Of a stretch of DNA of 64,000 nucleotides, positions 1 through 64,000 are shown in pieces; within the stretch, counting starts at the first letter, position 1; each line of letters starts with the position of its first letter. The stretch comes from Dicyema japonicum (Eukaryota; Animalia; Dicyemida). The DNA lies in assembly GCA_011109175.1 (NCBI GenBank), contig RDEW01000007.1, forward strand, positions 619,712-683,711. The letters are read 5' to 3'. The notes beneath the pieces were generated by a model, which made no database searches, had not been told where the DNA came from, and saw only the letters and a program-made list of their open reading frames with translations. Made by a program: the position numbers and the translations under genes.

Positions 1-1
1 T

Positions 2-1342
2 AGTGATGACTGCGTCCGGAACATGTTTTTTTGGTACTTTCCTGCGATTGTAAAATCAAATATCATCAAAGAATGGAAATACTTCTGCCCCTCTTTTGGT
101 TTGGCTACAGGGAGGTCCCGGTACCTCTTCGATCTACGCCCTCTTTGTAGAAAACGGTCCCTACTATCTCGACCCAGATAATAATGAGTGTAACCACGTG
201 TTTTTTACCATTCCTAGTGAAAATCAGACCTATTGCGTGGACGAATGAGTTCAACGTTATTTATATTGACAATCCTGTAATGAATCGACTTATTCAAGGT
301 TGGATCGGGGTTCAGCTTTTCAACCTCTCCCGGTGGGTGCTATTTGAGTGACGAAGACACGGTTGGCTTTTACCTGTCGAGGTAAGCTCGTTTTGTCATA
401 CTAGGACCATGGAACAGTTTTATCAGATGTTCCCGACTTTGAGGCCCAACGAATTGTTCATCACTGGGGAGTCCTATGCTGGAAAATATATCCCAGCCAT
501 GGTGAACGCTATCGACCAATATAACAGAAATAACCCAACCCCAATGAATTTGGTGGGGATGGCCATTGGGGACGGTCTGTGTGACACGTATAATGTAAGT
601 TTTGAGAGATTTCATGGAAGATGATGAATTTGGGGACATATTTGAATAAAATAGGACTTATTTTCGATAATCAGATAGCCCGTTTCGACGAATTTAACAG
701 GTTAGGCCGGGAAAGCATCGAAGCTGGTGATTTCTACAAAGGAAGTTATGTATCACCGTTATATTACGTTTATAAGTATTTTGACCAAATATTTGAGCTC
801 TTTCAGAACCTCACGGGATTGACCGACGTGTATGACTACTATGCGGACAGAGTAGGGCAATTATGATTTTTAGGAACTTCCTTATGTGAATTACATTGAA
901 TTCGTCCAGAATAACTCCCAGAGGCTCAATGCGGGGAATCTCCCATTTTATGACTATTCTCCTCCGGCAAATTTGGCTCTTTATGCTGATATCGCCAAAT
1001 CAGTATCTCCCATCATTCAAAGACTTATCAATGCCGGATATAAGGTGAAAATGCTTAAATCAGATTTAGACCCTCTTCTTCTCCGGACAATTCGATGTGA
1101 TTGTTCCTTATCCTGCCACAACTGAATTTTTACGGAACCTCGATTGGAACGGAAAAGAAGACTTTGCGAATGCTCCCCAACAAATTTGGTACTCAACGAT
1201 TGGTCCTAAAAGAGTGAATGGATATTATAAATCTGCTGGAAACGTCATGCAATTAATCGTAAGGAATGCCGGTCACATGGTCCCCATGGATCAGCCTCAA
1301 GCCTCTCTTGACATGCTGAACCTATTTATCTACGGCTTTTAA
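2..1342 (+). CDS. Serine carboxypeptidase, family S10 (CPVL/vitellogenic carboxypeptidase-like), 5'-partial, 8 tiny introns
   Basis: Removing GT-AG introns 50-71, 190-217, 277-298, 382-404, 595-620, 750-776, 852-873 and 1045-1069 (22-28 nt) gives one open frame with NMFFWYFP, PLLVWLQGGPG, IYIDNPVGSGFS, catalytic GESYAG (Ser), GQFD (Asp) and NAGHMVP (His); stop TAA at 1340-1342. Confidence 0.93.
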
Positions 1343-1899
1343 ACTAACACGGACATTCTTTTTTTTCTAACCCAAATAAAGTGATTTCCTAGGAAAATAC
1401 GAGTCCCCAGCAATGGGTCATAGATGATTCGAACCGATGATCCCTTTTTACGAAAGTTCGCGTATCCGACGTTTTCTGAGTCCATTACGAAAAGTGACGA
1501 AAGGTTATATCCGTTTTGGGAGATGAGGACATAAAGTGTACTAGAGCTATACTCCACAAGAGCTTGTTAGCTTCCTGTCCTTCAACCAATTAACCATGGG
1601 CATTTCATCAGATTGGTAAATAAATTTTATCAAAAATTCCAATGATTACGAATTTTAATTATCAATGAAATATCACAAATATTTGTAGATTGCATCATCA
1701 AATATTTTTATGTCGGGATCACAGCAAAAACATCTCGGCCCTTTAGAGGTCTACCAGGATAACTTAATTAGATTACTTAGTTCAATTTTCGACGTGGTTC
1801 ACCTTCACGTGGTGAAAATTGGATGCCAACTAAAAGAACCACAGTTATCACCTGTCAATCTCACCGATCTCAGGACAGTCGGACCGGTCACAAAGCTTC

Positions 1900-2700
1900 G
1901 CAATGACGGTTATTGAGCGGTCACAAAGCTTTCGCTCCTAAAGAGAGGGTTGACTACTCCTAATCCTCGCTGTGGAAATTGAACAGAACCCCGGGCCCAC
2001 AAAATGGAAATTCCTCAACGTCATTCAATTTAACATGAACGGCCTTGCACACAAATCCACTGAACTTTTTGCCTTTCTCACCACCAAAAAATCGATATTG
2101 CCCTTTTACATGAACCGAAACTATCCAGAAAATCAAATCTTCCTTATTTCAAAGACTATTCAATTTTCAGTTGTGACAGACCTAATTCAACATGGGAGGC
2201 GGTATATTCACATTTAAACAAAATTCCATTCCATTCTGTGATACTTCTACTCGGACACACAAACTGATTGAAGGTAACGATCAATTGGACTTACTTCCAT
2301 TTTTGTCAAAATAAAAATATTCACATTCACCACTCAGTCATGTATGGAATAAAATTACCATAAACTGGCTAAATTGCAAACAATTAAAAATGTCATATTC
2401 TGTGGAGACCTAAGCGGAAGAGATCCACTTTTACTAACTGATCGAAGGGTAATGAGAGGGGGTTTCAAATCCTATCTCAACTTGAACAGCTAGTCATCCT
2501 CAATGCCAAAAAATCCCACATTCGACAGCTTCCAGAGCTGGACACTCAAATACTTTTCCAGACCTCTTTTTATGTTCGATATCCTGGAAAGTTATTCAGA
2601 TTCTTCATTCTCGCTTTTTCATTACGACGATTTAAGATTTTTTTATTGGACGTCTCCAGCGGGTTCTGTCCATGGCATGCTACTAGTCTTCTAGGTCGTC
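1900..2700 (+). mobile_element. 5' remnant of Ingi/Vingi-like non-LTR retrotransposon with 2A-like motif and APE endonuclease start
   Basis: 1954-2050 reads LLLILAVEIEQNPGP-TKWKFLNVIQFNMNGL (2A-like motif then APE first strand); the downstream sequence is frameshifted and decayed. Boundaries approximate. Confidence 0.7.
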
Positions 2701-2977
2701 TGTACATTCAAATTTCTTTACAATCCTATAAAAATTTTTGTTGAGAGATCAATTTCTCACTTTTGACCATTGAATGTTATCAGACTGCGATTCCCGTAAA
2801 AAAAGTCTCCGACATTTTTTTGTGTTGAGAGAGGGTGTTGTCTACTTCCCATAATTTTGAAGATCTGCTAAAGAGGAGACATATGGGTAGCTCTTACTCT
2901 TACTAAAGAATCCCAAAAATAGAGCGGTAAACTTTCACCGAGGTCAAGTGTCACATTAACATAAAAATTACTAATTA

Positions 2978-3414
2978 CCGTATTTGCCGGTGTTTTTCCA
3001 TCAAAAATCGACCCAAAAAATTGACCTCGATTTATACACCGAGTCATGAAATTCAACTTCGTATTCATTGCTTCAAATGTGATGGTAATTACTACACTCT
3101 TCACAAAAAGTTATTAGCCAGTAACGACCTTATCTGGGAAGAGGAGGAAAATGAGGGTAAAGAAGACCAAGAAGATGCCCTTTATGACGACAGACTAAGC
3201 GAAAATGAACGGAACGAGCTTTTTGGAAATAGTGACGATGAAGACGGATTTTGAACTCAGTAAGGACTTTATAATTCTAATTTATTGCTAATGTTTTGTC
3301 CATATCATTTTTAATAAAAAAAAATCAAATTAAAAAAAGTTTAAGATAATGAAACATCATAAAATCGTAAATTCGTCGAATTTTAGGGGTCGACTTATAA
3401 ACGGGCAAATACGG
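2978..3414 (+). mobile_element. Internally deleted pogo/Tigger-like DNA transposon (437 bp)
   Basis: TIRs CCGTATTTGCC at 2978 and GGCAAATACGG ending 3414, flanked by TA on both sides (2976-2977, 3415-3416). It retains an acidic transposase-like C-terminus (ERNELFGNSDDEDGF*) and AATAAA. Confidence 0.8.
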
Positions 3415-3479
3415 TATCAATTTTTTGGCTGTGACGTGTCTCATTGCACAAATGTCTAATAAGCGTTTGAGACTTCAAA

Positions 3480-3770
3480 AGGAACTAACCCTTCTTACCT
3501 TCAACACCAGAGGAGTTAAAGATTTGACGAAGAGACGCACTGAATCGAGACGCACTTATGTTTGTGCATTCAAAATATGGCTAATCGGTATGCTGCCTCC
3601 AGGAAACTAAGATGCAGATGGATCGAACGAGGAGCATGGAAAAATGTGTTAATGTTGCCTCCTTCGGATTTGAGACACTATGGTCAGGATTTGCAATACA
3701 CAAGGATATTATCCCATGTTTGTAAAGGTACTGGAAAGTTAACAACAGGATCTGTGTATTGGATTTAAAA
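3480..3770 (+). mobile_element. Collapsed non-LTR (RTE-like) remnant
   Basis: APE start LLTFNTRGVKDLTKRR followed shortly by ERGAWKNV, resembling the RTE C-terminal NRGAWRKLV motif seen in other copies here. Confidence 0.45.
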
Positions 3771-3787
3771 ATGGATCTCAATAAAGA

Positions 3788-3843
3788 GTTGAGGAGACTT
3801 AGTATGATCATAAATATGTATGATCATACTAAGTCTCCTCAAC
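3788..3843. repeat. Perfect 25-bp inverted repeat, 6-nt loop
   Basis: GTTGAGGAGACTTAGTATGATCATA (3788-3812), AATATG, TATGATCATACTAAGTCTCCTCAAC (3819-3843). Confidence 0.97.
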
Positions 3844-3851
3844 CCACACAG

Positions 3852-4135
3852 TAGGGTGATTTTTGTCAAAGTCAAAATTTTACATGCTTTTTAAAATTGT
3901 TTAAAACTTAACAAAATGTAGTTTTTAGTCAAAAATATTATATTAATCAAAAGTTATAAAGTCAAGAGAGTCAAAATTTGGGTAATGTCAAAAGGTCAAA
4001 ATTTTTATTGATTTTTATTTTTTATTTTTCGAGTTTTGAAATAAAAGTGAAATACTAGCGTGGGAGCAATTATCATCATTCATTATGTTGCCGCGTTCAA
4101 TCAATAATGACATGAAAAGATTTACTCAGTTATGT
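3852..4135 (+). mobile_element. Left arm of AT-rich non-autonomous DNA element family (TAGGG-terminated, GTCAAA-rich)
   Basis: Starts TAGGGTGATTTTT, with multiple GTCAAA motifs; homologous to the reverse complement of about 15470-15640 and to 8605-8660. Confidence 0.6.
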
Positions 4136-4380
4136 GCTTTAACTAACTATAATAATAATAACAGCCTTTTTCACGGAGCCGTGGAATTAGCTCCGCATAG
4201 GCAGGACACACACTTTATTTAAGTAAAGAACAGTTAATTTTAACTAATCGTAGAACCAAGGAATGATCTTCACTTCTATTTTCTTTTTCTTGTGTGGGTC
4301 CTTTCTAGACAATCCAGTTGTAACTGAAAAAAGCAATTTTTATTGAATCACGTAGATCGTCTGAGAAGCATATCAAATTA

Positions 4381-4560
4381 CACTCAATTCCCTTAAATGT
4401 TGACCCAATTCCAAAATGTGACCCAATTCCCATAATGTTGACCCAATTTCATTAATGTGACCCAATTCCCATAAAAGTTGACCCAATTCCATTAATGTTG
4501 ACCCAATTCCCATTAATGTTGACCCAATTTCATAAATGTTGACCCAATTCCCATAAATGA
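4381..4560 (+). repeat. Tandem array of ~19-21-nt unit ATG(T)TGACCCAATT(C)CCAT(A/T)A in the left end of the Tc1 element
   Basis: GACCCAATT at 4402, 4420, 4440, 4459, 4480, 4500, 4521 and 4541, plus a degenerate copy at 4381. Confidence 0.95.
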
Positions 4561-5698
4561 TGTCCAAGTTATATATATAATACACGAATAAATCTATATT
4601 TTAATTTCCCCTATTATGGTATCAACTAATACAGATATGAGAAGTCGCAAGGTTTTTATGAACGAAAGTCTATTTAATTAAATTAAAAGACTTTACAAAG
4701 TTAAAACAAAAAAAGAGTTGATTGAGATCACCTCGATCAGCAAAAAGAGTTTGAACAGGTGTATTCAAAAAATCGAAAGCTGTGAACTCGAGGATCCTAC
4801 TTTCCGGTGATCTTTACAAGAAAGTAGGCCGAAAAAAGAAAAATAAAGAAATGTTGAATGTCGAAATGAGATCTATTTTTGGAAATGACAACTCGCTGAC
4901 ACAAGTTGGTCTTCAAGAAAAACTTTCAGTGAATCTTTCTAAGTCTCAAATTTCAAGGAATTTAAAGGAGGCCTGCATCACAAGAAAAAGACTCAAGAAA
5001 AGGTCCGAAGTTAGATTGAGTACAGAAAATTTGGCAGAAAGGGGAGTATTTTCATCAAGAATGTTAGGGTTTAGAAATCGGCCGTTATTATTTTTGGATG
5101 AAACCGGGTTTAATTTGCATACATCAATTAATTATGGGTATTCTCCAATTAATACTGAAGCAGTTTTATACCAGCCTAAGTCCAAAGGGAGAAACATCTC
5201 AATGTGTTCGGTTATTTCCATAAATGGAAATGAGCATAATATGATATTCGAGGGGTCTTTTAATCGGGAATCATTTTTAACCTTTCTAAATCAATGTGAT
5301 GAAAAGGGGATATTTACAAATTCTCCTGTTGTTGTGATGGATAATGTTAGATTTCATCATTGTGATGAAATTAAAGACTTCTTTATTAGGAAAAGTGTTA
5401 CAAATGTTATTTACTCCTTATTCACCTGACCTAAACCCAATTGAAAACTTTTTTTCTTGTGTGAAATCTCGCCTAAATGTAATTAGACCAAAAGCAACTG
5501 TAAGAGGAGAATTGCTAAAAATATCGATTTGTTATGAGTGTTCTCGAAACCGAGAATTTGTCCTCATTTTATAACAGATTTTGGGAAAAAGTAATTGGAA
5601 TTAATAACAGATTAATTGAATAAAATACTTTTTTCCTAAATTATTTTCTTAGTATATAACTTGGACATCACATATGGGAATTGGGTCATCATTTATGG
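4381..5698 (+). mobile_element. Tc1/IS630-like DDE transposon, inactivated
   Basis: Transposase from ATG 4637 has an in-frame TAA and two frameshifts; catalytic motifs LFLDETGFN, VVVMDNVRFHH and YSPDLNPIE. Inverted ends GACCCAATTCCCATA..TGATGTCCAAGTTATATA (4541-4575) match 5653-5698; the right end is followed by TA. Confidence 0.9.
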
Positions 5699-6137
5699 TA
5701 CTCCTCAAGGGGACTAACTCTCACCCTTGATCTTTGTCATATATTTGGATACCGTTCTACGTGATTTTCGAAAATTTAATGAACTTAAACATAGAAGGAT
5801 CCAGTTATGCTGATGACGTCTTCAATCGAAAGATGGATCAGCCCTTATAGCCTATTGGAAGTAGCTCACAATGAACTCAAAAATGGTACCTAACCATGAA
5901 TGTCCGCAAAACGGAAACAGTAAACATCAGAATAGAAAGAAGATCGGCTGAACAATGGAGAAAAACCAATAAGTTTAGATCCTCAACTGAGGACAATGTT
6001 CGATTAGCCAAGGAAGCCAAGGAAAATAAGCAGGAAAGCTTTATATAATGTCTACGGCACTGGTCCTCTGAGTCTCGAAATCACTAATTTGAGATGGAGG
6101 CTATTCGGACATATGCTGAGATTGAAATGGATATCCT
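5699..6137 (+). mobile_element. RTE reverse-transcriptase fragment, close paralog of 7961-8395
   Basis: TACTCCTCAAGGGGACTAACTCTCACCCTTGATCTTTG... is nearly identical over ~440 bp to the copy at 7961; contains the YADD motif. Confidence 0.85.
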
Positions 6138-6419
6138 ATTAGTTCTGATATATTATTTTTTTAAATATATTTATTTATTATAATGAAAAACCAAAAATTA
6201 AAAAAATTATTTAATCACTACCCTTTAATTTTGGCGTGAGCTAATTCCAGAGGATTGACACCTTTTTTGGATACAATTTTTGATTTGCTGGGCTCAGCTA
6301 TTCGTGTAGTTCTGACTTTTATTAAAGCGGATAAATGTTCATCAGTGAGTCTTATTCTTTGAGCAGTTTTTGTCAATTTCNCAGAAAATATTTTTAGTAT
6401 CTTGTTGTCATTGTCTTCT

Positions 6420-6904
6420 GCGGCTAACTCTTCGATTACCTGTCAGATAATTGACGATGTTCTAAGGAATTTTGCGAGACGCGGTAGAACACATTCAGAA
6501 ATTTCATTTCGGGGACAATTTATGTGAAATCGGGAAGTACTGAAATCGAGATTGTCTGTCAATCAAGTACATTTTATTACAAAAATGGAAAAACAACATA
6601 TTTCTCCATTTGTATACAACTATCTGAGAAAGTGTCCTTCAACATAATTATTTATTGAGAAAAATTTTTCTTTATTGGAAAAATTACTATCTAAAGACCG
6701 AAATTTTAAAACCGAAAAAGTTTTGAATTACATTATTCTGTATTTTAATAAAGATTTTGATTAGTTTTTTATATTAAAAAAATTTTTTTGTAGATAAATT
6801 TATCATAAAGTCAAAAAAGGTCAACATTTGGAAATTTTAACGTCTTAAAGTCAATTTTTAAGTCAAAATTTCCGATTTATAAAGTCAAAATAAAATTCGC
6901 CCTA
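6420..6904 (+). mobile_element. Right arm of the AT-rich TAGGG/GTCAAA element family
   Basis: Ends AAAATTCGCCCTA (6892-6904), the inverse of TAGGG(T/C)GA(T/A)TTTT; homologous to 8660-9290 and to the reverse complement of 14911-15240. Confidence 0.6.
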
Positions 6905-6909
6905 GTTAT

Positions 6910-8560
6910 AAGTAATCCGGGAGAACTTGATCAGTTCTACGATGAATTGGAGAGGACAATAACGGAACTTCAAAATTCACATCAACTTCTCATTGCTAGA
7001 GACTGGAATGCGAAGGTAGGAGTCAGAAAAGAAGACAAGGCCTTTATCGGTCTGCATGGAAAAGGAATCAACCACTTCCCTGTATCGATATTGGCCAATT
7101 TCTGCTGCATTTAGTCTTCTTTTATGCAACACTTGCTTTCAACACCACGTTCGTCATAAAATACGTGGATTGGAAGAAGAACTTGTTCCGCGGGCAAAAT
7201 AATCAACATCTTTAATCAAATGGACTATATGCCGCTCAGAAACAAACGACTTCTATTATCTTGGAGGAGCGGAGACTAACAGTGACTACAAGATAGTCTC
7301 CGCTCGCTTTCTTATGAAAACTCCAAAACTGAACAGCTATGCGCATTTGCACAGAAAAGGGAAATTATCAAATTTCCATTTAGACCATCGAAAACATTGA
7401 TAAAGAAGTCCACCTTGAGGGATTTGGAGTGCCATTAAAGATGGAATCTTCTGACGTGATGTCAGTGAGTCAAGCACTACACAAAGACAAAACTTGCCAC
7501 GATGTATCAAAACTAATAAAAAAACAGAGTTGAGACTACTCTTAGAAGACACACTGGATAACGAGAATGCCTGACTAATAAAGTCCAAACGGGCGTCTCT
7601 TCAGAACAGAATAAAGAGACTCAACAGGAAATACGACATAAACCGTGGAAAACAAAAATTGCTAAACTAGAAAAATCGAAAAGCCCTACTAGAATGTACA
7701 ATGGAATACATAGCGGCCTACTTTGAAAACCTCATAATTCTCACGGAGAAACATACGATTATGTACATGGACACTCCACTCAATCAGAAAAATCGATTAT
7801 CTTTGAGGAAGTTGTGAGGTAATGGCTCACAGTGTGTCTACTAGTGATAACCATCGAAGGATTTCTCTGAATCTGTGAAATGATGAGTTCTCCTATCAAA
7901 CACGAAGTTAAGAGTTCAAATTGGCAAAACTACGTCAAGAGAATTCCGGCATAATGTGGGTACTCCTCAAGGGGACTAACTCTCACCCTTGATCTTTGTC
8001 ATATATTTGGAAACGGTTCTTCGAAGATTTTATGAACTTAAACATAGAAGGATCCATTTATGCTGATGACGACTTCAATCGAAAGATGGATCATCCCTTA
8101 TAGCCTATTGGAAGTAGCTCCCAATGAACTCAAAAATGATACCTAACCATGAATGTCCGCAAAACGGAAATAGTGAACATCAGAATGGAAAGAAGATCGG
8201 CTGAACAATAGAGAAAGACCAATAAGTTTGGATCCTCAGCTGAGGACAATGCTCGGTTAGCCAAGGAAGCCAAGGAAAATAAACAGGAACGTCTTATATA
8301 ATGTCTACGCCACTGGTCCTTTGAGTCTCGAGATCACTGATTTGAGATGGAGGCTATTCGGACATATACTGAGATTGAAATGGATATCCTAGCTAATATA
8401 GCGATCATAGTTCTGTGGAAGCCCGCGAATCACACTTCCTGGGGTACTAGATTTGATCTCAAGTATGCCAAAAGGGCAATAGAATTTGGAGAACATATGG
8501 ACGACTTGAGAGAGGTTGCGCATGACAGCTGAACGTGGACTTAATTAGTTAGTTTGATAG
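6910..8560 (+). mobile_element. Decayed RTE-clade non-LTR retrotransposon (APE C-terminus, RT, 3' end)
   Basis: DQFYDELERTI...RDWNAKVG (APE), VGTPQGD and YADD (RT), 3' end DDLREVAHDS* with a TTAG-type tail; many stops and deletions. Confidence 0.85.
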
Positions 8561-8604
8561 TTTCTATTTCGCATGTGTGAAGCTACAACAGTTATAGTTT
8601 TACG

Positions 8605-9370
8605 CAAGTTGCTCCAATAATAGTCAAAAAAGTTAAAATTCTGGGCAATGTCAAAATTTGTCAAAATTAAATTATCTGACAGATAATTGACGACGTGCTA
8701 AGGGATTCTGCTATAGATCGCTGTTATTTTCTACAAGATACGAAGAGAAAATTTTGTTGAATTCGGGTATCCACCAGAAGTTATTCTGACAAAAGGGGGA
8801 AGTTGGATAGAAACTGCGTTACTAGCTACTATTTATGCCAGTCTCATCCATGATCCCCTTTTTTTCTCAAGTTCTCTTAGTTTATCGAGATCGTCGGCCG
8901 TTTTTAGTTTTTTTAAGTAATTCACAATAGAGGATGCTGTTGAACACATAGGAAACTGTATTTAGGTGACGTTTGTGGGAAATAGAAGAAGTATCTGGAG
9001 TCGAGATTTATCAATAAGGTTCTTTCTATCACAAAAATAGAAAAACAACATTTTTTCACAGATAGCTCTGAAAAAGTGCCTACTACACCATTGCCTGTTT
9101 TAGAGAAGTTTTTCTTATTGGGAATCTCTCTAAAGACAAATTTTAACCCGAAAACATTTTGAATTACATTATTCTATATTTTAATAAAGATTTTGATTAG
9201 TTTTTATAGTAAAATTTTTTTTGTAGATAAATTCGTCATAAAGTCAAAATAGGTCAGAATTTTGGATTTATAAAGTCAAAAAATTGCTCTAATTATGGCA
9301 TTGTTGCTGATAGTGCGATAAATTATTGACAGGGAAAAATTTTTTCATGGTGGTAATACAAAAAAAGTCG
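8605..9370 (+). mobile_element. Copy of the AT-rich TAGGG/GTCAAA element family
   Basis: Shares GATAATTGACGA..CTAAGG and TTTTGAATTACATTATTCT..ATTTTAATAAAGATTTTGATTAG blocks with 6440-6880. Confidence 0.6.
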
Positions 9371-9891
9371 AGGAACACTTATTAGAAAATCACTAAATTT
9401 ACCAAAACCAAAGAGTTGTGATTAGTCGATGAAGAATAGGCTGAATAAGCTAGAAGAACGGTTGAAGCTAGTAAAGACTATCAGGAATTAGACAGGGAAG
9501 TAGAAATTTGCTGAAAAACATTGAATACTCGTTGTTCATGTGGATTTAAAATGGGGATCAAGGAAGAGCTTTAGAAATAAAGTAAAGTTTTTTTACAGAA
9601 ATGCTATGGGGATCAAAAATGTGATTAAAATTTCACATGGAAAAAGTGGACAAGTAAAAAAAACTTGGAGAAAATGAAAGTAGCTTCTCATTGAATAGGA
9701 GTGTGAAGGGATCAGAGAACCCATACACCGATTTTAGCAAATCCATTCTTGACAATCTTAAAAGTCTCTAAGGCAAGTGGGTGTAAAAACATATGTGGTG
9801 ACTCTATTGGATATTAAGAGATGTTAACAATTGCAATCAATGTATCAACCAACAGAATCCCCACTGGTTGAGGGACAGCATAGCCTTAAAC

Positions 9892-10794
9892 CAGGGGTGT
9901 CAAACTCATTTCGCTTCGCATTTATAATAATTTTTCATAAAGGGAAGATTAGTTCAGATATATTATTTTTTTAAAAAATATATTTATTTATTATAATGAA
10001 AAACCAAAAATAAAAAAAATTATTTAATCACCTCATGAGCCAATTTTCTCCACTCTCCCCGATCCGTCGCAAATTCGAGTAGCCTCGATATAGGCATTCC
10101 CGTGACGTCTTCTACCGTGGATAGCCGCCGAGTCCTCGGTCGACCAGGTCTTTTCTTCCCAGTAATAATGCTTAGCATAATGGCTCTTTCTAGGGAATCA
10201 GAGCGGACAATATCCCCTAGAACGCCAATCTGTGTTTTACGATTCTTCATTCTAGCGAAATGTCCGTCTCCACCCGTTTAAGTACATCGAACCAAACAGC
10301 AATGATTTTTGTAATCTGTTCGGTGACAGTGTTTCTGGTTAATGAAATATCTTTAAACAGGTGGGCGTTGTATGGACAAATATTTTTTGCTGTTTTTACG
10401 AGGCATTGTTTGGTGAAATCACCATCGAAATATGATTTTCCATTCATTGCAAGCATTCTGCTGGTTTCATACCTTGCAGTACTTCGATTATGATTTTTGT
10501 GAAATGCGTCTGTAATTGGACATAGCGATAAACTGGTTGCATATCAAACAATGTATTTTTCCATCAACCATTGTCCAAAAATAGACAAGTTCTCAATTAT
10601 TTTGAAACACTCTCCGTTCATTGTTCAAACACCGTCCCTTAGTTCCAGAAGAGGCACGTGACATTGACAAATAAGATTTACAAATACTGAAAAAAAATTA
10701 ATTAAATTTAAAAAATAACAAAATGATTTTTTTGTGTTTTATAACAATTAAATCTTATCCTTGTAAAGGTCCGCATGCGTGTTTGACACTCCTG
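9892..10794 (-). mobile_element. hAT (Charlie/SPIN, GTF2IRD2-like) transposon, internally deleted, with 8-bp TSD
   Basis: TIRs CAGGGGTGTCAAAC (9892) and GTTTGACACTCCTG (ends 10794); TSD CCTTAAAC at 9884-9891 and 10795-10802. Minus-strand remnant KSYFDGDFTKQCLVKTAKNICP..FKDISLTRNTV and IVCLICNQ. Confidence 0.9.
10030..10250 (-). mobile_element. RTE 3'-end fragment nested in the hAT element
   Basis: SLERAIMLSIITGKKRPGRPRTR...ATDRGEWRKL is the typical RTE C-terminus. Confidence 0.8.
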
Positions 10795-10961
10795 CCTTAA
10801 ACAATCCAAATGGAGTACTTTTTCAAACATTTGCTATATTCTTGATTTTTTTGTGTTTTATAACAATTAAATCTTATTCTTGTAAAAGTCCGCATGCGTG
10901 TTTGACACTCCTGCCTTAAACAATCCAAATGGAGTACTTTTTCAAACATTTGCTATATTCT
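10724..10961. repeat. ~119-bp tandem duplication spanning the hAT right TIR, TSD and flank
   Basis: 10724-10842 and 10843-10961 are identical except two substitutions and a T-run length difference. Confidence 0.92.
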
Positions 10962-11040
10962 AACACATTTTACTAAAAAACCACGTGACCTACTCAGCAA
11001 ACTAATTGAAGGAAAACAAATAAAAAGAAGTATTTAAAAG

Positions 11041-11520
11041 TCAGAATGCCAATTTCTTGATAAGCATATAAACTTTCAGGTCATTGTGGAAGTAATGAAG
11101 GCTGTTATCGTCAGCAGATATTCTCATTAAGAGTCCTCCGAAAGAGATGTAGACAGAACTGCATAAAACAGATTTATACAGTTTGGGGGAAGCGGATTTC
11201 TCTTGCATTTCAATGCGGTACACTCTCCCATACATCACGTATTCGTAGGCATCAGCACGTGAGTTAGCAGGCAACGAACTGTAATCAGCTTTATGTGGAA
11301 GTCCATCCTCTCTGAGGGTGGATGCAAGCAGGAGTCGAAATTTGTTGCCGAGTTCTAGGGGGTACAGCTGAGAGTTGATGTCCACAAGTAAGTCTGACTT
11401 GAAGGACTCACTCTCACACCTATACCGAGTTACTGAGATTATAAAATAGTAATTACCGTTGTCAAACTTCTTTGGGTGTACTTCTGTAATGTCGAAAATA
11501 TCTTCGTACAACGACCCCAT
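11041..11520 (-). CDS. POLR2H: RNA polymerase I/II/III common subunit RPABC3 (RPB8), 144 aa after splicing
   Basis: [53 protein letters not shown] and [12 protein letters not shown] match RPB8. Two in-frame GT-AG introns (11433-11456, 24 nt; 11159-11179, 21 nt) fall exactly where the raw ORF has insertions. Confidence 0.97.
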   Translation of the reverse strand: [159 protein letters not shown]

Positions 11521-11602
11521 CAGAACGAGTTTTGTTATTTAAATATCCTATTACTTATTTAATAAAAAATAATATTTTTATATATAATTATTAAATCTCT
11601 CT

Positions 11603-14185
11603 GGTTGAGCTGGTGACGTGGCTCTTGAACTCAATGTCTGGAAAACACAGCATCAAGCCATTGGACTTCTCACGTTTAACGTCAGGGGACTCTCTAGCGT
11701 TTGGAAACGGAAGGAACTGGTCGAGGATCTTTCAGAGTACAAGATTTCAATCGCCTGCCTTCAAGAGACTAAACTAATCAACGGGAAGAACAATATGGGA
11801 ACTTTTTACTAATTTTTCTTCCAGGTGGAAACAAGCACTATGGGCTAGGATTTGCCGTTAGGAATGATCTATCCAAGAGAGTCTGCCGCTATTACAGCGT
11901 GAATAGTAGAATCGGGGTGTTGCAATTGAAACTGGATGACCTCATCCCGTCAAAGAAATATCTAACTATAATAAACGTTTACGCTTCTCACAGTGGATGG
12001 CTTAATAAAAACCCTGAGGAGATTGATGACTTTTACACCAGTCTTTCAGTCGTCTTCTCCAAGTATGCTCTCTCAACATTAGTAATGATCGTAGGAGACC
12101 TAAATGCGAAAGCTGGCACCCAAGTTACAACCGATGAGACATTCATGGGAAGACACGGTAGGGGGAAAAGAAATCTCCCGGGAACCCTACTAGCTAATTT
12201 CTGTCAAACAAACTATACTTCAGCATAACAGAAATAGAGCACTGGACCAGATAAAGAATATAGAATCTCTCAAGGACAACGCTAAATTCTACGAGGCTGT
12301 TAAACAGATAAAAGGAAAAAGACCCCATCAACCGATAATGATAAGAGATGACAAAGGAACGCAGATTTCGGACCAAAGGGAATTGGCGGAAATTATCGCT
12401 GCCCACTTTGGAAAATTTTTCAATCTAAGGAACGACACTATCATCCTAGAACGAGGAAAATTGGACGAAGAAATCACACCATATGAAGTTGAACTTGCGA
12501 GTTCCAAGTTGAAAAACAACAGGATTCCTGGTTCCGACGGATTTTTTGGTGAATTCTTCAAATATGGAACCCAAAAGCTGTATGAATACATCGCTAGGAT
12601 CATGAATGAAATGTACTATTATGGTCACACGCTGACCCTGGGAGAGGATATCATGATACCTGTACAGAAGGCGAATAAACCAAGAGCTAAGGTGTAGAAC
12701 CTCCGTCCAGTCATATTAATGAATTCACTTAGGAAAATTCTAGCAAACATAACATTTCAAAGGATGGAAGGACCCTAGATACTTTTCTGTCGCTATACCA
12801 CAGCGGATTCTGAAAAGGAAGATCTACTTCCGATGTTTTGTGGTCCCACAAGTGGAGATCTGCGGCCGTTCAAAAGTTCAAAATGTTTACAAACATCCTC
12901 GGAATCGACATTTCGATGGCCTTCGACTCTGGAGGCTAATACTGGTTTTGGGGAGTTTCCTAGACGCTTCCACTGTCAGAATGACCACCACCCTCCTAGC
13001 TGATACTTGGCTCGCTGTTAGAGTCCGGGGAGCCTTGTCTCGTCGATTTGAGACGACTGTTAGCACTCTACAGGGAGACCCCTAATCACCTATTCTTTTT
13101 GTCATATACCTTGAAGCTGTTCTGCAGGAATCAAAACCGATAATGGGTGAAAAGACAAACATTATTGCGTATGCTTACGTCGTAGACTTTATTTCAAATG
13201 ACAAAACATCGCTCAACCCCTTGTTGGAAGAAGTGCCTGGAAGACTAGCCGAATGGTTCCTAACAGTAAATCCGGACAAGACTGAGGTAACTGAACTCAA
13301 GAGGGAAGAAACAAGGACGGAGGAGCACTGGCGCAGTGCAAAAAGCTTAGCTCCCTCCTAGGAGACCATGAAGACATTACANTGCTGACGACGTAGACTT
13401 TCAAACGACAAAATACCGCTCACCCGATTTATGTAAGAAGTGCATGGAAAACTAGCCGAATGGATCATAGCAGTAAATCCTGACAAGACTAAGGTAAATG
13501 AACTCAAGAGGGAAGAAACAAGGACGGAGGAGCTGGCGCAAGTGCAAAAAGCTTGGCTCCTTCCTAGGAAACCATGACGAAATTACAAGGAAAACCCTAG
13601 CACAAACTGCCCTCTCCAGATTAAAGAACATCTGGCTCCACAAAAAGGGCTTTGACATTATAACAAAAACTCGATTATACAACTCGCTAGTGAAACCCAT
13701 GCTACTGTATAACGCTGGTACCTGGGCCTCCTCAAGAAATGAACTGAAGAGGCTTAATGCGTTTCGTAGAGACCAACTACGGCATATGATGTTCGAAAGA
13801 AGTGATACGAGGATTTCATTCAATCTTCTTTATAAAAAGATGAAGACCTCAGAAATTTCTAATGAGATTCTGGATATACGATGGAGGCTTTTCTGCTACA
13901 TTCTGCAACTGGACCTAGATGCCCCCGCGAACGTAGCTATGGAGGATTACTTCATGTTGGAGGCCCCCGTTTCCGTGGTCGCCCAAGGACGACACTGGCA
14001 GTCGTTCTCGACGAGGACCACAAAGAAATGGGACGACATCTTGGAAGTGGAGAGGATCTTGACTGGTTGCGCACTGCGGCTTTGAATAGGAGGAAGTGGA
14101 AGAAACTAACCAGTGATTTGCTAACTCGTGTTGCACATGATTTGTCAAGTCCTATGACATAGCTATAAGTGCTAATAATAATAAT
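11603..14185 (+). mobile_element. Near full-length RTE-clade non-LTR retrotransposon, frameshifted
   Basis: APE (LTFNVRGL, ACLQET, IVGDLNAKAG), RT (PGSDG, LQGDPLSP), RLYNSLVKPMLLYNAGTW and RFRGRPRTTL..LNRRKWKKL. The N at 13382 joins two overlapping divergent segments. Confidence 0.92.
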
Positions 14186-14904
14186 AGCATTTATAAGTCA
14201 TAAAATATTAAAAATTAAAAGTTAGGAGCTTGAATGGCCGTACTGTTTTCTCTGACGATAGCTACCGACTAACGATAAAGTCTCACGTGGATCCTTGGTG
14301 ATCGATTGGATCATTGAGTCGATTCGAAAAACCTCAATACTTTAAAGTTAAATTTCAACTCATTTTAAAAATAAACGAAAAAATCTGAATAATTAAATTA
14401 AAATGTTTTATCGTATTCTCAGTCTACTCTCCCCCGTTTACAACCTTCAATGCCAGAGTACAATCTTCGAACACTAAACAGGAAACCTTCCGCGATCCAG
14501 GAAACTGTAAAAAAGTCATTGGTCGCAACATTATTCCGCCAACTGGAAGCAGTTTTGATTGGACGACAACAGAAGTTGGCGATGACACTTATTCTACCTA
14601 GCAGCCCCTCTATGAAGCCATGAACAAATACTTTAATTAGTGTTTTTTAACATCTCTCTTGATGATCTTGGGATTCTCAAATAAATAAATAATAAAGTTG
14701 ACTTAAAAATTTTGTATTGTGAGTACCGGACAACATTTATAAACTTTCTGGTTAAATGTCCATGCATCTATAATTTTTCCTGGTTTGACTAGAGACGCCG
14801 TTATCACTGATACCTGACTATTGAACCGGATCGTCTTCAGGGACTCGCACGCAGTCGAACAGAAAAAAGTTAAGAATCTTGGCCCCTTCCCTACGATTAA
14901 TTAT

Positions 14905-15655
14905 CATAACTAGGGCGATTTTTTGACTATAAATACAAAATTTTGACCTTTTTTGACTTAATGAAAAATTTATAGAAAAAAATTTTTAGTATGAAAAAAA
15001 CTGATCTAAACGTTATTAAAATTTAGAATAATGTAAATAAAAACGTTTTCATGTTAAAAATATCGGTCTTTAGATAATAATTTTGTCAATAATAAAAATC
15101 TTTTACTGAATAGAATGTGGATAAGAATTTTTTTGCAATTATCCGTATACGGAGAAATATGTTTTTCCATTTTTAATAAAAAAAAAAACTTATTAACAGA
15201 AAATCTAGATTTTTAATTCTCCATAAATTGTTTGCTGAAATACAATTTTTGATTATGGTACGGTGAAGTAAGTCTTCTACGGTGAAGTAAGTTTTCCCTG
15301 TCATCTTTATCAATTTATAAACCAATATTGACATAATATGGCTAATAAATTGCTCCGTAGTTCAAAATTTTACAAAGTTTCCATACTTGGCTTCAATAAA
15401 CCGAAACTTCAGGATATTTTCTAATAACAGTCTTTACATTTTCAATGACCATCCTGATTTGAATGCGACATAAAAGTTAATGACACGTTAGCATTTATTA
15501 TTCAAAACTCTAAAAATTTAATAAATAAAAATAAAAATCAATAAAAATTTTGATTTTATTGACCTAAAAATTTTAAATTTTTTTGACTTTTTTGACATTA
15601 CGATTTTAAAGAACATATGAACTTTTGACTTTATTCATAAAAATCAGCCATAACC
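14905..15655 (-). mobile_element. Most complete copy of the AT-rich TAGGG/GTCAAA element family
   Basis: Begins TAGGGCGATTTTTTGAC at 14911; its reverse complement aligns to both the 6540-6904 and 3960-4130 arms. Confidence 0.65.
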
Positions 15656-15904
15656 GTAATTTCTTTCCTAAAATACTGTAATTTCCTGCCTAAGAGTTCA
15701 AGTAGTGGAAACATTACTCCTCTTTTACGAAATGGTTGTTATTAATAATTTTCTAAACTCAATTTTCAAGTTTTTTAGCTAGTAAAATTGCTTTTTAAGA
15801 TTTTACCTGAAATTAATTATTTTAGATCATATTTTCATCTCCAACCTTGGATTTTGTGGGAATTAAAGCATAAACAACATAAACGTGACAAATTAAAGAA
15901 CTAA

Positions 15905-18389
15905 TCAATTTAAATATTTTTCAATTTCCCCTTTTGCGGTTTGCTGTTCTTCTAAAAGTAGTCGTTCGGCCAGTTTGAAAAAATCGTGTTTGATCGCCAA
16001 GTCATAAGCGGTGTCTCCGTTTGTGTTTTCTATTTTTGGGTCACCCCGTTTCTTAGAATTATAACAAGTCATCCTTACGCCAACAACTTTTCCAACATGT
16101 CGATTTTGTCATCTCCCCCGTAGATCACATAATGCAAGGCAGTATTCCCTATTCTATTAAAATCACAATTTTTATGCACGGCGGCCATTTTTTGTTTACT
16201 TTTGCTCCAGCGTCTATGAGGAGTTTAATAAAGTCGGGCTTTTGCTTCCGAATACATAAAAATAGAACAGGGACCCCTTCTTGCCTCTTACAGGAGGAAC
16301 TAGCACCCTCATCAAGAAATCTCGAAATTTGCGAAGGATCTTTCCCAGGACGACTTATTTCTCTCAAAAGCTGAGAATTTAGCGAAAGGATGGGTTTCTA
16401 TGATTAATACTTTAACGACCTTCGACGTCTTCTTGATCGATTCCTTCTTTGGTAGAAAAAGTCGAAGGACCTTTGGGGTATCTTCAAAGATCGTAGTTTG
16501 GTAACTTATCGTTGATTCAACTGTAAATTCAGTAAATTAGCTCACAGTCATCATCAGTAAGAAGAGAATCAAAGTCAACATTGGAAAGGTATCTGTTGTT
16601 ATAAACTCCACATTTTGTTGCGAATTTTATCGTCAATATCAACTCATCGTTAACTCCCTCCCCCACTTTTGCTTCGAGTAGCTAAAATTATATGTAAATT
16701 AACCTTTCCCATTTGAGCATAGGAAATTTCTTCTTCGAATCGCCTTCTCCTGTTGCAGAAATGTCTAAAAGACCGAATATATGGTCTAACTGCTGTCTCC
16801 AAAAATCTTGGAATGAGAAAATCCATACCCTTTCCGGGACTGAAGGGAGAAAAAATCGGTCTTTTGGATGTAACACAGCTGGGAGGTCCCCTCGATTTAG
16901 TTTCTGCCTGTTCGAGTTCCTTTTGTGAAGGGTAGTACAACCCGACTGTTTGAGTCCCAACACTGGCCTTAGGGATTTCGACCATGATTTCTTCCAAAGA
17001 GGATTCAAGCTGTAACATTTCATAAATCGAATACTTTAACTTGGGGTTCCAATCGTTTCCTATAACCACGTGACCGAAAAGATTACCAGGGGATAGACAT
17101 CTGGGAGGACATAACATGTACTTGCAAATAGCACAGAAAGAGGCGGTTCCTATGTTGGCACATCCACAATGAGTGCAGCACAGGCTTTCGTTGCACATGG
17201 GGAGCTAAATTGGAAACAAGATTATACAATATTCCCACACCAGTCGCAGAAACGAGAGTCCCCCATGCAGGTTCGTGTGCATTTGCCACAGATTTTGATT
17301 TTGTCAAAGAGTTTGGAAGACTTCAAAGCATCCGTGCTTGAGGCCTGAACCTGGTAAGCCTAGAGGTTGTAGAATAGCACGAACACCCACAAATCCCTTA
17401 TTGAGGTCGTAATTACATTCCATGCAGACATTTTCCTCTTCCGGGTTGTTTTGTCCACAGTTTAGACAAATTTTTCCATTCCAAGATTCAAGTGGGGGAG
17501 GTTTGCTAAAATTTCTGACCAATGGTTTATCACAAATGAGGCAACAACTCAGATTCTGAAGGACAAACGACTTGCAGCTCAAACAATGGGCCATCTACAT
17601 TACATTTCCTTTAAAACCTTAGTAAAGTCTGGTTGCCGTGAGACCTGGACGAAGGTTTTGACTCTTGCATCACAATTTAGGCAGAACGCGGCCCCGTCGT
17701 TGAATTTTCTTGGGTACATGCATTCAGAGCATCTAAATGACTCAAGTCTCTACTTTATCTGGTTTGTGATTTCTTTTCCGTCGACATAATTCGTGTCGAT
17801 ATATTCGTCGGTGATTGTATCACCATTCTCCCCAATTTGGGTAAACTGATCTCTTTGGACGTCATCGGAATTAGGTTTCTTTTTTCCGTGTTTCAAGTCT
17901 AAAGTCACGTGGGATTTTACCATAGATTCTATCCTTATTTTTCTTAATTTCCTCGAAAGCGTTCCGTCCCTTTAGAGCACTCATAATTAGTCGGTCCGCT
18001 TCGTAGGTCTCCGATTCTTTCGATTTCAAGGGAATCCTTTTCTTATTTTCTTTATTGGGACTCCGTTCTACATTGAACGTCTTTGTGGTCACTCCACTGA
18101 ACCGATCTCTGCAAAATGTGGAGACTTTACTAACCCTTCGACTGCGATAGCTTTAACCGTGGTTTTCCCAGGTTTTAGTGAGAAAGGTTTGGTGAAAAAC
18201 AACGAGTCTCCTCTTTTGTAGGGATTAGGGACCTGCCCGTTGACTGTGTAATAAAACGAGGAATTTTTATTGTCTAAATTAACAACTGTGAGTACTGTTG
18301 AATATTTCTATTTTTGTCTCCTCGGTGATGACAAATTTTGAGTCTGTGGGCAGTCTGAGAGGTACAATTGAGGGAGACGACAATGCCAT
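15905..18389 (-). CDS. DZANK1: Double zinc ribbon and ankyrin repeat-containing protein 1
   Basis: With 12 introns of 21-31 nt: N-terminal SIVPLRLP and FYYTVNGQVP..GKTTVKAIAV (Fn3-like/CHB_HEX_C), four CxxC zinc-ribbon pairs (CSEC..FCLNC, CLSC..CLIC, CGKC..FCDWCG, CTHCG..FCAIC) and two C-terminal ankyrin repeats (IGNTALHY, NTNGDTAYDLA). One missing G in the run at 16044-16047 is needed to keep frame. Confidence 0.9.
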
Positions 18390-18559
18390 TGTGAAGATCT
18401 CCTGGCAACAAAATTATTAGTTAATTGGTGTTATTGACTGTTGCTTAGAAATTTATTTGGCCTGTTTTCAAAACTTATAAAATTTATAAAATTTATTTGT
18501 GTGTGGTCGAGCCTCAGCTAGAGCTTTCTGGGACCACGTGGTTATTTAGTTTGTGTAAT

Positions 18560-19170
18560 CGTGGTCTCTGGTGTTATTATTATATGATTATTGCTGGTGC
18601 GGTGGTACCGTCGACTGTTATGGACATCATGCCCTTCTTGTCGAAGAAGTGCAGGACGATTCCCAAGACATAAGGCGATCAAAGGAATTTTTAAGCGATC
18701 CCTGGAGTCTGCTAGATACCACTCCATACATGAACCTGTTGGCCTGGATAGAGGAGACGGAAAACGGCTAGAAAGAATTACAATCTTTCCATTCTAGGAG
18801 GGGAAGCTTTTGGTATGAGATGCCACGTGCATAGACTCCCTTTGTCCACCCAACATTGTCGAGAGCGCGATAGACAACTGTATGCCGTGGAAAAAGCAAT
18901 GAAAGCAAAGGAGAAAAAATATGAAGCGCTGCACGATCGGTTCGCGTTTGCCCCATCGTAATTGAGACAACAGGAGAAATAGCGGGAAATCGCTTCGTTT
19001 CTTAAACAAATTGGAACGCCTAACTACACTAAAAAGTCACGACGCACATGAGACTCGGGCTTCTTCAGTTGATCTCTGTTGCGATCGTGAGAGGCAACGC
19101 AACGCCTGGGATCACGTGATTAGAGATAATTTTTGATTGATTTTTATTTTTGTGATAAATAAAAAAACAA
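18560..19170 (+). mobile_element. CRE-clade non-LTR retrotransposon 3' fragment (Zn knuckle + restriction-like endonuclease)
   Basis: CPSCRRSAGRFPRH, EPVGLDRGDGKR, LVWDATCID, APIVIET and ISVAIVRGNA; homologous to 31100-31690. Confidence 0.85.
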
Positions 19171-19296
19171 GAGTATTAAAATAAAGTCCCAGAAAGTTTG
19201 AATTAATATTTATGTGCTCTCTAAAGAGGAAGAACACTTGCTTCCTAAATAGGAAGTTCCTCAAATGAAAAACAAAAACTACGTAAAATAAGTCAA

Positions 19297-20478
19297 ATGG
19301 ATTTGGTAGCTGCTTTGAAGAATCGTGTTAAATCTTACAAAAACGACGATTTTTACGGAAAGTTTAACCACTATTATGGGGTCACACTGCTGGTCTTAAT
19401 ATCCGTGATCATCTCCACAAAAAACTTAGTGGGGGACCCAATCCACTGCTGGTGCCCAACACACTTTACGAGTAATCAAATTTTATTCATTTTAGGCGAT
19501 ATGGTGAGATATGCAGAACAGTCTTGTTTTACCGGGGGAAGGTTCTACTTCAACTCGCCTGTAAAGGAGGACAAATTGGAATTCGTTATATCGGGGGAGT
19601 TTTTCCACTGGATGATTGTGATTACAATGCTTCTTGCCTTAATGTATCGACTGCCGTATATTCTTTGGTGTCGCACGTGTTCAGTTAGCGACATTAACGT
19701 TAACCAGATTATTGAACTGTCAATCAAATGTGGAAATGTTGACTCTGAAGAGAATAAATCGAAGGAATTCAGCACTTTATTGGAGTATTTCGACAAATAT
19801 AGAAACTCGAGAATGCAGATGGATTGCGAGGGACTTCCAAAAAATAAAATTTTAAAATTTATTCATTTCCACACAAAAAAATTGCAGTCCATTTCATCAA
19901 TGTATATTTTGGTCAAATTCATGTACTTGGTGATCACGTGGTCTCAGATTGCCATTATAGAATATTCTGTTATATGGAAGACAAGGAGGAGTTTCAGCGA
20001 AATTATGTTTTGGGATTTCATTAAAGTCTTCAAGAGCGTAGAAACAACGTTGTTTCCGCGATCTGTTCTGTGTAAATTTGACTCCAAGGAATTGGGTCAC
20101 ATTGAGACTCCCCGAACGCACACAGTTGAGTGCATTCTCCCCATAAATCAATATGCACATATTCTCTTTGCTGTGTATTGGCTTTATCTCCTCTTTGGGG
20201 GTATAATCAACTTTATTGGGATTCTGAAGTGGATTTGGTACCTCTGGTTCAGATTTGTCCACCAGGGGTACATGATTTCACTTCTGGGAGGGAAAGAACT
20301 CAATTCTCATAAGAAATTTTTTATTAACTCATATTTGTGTTATGACGGCATTTTTGTAATTCGATTGGTGGCGGACAACACAAGTGATCTTGTTGTGAAG
20401 AAACTGGTCTCCAAATTGTTCCATAAATATACGATGACCCATTCGGAGTTCCCCAAGCCTTATGACTTTGATATTTGA
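19297..20478 (+). CDS. Innexin (invertebrate gap-junction protein), ~385 aa after removing one probable 24-nt in-frame intron
   Basis: DDFYGKFNHYYGV, GDPIHCWCP, YAEQSCF, FFHW (canonical YYQW), FPRSVLCKF, TVECILPIN and YCYDGIFVIRLV-like DG motif; four hydrophobic segments. GTAATCAAATTTTATTCATTTTAG at 19472-19495 restores normal spacing in extracellular loop 1. Confidence 0.95.
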   Translation: MDLVAALKNRVKSYKNDDFYGKFNHYYGVTLLVLISVIISTKNLVGDPIHCWCPTHFTSNQILFILGDMVRYAEQSCFTGGRFYFNSPVKEDKLEFVISGEFFHWMIVITMLLALMYRLPYILWCRTCSVSDINVNQIIELSIKCGNVDSEENKSKEFSTLLEYFDKYRNSRMQMDCEGLPKNKILKFIHFHTKKLQSISSMYILVKFMYLVITWSQIAIIEYSVIWKTRRSFSEIMFWDFIKVFKSVETTLFPRSVLCKFDSKELGHIETPRTHTVECILPINQYAHILFAVYWLYLLFGGIINFIGILKWIWYLWFRFVHQGYMISLLGGKELNSHKKFFINSYLCYDGIFVIRLVADNTSDLVVKKLVSKLFHKYTMTHSEFPKPYDFDI

Positions 20479-20699
20479 GTTTTCTTGATTTAACAATGTC
20501 TTTTTCAATTAGGTGGACTTCATCATTAATCAGAGACTTAAACATATTAGGCGGATAGTATCGACACTCAATAAAATTGAATTTAAGACTGATCCCTTCA
20601 ATATCAGGGATTATTTGACGAATTGAAGAAAATGATATTATAGGGATCATCGTCCGTACGCTCGGAATTCTGACTCCCAAATCAATTAAGAAATTCCAT

Positions 20700-21345
20700 T
20701 GTTCGATGGTCTTATGGCATCTGAAGTCTTCACAGCGAGAAGAATAAACTGCATTGCATCGGGTAAGTCAGCATATTTTTTCGAACTTTGGCTTTTATAG
20801 CGGTCGAGCGGGCTCTATAGGCACTCTGAAGTAGGCTGATAGGAGCGAAGGTCGGTGTAGGAGGCGTCCCAGACAAGAGGTTTCCCGGCTTTAAAGGGGA
20901 GGATGGTCATCCCATCAGGTCTTCTTCCGTCATGTCTGCAAAGGCCGAATTATTCGAGCATAGAAGGGAGTCAGGCATCCAAAGTTCGTTTAACGACTTT
21001 GTTCACGACCACGTGTCTCTTCCTGCAGGAGAGTGGATGCGAGATAAAGCAGTCAATCTAGTTCTCGCATCGGCATGGATGACACACAGACATTCAAACG
21101 AGTCATGGTGAGATGACTTTCGGCAGGTTTTTATGGCTCTAGGCTTCACGTGCGCGACCGAAATCCTGGTCAGTAGAGAATTCGAGGAGGGAGTGTGGAA
21201 TCCTTTTAACAAGGGTATCAAAGTCAATCATTGACAAGAGATATACAGGGGGATAAATGTCTATAAAGATAGGAATTCCAAACCCGCCAAACCAATGGCG
21301 TCAATGATTTGTAGGAGCATAGGCACGCAGTCCCGGAATCTCCAA
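20700..21345 (-). mobile_element. CRE-clade retrotransposon fragment
   Basis: The reverse complement aligns to 30750-31450 (GATTC..CACTCCCT..CGAATTCTC..TGACCA.GAT; DGRRPDG; WDA). Confidence 0.7.
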
Positions 21346-21349
21346 AATG

Positions 21350-24300
21350 GGTATTTTTCTTGTGCCGTATTTTTCTTCAGGTTATTCTTTCTCCCACAAT
21401 TCTTTTAACTAACTTCCTCCATGCTCCACGGTTACTGGCAATTATTCTGAGCGTATCCAGATCATCTCCTGTTTTTAGCTTTCGTCCTACATTGGTCAGG
21501 TCCTTGTGTAGAACCTTTGGCAAAGTTATGCGAGATCTTCCACGGAACGAGGAATTCACTTCTGGGCAGAAATAGTTCTCCAGTGCTATTTTAGCAGGCG
21601 TCATCTGGCTCATCCGAAGGATGTGACCAAACAGACGACATCTTGATTCAAAGATATCCAGACTCAATGGTCTTGTATTACATACTTTGTATAGATTCTT
21701 GTTTGTAATTTTTTTGGCCAGTTGATGCCAAGCAACAGTCGGAGTTGTTTACGATGGAAGGCATCTAGTTTGTCCATTACCATTTGTGAGACTCCCCAGG
21801 TTGCAGCGTTGTACATTAGGACCGGTTTGGGTTGAGCTGGTGACGTGGCTCTATTGCACACATGTCTTTTTCGTGCTTTTCTTATGGATCTTTCACTATT
21901 AGCTCGTTCAATGTAAGAGGATTAAAGTCGGATACTAAAAGAAGAAATTTATGCGTTGATCTTGAATCGTACAAGGTAACCGTGGCGTGCTTAAAGGAAA
22001 CGAAAGTAAAAGGCGGACTAGATGAAATCAACAGTGATTTCCGACTAATTCGGCACCCTTCGAATTGCCTACACTACGGCATGGGATTTGCAATACAAAA
22101 AGAACTGAACAATCGAATCCACAAGACGTGGAGGGTGAGCGATAGAATATGTGTTTTACAATTAAAATACGGTGAAAGGAACAATTCCATAATCTCCATT
22201 ATTAATGTATATGCACCAACTTCGGTGAGAGTATCAATCAATGGAGACTAACTAGACGACTTCTATTCCTCCCTGTCGCAACTATATGCATCTTTGAAGA
22301 CATCGTTCATGACATACATTGCTGGAGATTGGAACGCAAAGGCAGGACGTGGGAGTAGTCACGAAGAATTCATGGGAAGCCATGGAAGAGGGATCAGGAA
22401 CCAGTCAGATAATCGCTTACTAGAATTTTGCAATACATTCAAACTATTTCTATGCAATACTGCTTTCAGGCACTCAGCAAGACATAAGACGACATGGAGC
22501 TGCTACTGAAAGGACAAATCTGGGACTATCAAGCCTATATATAACCAAATAGATTACATTATCTGAAAACACAAGGCACTGCTATCAGATTCTCGGAGCT
22601 ACAGTGGGACACTAGTAGATAGTGATTCGTTGTGGCACGTTTCTTTTTCAAACGATATTTTGGGGTTTCCAAAGCGGCTGGCATGAGGATATCTGAGGGG
22701 AGGTTCGCAGTAGAGCAACTCTGCATGGTGGGACCGACTCGGGAAAGCTATCAAAATACATTGAGAGAAAAGATCAGACAGTGGAATAAAGAAAAAATGC
22801 CTGGGGAGCTGTGGCAAGACACCATCGATGCAATAAAGTGCGCGGCCCATTCAACAGTCGGAGTAAAACCGAAGCATTTCAAAGACACTATGACCACGAG
22901 CGTGAAGAACTATCCAAATTGCAGAGGAGCCTACGTTTACATGTCGAAACCTGTCAGGACCAGGCAAAGGAACACATTCTAAGAGTCATGCGGACCAAAC
23001 GAGAAAATAAAGGAAAATAAACTTGTTGGAATGGCTAAAGAAATAGAAAGGCTCAAAAACGGAGCGCAGATGTTCAAGGCTGTTAACCTACTACATAGAG
23101 ACACGCAGTCATCAAAAATCACAATACATGATCAGTTTGGAAAGACTATTATTATTAAGGCACTTTCACGAAAGCTATAATGATTATAGCCCCGCATGTG
23201 CAACACTCAAAGAAACAATATTTATAGTTAGTCTTTTCCATCTTCCTCTGTCGAATGCGAGTCTTAAAGACTATGTTAAACAAAAATCAAATTTTATCGG
23301 CCATATCCAGCCATTATCAGCAGACCTTCAATCAAAACCACGGGGAAAACATCAAACAATTCGATGGTGAAGCACGAGAACTAAATATTCCGATAACGAT
23401 TTGGAAACAAATAAAGCCCTGGACAAACTGAACAACAATAGAGCTGCTGGCCCTGACAACATAAATGCAGAACTTCTCAAATATGCACTAACCGAGATCT
23501 CTGAACTATTAACTAAGATATACAACAAAACATTCAAATACAACTCACCCCTGGATGTGGGTAATGGCACACTAATTGCACTACAAAAACCAGGCAAAGC
23601 TAAGGGCCCTTAACGAATTTAAGACCCATCGTACTATTGACGACTCTACGCAAGACACTATCACTTATAGTGCTGAACAGGATTGGACCTGACATCGAAA
23701 ACTTTCTCTCTCACGGTCAAACCGGATTCAGGTCAGGGAGATCTACAGCTGATGTGGTCTGGGGACATCGATGGCTTTGTGCAACACATCAAAAGTACAA
23801 GGGGGCTACTGGCATCCTTGGCATGGACATGTCCAAAGCCTTTGACTCTATACACAGAGGGAGATTTTTGGATATCTTGGAGACGTTGGTTGACGAGGAC
23901 AGTGTCAGAATGATCCGTCTATTACTTAACAACTCAGCTAAGTGTACGTTTTGGAAATTTGGAGTCTGTCCCATTCGAGACAACGTTCGGGGTACCGCAG
24001 GGAGATTCCATGTCACCGGTACTTTTTGTGACATATCTGGAGGCGGCATTCAGAGACTTCAGACTATTAATTGTCGATTTACCTCAAACTGAAGTGATTT
24101 ATACAGATGATATCGACTATATATCCAGCGACGAGAAAACATCAAACTATATACGGACAAGGATGCCAGTTGTGCTAGAAAAATGGTTCATCAAAATCAA
24201 TACGGAAAAGACGGAGACAACTACCATACGCCGTGAATTAACCCGAACTGATGAAAATGGAGATACTGTAAAAATTTGGGGTCGTTGCTCGGAGACTCTG

Positions 24301-24418
24301 AGGATATCACTAACATGAAGATGTTGGCCGTCGCGGCCTTAGAAAAATGGGAGTAGTCTGGAATCATCGTAAAAAATTAGCACACAATTACGTGTAAGAC
24401 TATACAACAACTTTATTA
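21350..24418 (-). mobile_element. Full-length RTE retrotransposon with inverted 5' portion (3' part minus 21828-21350; 5' part plus 21829-24418)
   Basis: The plus segment carries the 5' end, APE and RT and stops at RLYNNFI (24417). The minus segment starts at KPVLMYNAATW (21828) and runs to the RTE C-terminus; the two join seamlessly. Confidence 0.88.
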
Positions 24419-24492
24419 GCAATCTTAAATAACGAAATAAAGACAAATTTGTTATAATTTTCGGCCACATCAAAGTACATTATGTTTAATAT

Positions 24493-25059
24493 TCAGTGGA
24501 CCAGTCTGGACTTGGAGAAACGAGCAGCCTTGAAGATATTATCAGAGTTGAATTTCTCTAGCACGTGCTGAAACCCCAAAACAGCCTTGGCCGACCGGTC
24601 TCGATATTTGTCCACCATAAATTTGATGATGGGTCCAGTAAGAGTCCTCAATTTGGGGATACCATCAACTTCTTGTCAACCCACGTTTTATCCTCGTCCT
24701 CTCTGTAACAGGAGCATTCCTCGACTTTGGCTATCTTTGCGAGCGTCCCGACGTTGAAGGTCTCCGTTTTCAGCGTCCTGGAGCCAGGTCCAGCGTGGAG
24801 CGCTCAAGGACATACGTATGGAGAGAACTACCCATCCAGAAGGAGATCCAACGAGGAAGATGTCCAACTTTGTTATAAGTTTAGTCACAAGTAGCTTTCC
24901 GTCCTCGATTTTATGTTGAATTGTGTCTTCCGTTAGCACGTGGGTACTGTAATGACATAGGGAGGCATACCTGTAGGGGTTGGGGTACCTGTTGTAGAAA
25001 CAGCATGCTACGTCATCCCATTTGTAGTGGAATAACGAAGTTGTAGTGTAAGACTTCAT
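24493..25059 (-). CDS. PRELID1: PRELI/MSF1-domain mitochondrial lipid transfer protein (PRELID1/Ups1 type)
   Basis: WDDVACCFYNRYPNPYSTHVLTED after removing a 24-nt intron (24947-24970), then LITK, HLPRW, HTYVLE, KVEECSCY and GFQHVL. Three single-base dropouts at homopolymers (24866-67, 24784-85, 24655-58) must be restored. Confidence 0.85.
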
Positions 25060-26559
25060 GTTCGAAACAAAAATCGAGGAAAACAAAAATTATTCAAATT
25101 AAAAATTATTAAAATTATTTTATTATTTAATCATTTTCTATTTATTCTTAGTAATTATGAGCCATGGATTGTTTTTCTGCATCTTTGTGGTCACGTGGGT
25201 ATCTTGTAAATATTTTTATGGTATTATCACGGAATCTTTAGTATATATGGACTTTATCAACCTTAACTGTTTTATGATTGAGATAATGACGTAACCATAT
25301 ACCTATATCTCCCTATGACTGATTTGACGACTCGTTATTCTTATGTGGATGGACTAGTGACAAACTAATGAGGTGTTGTGTAGGTCACATATTTGAATCC
25401 CATGTGACTAAATCATCTATGCTGGGAATATAGGGCGTACTTGAAGGACTCAGGTGTTGGTCTATGTACCTTTAGGTCACCGGATTCAAAAACCCAGATA
25501 TCACTCAACAAATTCTTCTAACAAGAACCTCCCACTCCAACAAATTCTTCTAAAGGTGGAGCTTAGGAGGTGAATGAAGAAAACAGAACCCTTATAGAAA
25601 CATTTCACGATCTAATGAAAGATAATTTAGTGACATAAAGTAGTCTATCACATTTCTACGGTCAGATCCATCTCTATTGACTTTTTGGGGTTCTTGTATG
25701 ATATTCGAAAATGGTTTCAAACAGACAGTGCAACATTATAACCACTCATTTGGAAGATTTTCAATTTCCCTCGATTTTGCTCTAAATTCAATTGTATTGA
25801 GGTTAAAAGTGAATTTAATAGATTACATATGCATAACAGCCCACGTAGTTGGTTCAGACATACTTATTCAAGGAATCAGTCCATAGGTGGCTTCCAGAGT
25901 CTATTAGTGGTCTCTCCTGATCACACTGAATTTGTGATTTAATTTGTGACGAATTAAATTTGAAAGAAACCTGCGCGGGCCATAATGGAGCCCTTTGACT
26001 TTCATTGGGAATTTAGTCTCATTATAATATTCCCGACACAAGATCCAATCTTAATTATTTTCGGGTTCCGTCGCTAGTTATTTAATTCGCATAGTTGAAA
26101 GATACCATTTCCACGAGTTGGTTCGAAGCAGATATGAAATATCCTAACCTCGTGCTTATGCTCAGCCACCATAAAGTTTTTTTTCAAGACTACTGATTGG
26201 ATGTAAGAATATATAAGAGATCACTGTCACATTTACTTTGGTCAAATAAAATATTCGAGTTTCAATTAAAAGTCCGTCAGATTAGAAGGATCCACTATTA
26301 TTATGGTTGATGATTTACTTGGGATTTGAGTTACGCTAAAACTCCTCCTAACCGCCAAATTTTACTGAAAATCACCAAATCATATGGCAAACTCTTCCTA
26401 ACAGCCAGTTTTTTAATCGCCAACTTTTAAAAAAATAGTTCATTAAAATTTATTTTAAAATATCGAGGTAATGTATTTACATTCAGATGTAACAAGTTTA
26501 TTGCTATTCTTTGGCAAAGGTATAATGGTTAAAACAGTTTACCAGCGTAAAACTTGACC

Positions 26560-27320
26560 AAATTTGAAGCATACAAATCTGAGCATTAAAGACGATATGA
26601 TATATTTTAGCTTTGCTTGGAAAGAAATCTTCCCAATCACCATTTGTTTTAATGTGCACTTTTCACTTCAGACCGTCCTTCAAAAAAAGATCCAAGAATT
26701 TTCATTGGTCCTGTCCAAATACCGGTGACAAAATCTCCTTCAATTCTTGGGTTAATATTTGACAGACTGAGTTTTAACTCACATGCAGAGAAAGTCTCAC
26801 TAAAGGCTTACAGAAGTTGAATGTTGTACGCGCGCTTGTCTGGAAGACTTTTTTGAATTTGGATGCTTCCGTAGAGAAAACTCTACCAGCAAACCATCGC
26901 CCCAGCTGTGGAATATGCCTCTGTTGCATGGAGATCTGCGTTATCAGCGACTACGCTCCACAGAATAATTCAATATACCGGAAAACTATATTTATGATGG
27001 ACCCTCACTCTGGATCAACGTTAATCCCTACTCACGGAAGCTGCGATCCGTAGTCGCGGAACCGGATTCCTTCAGGTCTGTAAGGAGGACGGAAACCCGC
27101 TTATCCTGTCCTTTTCCAAAGCAAAAGGTTAGGAAGTTCTCCTTCCCTATCGGATTCCTCTGCAGGGATGAGAGAAGGCTCTTTCGCACGGTAGTGGGAA
27201 CAATGGAAGACCACAGACGTTGGATGGCTTGTTTGATTAGGGGAACTGGGATTACCTAACTGTCTGACGTTTTTCTGTCTTTTTTATCGATGATCCCGGG
27301 GTTCTAAATAAATAATTCTT
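26560..27320 (+). mobile_element. Ingi/Vingi-like LINE 3' fragment
   Basis: KTLYQQTIAPAVEYASVAW thumb motif. The 3' end GATGATCCCGGGGTTCTAAATAAATAA resembles 14660-14695. Confidence 0.7.
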
Positions 27321-27699
27321 TAAATCTTGTAGGTTGAAGAGACAGACAATATTAATGTGGTAAATAAGAATGTTATTCGGCTCTTCAAGCATTGAAAATT
27401 TAAACAGTCTGAATTATTTGATTTAAATGGAATGGAGTGGTTAAATCAAATTTCAAAAGCGTTGAAGAAAGAAAATGTAGTTTATCAAAAAATAAATTAT
27501 TCCTTATTACTCCTTCTAACCACCAGCTCTTGTTAACCGCCAGTTTTTTTCGAATTCCCAAAATTGGCGGAGTCTAATTTTACTGATTTCGGTTACAAGG
27601 AGTTACAAGGAGTCTTAATTTTAATGTCACTGATTTCCCTATTTTGACATGATTCGTTCGGAACTGGCAGTACCTAATTATTATTTCCTTCATTCTTGG

Positions 27700-28480
27700 T
27701 GGATCCTGGAGTTACTATACTTTTCATGTTAAAAAATGGACATATACTATTTTGGATTGTTAGACAAAAAACCTGATGGGATGACGATCTTCCTGTTTCA
27801 CAAAGGCGACATCATGTGTAGGGCAACCGAAAGTCAATAAAGTCGACTTGTGTTAAATTAAATGCCAAATTATTGATGATGAATCCGTCCCTGGTAGATA
27901 CTGTGGATGTGCTTCAGAACTAAATTTCCAGAATTTTCGCAGTACATAATATTGGCATGTTTGATTAAACGAGGTCATTCCAGGCTTTAGGATCGGTAGT
28001 ATATCCGCCATTGTCCAGACTGTCGTAATAACGTTATGTTGATGCCACAGATTCATAATTTTATCTTTGGTATTCTCCCTGGACCGGAAGAATAAGTTTA
28101 CTCCATAAATCATTTCTTAAACAACTTTCGTTATGGTTTATTCGAAGAGAGGGGACCACATAGGTTTTCTTACGGCATGAAACCGTTGCTGAGTCAGTAT
28201 CTCATAATCTTGTTGAGTTCATTTAGGTTTTCTAGACCGTCACACGTCACCAGCTTATCTGAATTGGTATAAGAGAGAGTCTTCCACAGCAGTGAGAAAG
28301 TACCTTGTAAGTCTGCCGAGAATTTTCCTCTTTTACATAAAAAACTATTGGTTTTCCTAATTTCTCATACTCCTCCAAGACCGTTGCGACTGAGAGGATT
28401 AAGGATGCACCAACAACTGAAAATTGGACCAGAAACTAAAGGAATTGGGAATTAAGTAAATTTAATAAATAATATCCTCA
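27700..28480 (-). mobile_element. Decayed LINE RT fragment
   Basis: WTMADILPILKPG followed by a degraded YRPISL region. Confidence 0.55.
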
Positions 28481-28538
28481 TTATAGAAGATTTGTCAAAA
28501 CTCATGAATCTGGAATTAATTTCCAAGTGTCTTACGTC

Positions 28539-29377
28539 TTAAAATCTTATGGCTCTTCCTGAACTGAAAATCAATGCTCCGGGCCTTCTTGGCTCAACAT
28601 AACGTCCGGTGACATCGGATATGACAGTCGAGGGTTCGAATCCGAAAAATGGACTTTTCCGCGAAAGTAAATTTTCTTCAAACAGATCCCACCTGTGAGG
28701 TGACGAGTCCTTCTGGCTCAACACATTTTTTGAAAGAGATCTGCCTACCTTTCTCCCTGGGCAACTTTACTGGTGAAGATTACTATTAGCAAAACTCTTC
28801 CGCCGAAAAATAAAGTGATGTCCGCGATGGTAGGACATGTCAATCTTCTCCGCCTCTCTTCGGAAGTCTGTAATGGACTATTGGAGGATGGATTTGGTCT
28901 ACACAAGCTGAGTTCCTTCCTTAGATTGATTAATTGTGACTTTGTGCTAAGCTTACCAAAGATTAAGGTAAATAAATGAATAAATAGTGCCTTCTATCAT
29001 TGAGGCACAACTGAGGAAGCTACTGGAGATAATTATTGTGACAGTAAGGTCCGAGGGTTGATATAACACTAATTTATTTGAATTCCTCCGTCAATTAATG
29101 CAACCCAAACTTGTGAAAATACCCAATAGTTGGAAAAATTGTCATAGTTGGGATGATAGCTAAACGGAAAAAATCGGAGGATCCTCAAAGCTATATACTG
29201 ATCTAAAAGATTATTGACCAAACTGTCATCTGAAAATCTAAACCTTGGTAGAAGAGAAACGTTTCTTAAGATAACACAAATTTCGCTTCCATCTGGTCGA
29301 TCCTGTGGCCATTGTTTGCTCCACCTCAGTTTTGAAACAACCAGGGCAAGAAACTCAAAGTGCTTTCTAATTGTCAT
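28539..29377 (-). CDS. Putative orphan multi-exon gene with hydrophobic segments; 5' part uncertain
   Basis: Removing GT-AG introns 28920-28956 (37 nt) and 28717-28748 (32 nt) joins three frames into ~160 open codons ending at 28539. The junction to the upstream 102-aa ORF could not be resolved and no family was recognised. Confidence 0.4.
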
Positions 29378-29699
29378 ATTTCAGGACATTTCGGAGGCTT
29401 CCGATATCGTGGAACATCAAGCTCAGTCTTCCAGTCATTCGGATGGGGATCCCACTAGAGTTGGTGAAATGGAGAATTCCTGCGCGGAAAAAACTACTAC
29501 TTGAATCATGAACGTTTTGAATGTGGTAGAGCTTAAGAGAGGAGTCCAATAAAAAAGAAGAGCCCTTTTTATGCGATTTTAGATCTCAGGAGATGCATAA
29601 AAAATATAATTAATATATTCAGTTCCCATAGCCAGAGTGAGACGGATCCTTTCCAAGCATCATATCCCCGATTGTGGAAACCCTCAAGTGAAATAGAGA

Positions 29700-31740
29700 T
29701 ATCCATTTTGTGTGCCGACTAAGCAAAACTATTAAATCAAAAACATTCAATTAATAAAAAAACAAATCGAAGTTGCTTGAAGGAGGAACCCGATCCGCAT
29801 TGAAGGCCCTCTCAAGCAATCCAACCGCTGATACTTACAAAATTCTATTGGAGAAGCATCCACCCTCTCCGAATGACCTACGCCACTGTTCACCCCCATC
29901 AAAAGTGACCTCATTGTCCACGTCGCCTGAGAATGTCATCACGCCGTTATGGAACTTTGCACCAAGCAGCAGTGGAGGTTTTGATGGCTTAAGGCCCGGC
30001 CATCTTAAAGACCTTATTTTACCGACTATTGGAGACTAAGCATGTCGTCTCTCCTTCTCACTCACTTCTTTTATGAACAGGATATTATCTGGACATTTGC
30101 CTGATTTGATACGACATATCTTATTTTCGGCGGGGATTTCATGGTTCCATCGTTCTCGGGTGTTCAACAGGGCGACCCCCTCGGACCACTGCTATTCTCC
30201 CTCGGAATTGAGAGGACTACGAAGCTCTCTTGATGCCCAATCAACATCTGGTACCTCGATGACGCTGTCTTAGGAGGTCCTCCGGAGATAGTCCTCCAGG
30301 AGTTGGAAGTACTCATCCCCGCGTTTTCCAAGGTGGGTCTTGAATTGAATACAACGAAATGTGAAATAACAAACTGTGGTTTTGCTGATGATGACTTCTC
30401 TTCAATTGTTGCAAATTTTTACTCCTTTTTTCCTGGTGGGATTTCGACCCCTGAAAAAGAATTGATTTTTCTTGGATCCCCGATAACTAGGAATGCGATA
30501 AGGATGTCTTCTTGACAAAAAACAACTCCTATGCGAATCGCTGGACAGATTACAGTTTCTTGACTCACACTCATCATATTCCTCATGAAAAAAGTCTTAA
30601 CATTCAGAGAATCGCCTATTTACTCAGGACAGCCCCGACTATTCCCAACTGGAGCAGCTTGAGCACTTTGATTTGTCTTTCCTAAGCTCGACGGAGCAAA
30701 TATTCCATGTCAAATTCGACGATGCTACATGGAAGCAAGCTACACTCCCAGTTAGATTTGGGGGTCTTGGAATCCGTCGTACTTTGGACGTCTCACTTCC
30801 TGCATATCTGTCTCACTCACGGCCTGCGAACCTTTGGTCAGGAGGATTCTACACTCCCTACACGAATTCTCAATTGACCAAGATATAATCCACGCACGAG
30901 AAGCCTGGAATGCCACCAACCTCTTCCTGCCTCCTTTACAAGACTGCCAGCGAAACCTGGACAATTTATTGTGCTGAAAATCATTTGGACTCCTACTGGA
31001 ATCGGCCAATCAGCACCGACGCGCTTGTTTGCTTTCAGGGGCTTCCCATGAGAGCGAGGCTTGGCTAAACGCCATCCCAAATGGAGCTCTGGGCACCTTT
31101 CTGGATAATGAATGCGTTAGAAGTGGTATCTCTCTAAGGCTGGGACTGAAAGTATGTGTACCTCACCCGTGCCGATGCGGCGTCCTGATAGACTGCTATG
31201 GCCTGCACCCTCTCGCCTGCAAGAGGAGCGCTGGCAGATCTCCAAAGCACAAGGCTCTGATTGTCAAGCGGGCTATGGATGCTGCTGGATACTCGGCCAT
31301 TCTTGAACCGGTCGGGTTATGCAGAAGTGACGAGAAACGACCGGACAGGATGACCATATTTTCCTTTGAGGCCGGGAAACCACTTGTTTGGGACGTGACA
31401 TGTACAGACACGTTCTCCCCGAACAATCTTCACGAGAGCGCTTCAAGGGCCTGCTCTGCAGCCGTCAAGGCGAAGGCCAAACTCGAAAAATACGGGGACC
31501 TTCCCGATGATGTCCAATTTGTTCCCCTTGCTATCGAGACTTCCGGATCCTATTCCCTCTCTACACTAGAGTTTTTCAGACGTCTTGGAATCCGGATCAC
31601 CTCATGCACTGGAGATCTCCGATAACGCCGCTGGCTGTTTGAGCGAATTTCGCTCACAATTCTGAGAAGAAACAGCCATGCAGTGAGGGGGAAGCTAACT
31701 AATGTTTTGTCCTTATCATTTTTAATAAATAAACTACTCT
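29700..31740 (+). mobile_element. CRE-clade non-LTR retrotransposon, longest copy (internally deleted, frameshifted)
   Basis: LLEKHP, SSSGGFDGLRPGHLKDL, GVQQGDPLGPLLFSLGI, WYLDD, LPVRFGGLGIR, PCRCG..HPLAC..H, KRPD..LVWDVT and PLAIETSG. Confidence 0.92.
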
Positions 31741-31769
31741 AAAAAAACAAATAATTAAAAATATAAAAA

Positions 31770-33083
31770 TCACAAAGAATAATAAATACATCCATTATTG
31801 GAGAATATACATAATTTAGGAAGACATCTGACATTCCCAATAACATTACGAAAATGAACAGACATCCAGGAGTCGACAGATGGGGGAGGCAACACAAATA
31901 TAGAACTTCCCCCACAACCATTCCACATTCTGACAAACCCAAATTCATCAACTATTAATTACATCAAATAACACCAGCACAGACAGCATCAAATAAGCTA
32001 TTATACTCAAACACTGTCCCCTTTCCTATAGAACTCCCATGTCCCTCAAATGTGGACAATATCCTCGACTGATTCCTTGTGTCATACAACACCAATTGTG
32101 AGTGACATCCACACATGACCAAATGATCTCCAACTTTCTCCAATTGGTAGTGGAGGGATGAAGTTAACCCTTTCAGCTTACTGCAACTCCACTTTGAGAC
32201 CCTCACATCATACAGCACAGCGGACCTATCCTTTGACCTCACTCCACAAATAACATTGTCATCCTTCCATCACAACCATAACTACCTTAAAACACACTCC
32301 ATTCGCTCCAAACCTGAATTTTACTCCCAAATCGCTAGCGCTATTTATAATCTGGACATAATCAGAGTATGCCAAAACATATTTGTTCATCCACGACATT
32401 GAGTGGGCAGAACTTGGGAAAGTAATGACATTAAAGTCAACAATCCTCAGATTATCAGTGTCCAATTGGAGGACGACCCAATCAGCCCTCAACAGAATGG
32501 CAACAGTGTATAAGGGTCCCTCGACGAAACAGACATCAGCAATGTAATTCCCCAAATATCTAAAGTCCAGAGGAGTGAATGGAGTAAGTCCTAAGTTCTC
32601 GTTCACAACATAAAAAATAAGGTGGTAGTTATCGAAGTGCATCAACAAATCCCCAAGTGGGGACATAAAAGTTTGGAAGACCGGTCTAGTTGTTCGAATT
32701 CCAGAAATAGTCTAAATGATAAACAAAGTGGAACTTGCTTTTTGAAGGATTTTGTGTATTTGAGAAGGTAATTAAGAGGAATCTCTGGGTTAAGTCCGTA
32801 TTCACATTTTGTTATAAAGTCGTGAAGGTTAGGCTTTAATACACACGTGTTTTGTAGAACATTGGTTAGATCAGCGGCTTTTACATTCATTATGTGTTCA
32901 TTTGTTATGAGATCCGTATTAATTTTAAAGAATCTATCCTGAGAGGAATTATAGAAGTATCCAGGTAATTCTAGTGGTTATGTTTGTGTACTAACTTCTG
33001 TCGTAGTCGTAGTGAGAATCAGCCACAGAATATGTAGATTTTGATAATAAATTCGAGTACAATTGTTCTTGTTCAGGAAGCAT
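31770..33083 (-). CDS. DCAF4: DDB1/CUL4-associated factor 4 (WDR21)-like WD40 protein
   Basis: With four introns (25, 23, 22, 23 nt) the frame is open: N-terminal LPGYFYNSSQDRFFKI (DCAF4 LPGFYFDPEKKRYFR type) and C-terminal LVLYDTR..FEGH..VCAVDEFGFVRMW..LPPP. Confidence 0.75.
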
Positions 33084-33716
33084 CACATCGAATCAGTCGA
33101 TTTTAAATTCAATAAAAATTCAATAAATTTTTTTGATTAATATTTATTTTGTTTATAAACTCAGCTTTACCAACGAGAGAGTTAATATCTAAAAATCAAC
33201 AATAATAAAAACTTTCCACGTTTGCTTGTTCGCCAGCCTCCTCAGGCAGGTTCGATTCTGGTTGCTGAAATTGATTATTATTAACTTAAAATTTCCATAC
33301 TCTTAGGTATTTCTGATTAAACGTGGCGTCACGAAATTCATCATTTTAATAATGGAAAAAATTTGGCGACTATTATATGTCACCTCTACATAAAAGATTG
33401 AGCTGGTGACTCTAATATTACTAAAACACGGTCTTCTTCAATTCCTCTCCACACCAGACTGATCTCTAAAAGCGTCAGCTTTTGGCTGTTAATTCCAGTC
33501 AGCTACTGGTTTCCTTCTTTTAAATAGAAAAGGGTAATTGAACAAAAAATAAAAAGAGAGAATTAATAATATCAGCAATAATCATCAAGATCCTTCAAAG
33601 TTCCCCCAGTTTTAGTTTACCAAATTCCGTACTTCCTACCTGTTCAAAAAATTAGCGCCAAAATTTTCGTATAAATTTAAATTTTGACTGACGTGGAGGT
33701 CATCCAACTAAATAAA

Positions 33717-34061
33717 ATGGACCCTGAAACTGCAAAATCGTCCGCAATAAGCCAATATATCTACAAACTAAGCGGGAGGACACTAAAGTGTACTACTATT
33801 CCTCCATTCGTGGTTTAAAGAAACGGAAACGCAGAAATATTAGTAGTTACGTTGTTCTTACAAACTCTAGGCTCCAATGACGAGATTGCTGGAGCTATTG
33901 AGAACAATGAGGATGTAAGGGACTTGATGATGAACTGGAAGCTTACAGACATCAGGAATGAACTTAGAAACAGAAATTTGAATCTTTACGGAAATAAAAT
34001 TGAATTAGCTAAGAGACTTTCAGCCCATCAAGGAAGAAATTCAGAAAAATCTCTCTTATGA
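33717..34061 (+). CDS. Small (~105 aa) SAP-domain protein with basic NLS-like motif
   Basis: SAP motif WKLTDIRNELRNRNLNLYGNKIELAKRL. Upstream exon MDPETAKSS...GLKKRKRRNI joins through a 28-nt intron (33843-33870); one A must be restored at 33765-33767. Confidence 0.65.
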
Positions 34062-36149
34062 GCAGAATATCAACCTGATCTCCTGTTTTCCTGATGAAGG
34101 ATATTTTCCTAACAACCCTAACTATTGCCATATTTTGAAGAATACTATGAGCCAAATCCTTATATTCCTTACACTTCTACCCCCAGAGAGCCTTATCCTT
34201 ATATAGAGGAACAAGGAGTGGACTGTTATAATATGCATTATTACCCCGATCCTGACTTTTCCTCCCAGTTTTATGATTATAATAAATTCTATTAACTTTA
34301 ACATTCCATACTTCCCGAATGGTTTATTCCTCTTAGTAATAAAGTTAACCACGTGGGATTGTTCCTTAAGGAATATTGTGATTGGGGAAGAATCCTCTGA
34401 TAACAAGATCTGTGTGACAAATAGGAGGAATTCGCCTATTTTGACGTGGGTATTAGCTTGTCTTTATCGAACCTTGATGAATAAAAGGAACAAAGAACAT
34501 TGCTTAATGGTAGATAGAAATTCCATGTGTGTGGGCACAATGACTGACTCGGGAACTTCACAAACTCAAAGTTTTGAACTTAGAAACATCGGATACTTCA
34601 AGGCTCTAACGTCAAAAAAACATTGACGGTGATTAACAGACGAAAAAAACACGTGACAGTTTTTAGTATGATTGCTGCTACCAATAAAGTAATATTTTAA
34701 AATTGAACGACTTTGAATGACTCCGAGTATCCTCGAGAATATATTCACTTGGTTTTTAATTTTTAAAGAATTTACCTTTTCTATGGAATAGAGAATTAAG
34801 GTTATTAGGCGGAAGTTCTATGTTTCCTTGGAAATTTAATAGGAAGTTCATTTTAACCTGAAGAACTGGTCTTTGAGTTTAAAACAACTTCAATCTGGAA
34901 GATAGTACAGTGGTTTACTCCATCGACCATTAACTTAGTGGAAATTTGAATTGCTTATCTTAATTTCCTCCTGATTGACGTTTTGGCAGTCCTGAGTCGC
35001 ACAGAAATTTACACTCCCGAATTTTCTTCTGACTGAAAGTCGCCATTCATATGAGATCTAGAATCGCCTGTATTTGTATCTCCTCACATTTCCAGACCAC
35101 CAGCGGACCCTGGACAATGTTTTTCTACAAAAGAAATTGTAAAAGGATTCTTGGGTCTTCCATCCAACACCGACTGCTTGTCCGCTGTCAGGACCTCTGA
35201 AAATCTGTGTGCAACACTAGTACAGCTGGGATTAGCAGACTCTCACTTACTAAAGGAGTACTACCAACCCCATAAAACATTAATCGAGGTCGTTCGATGG
35301 GCTTTATGAAGACAAAATGGAAAACGATTGAATAAACATCTTACAATTTTTTGTGGGAAAATCACGAGTTTGGGACTTTACGTGCCACTTTCGTTTAAAA
35401 TAACATCTTTCAGGGTAAGACCCACTTTAAACCTAAAATGGTATAGAATATACAGTTGTCCTCGAGAACATGTTGAATGAGCATAGATATGGAGTCCCCA
35501 CTATCAAGGAAGATTTAGTACAGCGACCGATAACCTAGTGGAATTAGCAAATTAGTTCGATGACGTGCCAGGCAACCCGGGTGAAGAGGAAACGGATGGG
35601 TTTTAGGTAAACGACTCCTAAAAAAAGAAAGGTCTAGTAGCGATTAGTAATATTATTTAATTGTGTTTTCCGTAAAAATAAAACTGTTTTTTACAGTTAT
35701 TATGGTGGAGGGAGAGATAAATTATTGACAGGGCGAATTTTTTTTCATGAGGGCAATATGGAAAAAAGGTTTTTTTTATTCGATTCAAAATGTTGTTAAA
35801 TTTCTTTACTTGGCCCGGAGACTGTTTTTATTATTATGGACTATCGCTATGCCATTGTCATGACAAAGCATCTGCAACTTGAGAATCTAATACCAAGGTC
35901 ATTTCCCTCCACTTGCCCTGTCATAAACAGCTACAGTAGTCCATCCAGTTCGTCTCTTTGAGTCGTCTCCCAAACTTTTAGAGGTCCCCTTTGAAGACTA
36001 TTTAGAGAGTGGTCTTTGGTTGTTCACGGAATCGGTGAGTGTCAGATCACGTTAGTTGGGAATTCCACGTTAGCTTGGACTTCCACGTTAGCCAGTGTAT
36101 GTTTTAGAGAATAAATTTTTTGCGAGACGTTAAAATCTTTGCATGGAGA

Positions 36150-36540
36150 ATTTATTATATCATTTTGAACTCATTCATTATCGAAATGTGATATTTGAAA
36201 TGGTCAGTCAGTTGCTGTCGCTGAGAGGTTGGAGGGAAAGAGGCTATCGACACAGGTGGCGTCTCAGGCAAGATATTTACCAGTCTCCCATAGGAAAGAG
36301 TGGTTCCATCCGGTCTTCGGTTGGTTTGAGACAGCAATTGACCCAGGCTCAGCTTCAGAGAAGGCTGAGACCCTAAAGATAAAAAATACTCATGTCTTGG
36401 AGGACAATTCATCTTCGAACCAGTGGCAGTCGAAACGACAGGAATAATTGGAAGCAGGTCACTGACTGCTAAACAGGATCGACTCGCTCATCGCGAAGTA
36501 GAAAACGATAGGAGAGAAAGGAGCTGGCGCATAAAGCGGA
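36150..36540 (-). mobile_element. CRE-clade fragment (REL domain)
   Basis: RRPDGTT and DATCVDSL motifs. Confidence 0.65.
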
Positions 36541-36689
36541 TTTCCTTGAAAATCGTATGGGAAATGCTTTTGTGTTATAATAAATTGTTTTTAATAAAAA
36601 AAGCAAAAACAACTATTTGGATATTCTACGGCGAAGGAATGAGCATATTATTATTATGAACCAAAAACCACCGTTTATAACCAAAATAA

Positions 36690-36960
36690 ACAAAATTCAG
36701 GTGATCCCGGCCTCCCTCAACAGTCTTCGCATCTTTTCTCCATGTTCCAACTGCGTTCCTTCGCATTTCCGATATGGACGGGGTCCGCATACTCGAGTCC
36801 TTCGCAGGGCACTGGTCTAGTCGCCTCTACCATATTTTCCAGGTTTCTGGGCAGGATTTCCCCACGGGACGATTTCATTAGTAGGTTTACTGCCTTCAAT
36901 TGCATGTTGCAGATCTTGTCCAAATTCTTTTCCTTTTTTATAATATTGTTGAAAAATATT
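36690..36960 (-). mobile_element. Ingi/Vingi-like 3' end fragment
   Basis: TTCAGGTGATCCCGGC..CTC.C.A.A..CG..CAT.TT.TCTC is shared with 45806-45900. Confidence 0.65.
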
Positions 36961-37059
36961 AAAAACATGACAAGAACGAAGAAGGATGCTAAGTTTTTAC
37001 TTGGCCTTGTGGCTCTTTAAAGAAGAGAGGACAGTCACCAAATAAATCAGATATAACCA

Positions 37060-39725
37060 GGATTACTCTGGTTAATGCCCGCTCTCTTAGGAAGCAAGCT
37101 GCGGAGCTGATAGCCTTACCACGCTGTTGATGGATGCATTAATTATTAATGAAACGAAGATGAAAAAACCTGGAATTATTAATATCCCGGGTTATAATTT
37201 GATTGATATTCCATGGCGTCCCGATGCCATAGCTAGTACAGGAACCTCTATTTTCTACAAAAAGAGAATTAAATCGCGATTGCCAATAATTATAGAAGAG
37301 AATGTCTGCGAATTATTATGCATTGATTTGTACACTTCTATTGGTTGGATAACAATTGGTGGACTCTACTCCAAAAGATTAAGGAATTATTCAAGGATTA
37401 TAAAAGATTTTTTCGCTAATAATGAAACCCAATCCTTGTGGGAGATTGTAATGCAAAAAATATTGCATATGGTTGTGTGAAAACTAATTATGACGGCAAA
37501 TGTTTATTGGAAATGAATCAGAATCAGAAAACTTAAAAGCTCTTACGTCTAAAGAACTTAATCATTTCCAACAACGGAGTGCTGATAGATTGGGTATTTT
37601 CGTTATGCAAGAAAACCTCGCTTTATTGAGCGGTCTATGTCGAAAATGATATAGGGAGTGATCACTTACCTCAAACTTTGGAGTTGTGAACTGGACCCGT
37701 TATTGAAGAAGAAATATTTCTTAGATATAATATCAACAGAATTGATTGGGCTCATTTTAATTCTTATATTTCTATGAAGTTGGATAATATTAAAGAACTG
37801 AAAATTTTAAATCATGTGGATATCGATAGTTTGGATGTAAAATTAAGAAATGTTATATTAAACTATCTTGATTATTATGGAGGAGGAGATTTCTTTCTCC
37901 GCATAGAAATAAATTAATGAATGGGGAGCAATTTCGTTTGCTTCGTGAAATGAGAAATTTGGCAGGAAAATTGAGACAATGTTGGATCCACAAGATTCTT
38001 ACCGTCTTAAAGAGAGGATCAAGTCTATAAAGAGAGTATAGATGGAAGTGTCAAAAAGTATTGAAGAAGATAGATTGAGGTGAGAATGCTCTAGATTCTA
38101 TCGTAATAATCCTAAATTTTGGAAACTTTTTTCGAAAATGAATTCTTGGATAGGGAAGGTGAAGAGATAAATCTCAAGTCTCGTGACGGCTTCGGATCTC
38201 GAAAGAAAAAGTTCCAGATGTCTTAAGACAACAGCTCGCAGAGGTACAATAATTGGATCCTCTGTTAATTATTCCACGAGGCATACAAACTAGTTTTCTT
38301 GAAGAGGAGCCATCCTAACTTGTGTAGGGGCTTTTATGTGGAACGATTACTATGGAGGAGATAATTCTTGCTATTAATGGATGCAAAAATAAAGCTCCGG
38401 GATGGGATTTTACCCTGACTGTCTTCAAAAATGCTGGAATGCCATTATTGAAAACGTTATGGGCTTTATTTAATTTTCGTGGTTTCTGGACATGTTCCTT
38501 CTACGTGGAAGAAGTCTTTTGTACGGATACTGAAGAAGGGAAAATCTAGTTCAAATCCAGAGAACTATAGGCCAATAAGCCTAATATGCAGTATATCGAA
38601 AATTATGAAAAAAATCATTTTCAACAGATGATCAAAATACGTTGAAGACAACAATTTTCTTCTCGATGATCAGTGGGGTTTTCGCCCACTAGAAGGACTG
38701 GAGATTGTTTCTCAATATTATCAAATTTTATATGTGTTGCTAAGAAGAATAGAGAATGTCTTAGGCCGCATGTCTAGACATCAAAGGCTTTTGATAGCGT
38801 TTGGCATGCTGGGTTGTTGAAGACTATCAAATTTTAATGGTGGGAGCAAGGCACTAGTGTGGACGAAGGATTTTCTTTCTGGTAAAGAATCTTTTATAAG
38901 TGTTGGAAATCACATATTGAAGAAAATTTTGTTAAAAAGAGGGGCACCACAAGTGTCTGTCCCCTCCTATTCAATTGTTTTATGTGTGACATTCCGAAGA
39001 TTGAACACTTAAATTCAACAATGCTTATTTATGCTGATGATATTCTTCTGCTTGATCTTAGTATTAATAAATCGATTTCCTGGAAACGTGTTTCAACACA
39101 CATGAAAAAATAAATGTTGGTGCCTAGATAAAGGTTTATCCCTATCTCTTGAAAAGTTACTGCTTCATGGATTGTGAATAACAAAAATAAGTCAAAAATT
39201 TGTTTTAATATTGGAGCAATCAAATGCGTGGAACAGTTGCAATATTTTGGTGTTTGTGTTAACTCAAAGGGTTTTTTTATAAATTACATCAAGAAAAAAA
39301 GGAAAAAGCTACAGCGATGTTGAAATCACTTCTACGTCTTCAATTGATTCCGGAAGCATTTATCCATGCTTATACAGCTTGTATGGAACCATTCCTGATT
39401 TATGGCTTCAAAGATGGTTTGAAAGTGATGAGAAAAGTATTCTTGTAGAGCTTCTCGATAGATCAAGTCCATATGGTATTAAACTAGCATATGGACTTGA
39501 TTTAAAATCTAAATTACCGCCTAGTTATGAAATACGTGCGAGATCTATTGAAAAAATATTGCATCACATGAAAAAATAATTCTTGTTTAGTGCAAGGGTA
39601 AATAATTCGAAGAGGAGACATGGTGTCTCGTTATACCAGACCCCATCAACTAGGACATACTTATTGGCTTCTCCATGTTTAATTAGTTTTTAATTAGTAA
39701 CGAGTTTGTCATGTAAATAAAATCT
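37060..39725 (+). mobile_element. Decayed full-length APE-type LINE (Jockey/CR1-like)
   Basis: ITLVNARSLRK, DALIINETK, GSDHLP, KAPGWD, NYRPISL, QWGFRP, LDIKAFDSVWH and IYADDILL; TTAATTAG tail; numerous stops. Confidence 0.85.
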
Positions 39726-40099
39726 ATCTAGGAATGTCTAACTCAAAAGGCTCCAGGGCTATGAGTATACAAGCGGGCAACACTAACAAATCTGAAAAAC
39801 ACCGTAATCTTATTGAAGTGTAATAATTTTCAAGTCTACTATAACGAATATATTACGATGCGCTCCACAACACCAAATATATCAATTGCATACAAACATT
39901 CAAGATTATCAAATCATTTTCACTCTTTAGTCTTCGTTTTGTCACGAGGTGCCTCTTTTTGATGACGTACGAAAGTACTGTATTTCACATTTTTTCGTAA
40001 AATACCAGTCACCTTCAAGTTTCCAATTCTTCTTAGCTAAAAATACCACTCTAAATGGGGGCAGTTTATTATTATTATTAAAAGCACTTCCGAGAAAAC

Positions 40100-40510
40100 A
40101 TAAATTAGTTATGTTTCCCTTGTGCCGTATTCCTAATCATCCTCTCCGTCAACCTCGACCATGATCCTCTGTTTCGCGCTAGTTCTCTTAGGTAGTTCAT
40201 ATCGTCCGCCGATAGGTCTTCGTTCAAGATAGTCGGAAGTGTCGTTCTTGGTCTTCCGCGAAATCCGGCTCCTGTGTGTGCGAAGTAGTTGACCATTGCG
40301 AAATTTGAGGGGATCTGGTCATTTAGACGTCTTGATTTGAAATATCATCTGACAGCACGTTGTATTTGCATTTATTATAAGGGTTTGCATCAGAGATCTT
40401 CATAGGCCAGTTGATCTTGATTACCGATTTGAGCTGAGTTCTGTGGAAAGAGTCAAAACGTCCATTTCCCGTTTAGAGATTCCCCAAACCCAGAGTTATA
40501 GAGTGAACGG
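40100..40510 (-). mobile_element. RTE 3' fragment
   Basis: GFRGRPRTTLPTILNEDL..LRELARNRGSW; the 3' end AATACGGCACAAG is shared with 21359-21371. Confidence 0.8.
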
Positions 40511-41299
40511 AGAAGTCGGTAAAGAATACGAATAAACATAGTGCAATAAAGATGTCGTCACCACCTCAACCAAAAAATGGGGTCAGTTTGCCAATGCTTT
40601 AAAGACATTATACTAACCGCCACGATTCACAAGATAAAATGTATTATTATATTAAAATTCGTTAAATTATCGCCAATAAATGAAATAATTTCAGTATCGT
40701 AAGCGCCCAGAACTCCGCCAGACACGTGGAAGCACGCGCCGGGATCTTGCTCAAACCGAGGTCTGACTGTATTGATGGATTCTCTCAAGGTTTCCCAGAC
40801 GCAGAGGGTCTAGACAGAAGGAAGACCCTTTACAGCAGATTAAATGTTCAATTGTCTCTTAAGTAGAGTTGCACATTTGACAAATTGGGTCTTTTGTAAA
40901 CCAAATATTATACGAGTATGAACAAAGGTTCTGGTGATGTCCGCATCTTGCAAGATAAACTCGTACATGAGCGGGAGTTTTGATTCAGGATCAATTATTT
41001 TCGGAGGTAACTTGTTATCTAGGTTATTCACTTCGATGGCGTTGATGGATCTGGTGGCAATTTTCTTATGGATAAGATCCATCAATTGTTCATTAGAGGG
41101 TACTTTCGGGGCACCGCGATATTCTTGTTTGAAGGCGGTTGAATAATTAGTTTATCGCTGAAAAATTTTATCGTCAAACATTTTTTATCGCTGAAAAATT
41201 TTGAAATGAAAAAATTAAAACTATACTTTTTAATAATAAATATAGTATTTAAAAAATTTAAAAGATTAAAAATTAATAACAATTTGTGGTCGTCCTATA

Positions 41300-44217
41300 A
41301 TGGCAGATTTATTAGACGGAGCTACTGATGACTGGTATCGTATTGGAAGTGAAAAATTTTACCAGTAATTATATATATCTCAATACATAGAAAGATTCGC
41401 AAATATTCTTTCAATTGGAGCTACAATTGTCCTTTCACGAGAAATTTTGTAATTCCGTCGTGCTACGGAGGACCAATTGCAATTGCAGTCCCAATCAAAG
41501 GAACTGAGGGAGGTCTCACTGTTCATTTTGTAAATAACTCTGGAGTTTCCTACAGAGTTAAGAAAAGAGTTTCTTAGCTGTTAATACATAGATAGACCTC
41601 CAAAAAACAGTTAAAATGGGGTGGACCGTAAACTATGAGTTTGTCTCCGTCTCTGCTGACGGGGAAGTTAAAATATTCAACATAATAAGTTCTAAGTGTG
41701 CTGTTAATTCCTCCCTATCAGTTTGACTTGCAGTTGACGTAGGCTGTTATTGATAAGAAAAAAGAGAAAATAATGGATGCCCTAATTTTTAGGAGACACA
41801 ACAGACATACTGGTATTGTGCTCCTCTCAAGCTCTTCTAACCTTTATTTAATCCACAATATACATTCAACACGTCTGGACAAACTCCCAAAAGTCCCTGG
41901 TATATATATTTATGAATCTGAGACATGAAAATACCCCCTTGCTGGACAGTCGGGGAGGAAAAGGACTTAAATGTGCTTATTGCTTCAAATATGGGACTAT
42001 ATTCTCCATATCCTCTCAGTGAGAAGATTGTATGTTTTCTTATTGATATTAGTCAATTGGAAGTGAGTCTTCTGTTACCAAGAACATAGTTTTGGCAGCC
42101 TCTTCTTTCACGGGGAATCGGATTGCCTTGTACAACTCTGATGGAATTTTATGGATTGGGACTGCCAATATGAAAAAGACGATACTTCAGTTGACCGCAT
42201 CACTGCCGTGTTCCCCCTCAGAACTTGCTTGGTACACATGGTTTGGTTATTCTAGGTGTGGTAACCATGTGGTTGCCATATTATGTGGTTCTGTCCTGTA
42301 TCTGTACGCGGTTGACGGAGAATTCACTCAGTTTTAGATTCCGTTATTTTGTAGGTTTTTTGTGGATCCAAAGACAATATTGGTGAGTGAGATTGACTCT
42401 CTCAGATTACTAATGCCAAACAGACAGGAAATCATAGTTGAGTTGGATGGTATGTCCCTTGGTTACTTGAAGCTCAGGTTGTGGAGACACTCAGGATTGG
42501 TTCTACTGCTCCCTCCATTTATTTACTGCGTTCTAGACTGTCTTCAGATGACCAGGAATCTGTCACAAATATGCTCATGATTAAAGACCAATTAAGCACA
42601 GCTGCCCACGAGTGCTCAAAGGCTTCATTGCACGTGCAAAACACACAATTACAGAGATGGCTACTACTTGTACTTGTTTGTATACAAACAGGCGGCTACC
42701 ATTGGTAAATCTTCATGCAACGACGTGACTGACCCTGATGAGATTAAACGGTGTGTTTACAGTATTAGACTGATCAACACAGTAAATCAGGACTACATTG
42801 GCATTCCCATCACATATAAACAGTAATAAAGTGATAATATCACAGATTGGAGGACATTACTATTGAACAGTTCATAAATATGCTCACTAATTTGCACTTG
42901 TTTCAATTGGCTGTGGAAATATCTAGATTCTTTAAATTGCCTTTTGATAAGTTTGAATTGAACATACTAATGGTGTGGGCCAGTGATAAAGTTTGGGGAT
43001 ATTTTACTGTTAGGTGGTCGAGCCAAGTCCTGACAAAGTTATTTCCGCGGCAATCCGTAACCGCCTCTTCAACGTTCCCGACATGCCGTATGCCACTATT
43101 GCTGCAAAGGCTCTCAAATGTGGACGAAGTAAACTGGCATTGGATGTTTGTTTGGTTTTATTTCAGTTGGTGGATTATGACAAATCCCCCTCCAGACAGG
43201 CCCTTCTCTTACTAAAAATGGATAAACACGTGGAAGCTTTGAGAAAGACTAAAGATTGTTATGACTACGAGTTGAGTAGATGTGTTGTGTCAGAAGATAG
43301 TGTACAAGATTGTTATAAAGAATATGAAGCACAAGTTAAACAAGGAAATGTTTTTCAAAGACCTGTCTCAATTCCCAGAAGCTGTGAACTACTATCTCCG
43401 CGTTTAGGGAGTCATAATTTGTAGTACTGCCAAAGTATGGGAGATTACAAGAGTATGTTATACGTGTATGAAATGCAGGACAACCATAAAGAGATTGCTT
43501 ATTGGAAGATAAGACTGTGCAGTACTGTGATTATTACGGTAATTTGTAGGACAAAGATCAGGTCAGAAAACTACTGGAAGAGGCAGCAGATTCCTTTGGT
43601 AGAATTGGAAGGGACTTTGAGAAAAATGTATGCTGTAAAAATATCAATATAGGAAGTGAAAATGCAGCAGATATTAATGAGGGAATCAAAGCAATTGTAT
43701 TCTGATGATGTCAACTCTGTTAATGACCTGTTTCGTTCCCTATTTGAGAAGAACAATGTCCAGGCAGCTGAAAAAATGAGAAATGTGTTTAAACTAAGCA
43801 ATAAACGGTATACTTTGTTTTAAGTTAGGTGGTTTATTTTTATGATTGATTATTTATCGAGAATGATGAAGTGGACAGAACTTACCAATCTTGTAAAGAG
43901 TAAGAGAACTCCACCTTGTGGTTATATGGTACAACTGTCTGTTTAAGGTTAGCCCTTTGCACGTGCCTTCATGAAAGGGGGACAAATTGTAGTAGCTCAG
44001 CAAATAATAAGCAAAGCGACGGTGGGAGAGAAAGTAAAATTCTATTTGGAATTTGAGTATGGTGTTGTAATGTTTTAGAATGTACGATAATGCGGCTGAG
44101 TGTGCTTTCAAGTCTGATGGGGATAAGGATTACGTTGAATTGGTGTATGACCAATGCAGGAGGAATAACAAAATTCTTGTTTTTGAGGAATTAAAGGCTA
44201 AATACGGAAACAATTAA
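41300..44217 (+). CDS. VPS16: Vacuolar protein sorting 16 (HOPS/CORVET core subunit), ~20 introns of ~21-26 nt
   Basis: Spliced frame reads DWYRIGSEKFYQK, YGGPIAI, MGW, LAWCGNH, IRLINTVNQDYIGIPITYKQ, PYATIAAKALKCGRSKLA, AEKMRNVFKLSNKR and RTPPCGY; the first 14 introns traced (e.g. 41365-41390, 42232-42255, 43146-43166) needed no indel correction. Confidence 0.95.
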
Positions 44218-44289
44218 TATTTTACTTTTTATTTTAATTATGGTGTCGACTAGGTTTTTATTTCTTAAAATCAAATCAATTTAATGTAA

Positions 44290-45560
44290 TACCGTTGTTA
44301 TGGAAGCAAGCCAACATCCGACCTATACTGAAACCTGGAAACCTAAGGAAGATCCAGCATCATTTAGACCTGTGTCATTGTTATGTTCCATATCGAAAAT
44401 CCTGGAAAGGCTTGTGCTTGGGAGAATCAAGGCTTTCTTACCAGAAAAGGATTTTCAACACGGATTCAAGAGCGATTGTTCTACATCAACGTACCTACAG
44501 AAATTAACCAACTTCATTAGAGATGGTTTTTCAAACAAACCAAGGCATTTGAAACAGTCTTATGTTCCATTGATATTAACAAGGCCTTTGATTCTATTTC
44601 GAGAAAAATATTATCAAAGAAAATTTTCCAGTCCGAGATCCCGGGGAAGCTTAAACTTTGGATAACAAATTTCTTAAGTGGACGAAGGGACGTGTATGCC
44701 TCGGAGGACTGAAATCAGTCTCACGTCTTCTCCCAAACGGTGTCCCCAAGGATCTCCTTTATCCCCGCCTTATTCAATTTATACCTGGCAGACCTCCCGA
44801 CACCGGAATCCAATAACGATGTTCTACTCATATGCGGACGACATTGTTTTGGCCTCGCGTGATCGGGATATCCAAAATGCTACAGAAAGATTACAAATAA
44901 ACCTGGACCGACTCAACGCCTGGGTAATGAAGAACCGACTCACGATAAATTCCAGAAAGTCGGTCACGTCTATGTTTACTTCGGACAAAAGGTTGGGGAA
45001 GATGACTGCCAAGTTAAAATTGGACAACATTGAAATCCCCTTCACCAAATGTCAGAAGATCCTGGGCGTGACACTGGATACACACCTATGTTTGTCACCA
45101 CACGTGGCAAACATTGTTCTGAAGTGCGAGAAGAGGATCAATGTATTAAAATGTTTATCTGGAATATGGAAGACAGGTACCCACCCAGTCTTGATGAACA
45201 TTTACAAGCAATACATCGAACCATGCTTCTCGTACGCGTGTGCTTCGTGGGGACCTTCATTATCATGGACGAACACTAAGAAGATTGAGGACGTTCAAAA
45301 GAAGGCTTTCAGAATGACGGAGCGGTGGTCTTGTGGGAGACATAAGAACCGGACCGACTACTCTGGAGGCCCTCATTAAACAAAACTCCGGCATGCGGGA
45401 AGGTGGCCCTGCAAATACAGTCAGCCGCCCTGTACGAGCTTGTGTGGGTACGAGGGAGGAGCACCGGGAAAGAATGAGGATTTTGGCGGAGCGCATCGGG
45501 ATCACGTGATAGTTAGTTTTGGTTTTACCGTGGATTTGGATGTTAAATAAATAAAAATCA
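44290..45560 (+). mobile_element. Ingi/Vingi-like LINE, 5'-truncated (RT + 3' end)
   Basis: SFRPVSLLCSISKILERL, QHGFK, PQGSPLSP, YADD, LGVTLD, YKQYIEPCFSYACASW and C-terminal ERIGIT*. Confidence 0.88.
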
Positions 45561-45652
45561 AATTATAGAATTAATATGTTGCTGTGGTTCTCCTCAAGGT
45601 GTCAGGTGGATGTGTTTGTGCCTTATACAACACTCAGAAAAAAATTAATTAA

Positions 45653-47366
45653 TGTCACAGTCCATACATGCAAGACGACGTACATGCGAGATTTATCACA
45701 AAATACAAAAAAAATTTCTTAGTAAAACTTTCATTGAAAAAATTATTAATAATATTATTATTATTATTTAAGCCAAAGAAACACCGTCTTAACCAATAAC
45801 TAATATTCAGGTGATCCCGGCATCTCTCAATAATCGGGCCATTTTTTCTCGATGCTCCGACTGTGATCCCACGCATTTTCTATACGGACGGGGGTCTTTT
45901 TCCTTTTCTCTTCTGAAATTGCCTCCAGTTGCCTCTATGATAGACTCGAGTGCTCTGGGGGCAATTTCTTTATCTGTATATTTTTCTAGTAACTTTTTGC
46001 TTTGACTGGATATCTTGAATTTTTGTTAGGTTCGTTGCCGACAGGTTAGATCCCATGCAGCACATGCATAGCCTATTGTTGGCTCGACATACTGTTTGTA
46101 GAGGGTCCCGATACCTGGCGGATAAATTCCTCCACAGTTCCAAAGGAAGGCCTTTACAAAATTGATCTTTCCTTTGCACAGGTTGAAATATGATAGATTC
46201 CACATGGGCTGAGAAGCAGGGAAAGTATCAAAAGTTACTCCCAGTACTTTGCGATTTCTTTTGTGGTATAGGTACTCCATTTAACGTGACATCAAGTTGT
46301 TTGCGTTCCCATCTTTCTATTCTTAGTAAATAGAGTGACTGCTGACTTTTCGGAACATGCATTTAATCGATTCTCGCACAACCATCCAAATATGTTATTT
46401 AGTATTCCTTGTAGTCTTTCCTTAGCATGTTCGACGTTTACGTCTCTAGATGCGACAACTATGTCATCGGCATAGGAAGTAGTATGTCATTATTATTCAT
46501 AGGTACGGGGAGATCACTCAAAAACAAATTAAAAAGGATTGGTGACAGAGGAGATCCTTGGGGTACACCATTGGGTAATAATCCCGATCTGGAACTCTTG
46601 TTTCCGACGATACTTTCCCTCGGCGTCCACTTACGAAATTTGCTAACCATAACTTTAATGGTGCATCAATTTTTGTCAAAATATTTTTCGTATGAGGATC
46701 TTCCTTGGGACAGAGTCGAAAGCTTTTTGAATATCGATCGTACATATGACCGATTTTTCCTGTTTTGGCTTGTTCTTGTGTCCTTCAGTTATGAACTTCA
46801 TTAATGTTGTTAGGAAAGAGGTTGTTGATAATCCTTCCTTGAAGCCATGTTGGAATGTACTTTGTGGGAGAAAAGGGCGAATAATTTTAGGACCAGTTTT
46901 CTCCAGGATCCTCGACAAAACACATATAAGGGAAACTGGTCTGTAAGAGCCGGGATCGTTCTTCGGTCTTCCCGGCTTCAATATTGGTCGAATTTTTGAT
47001 AGTTTCCACAAAGTCGGTATGGTATTTCTAAACCAAGAAAATAATGAATATAACACAGTTCATATTATTCAAGCTAAAAAATTGTGACCTTTGAAATTTT
47101 TAAGATGTGTGTTTTTTAAATTGGATCACTTTTATGATTACTAACATTACCTGAGTTAAGGTTAGGGTTGATTTAAATAAATAAAAATAATACATAATTG
47201 ATTAGAATTTGTTGTCATGTTGATTTTCAAGTAATTCCTATAATCACAACTAAGGGTATAAAACTTATAAATTTCAGATATTTAATTAAAGAATTCCAAA
47301 AATGTGATTTTTATTGAAAATTATGAATCTCACATGTACGGCGTCTCGCATGTATGGACGTGACAA
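45653..47366. mobile_element. TTAA-flanked element with ~45-bp TIRs (piggyBac-like non-autonomous) containing a nested LINE
   Basis: TGTCACAGTCCATACATGCAAGACGACGTACATGCGAGAT (45653) is the inverse of ATCTCACATGTACGGCGTCTCGCATGTATGGACGTGACA (ends 47365); TTAA at 45649-45652 and 47367-47370. Confidence 0.75.
45770..47070 (-). mobile_element. Ingi/Vingi-like LINE, 5'-truncated, nested in the TTAA element
   Basis: WKLSKIRPILKPGRPKNDPGSYRPVSL, IDIQKAFDSV, GVPQGSPLSPILFNL and LYKQYVEPTIGYACAAW. Confidence 0.88.
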
Positions 47367-47399
47367 TTAATTATCCTATCGTTCTCAGAGGCGATCGTC

Positions 47400-50140
47400 T
47401 AGCAGACACAGAGACTTCGCTCCAATGAGATCCTCCTGACGTCGAGAGATATCCAGTCAAACTCCGTATTGAAAAAAATTAGAATCCGACAACTGAACAT
47501 CAATGGGATCACGCTGAACTCACAGACCATTTGGCGAGACACAAAATTTATATTGTTTTTCTGCGAGAGTCCAGACTATCCATCACCTCACGAACATCAA
47601 GATTTACAGACTATTCAGTACTCCGCTCAGAACGGGAAAATTGGTTCCATGGTGGTGGACTGGTCACCCTCATACATTCTTCCATTTTTCACTGAAACTA
47701 CCCAGAACACGGTCATGCAAGCCTCGAATAACCGCATCGAAGAAATTACCATTAACATAATGTTCACTCCTTACACTCTCATTAATATTTGCATCCCGGC
47801 AACATCACGCTGTCATAATAGCTACCGTCCCAGCCTGGAATTATACTCAACTGCGGTGTCCTATGTGCTAAGGACCCACTATGGTATTTGACTCAGTTAT
47901 CAGACGCCAAATGAGAACAAATCACCTTTGAACTCGAACACTGTCATATTGAACAACCGCAACCAACACACGAGATGTGAAACTCGTCTAGGGGATCCAA
48001 AGACATCCCCGGACCTTTCGATGTGATCACTTTCGATCCCATCGCTGATTAGCTGGAATGTCAGTCTGATCACAACCGATCATAATTGAGTCTATCTCAC
48101 CACCCACAACGATCAGGCGGACCTTCGCAAACTACAGGAAACGAATTGGAATAATTCTAAGGCAAAAATAGAAAGGTCATTGGAAGACTTTATTATGTAA
48201 AAATTTACGTCTCCAGATAAAGCCGTGGCCTAATAACAAGGAGTCTTGTCGACTGACAAGAAATCAACCCCAAAGGCTTCATCAGAGACTACAGACCTTA
48301 TTTAATGGTGAATTCCTTCATCTCATTCGTGAAAGGAGACGCTTAAAGAGATCGAGGATCAGTCATCAGAGAACTATCCTCGCTGAATAAGCAAATAACC
48401 ATGTTGGTTTTTAAAATCAAGAATAAAAATGGACTAAACTTATTTCCCATCTTACCTCAAAATATAAACCGACAAAATTCTGGAGATTCATCAAGGATGT
48501 TCAGGACAGTCAAACTAATTCCGGTTCCTGTCATGATGTGATCCTTGATAAAAACAACCGAACTAAAGACTTTCACCGTCAGGCAAACTATTTGATGACC
48601 CATTATTGCGAGACCAGTCACGTTCCAAAAATACTCGACCTAAGAGAGTCAACCACCACGAGGTATGAGGGGTCATATGCAAGGTCCCGTAACGCTACTC
48701 ATGACTTGATCTAAAATGTGCGCAACTCTCCTGCCAAAGGCCTTGATGGTCTGTGTATCCTCCACTTGCAACACCTCAGACCTACCGGACTATGCTCTCA
48801 AGGTCATTTATTAATTCCCAATCAACTCATGTTCTATGTTATGGAAGAAATTGATAATTATCCCCGTACTCAAAAGCAACAAGGATTCATCCTCTCCTTC
48901 CTCCTACAGACCTGCTTCTCTTACCTCAGTTGTATCGAAGATTTTGGAAAGAATAGTCTTGAACGAGATTTCTGATCATCTTAACCTTTCCAAATCACAA
49001 CATGGCTTTCGTCCCCTTTACTCGACAACCTCCCATCTATCCACGGTCACACAGTTTATTGCCGACGGTTTTAGTAATTCGAAATCTCCTGAAAGAAATG
49101 TTCTGGTCTCAATCGACCTGACAAAAGCGCCTTATAGCATTTATCGTTAGGTTCTCTCAAACAAGATCACTTCCTATCGGGAAAACTGCGTCAAACATAT
49201 TTTCCTTCTCATATGTCCCGATTCAGCTACTCCCAAATGGTGTCCCTAAGGGATCCATTCTCTCACCATCACTTTTAACCTATACCTCAGCGACTTCAGA
49301 AACGATCCTCCTTATCATACGCCGATGATCTTGTTATTGCTTCAAAGGACATTGGCCTATTGTAATGTCCAAATACACTTGACTTTGTTCTCTGACTGTA
49401 TGGGGGCAAACTGGATGTCTCCATCCACGTCGAAATCCGCAGTATCAATTTTTACAACTGACCTGAGACAATTTAACCACAGACCCAATATATACCTCAA
49501 TAACTTCTTTTAGTGGTTAAATATCCAAAATCCTCAGAGTCACGTTTGACTTGTCACTCAGTTATAACAAACACGAAGTACTTTACATCAGAGAAAACGA
49601 AAATTAAACATCCTTGATAGAAGTTGGCCAGTAGAACGGCCAGCAAAAGGAATGCCTTACCTAATTGTATAATCAATTCTGAATGACGACGGTAAACTAT
49701 ACCTTCCTAAACTAGGTCCTTGCATAGCGCTCTCCTTCATAAAAAAGTTGCTCAGGACCAAAACTCAGCATTGAGAGCTGCAACGGAGTGTTTTGAAATC
49801 ATCTACCGTCTGACAATTACACTGGAAGTCGAAGATCCTGCCTCTGGGTGATCACCTTGCATGAAGAAGCTAGAATTTCTCCGAGAATCACTTGACCATC
49901 CAACTTTCACATTGATTTAATCCACAAATTTAGACACATACGGAGAACATTCACTGATCTCCAAAGAACACTGACGAAAATCTCGCCAAACCTGCACAAA
50001 AAGGTATACATGACTTTTTATCTACACGTGGGATACGAACCCTCGAAGAGAGCAAGATACTATAGCGCATAGCTCATGTGATTAGCGATTCAGAACTGCT
50101 TCTTCTGAAGGCTGTCATGACAAACCGGTTATAATTAAAA
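47400..50140 (+). mobile_element. Decayed full-length Ingi/Vingi-like LINE with degenerate 2A-like N-terminus
   Basis: ILLTSRDIQSNSV-LKKIRIRQLNINGI (47430-47510), APE motifs, WKKLIIIPVLKSNKD..SYRPASLTSVVSKILER and QHGFRP. Confidence 0.85.
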
Positions 50141-50199
50141 TTTAAAATTTTGATTTTTTAAAGAACTTCAATTTATAAAGGAAAGAAAGTGAAGAAAGT

Positions 50200-50370
50200 A
50201 AGCAATAGACTGCTGGCTATTCCCTGTCAGGATGACGAGCGAGATTCGCTCAAATAACCAGCAGCGCTCACGGGGGTCTCCTAATCATGTAGAAATTGGA
50301 TTCCCTAGACGACTCAAGAATTCAGCGTCGCAGGCCCAGGGAAATTTTGATCCTTCAATAATAAACCAAA
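50200..50370 (-). mobile_element. CRE 3' fragment
   Basis: EFLSRLG..GDPRERCWLFERISL on the minus strand. Confidence 0.75.
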
Positions 50371-50449
50371 CAGTTAGACGGATCAAGTTTTTGCAATTAA
50401 CACTGTCAATATTTTATGCTGTCATTCATCATACCCACCGGTACCCGGA

Positions 50450-51060
50450 ACACTTGAATTAACAGGAAATCGATTTGGGATGAGAATTCTGGGCCAGCCG
50501 ACTTTCCATTGCCGAGACAAAGATATGCGGATAGGGTTTCCTCTTCTTCACAAAAGCAGGATCGTAGCTTCATTGAGATCCACAAATCTGTTTGCCTATC
50601 ATGTGAGAAGGATGAGTTGACTCAATGGAGTATTGATTCTGATAGCCTGAATCTCCGTGCGGTAGAAGGACAGACCACAGCCGATGCTATGGTCTGTCGA
50701 TAAAGTTTAGAGATGGATTCGTCAACATTAAAATGAGTTATCTTGACGATTCACTTGGGATTGGCCGTGAACTTCATCAGTCTGTGTCGTTGTTACTTTC
50801 CAGAATCGTAAAATAGCTTGTTTACGGGTACTAACCAAAGAGCCAATGAAGATTCTTTTTTTATATTGTCGGTCCGAAGTAATGGTGTCCACATTGATTT
50901 GTTGCTTATACTGAGAGGCGACACACATTCTTTAAGCATCAGTTGAAGGATATTGATGACGCGGAATGGTTTTTGGTGGGAGATTAAAGTCATCTGTATG
51001 GAATAACAGCAGGGAGTCTTGTCATCAAGTGTTGGAATGACATGTAGAAACAGAAACAAA
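50450..51060 (-). mobile_element. LINE 5'/APE remnant
   Basis: RVINILQL APE start with degraded downstream motifs. Confidence 0.45.
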
Positions 51061-51399
51061 GCTAGAGATAGGGTTTCCCGACCATTAGCATCACTTTCAA
51101 TGATAAAAAAATTTTAAGCGTAAAAAACAACCTTTTTAAATTTTTCTCATTTTTAGCCCTTCATCTGGAACGTAGTTTTTCCATGTGCTAAAATTCTCAA
51201 TTTGAGTGAGAAATGGTGAGTAAGGGGGTAAATATGGAACATGGAGGTTTGTATTTTAATAAATTCTTTATCGGTTCTTCGATTCCCTTTTCATAACAAA
51301 AAATTTTTAGGGATTCCAAAAAATTAGTCATTGATGCAGTTTCTGGTTCTAATGGCCTCTACAGGAATATAAGCTGAAGATCCTGATCTTCCACGTCTT

Positions 51400-51680
51400 A
51401 ATCTTTAGAGTATTGAAACTAATGTTAATGATTGCAGAGTTACGCTATTGATCAGGAATGTTACGCTATTGCCCAAAAGTGACGGTAATGGTCGGGAAAC
51501 CCTAAAATAGGGAGGCTGGGGGAATTGGTTTGGTATTAAACGGGTTCTTGATCTGTGGTGGCTGCAACAAAACCTTCCATGTCGTCCTGAGAGAAAGTTG
51601 GCAAACCAGAAAAGGAATATTGAACGACTTATAAAAACGACAGTCACCAAAAACTCCGGAAACCTTAACTCGTCAAGGAT
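51400..51680 (-). mobile_element. LINE RT fragment
   Basis: WFANFLSGRHGR..SRTRLIPNQFPQ is a degenerate PNGVPQG motif. Confidence 0.6.
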
Positions 51681-51879
51681 ACCTAGATCATATGTTATCT
51701 AGACACGTCTTAGCAGAGCTCTCAACCTGGTTCTGTGTTTCTGAGACATACAAGCACGTGCTGTCTTTGGAATAATAATTTAATCGAAATGTCATGATAT
51801 ATCAATAATTTGACAATATCCTTGAATATATCAATCAATTTAAATAACCAAAAATCAATTTATTAAGCAAAAAAGTGAG

Positions 51880-51962
51880 CAAATGGTCATGTAGCGTCCC
51901 CTGCTGCGTGGCTATTCCCTCTCAGAATGGCGAGCGAGATTCGATCAAGTAACCAGCAGCGC
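51880..51962 (-). mobile_element. Very short CRE 3' end
   Basis: AGCGCTGCTGGTTACTTGATCGAATCTCGCTCGCCATTCTGAGAGGGAATAGCC on the minus strand (RCWLLDRISLAILRGNS). Confidence 0.75.
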
Positions 51963-52003
51963 TAATAAATTTAAATATAAACGGAAAATAACGTTAATAA
52001 AAA

Positions 52004-52207
52004 ATGGGTCGCGGGGTACGACAGTACGCATATGGAAAAGAAATAATCGAGATTCCCATGGCGGAAGAATACAACAATGATTGGCTGAGGACCCCCGAAT
52101 GCACATGGTTAGATAGTGCGAAAGCTGAGTACTATGATGATTTTAGAATTATCAACTGCAGAAAAGACGGCTACAACTATCACATTAAGGATTATAAAGA
52201 CTTTTGA
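52004..52207 (+). CDS. Putative 67-aa intronless orphan ORF
   Basis: ATG in AAAAATGG context, clean TGA, AT-rich flanks and non-TE-like composition; no family recognised. Confidence 0.3.
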   Translation: MGRGVRQYAYGKEIIEIPMAEEYNNDWLRTPECTWLDSAKAEYYDDFRIINCRKDGYNYHIKDYKDF

Positions 52208-52609
52208 TTGTTCCCTGTAATTTTCGTTTGTTTTTTTTGATTAAATTTATGATTGATGACTAATTCGCATTGAACTAAGCTTATGAGTAAAATCAAACTT
52301 TAATCGATGGTTAAGTGAGTTTTTAATTGTCCAAAGGGAGAACATTTACTTCCATCCTCCAGTAGTCCATTACAGGCTTTCGCTTCGAAAGAGAAGTAGG
52401 TTTGCCCTCTTCCATTTAAGTCACACGTCCTACCGCCGCGGACATCACTTTATTCTTGGGCGAAAAGAGAAATGGGGGAGAAGCGGTAATGCTAGCAAGA
52501 GAATCGCAAAAGATGGACTGGTCGGAGAGTCCGTTTAGTTCTTAATTAATTAGATGACTAGAATATTTTGGAATTTTTAATAAAATTTGTTTAGAAATAA
52601 TGCTTGATT

Positions 52610-52990
52610 TGGGATTGGGCTTGTACCGACACCTTTCTTAGTCGAGGCTTTCAGGTTCCGCGTTGAAAGCTGAGGAGGCTGCTCGGACTTTATAGAATTT
52701 CAGGATAAAAAATACGACAGTCTCTCTACAAGATTCCATGTTCAGTCCATTGTTGTCGAGACAAGTGGAATCTTCGGGCCCAAGACGGTCTCTTTTCTAA
52801 GATCGTTTGGGTCAATGATCTCTAGAGTCAGCAACGAGCGTCTGGAAACCGAATGGTTGTTCCAAAGAATTTCTCTGGCAGTCGTCAGGAGGAACAGCCA
52901 TTCCATTATTTCAGCTGGATTATTTTGATTGTCTTGTTTTCGTAATAATTTTGGAAAAAAATTATAATTAAAATATTTATTAATGACAAT
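52610..52990 (+). mobile_element. CRE 3' fragment
   Basis: CTDTF, KYDSLSTRFHVQSIVVETSG and WLFQRISLAVVRRNSHS. Confidence 0.8.
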
Positions 52991-53034
52991 TATGTTTCTA
53001 CGATAGTTGCCTATAATAATATTAATGACAAAAA

Positions 53035-53210
53035 AGTGAACAAATGGTGATACAGTCGCCTGTGTCGCCTCTCGGGATGGCGAGCGACATTTGTCCAAAT
53101 AACTAGCAACGCTCACGAGGATCTTCTGTTCGTGTAGAATCCGATTCCCAAGACAACTCAAGAATTCCAGTGTCGCAATCTCAAGGGAATTAGACGTCTC
53201 AATAGCGAGT
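53035..53210 (-). mobile_element. CRE 3' fragment, tail-to-tail with the previous copy
   Basis: EFLSCLGNRI..DPRERC.LFGQMSLAI on the minus strand. Confidence 0.75.
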
Positions 53211-53689
53211 GAACAAACAAAAAATCCTTTGGTAGGATCACACTACTTCCCGTTTCAACCTCTCGCCCTTCTCAGCGGAAGACTTCCACCATGAGAAAAC
53301 GTGGAATGTAGGGAAAGCCTGGTAGGTACTTGTATTGAATTAGATTATCAAGCTCACTTGTATGAAATAAAATTATCCGATTTAAATCAATTTACTGATA
53401 TTCTTTGATATTCACAAAGAGAATATTTGATACAGATAATCATGAAGTTATAACTAACCTAATAAGCGAAAGACGAGTGGTCTTCGATAACATGAAATCG
53501 AAGTCCCTCAAGGTTCATCATTTTCACCAATACCATTCAACCTCTCATTTTTATTAACCTCCACTTGTTGGTCTTGGATCACTTAGAGGCTAAAAGTATT
53601 GCCTATCCTATTTTATCTAGGCTCGGAGATCCTTGGGAGCGACGTTTTTCCGTGAACGTCTCGGGACCGCAATCGTTCGTGAAAATGCC

Positions 53690-53915
53690 TCTGTCTAGTG
53701 AGGCGAATGTGTGATCAGTTTAATAATTTTGTGAAATTAAAAAATAAGACTGGGAAATATCACATCAGTCAAGTTAGAGGATCTGAAGGCTGTTGGCTAT
53801 TCGAACAGATTTTCCTCGCAGTCCAGAGAGGAAATAACCATGTAGTCATGATGCGACCTTCTAACTTTATTTTTTTGTTTTTGTAGTTCATAAAACGTTA
53901 TTTTTCAATAAAGAT
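53690..53915 (+). mobile_element. CRE 3' fragment
   Basis: EGCWLFEQIFLAVQRGNNH followed by a T-rich tail and AATAAA. Confidence 0.75.
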
Positions 53916-54499
53916 TTCTAGGTCATTTGCCCATTTCATCTTAAATTAATTTGGTAACAAGATTTTGTTTCAAATGATTTTAGAAATTTCGCGTGAAAAT
54001 TGGACGCTATTGCCTACAAATTTACGTAATCTTTGGACTCCATGTTTCATATATATAAACAATTAGAAGGAACACAAGACAACGTGATAACAATTTAACT
54101 TTTCTATTTTTTAATTAAAAAATTTCGGCGTGGATTATCTTCCGCAGCGAAAATTTGACGTTATCTTTACACAACGACAAAAGATCACAATTTCCTCCCC
54201 ATAAAGATATTCTCCTCAACTGGATCCTTTGCTGTTCTCAAGGGGCATTCAGCCTTTCCACCAGTGCCCTCTCCGGTGACGTCGAACCAACCCAGGCCCA
54301 TAGAAATACCTAACCAAGAGATACTCTTCCATCCACATGGACCATTCTACAGAATTGGGGAGGTGTTATCACACTTGTGCGTGACTGTATCCCTTTCACT
54401 AACTCAACCGACTCAGCACGCTCCACATTTTTACATGATGCACATTTGGAGGTCATCTCTGCTGATAACTATGGCTATTTTTTGACCAACCCTAGAAGT

Positions 54500-55620
54500 T
54501 ATTCGACATGTGGCCGATCCTGATGCCGAGGGGCCATAGGATTTCCAATTTCTTACAGAATCATGTCCCTCCTCTGTCAGTCGTCTCAATCTTAAAGAAA
54601 TTAATCCTCGACATGACCTGTCTGGAGATGATATGTCGTGTCGGATAGTTCCAAATCAGTCTTAAAACTCCAACTAAACGACATGCCACAGGGACCCTCT
54701 TAGGAATCTGAATATTAAATCTGTTCTTACACGACCTACCAACCAATTCTAAAGACAACACATTAATATTGAATTTAGTTTATTGAGTTTGGGGGAGAAA
54801 TTAAAATCTCTACCCTGGACAGGCATATTCAATTGTTGGAGCAATGACCTGCCTATACAATCTGAAATGGGAACTTCTTTGTAAATGCCTTCAATACATT
54901 AAGCTTCCCCAGTTTCTAGGTCAAGACTTCTTCAGCGTGATGGGAGAAGGTCATTAAGGAGATTAAGTAACCTTGAGAATCTTCGGTTTCTTGGAATAGG
55001 GATGTCCCCAAAGCACACCAAGTCTTCACATTTGGACTTCTTACCCAAGGTAAATATTATGAATGTGTTTTTTGCAACCGACACCGAAAGAGAATTAATA
55101 CCGAGTCAGCGATGAACCTTGTCGAGGTGTGACTGAACACCGCCATAGCCACTGAAGGAGAATTATCCCATGCGGCAGTAATTAGGTCGTCCGCGTAGGA
55201 TAAAAACATAGTGTCCTGATCTTTAAGTAGTAGGTAAGCCGTGTAGAAATAAGTTAAACGGGAGAGGAGATAAAGGGGATCTCTTGGACCCTATTTGAGA
55301 GTAGTCTTAATTTTGAAGTAGTTTAACTGATCTGTACTTTCCACGTCGGCCATTAGGAAATTTTCTAGTCAAAGCATGATTTGGATGTAAATTTAAATTA
55401 AAGATTTTTTTCATTAGGAGTGTTCTCGAAGGCCTTCTGTATATCGATACCAAACCCATCCATAAATGTGTTTCATGTTGAAGCAGTCTGTATGAACTGG
55501 GAGACAGATCCAAAATGAGTTGTTGCAGAACGTCTGCTTTGAAGCCATGCTGAAATTTTTATTGATGGACTTTTATGCTGGAATGACTTGTCTCTAGGCA
55601 ACGGCGAGAATACACTTGAT
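54500..55620 (-). mobile_element. Ingi/Vingi-like LINE RT remnant
   Basis: FQHGFK, degenerate LLSNRVQE..SSP (LLPNGVPQGSPLSP) and thumb motifs. Confidence 0.65.
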
Positions 55621-57093
55621 TAGCTGTTAACTGTTTTCTCTTATTTAGGTCAAATTAGAGAAAATAGCTCAAACAAAAGTATGACTTATCTGTGAATAGT
55701 AAAAACAGAATTAATTTTGTACAACGACGTGACACGTTTCTTGATTAGGAAATACTCGATGGAAATATATAGAAAGCAGAATATACACGGGGATGAATCC
55801 CGTCTGAAGTTCCTCTCATTAGATGTATATCAAAGGAAGGGGAAGAGGAGGAACAGACAAAACAAGTAGAAAATTTAAACCAATTAGCCACTTAGAACCA
55901 CATGATGCCACGTGGCGCAAATACGCTGACAGCTTTTCATAAAAAGTAAGGCAGTAGAGTCCATGGAAAAGATAACTATTAATAAAAAGTTTTTTGATTT
56001 CCTTGGTGATGTAACATATGCTATTTTTGATATGGAAAACTCTGGATTTCTAGTCCCACGTTTCTTACAAAAAACTCGGAAACCTAAGGCTGAGAGCCTG
56101 CTCAGGGAACCATCGTGAGTGATACTAGTCATTCGGAATAGATTTTCCCTGCAATCCTGAAGGGAAATAGCAATGTAATACGAGGGAGGATGCTGCCTTC
56201 CAACTCAGTATTTGTTCAACTATAATGTGGCATCAATAGCCTCTGAAAGATGATGCCCACCTTACGCATTATGGAGAAACAAATTAACCATAAAGGCATA
56301 TTTTGTGGCCAATAGAATTATATAAAAATAATTAGAGAAATTAAAAAAAGTATGGTTAAATCGAGGTTCGATTGCAAATAATTCACCGATTCCCCAAAGT
56401 GTGACAATCAGTTCTTAAGTTAACCAAAATTCAAATAAAAAACAATTTCGTAGATAATTTGATTATAGATACAAGTCATAAGTACTTGGGTGAATAATTT
56501 GATAAAATAAAAATTAATGAAAGAAAATTAAAATCAAAGGAAAATAAAAAATTTAATTAGAAATCGATTAAAAAACAAAAAAAATCACACAAATGAAGTT
56601 ATTTGGTAAACCACAATAATTTAAAAAATTCAAATTAAAAGTAAAAAAAAAGTGACAAAAACGAAATTATATTAATAAATGATAGGATTATGGCAATTGA
56701 AGCTTTTTAAGAAGTGATTTTTTAACTCTGTCAAATAAGAAAATAAAAATATCAATGAAAATAAATAATAATTAGGTAAAATAAAAAGTAGCAAAAAACG
56801 AGATGAAAAAAGATTATACAATTTTTTTAAGTGACAAAAAGAAGATATTAATTCAACATAAGGGAATTTGACATCAATAGAATAAATTCTGATTAAAAAA
56901 CTAAATAAAAATAAAAAATGATGATTTAATATATAAATAATAATAATAAAAAATAGAAAATAGAAAGCAAGATAAAAATTGCAGAAAATTAGAAAAAAAA
57001 TGAAACCAAGAAATAGATTTAAATTAAAAAACCACAAATTACAAAACAATAAGCGGAAAACGAAGAACATAAAAAGGGATAGAATAAGGAAAA

Positions 57094-60000
57094 ATGATGT
57101 GGATCGTAGTGATATGTAAGAAAATAAATTAATCAAATAGTAAGTATACAAATAACAATATTAACGAATGAAATAAAACTACAGATCCAACAAGTTCATT
57201 GACAGGTTTGAGTTTTGATAACAGTGAGCATATAATACAGGGACAACCACGAATAACCAAACTACAACAACATCTAATACAAGCTCGACTTCAATAAACA
57301 GAGTACAAATAAACCAACTACTTCTTTCCATGGTTTTGTATTTGATGACAAAAAGCATCGAATAATGGTACTACATCTAATAAGCAGACAACAATAGCAA
57401 CAAATAAAAGCACAACGTCAGATAACCAAGACTACAAATTCACAAACTACTTCTTATTTTGGTTTTGTTTTTGATGACAAATAGCATTGTATAATGGGAC
57501 TACATCTAATAACCAGATAACAACGTCAACTAACACAGGCACACCTTAAATAACCAGACAACATCGACAACTAAAACAGACACACAACGACCAACAACCA
57601 GAGTACAACTGCAACAAACAAAGGAATAACGACCAATAACATAACTACGACAGCCAATAATACAAGCACTACCTGGAAGAACAATGCAACAACAGCAACT
57701 AACACAGGCTCTACGTCAAATAACCAGACTACAACTTCAACTAACACAGGCACCACGTCGAATAACCAGACTACACCAGTAATTTCTACAAGAACAACCT
57801 TCAATAATCAGACTACAAATAAACCAACCAATTCTTCTTCAGGTTTGCTTTTTGATAACAAATAGCACATAATAATGGCACTACATCTAATAACCCGACT
57901 ACAACTTCAGATAACACAGGCACCACGTCGAATAACCAGACTACATTAGTAATAACTACAAGCTCAACCACCAATAATCAGACTACAAATAAACAAACTA
58001 CTTCTTCTTCAGGTTTACTTTTTGATAACATATAGCATATAATAATGGCACTACCTCGAATAACCAGACAACAACTGCTAATAACACAGGCACAAGCTTA
58101 AATAACAGACAACAACAGCAACGAACACAGGCAGTACGACCATTAACCAGACTACAATAGGAACTAATACAAGAACCACGTCTAATAAACAGATTACAAC
58201 AGCAACAAACACAGTCTATACGTCAAATAACCCGACTACAAATTCAACTAACATAGGCAACACCTCCAAAAACCAGACTACACCAGTAATTACTACAAGC
58301 ACAACCTCCAATTATCACACTACAAAAATACCTATTACTTCTTCTTTAGGTATGATTTTTGATAACAAATAGCATCGTATAATGGGACTACATCTAATAA
58401 GCAGACAACAACGTCAACTAACACAGGCACTACCGCGAATAATCAGACAACACCAGCATCAAATCCAAGCACTACCCTCAATAACCAGACAACAACATCA
58501 ACAAATACAGACACTACATCAAATAACCAAACAACAACTGCATCTAACACAGGCACAAAATCCAATAACCAGACAACAACAGCAACTAGCACTAGCACAA
58601 CCTCTAATAACCAGATAACAACGTCAACCTACACAGGCACTACCGCGAATAATCAGACAACAACAGCATCAAATCCAAGCACTACCTCCAATAACCAGAC
58701 AACAACATCAACAAATACAGACACTACATCGAATAACCAAACAACAACTGCATCTAACACAGGAACAAATCAATAACAATACAACAAGAGCAATTAACAC
58801 AGGCTCTACGTCAAATAACCAGACAACAACTGCTAATAACACAGGCACAAGCTTTAATACCCAGTCAACATCAGCAACTAACACATACACAACGACCAAT
58901 AACCAGAGAACAACTGCAACAAACAAAGGAATAACTACCAATAACAAAACTACGACTGCCAATAATACAAGCACTACCTCGAAGAACAATGCAACAACAG
59001 CGACTAACACAGGCTCTACGTCAAATAACCCGACTACTACTTTAACTAACACAGGCACCATGTCGAATAACCAGACTACACCAGTATTTACTACAAGCAA
59101 ACCTCCAATAATCACACTACAAAATTATCCAACAACTTCTTCAGGTTTGCTTTTTGATAACAAATAGCATATAATAATGGCACTACATCGAATAACCAGA
59201 CAACTATAGCAACTAACACAGGCACAACGACCAATAACCAGAGTACAACTGCAACAAACAATGGAATAACAACTAATAACAAAACTACTATAGCCAATAA
59301 TACAAGCACTACCTCGAATAACAATACAACAACAGCAACTAACACAGGGACAACGACCAATAACCAGAGTACAACTGCAACAAATAATGGAATTACGACC
59401 AATAACAAAACTACTACATCCAATAATACAAGCACTACATCGAATAACCAGACAATAACTGCAACTAATACAGGCACTATCTCGAATAACCAGACAACAA
59501 CTGCTAATAACAGGCACAACCTTAAATAACCAGACAACATCGACAACTAAAACAGACACAACGACCAACAACCAGAGTACAACTGCAACAAACAAAGGAA
59601 TAACGACCAATAACATAACTACGACAGCCAATAATACAAGCACTACCTGGAAGAACAATGCAACAACAGCAACTAACACAGGCTCTACGTCAAATAACCA
59701 GACTACAACTTCAACTAACACAGGCACCACGTCGAATAACCAGACTACACCAGTAATTTCTACAAGAACAACCTTCAATAATCAGACTACAAATAAACCA
59801 ACCAATTCTTCTTCAGGTTTGCTTTTTGATAACAAATAGCACATATAATGGCACTACATCTAATACCGACTACAACTTCAGATAACACAGGCACCACGTC
59901 GAATAACCAGACTACATTAGTAATATAATACAAGCTCAACCACCAATAATCAGACTACAAATAAACAAACTACTTCTTCTTCAGGTTTACTTTTTTGATA

Positions 60001-63000
60001 ACATATAGCATATAATAATGGCACTACTCGAATAACCAGACAACAACTGCTAATAACACAGGCACAAGCTTAAATAACCAGACAACAACAGCAACGAACA
60101 CAGGCAGTACGACCATTAACCAGACTAACAATAGGAACTAATACAAGAACCACGTCTAATAAACAGATTACAACAGCAACAAACACAGTCTATACGTCAA
60201 ATAACCCGACTACAAATTCAACTAACATAGGCAACACCTCCAAAAACCAGACTACACCAGTAATTACTACAGCAAAACCTCCAATTATCACACTACAAAA
60301 ATACCTATTACTTCTTCTTTAGGTATGATTTTTGATAACAAATAGCATCGTATAATGGGACTACATCTAATAAGCAGACAACAACGTCAACTAACACAGG
60401 CACTACCGCGAATAATCAGACAACACCAGCATCAAATCCAAGCACTACCTCCAATAACCAGACAACAACATCAACAAATACAGACACTACATCAAATAAC
60501 CAAACAACAACTGCATCTAACACAGGCACAAAATCCAATAACCAGACAACAACAGCAACTAGCACTAGCACAACCTCTAATAACCAGATAACAACGTCAA
60601 CCTACACAGGCACTACGCGAATAATCAGACAACAACAGCATCAAATCCAAGCACTACCTCCAATAACCAGACAACAACATCAACAAATACAGACACTACA
60701 TCGAATAACCAAACAACAACTGCATCTAACACAGGAACAAATCCAATAACAATACAACAAGAGCAATTAACACAGGCTCTACGTCAAATAACCAGACAAA
60801 CAACTGCTAATAACACAGGCACAAGCTTTAATACCCAGTCAACATCAGCAACTAACACATACACAACGACCAATAACCAGAGAACAACTGCAACAAACAA
60901 AGGAATAACTACCAATAACAAACTACGACTGCCAATAATACAAGCACTACCTCGAAGAACAATGCAACAACAGCGACTAACACAGGCTCTACGTCAAATA
61001 ACCCGACTACTACTTTAACTAACACAGGCACCATGTCGAATAACCAGACTACACCAGTATTTACTACAAGCACAACCTCCAATAATCACACTACAAATTA
61101 TCCAACAACTTCTTCAGGTTTGCTTTTTGATAACAAATAGCATATAATAATGGCACTACATCGAATAACCAGACAACTATAGCAACTAACACAGGCACAA
61201 CGACCAATAACCAGAGTACAACTGCAACAAACAATGGAATAACAACTAATAACAAAACTACTATAGCCAATAATACAAGCACTACCTCGAATAACAATAC
61301 AACAACAGCAACTAACACAGGGACAACGACCAATAACCAGAGTACAACTGCAACAAATAATGGAATTACGACCAATAACAAAACTACTACATCCAATAAT
61401 ACAAGCACTACATCGAATAACCAGACAATAACTGCAACTAATACAGGCACTATCTCGAATAACCAGACAACAACTGCTAATAACACAGGCACAACCTTAA
61501 ATAACCAGACAACATCGACAACTAAAACAGACACAACGACCAACAACCAGAGTACAACTGCAACAAACAAAGGAATAACGACCAATAACATAACTACGAC
61601 AGCCAATAATACAAGCACTACCTGGAAGAACAATGCAACAACAGCAACTAACACAGGCTCTACGTCAAATAACCAGACTACAACTTCAACTAACACAGGC
61701 ACCACGTCGAATAACCAGACTACACCAGTAATTTCTACAAGAACAACCTTCAATAATCAGACTACAAATAAACCAACCAATTCTTCTTCAGGTTTGCTTT
61801 TTGATAACAAATAGCACATAATAATGGCACTACATCTAATAACCCGACTACAACTTCAGATAACACAGGCACCACGTCGAATAACCAGACTACATTAGTA
61901 ATAACTACAAGCTCAACCACCAATAATCAGACTACAAATAAACAAACTACTTCTTCTTCAGGTTTACTTTTTGATAACATATAGCATATAATAATGGCAC
62001 TACCTCGAATAACCAGACAACAACTGCTAATAACACAGGCACAAGCTTAAATAACCAGACAACAACAGCAACGAACACAGGCAGTACGACCATTAACCAG
62101 ACTACAATAGGAACTAATACAAGAACCACGTCTAATAAACAGATTACAACAGCAACAAACACAGTCTATACGTCAAATAACCCGACTACAAATTCAACTA
62201 ACATAGGCAACACCTCCAAAAACCAGACTACACCAGTAATTACTACAAGCACAACCTCCAATTATCACACTACAAAAATACCTATTACTTCTTCTTTAGG
62301 TATGATTTTTGATAACAAATAGCATCGTATAATGGGACTACATCTAATAAGCAGACAACAACGTCAACTAACACAGGCACTACCGCGAATAATCAGACAA
62401 CACCAGCATCAAATCCAAGCACTACCTCCAATAACCAGACAACAACATCAACAAATACAGACACTACATCAAATAACCAAACAACAACTGCATCTAACAC
62501 AGGCACAAAATCCAATAACCAGACAACAACAGCAACTAGCACTAGCACAACCTCTAATAACCAGATAACAACGTCAACCTACACAGGCACTACCGCGAAT
62601 AATCAGACAACAACAGCATCAAATCCAAGCACTACCTCCAATAACCAGACAACAACATCAACAAATACAGACACTACATCGAATAACCAAACAACAACTG
62701 CATCTAACACAGGAACAAAATCCAATAACAATACAACAAGAGCAATTAACACAGGCTCTACGTCAAATAACCAGACAACAACTGCTAATAACACAGGCAC
62801 AAGCTTTAATACCCAGTCAACATCAGCAACTAACACATACACAGACCAATAACCAGAGAACAACTGCAACAAACAAAGGAATAACTACCAATAACAAAAC
62901 TACGACTGCCAATAATACAAGCACTACCTCGAAGAACAATGCAACAACAGCGACTAACACAGGCTCTACGTCAAATAACCGACTACTACTTTAACTAACA

Positions 63001-64000
63001 CAGGCACCATGTCGAATAACCAGACTACACCAGTATTTACTACAAGCACAACCTCCAATAATCACACTACAAATTATCCAACAACTTCTTCAGGTTTGCT
63101 TTTTGATAACAAATAGCATATAATAATGGCACTACATCGAATAACCAGACAACTATAGCAACTAACACAGGCACAACGACCAATAACCAGAGTACAACTG
63201 CAACAAACAATGGAATAACAACTAATAACAAAACTACTATAGCCAATAATACAAGCACTACCTCGAATAACAATACAACAACAGCAACTAACACAGGGAC
63301 AACGACCAATAACCAGAGTACAACTGCAACAAATAATGGAATTACGACCAATAACAAAACTACTACATCCAATAATACAAGCACTACATCGAATAACCAG
63401 ACAATAACTGCAACTAATACAGGCACTATCTCGAATAACCAGACAACAACTGCTAATAACACAGGCACAACCTTAAATAACCAGACAACATCGACAACTA
63501 AAACAGACACAACGACCAACAACCAGAGTACAACTGCAACAAACAAAGGAATAACGACCAATAACATAACTACGACAGCCAATAATACAAGCACTACCTG
63601 GAAGAACAATGCAACAACAGCAACTAACACAGGCTCTACGTCAAATAACCAGACTACAACTTCAACTAACACAGGCACCACGTCGAATAACCAGACTACA
63701 CCAGTAATTTCTACAAGAACAACCTTCAATAATCAGACTACAAATAAACCAACCAATTCTTCTTCAGGTTTGCTTTTTGATAACAAATAGCACATAATAA
63801 TGGCACTACATCTAATAACCCGACTACAACTTCAGATAACACAGGCACCACGTCGAATAACCAGACTACATTAGTAATAACTACAAGCTCAACCACAATA
63901 ATCAGACTACAAATAAACAAACTACTTCTTCTTCAGGTTTACTTTTTGATAACATATAGCATATAATAATGGCACTACCTCGAATAACCAGACAACAACT
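57094..64000 (+). CDS. Secreted Thr/Asn-rich mucin-like repeat glycoprotein, 3'-partial
   Basis: ATG 57094; a 25-nt intron (57116-57140) yields signal-peptide-like MMWIVVILSIQITILT. Then 14-aa repeats (e.g. NTGTTSNNQTTTAT) in exons separated by 23-nt phase-1 introns (57206, 57333, 57462, 57843, 58013, 58350, 59145, 59817, ... 63768). Scattered 1-2 nt indels differ between repeat copies. Confidence 0.88.
57531..64000 (+). repeat. ~1.98-kb tandem super-repeat, ~3.3 copies, built from 42-nt units
   Basis: Equivalent intron donors at 57843, 59817, 61792 and 63768 (spacing 1974, 1975, 1976); each unit has 4 exons and 4 introns. Confidence 0.96.

Follow-up and report, generated by a model that had tools for sequence, protein, structure and literature searches.

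In Schistosoma mansoni, SmPoMuc is a secreted, mucin-like protein of the parasite whose repeat domain is built from tandem genomic units of exon plus intron; these units are homogeneous, and diversity of length and isoform arises through repeat number, recombination and alternative splicing (PMC2576457). Each unit of roughly 1 kb contributes one 27-bp exon, with microsatellites lying between, and a conserved C-terminal part of 13 exons follows the repeats (PMC2576457). The Dicyema japonicum gene described here likewise encodes its repeat domain in tandem exon-plus-intron units, but its exons measure 147-774 nt and carry 1-16 repeat units each, its introns are 23 nt long, and an extra level composed of four exons is present. 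No similarity to SmPoMuc was detected by a word-indexed search or by phmmer, using queries from within the window (the 64,000-nt stretch of contig RDEW01000007.1 that was analyzed), with the C-terminus lying outside it.

The spider flagelliform silk gene, the subject of work by Hayashi and Lewis in 2000, reportedly consists of iterated exon-intron modules with introns conserved as much as or more than the exons, a pattern that is said to imply concerted evolution of whole modules. Flagelliform silk is a Gly/Pro-rich structural fibre encoded with kilobase introns. Iterated exon-intron modules are common to both genes, although the silk is neither Thr/Asn-rich nor parasite-derived. The Balbiani-ring secretory protein genes of Chironomus and the super-repeats of nebulin are giant genes whose tandem repeats are hierarchical (unit, super-repeat, block duplication) and whose symmetric exons keep variation in frame. 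Balbiani-ring repeats are mostly located in giant exons, and nebulin serves as an intracellular filament ruler. The Dicyema gene shares the hierarchy and the symmetric exons, whereas compositions and functions are unrelated. Classical PTS-domain mucins, such as MUC2 and TcMUC of Trypanosoma cruzi, begin with a signal peptide and continue with long tandem repeats rich in Thr and Ser, for which disorder and glycosylation are predicted. In contrast, the Dicyema protein contains only 1.9% Pro and as much as 22% Asn, and numerous introns interrupt its repeat where a mucin has one large exon.

Dicyemids are extremely reduced parasites with about 30 cells and about 5,000 annotated genes, and we know of nothing published on their surface or secreted glycoproteins. 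Mucins are not mentioned in the Dicyema genome paper, and literature pairing Dicyema with mucin concerned an unrelated topic only. We consider it probable, at roughly 80%, that the locus is a lineage-specific, expressed gene that arose by nested duplication and encodes a mucin-like protein that is very long, secreted and heavily glycosylated. A very long and highly expressed repeat glycoprotein would be a concrete candidate for the molecule that meets host urine and the renal epithelium. The locus also illustrates cleanly, in nature, how a repeat protein can expand on several nested levels when its introns are ultra-short and its exons symmetric. In genomes of this type, real genes can lie hidden in parts of a long-read assembly that look like satellite and are full of indels, and standard gene finders combined with repeat masking would discard a gene of this kind.

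The gene lies on the plus strand from position 57094 and comprises an ATG with a hydrophobic leader, five small exons, and then an array of four-exon modules. Its 5' part is arranged as follows:

57094..57115, plus strand: exon 1, 22 nt, opening with ATG ATG, where the hydrophobic leader begins
57116..57140, plus strand: intron 1, 25 nt, GT..AG; its retention would bring in an in-frame TAA
57141..57205, plus strand: exon 2, 65 nt in the assembly and 66 nt with the read-supported extra A behind 57174
57206..57228, plus strand: intron 2, 23 nt
57229..57332, plus strand: exon 3, 105 nt with an extra A behind 57292, template with n = 0 (2 + 15 + 18 aa)
57333..57355, plus strand: intron 3, 23 nt
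57356..57461, plus strand: exon 4, 105 nt with one base removed at 57428, template with n = 0
57462..57484, plus strand: intron 4, 23 nt, with an in-frame TAG at its end
57485..57842, plus strand: exon 5, 357 nt once corrected (two bases dropped at 57580), n = 6

An in-frame TAG is located 15 nt 5' of the start of exon 1. Once the one read-supported base is added, joining exon 1 (22 nt) across the 25-nt intron to exon 2 (66 nt) yields an N-terminus reading MMWIVVILSIQITILT/NEIK..., in which exon 2 supplies the end of the leader and then NEIKTTDPTSSLT. This corrected N-terminus differs slightly from the translation of the raw assembly. Hydropathy of the leader (nine-residue windows) is 2.3-2.9 across residues 1-15 and hydrophilic afterwards, and a basic n-region is absent. 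Read by hand, about 15 hydrophobic residues give way to a polar region, and the N-terminus looks like a signal peptide, as had been proposed from first inspection. Exon 5 starts like exon c of the array and is identical to the tail of exon d from ~57537; it therefore represents the array's truncated first module.

The array itself is laid out as follows:

57843..59816, plus strand: super-repeat copy 1, with introns 57843-57865, 58013-58035, 58350-58372 and 59145-59167, and exons a 57866-58012, b 58036-58349, c 58373-59144 and d 59168-59816
59817..61791, plus strand: super-repeat copy 2, the richest in indel errors (about 12)
61792..63767, plus strand: super-repeat copy 3, the cleanest, with exons a 61815-61961, b 61985-62299, c 62323-63093 and d 63117-63767
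63768..64000, plus strand: start of copy 4 (intron, exon a, intron and the first 41 nt of exon b), the gene continuing past the window

In copy 3 the assembled exons measure 147, 315, 771 and 651 nt. Exon c is short of 2 bases at 62843 and 1 at 62978; copies 1 and 2 have all three, and taking them over brings it from 771 to 774 nt. The corrected module (147, 315, 774 and 651 nt; ~1.98 kb) consists of 49, 105, 258 and 217 codons, 629 in all, without a stop. The earlier note had described such a four-exon, ~1.98-kb unit repeated at least 3.3 times; the unit stands, and the count within the window is 3.1. The module period is 1974-1976 nt, with three complete copies and partial ones on both sides, and ~2,170 codons fall within the window, where the 3' end is open. 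A depth ratio yields 12-22 modules, which suggests that the array holds about that many in total.

Every module exon fits the template that had been proposed for it, namely 2 aa, n 14-aa units, one 15-aa unit and a tail of 17 or 18 aa, with n = 1, 5, 16 and 13. The same template extends to three exons upstream of the array (n = 0, 0 and 6). The 14-aa unit, with consensus NTGTTSNNQTTTAT, is made of two 7-aa halves (N-x-x-T-T-x-x) that are visible as 21-nt TRF periods. In the exon parse the three-level architecture is exact, and after correction every exon has phase 1-1 and a length divisible by three, again as the note had it. Because of this symmetry, any exon can be skipped or duplicated in frame, while retention of any array intron introduces an in-frame TAG.

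The Thr/Asn frame is protein-coding, in agreement with the initial reading: it is open for 629 codons and its reading frame is under purifying selection, with a between-unit pN/pS of 0.43 versus 1.5 in the two shifted frames, which contain 12 and 66 stops. Between-unit variation is concentrated at third codon positions, where entropy is about twice that of the first two (0.48/0.58/1.09 by position; Mann-Whitney p = 5e-5), and Thr is encoded by all four of its codons and Asn by both.

Comparison of the three copies revealed about 21 indel columns and at most 5 substitutions, with nearly all indels private to one copy. The frame-breaking single-base dropouts are assembly errors, as is borne out by their privacy to single copies and by short-read contigs that contradict the listed ones in copy 1 and the 5' part. 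Contigs from the same sample carry the majority state at 58105, 58766, 58770, 59099 and 59121 in copy 1; in the single-copy 5' part they contradict the assembly at 57174, 57292 and 57428, up to 100% of depth. The extra A behind 57174 accounts for 424.8/424.8 depth in run X4, and that behind 57292 for 22.4/22.4 and 413.8/413.8 depth. This check covered the listed positions in copy 1 and the 5' part, and since rare variants are lost from contigs, a real indel in 1 of about 20 array copies could go unnoticed.

Of the 14 spacers at predicted exon boundaries, 13 are 23 nt and one (copy 2) is 24 nt in the assembly, with the pattern GT[AT]T[GA][CA]T(n)GATAACA[AT]ATAG. The Vps16 gene in the same window has GT..AG introns of 21-25 nt, and its Pfam Vps16_C match has 7 extra residues exactly at the read-through of a 21-nt intron. 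An intron of 23 nt is thus of normal size here, and the spacers are ordinary ultra-short spliceosomal introns for this genome. Intron size had also brought a ciliate with reassigned stop codons into consideration; that origin was rejected because an innexin gene, reverse transcriptases of the RTE/LINE type and ORFs in the standard code are present in the window. Introns shorter than 30 nt have been reported only from Dicyema japonicum and myxobolids (PMC13644364).

Splicing was assessed in run X5, which is labelled 'DNA?' and was taken as cDNA from its behaviour alone; the data are assembled contigs rather than reads, and gaps in contig cover prove nothing. X5 covers neither the upstream flank nor any intron. 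Its contig 22 omits exactly 23 nt, 59145-59167, at 890.3/890.3 depth, whereas the same segment is omitted in 0/2034 (X1) and 0/35077 (X4) depth of the genomic runs. Given this inferred nature of X5, removal of 59145-59167 there and its retention in X1 and X4 argue that the 23-nt introns are real, as the note had supposed. Contig 18 of X5 ends 3 letters beyond the end of exon b, and a variant end resembling that of exon 4 is followed by GTATTGA... in X4 and by the next exon in X5. The cDNA-like contigs differ from the corrected locus by 0-1 letters, and the spliced transcripts could derive from an identical or paralogous copy. Since X5 covers neither exons 1-3 nor exon a at this locus, the 5' model is without RNA support. 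Length variation had been envisaged through unit number, exon skipping and super-repeat number; of these, exon skipping is supported by one GT..AG joint from 58349 to 59168 (b to d, with exon c skipped) that is found in the cDNA-like contigs of X5 and in none of the DNA runs.

Each 629-aa module contains 39% Thr, 22% Asn, 12% Ser and 1.9% Pro. Thr and Ser together make up 51%, so the composition is mucin-like in these two residues only and lacks the Pro richness of PTS mucins. One N-x-T sequon is conserved per repeat unit. An enriched ladder of N-glycans was rejected: sequons are depleted, with 54 N-x-S/T in 629 aa against 68 ± 5 in shuffles of the same composition. Composition together with the hand-read leader makes a secreted glycoprotein a sound inference; a role as a host-contact coat is speculation. 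No homolog at E ≤ 0.001 came out of a word-indexed protein search with exon d as query. Exhaustive phmmer returned 31 matches (best E 1.5e-28), which were rejected as homologs; the inspected proteins are unrelated 7- or 14-residue repeat proteins (NPGPLSSDQSDVLV, NQGTNSN, TTANNAK and similar), so the matches reflect periodicity and composition only. Pfam gave no family even at E ≤ 1, and no VWD, SEA or other mucin-associated domain, for the part within the window, and the ESM Atlas gave only unrelated clusters with scores ≤0.79. With no homolog found, any statement on function derives from composition.

This lack of homologs in protein searches would also suit a non-coding, AC-rich minisatellite or satellite, of which the Thr/Asn frame and the GT..AG spacers would be low-complexity by-products. 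Strong strand skew (GC skew -0.45, AT skew +0.44), high copy number by depth and a second frame open for 140-180 codons point the same way. That explanation is nevertheless extremely improbable and already largely refuted: the Thr/Asn frame alone is stop-free across 629 codons and alone shows synonymous excess, exon lengths are all multiples of three in a single phase, an ATG and hydrophobic leader are joined in frame via five exons, and the 23-nt spacers are precisely absent from cDNA-like contigs. The family could instead be real and this locus a decaying pseudogene copy with genuine frameshifts, the spliced RNA coming from an intact paralog elsewhere. The roughly 21 frame-breaking indels of the assembly would then be decay, and variant contigs at single-copy depth that show other 5' junction arrangements (57428 to 59152, 57532 to 58631) and the lack of cover of exons 1-3 in the cDNA-like run are compatible with it. 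However, indels private to single copies with substitutions nearly absent are what consensus error in long reads leaves behind, not decay. In the single-copy 5' part the short-read contigs disagree with the assembly at up to full depth, and the cDNA-like contigs fit the corrected locus to within one letter; we regard a pseudogene as quite unlikely. Equally doubtful is a folded, Thr-faced beta-solenoid of 14-residue turns, of the ice- or mineral-binding type, in place of a disordered mucin-like coat. Strict 7/14-residue periodicity and conserved Thr columns favor it, as do the short strands placed by AlphaFold every 7 residues over the first 100 residues. Yet single-sequence AlphaFold2, which is weak evidence either way, gave a mean pLDDT of 39.8 and a pTM of 0.25 with no residue above 70, the repeat has no hydrophobic or Cys core positions, and a conserved sequon per unit with abundant Ser and Thr fits glycosylated disorder.

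Under the preferred reading of an expressed mucin-like gene, a 7-aa half-unit would have duplicated to form the 14-aa unit, and units would then have been grouped into a module of exon and 23-nt intron that opens with an invariant Ala-x head and closes with a penultimate unit of 15 aa and a Ser-rich tail. A set of four exons of this type makes up the 1.98-kb block, which is itself tandemly amplified, its copies kept near-identical by either recent amplification or concerted evolution. The protein would serve as an extended, disordered coat or secretion. A more far-reaching version is tentative and, in our judgment, probably too strong: one gene of about 12-22 modules (roughly 7,500-14,000 residues), among the parasite's most abundant transcripts, would undergo combinatorial skipping of its symmetric exons and vary in module number between individuals, providing a coat of variable length and glycans by which the parasite lives in the renal sac of its cephalopod host or attaches to it. 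Such a mucin system would have been assembled separately from every known mucin family, in the animal lineage with almost the shortest introns.

Neither an antisense ORF of exon d (word-indexed search) nor a 78-aa ATG ORF (exact-protein look-up) yielded a match.

The Thr/Asn repeat gene begins with an ATG at 57094 on the plus strand and runs off the window at 64000, and most of it is an array in which a module of four exons (a, b, c and d) is tandemly repeated. This block of 1974-1976 nt occurs in three full copies, with a truncated module ahead of them and the beginning of a fourth copy after them, so that the repeated four-exon unit described in an earlier note on this DNA is upheld, with 3.3 modules inside the window. 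Fourteen spacers separate the array exons at the positions implied by the earlier boundaries; 13 of them measure 23 nt and the other, as assembled, 24 nt, and all share the pattern GT[AT]T[GA][CA]T(n)GATAACA[AT]ATAG. In copy 3, exons a to d measure 147, 315, 771 and 651 nt in the assembly, and exon c reaches 774 nt once copies 1 and 2 supply three bases that only copy 3 lacks. Translation in phase 1 then gives 49, 105, 258 and 217 codons with zero stops, in keeping with the claim that the exons share a phase and are multiples of three once dropped bases are restored. The proposed template of 2 aa + n × 14 aa + 15 aa + 17/18 aa likewise parses all four array exons, with n = 1, 5, 16 and 13. The consensus 14-aa unit is NTGTTSNNQTTTAT and splits into two halves of seven residues, detected by TRF as periods of 21 nt. 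Array exons also contain internal repeats of three and of five units, and the tails of exons c and d are homologous. The earlier observation is confirmed in detail.

That the Thr/Asn frame is coding is supported by the data. Across the 35 regular units, entropy was 0.48, 0.58 and 1.09 at the first, second and third codon position (Mann-Whitney p = 5e-5). Pooled between-unit pN/pS was 0.43, versus 1.5 in either shifted frame, and the shifted frames are interrupted by 12 and 66 stops. The repeat draws on all four Thr codons and on both Asn codons. A DNA satellite would not be expected to give such a pattern.

The frame breaks in the assembly could reflect either consensus error or decay of the gene. 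Copies 1-3 differ at approximately 21 indel columns and at no more than five substitution columns, with nearly all indels private to one copy, which, judged from the alignment of the copies, is the profile of an unpolished long-read consensus and not of decay. Assembled contigs of four public sequencing runs were placed on 56700-59460. Two runs from the same sample, X1 and X4, cover the non-coding flank as two haplotypes and keep every intron, and are therefore genomic. Their contigs carry the majority state at 58105, 58766, 58770, 59099 and 59121 in copy 1, and contradict the assembly, up to full depth, at 57174, 57292 and 57428 in the single-copy 5' part; the latter result matters because contigs may hide a rare variant in the multi-copy array. 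At these listed positions the short-read contigs thus give no sign that the indels are real, and the data support the view that the dropped bases are assembly errors, as the earlier note had assumed. Upstream of the gene, at 56745-56916, the contigs of X1 and X4 fall into two haplotypes, each at roughly half depth, which are 8-9 SNPs and a 3-nt indel apart; the sequenced sample is thus heterozygous or pooled.

The short-read contigs demand four corrections in the 5' part: one A added behind 57174, one A added behind 57292, one base removed at 57428 and two at 57580. A further A at ~57543 was added on the strength of copies 2 and 3, with no listed read row backing it. The corrected sequence is open from the ATG at 57094, which lies 15 nt downstream of an in-frame TAG, through exon 1 (22 nt) and exon 2 (66 nt), between which lies a 25-nt intron, followed by exons 3, 4 and 5 (105, 105 and 357 nt) set apart by 23-nt introns. 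All of these exons are in phase 1 and lead directly into the array, whose template also fits exons 3-5 (n = 0, 0 and 6). Approximately 2,170 codons lie inside the window, and the reading frame is still open at 64000. The predicted N-terminus starts with MMWIVVILSIQITILT, followed by NEIKTTDPTSSLT, and the hydropathy profile of this leader matches that expected of a short signal peptide. The stretch immediately before the ATG, 56000-57090, is very A-rich (AT skew ~0.3) and low in GC (30%), and assembly indel errors occur there too (56894 +A).

Splicing of the 23-nt introns, proposed from sequence alone, is supported by X5, a run from another sample (2017) labelled 'DNA?' and represented by assembled contigs rather than reads. 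X5 behaves as cDNA, with no cover over 56700-57350 or over any intron. Contig 22 of this run (depth 890) aligns to 58825-59195 minus exactly the 23-nt c-to-d intron, which is left out in 890.3 of 890.3 depth in X5, compared with 0 of 2034 in X1 and 0 of 35077 in X4. Precise intron removal in X5 contigs points to spliced transcripts. A GT..AG joint from 58349 to 59168, linking exon b to exon d, has a depth of 497 in X5 and occurs nowhere in the DNA runs. Contig 18 of X5 stops three letters beyond the last base of exon b, where the assembly graph would fork if exon b led to exon c (CATCG...) in some transcripts and to exon d (CATAT...) in others. In X4, GTATTGA... comes after a variant exon-4-like end, whereas in X5 the next exon comes directly after it. 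Depth in X5 is zero at 57816-58001 (exon a), and exons 1-3 are likewise uncovered, which leaves the 5' gene model a prediction from DNA; the missing exon a may reflect skipping or merely a hole. The X5 transcripts could also come from an identical copy elsewhere. All 14 array introns end in an in-frame TAG, as phase 1 plus 23 nt gives eight codons of which the last is TAG; in-frame stops are also present in introns 1 and 4, and absent from introns 2 and 3. A premature stop upon retention is reported as a general constraint in tiny-intron genomes, tied to nonsense-mediated decay (PMC2911113, PMC11334263), and for this reason the terminal TAG is taken as probable quality control and not as a switch dedicated to truncation.

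Word depth of super-repeat contigs was 414-501 in X1 and 5129-5836 in X4, versus 22.4 and 414, respectively, for the unique 5' exons. The resulting ratio of 12-22, versus 3.3 modules in the window, derives from summed contig depth and is not a copy number. If all modules were at this locus, the gene would span 24-44 kb and encode ~7,500-14,000 residues, which is only a lead. Variant contigs at single-copy depth join 57391-57532 (the exon-4/exon-5 region) elsewhere in the array (57428 to 59152 and 57532 to 58631) and may represent another allele, or a paralog whose first junction or module differs, a possible structural polymorphism. X6, a 2015 run labelled as a different organism, contains intron-containing pieces 99-100% identical to 57755-57942 and 58986-59230 at depth 2-4, possibly from parasite DNA within a library derived from the host.

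Neither a word-indexed protein search nor phmmer returned a homolog of the repeat protein; the 31 phmmer matches were rejected as unrelated proteins whose repeats have a period of 7 or 14 residues. No Pfam families were found in it, the ESM Atlas offered no informative neighbour, and AlphaFold2 gave a pLDDT of 39.8 for exon d. Each module is 39% Thr, 22% Asn and 12% Ser; with Pro at 1.9%, the protein falls outside the classical PTS mucins, which are Pro-rich. An N-Q-T sequon is conserved once per unit. The 54 sequons per module are fewer than the 68 ± 5 in shuffles, so sequon density stems from composition, and a selected N-glycan 'ladder' was rejected. The best reading is a putative secreted or surface protein, predicted to be extended, disordered and heavily O- and N-glycosylated; both secretion and glycosylation can reasonably be inferred. 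In architecture, spider Flag silk, Balbiani-ring genes and nebulin are analogous. Closest in concept is SmPoMuc of Schistosoma mansoni, in which a 27-bp exon within a ~1-kb unit recurs in tandem, with homogenisation and variable splicing (PMC2576457). Membership in any of these families was rejected, as homology was tested and none was found.

Other features of the window are as follows.

41400-44100, plus strand: Vps16-like gene, exons parted by 21-25-nt GT..AG pieces
42991-43013 and 43146-43166, plus strand: examples of its introns, GT..AG
19249-20475, plus strand: uninterrupted innexin ORF of 409 aa (Pfam PF00876, E 5.5e-44)
4755-5426, 21844-24315, 44285-45376 and 46679-47059: DDE_3 transposase ORF and several reverse-transcriptase ORF fragments (RTE/LINE-like)

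The Vps16-like gene serves as an internal check on the usual intron size here: where one of its 21-nt introns is read through, the Pfam Vps16_C match gains seven extra residues. Dicyema japonicum and the myxobolid myxozoans are the only animals with reported introns this short (PMC13644364). The window is animal DNA, repeat-rich and LINE-rich with ~38% GC; together with an assembly that merges PacBio and Illumina data and public runs dated 2019 and 2017, these traits fit D. japonicum best (PMC6736024). The innexin ORF has no introns, although tiny introns are otherwise numerous in this genome.
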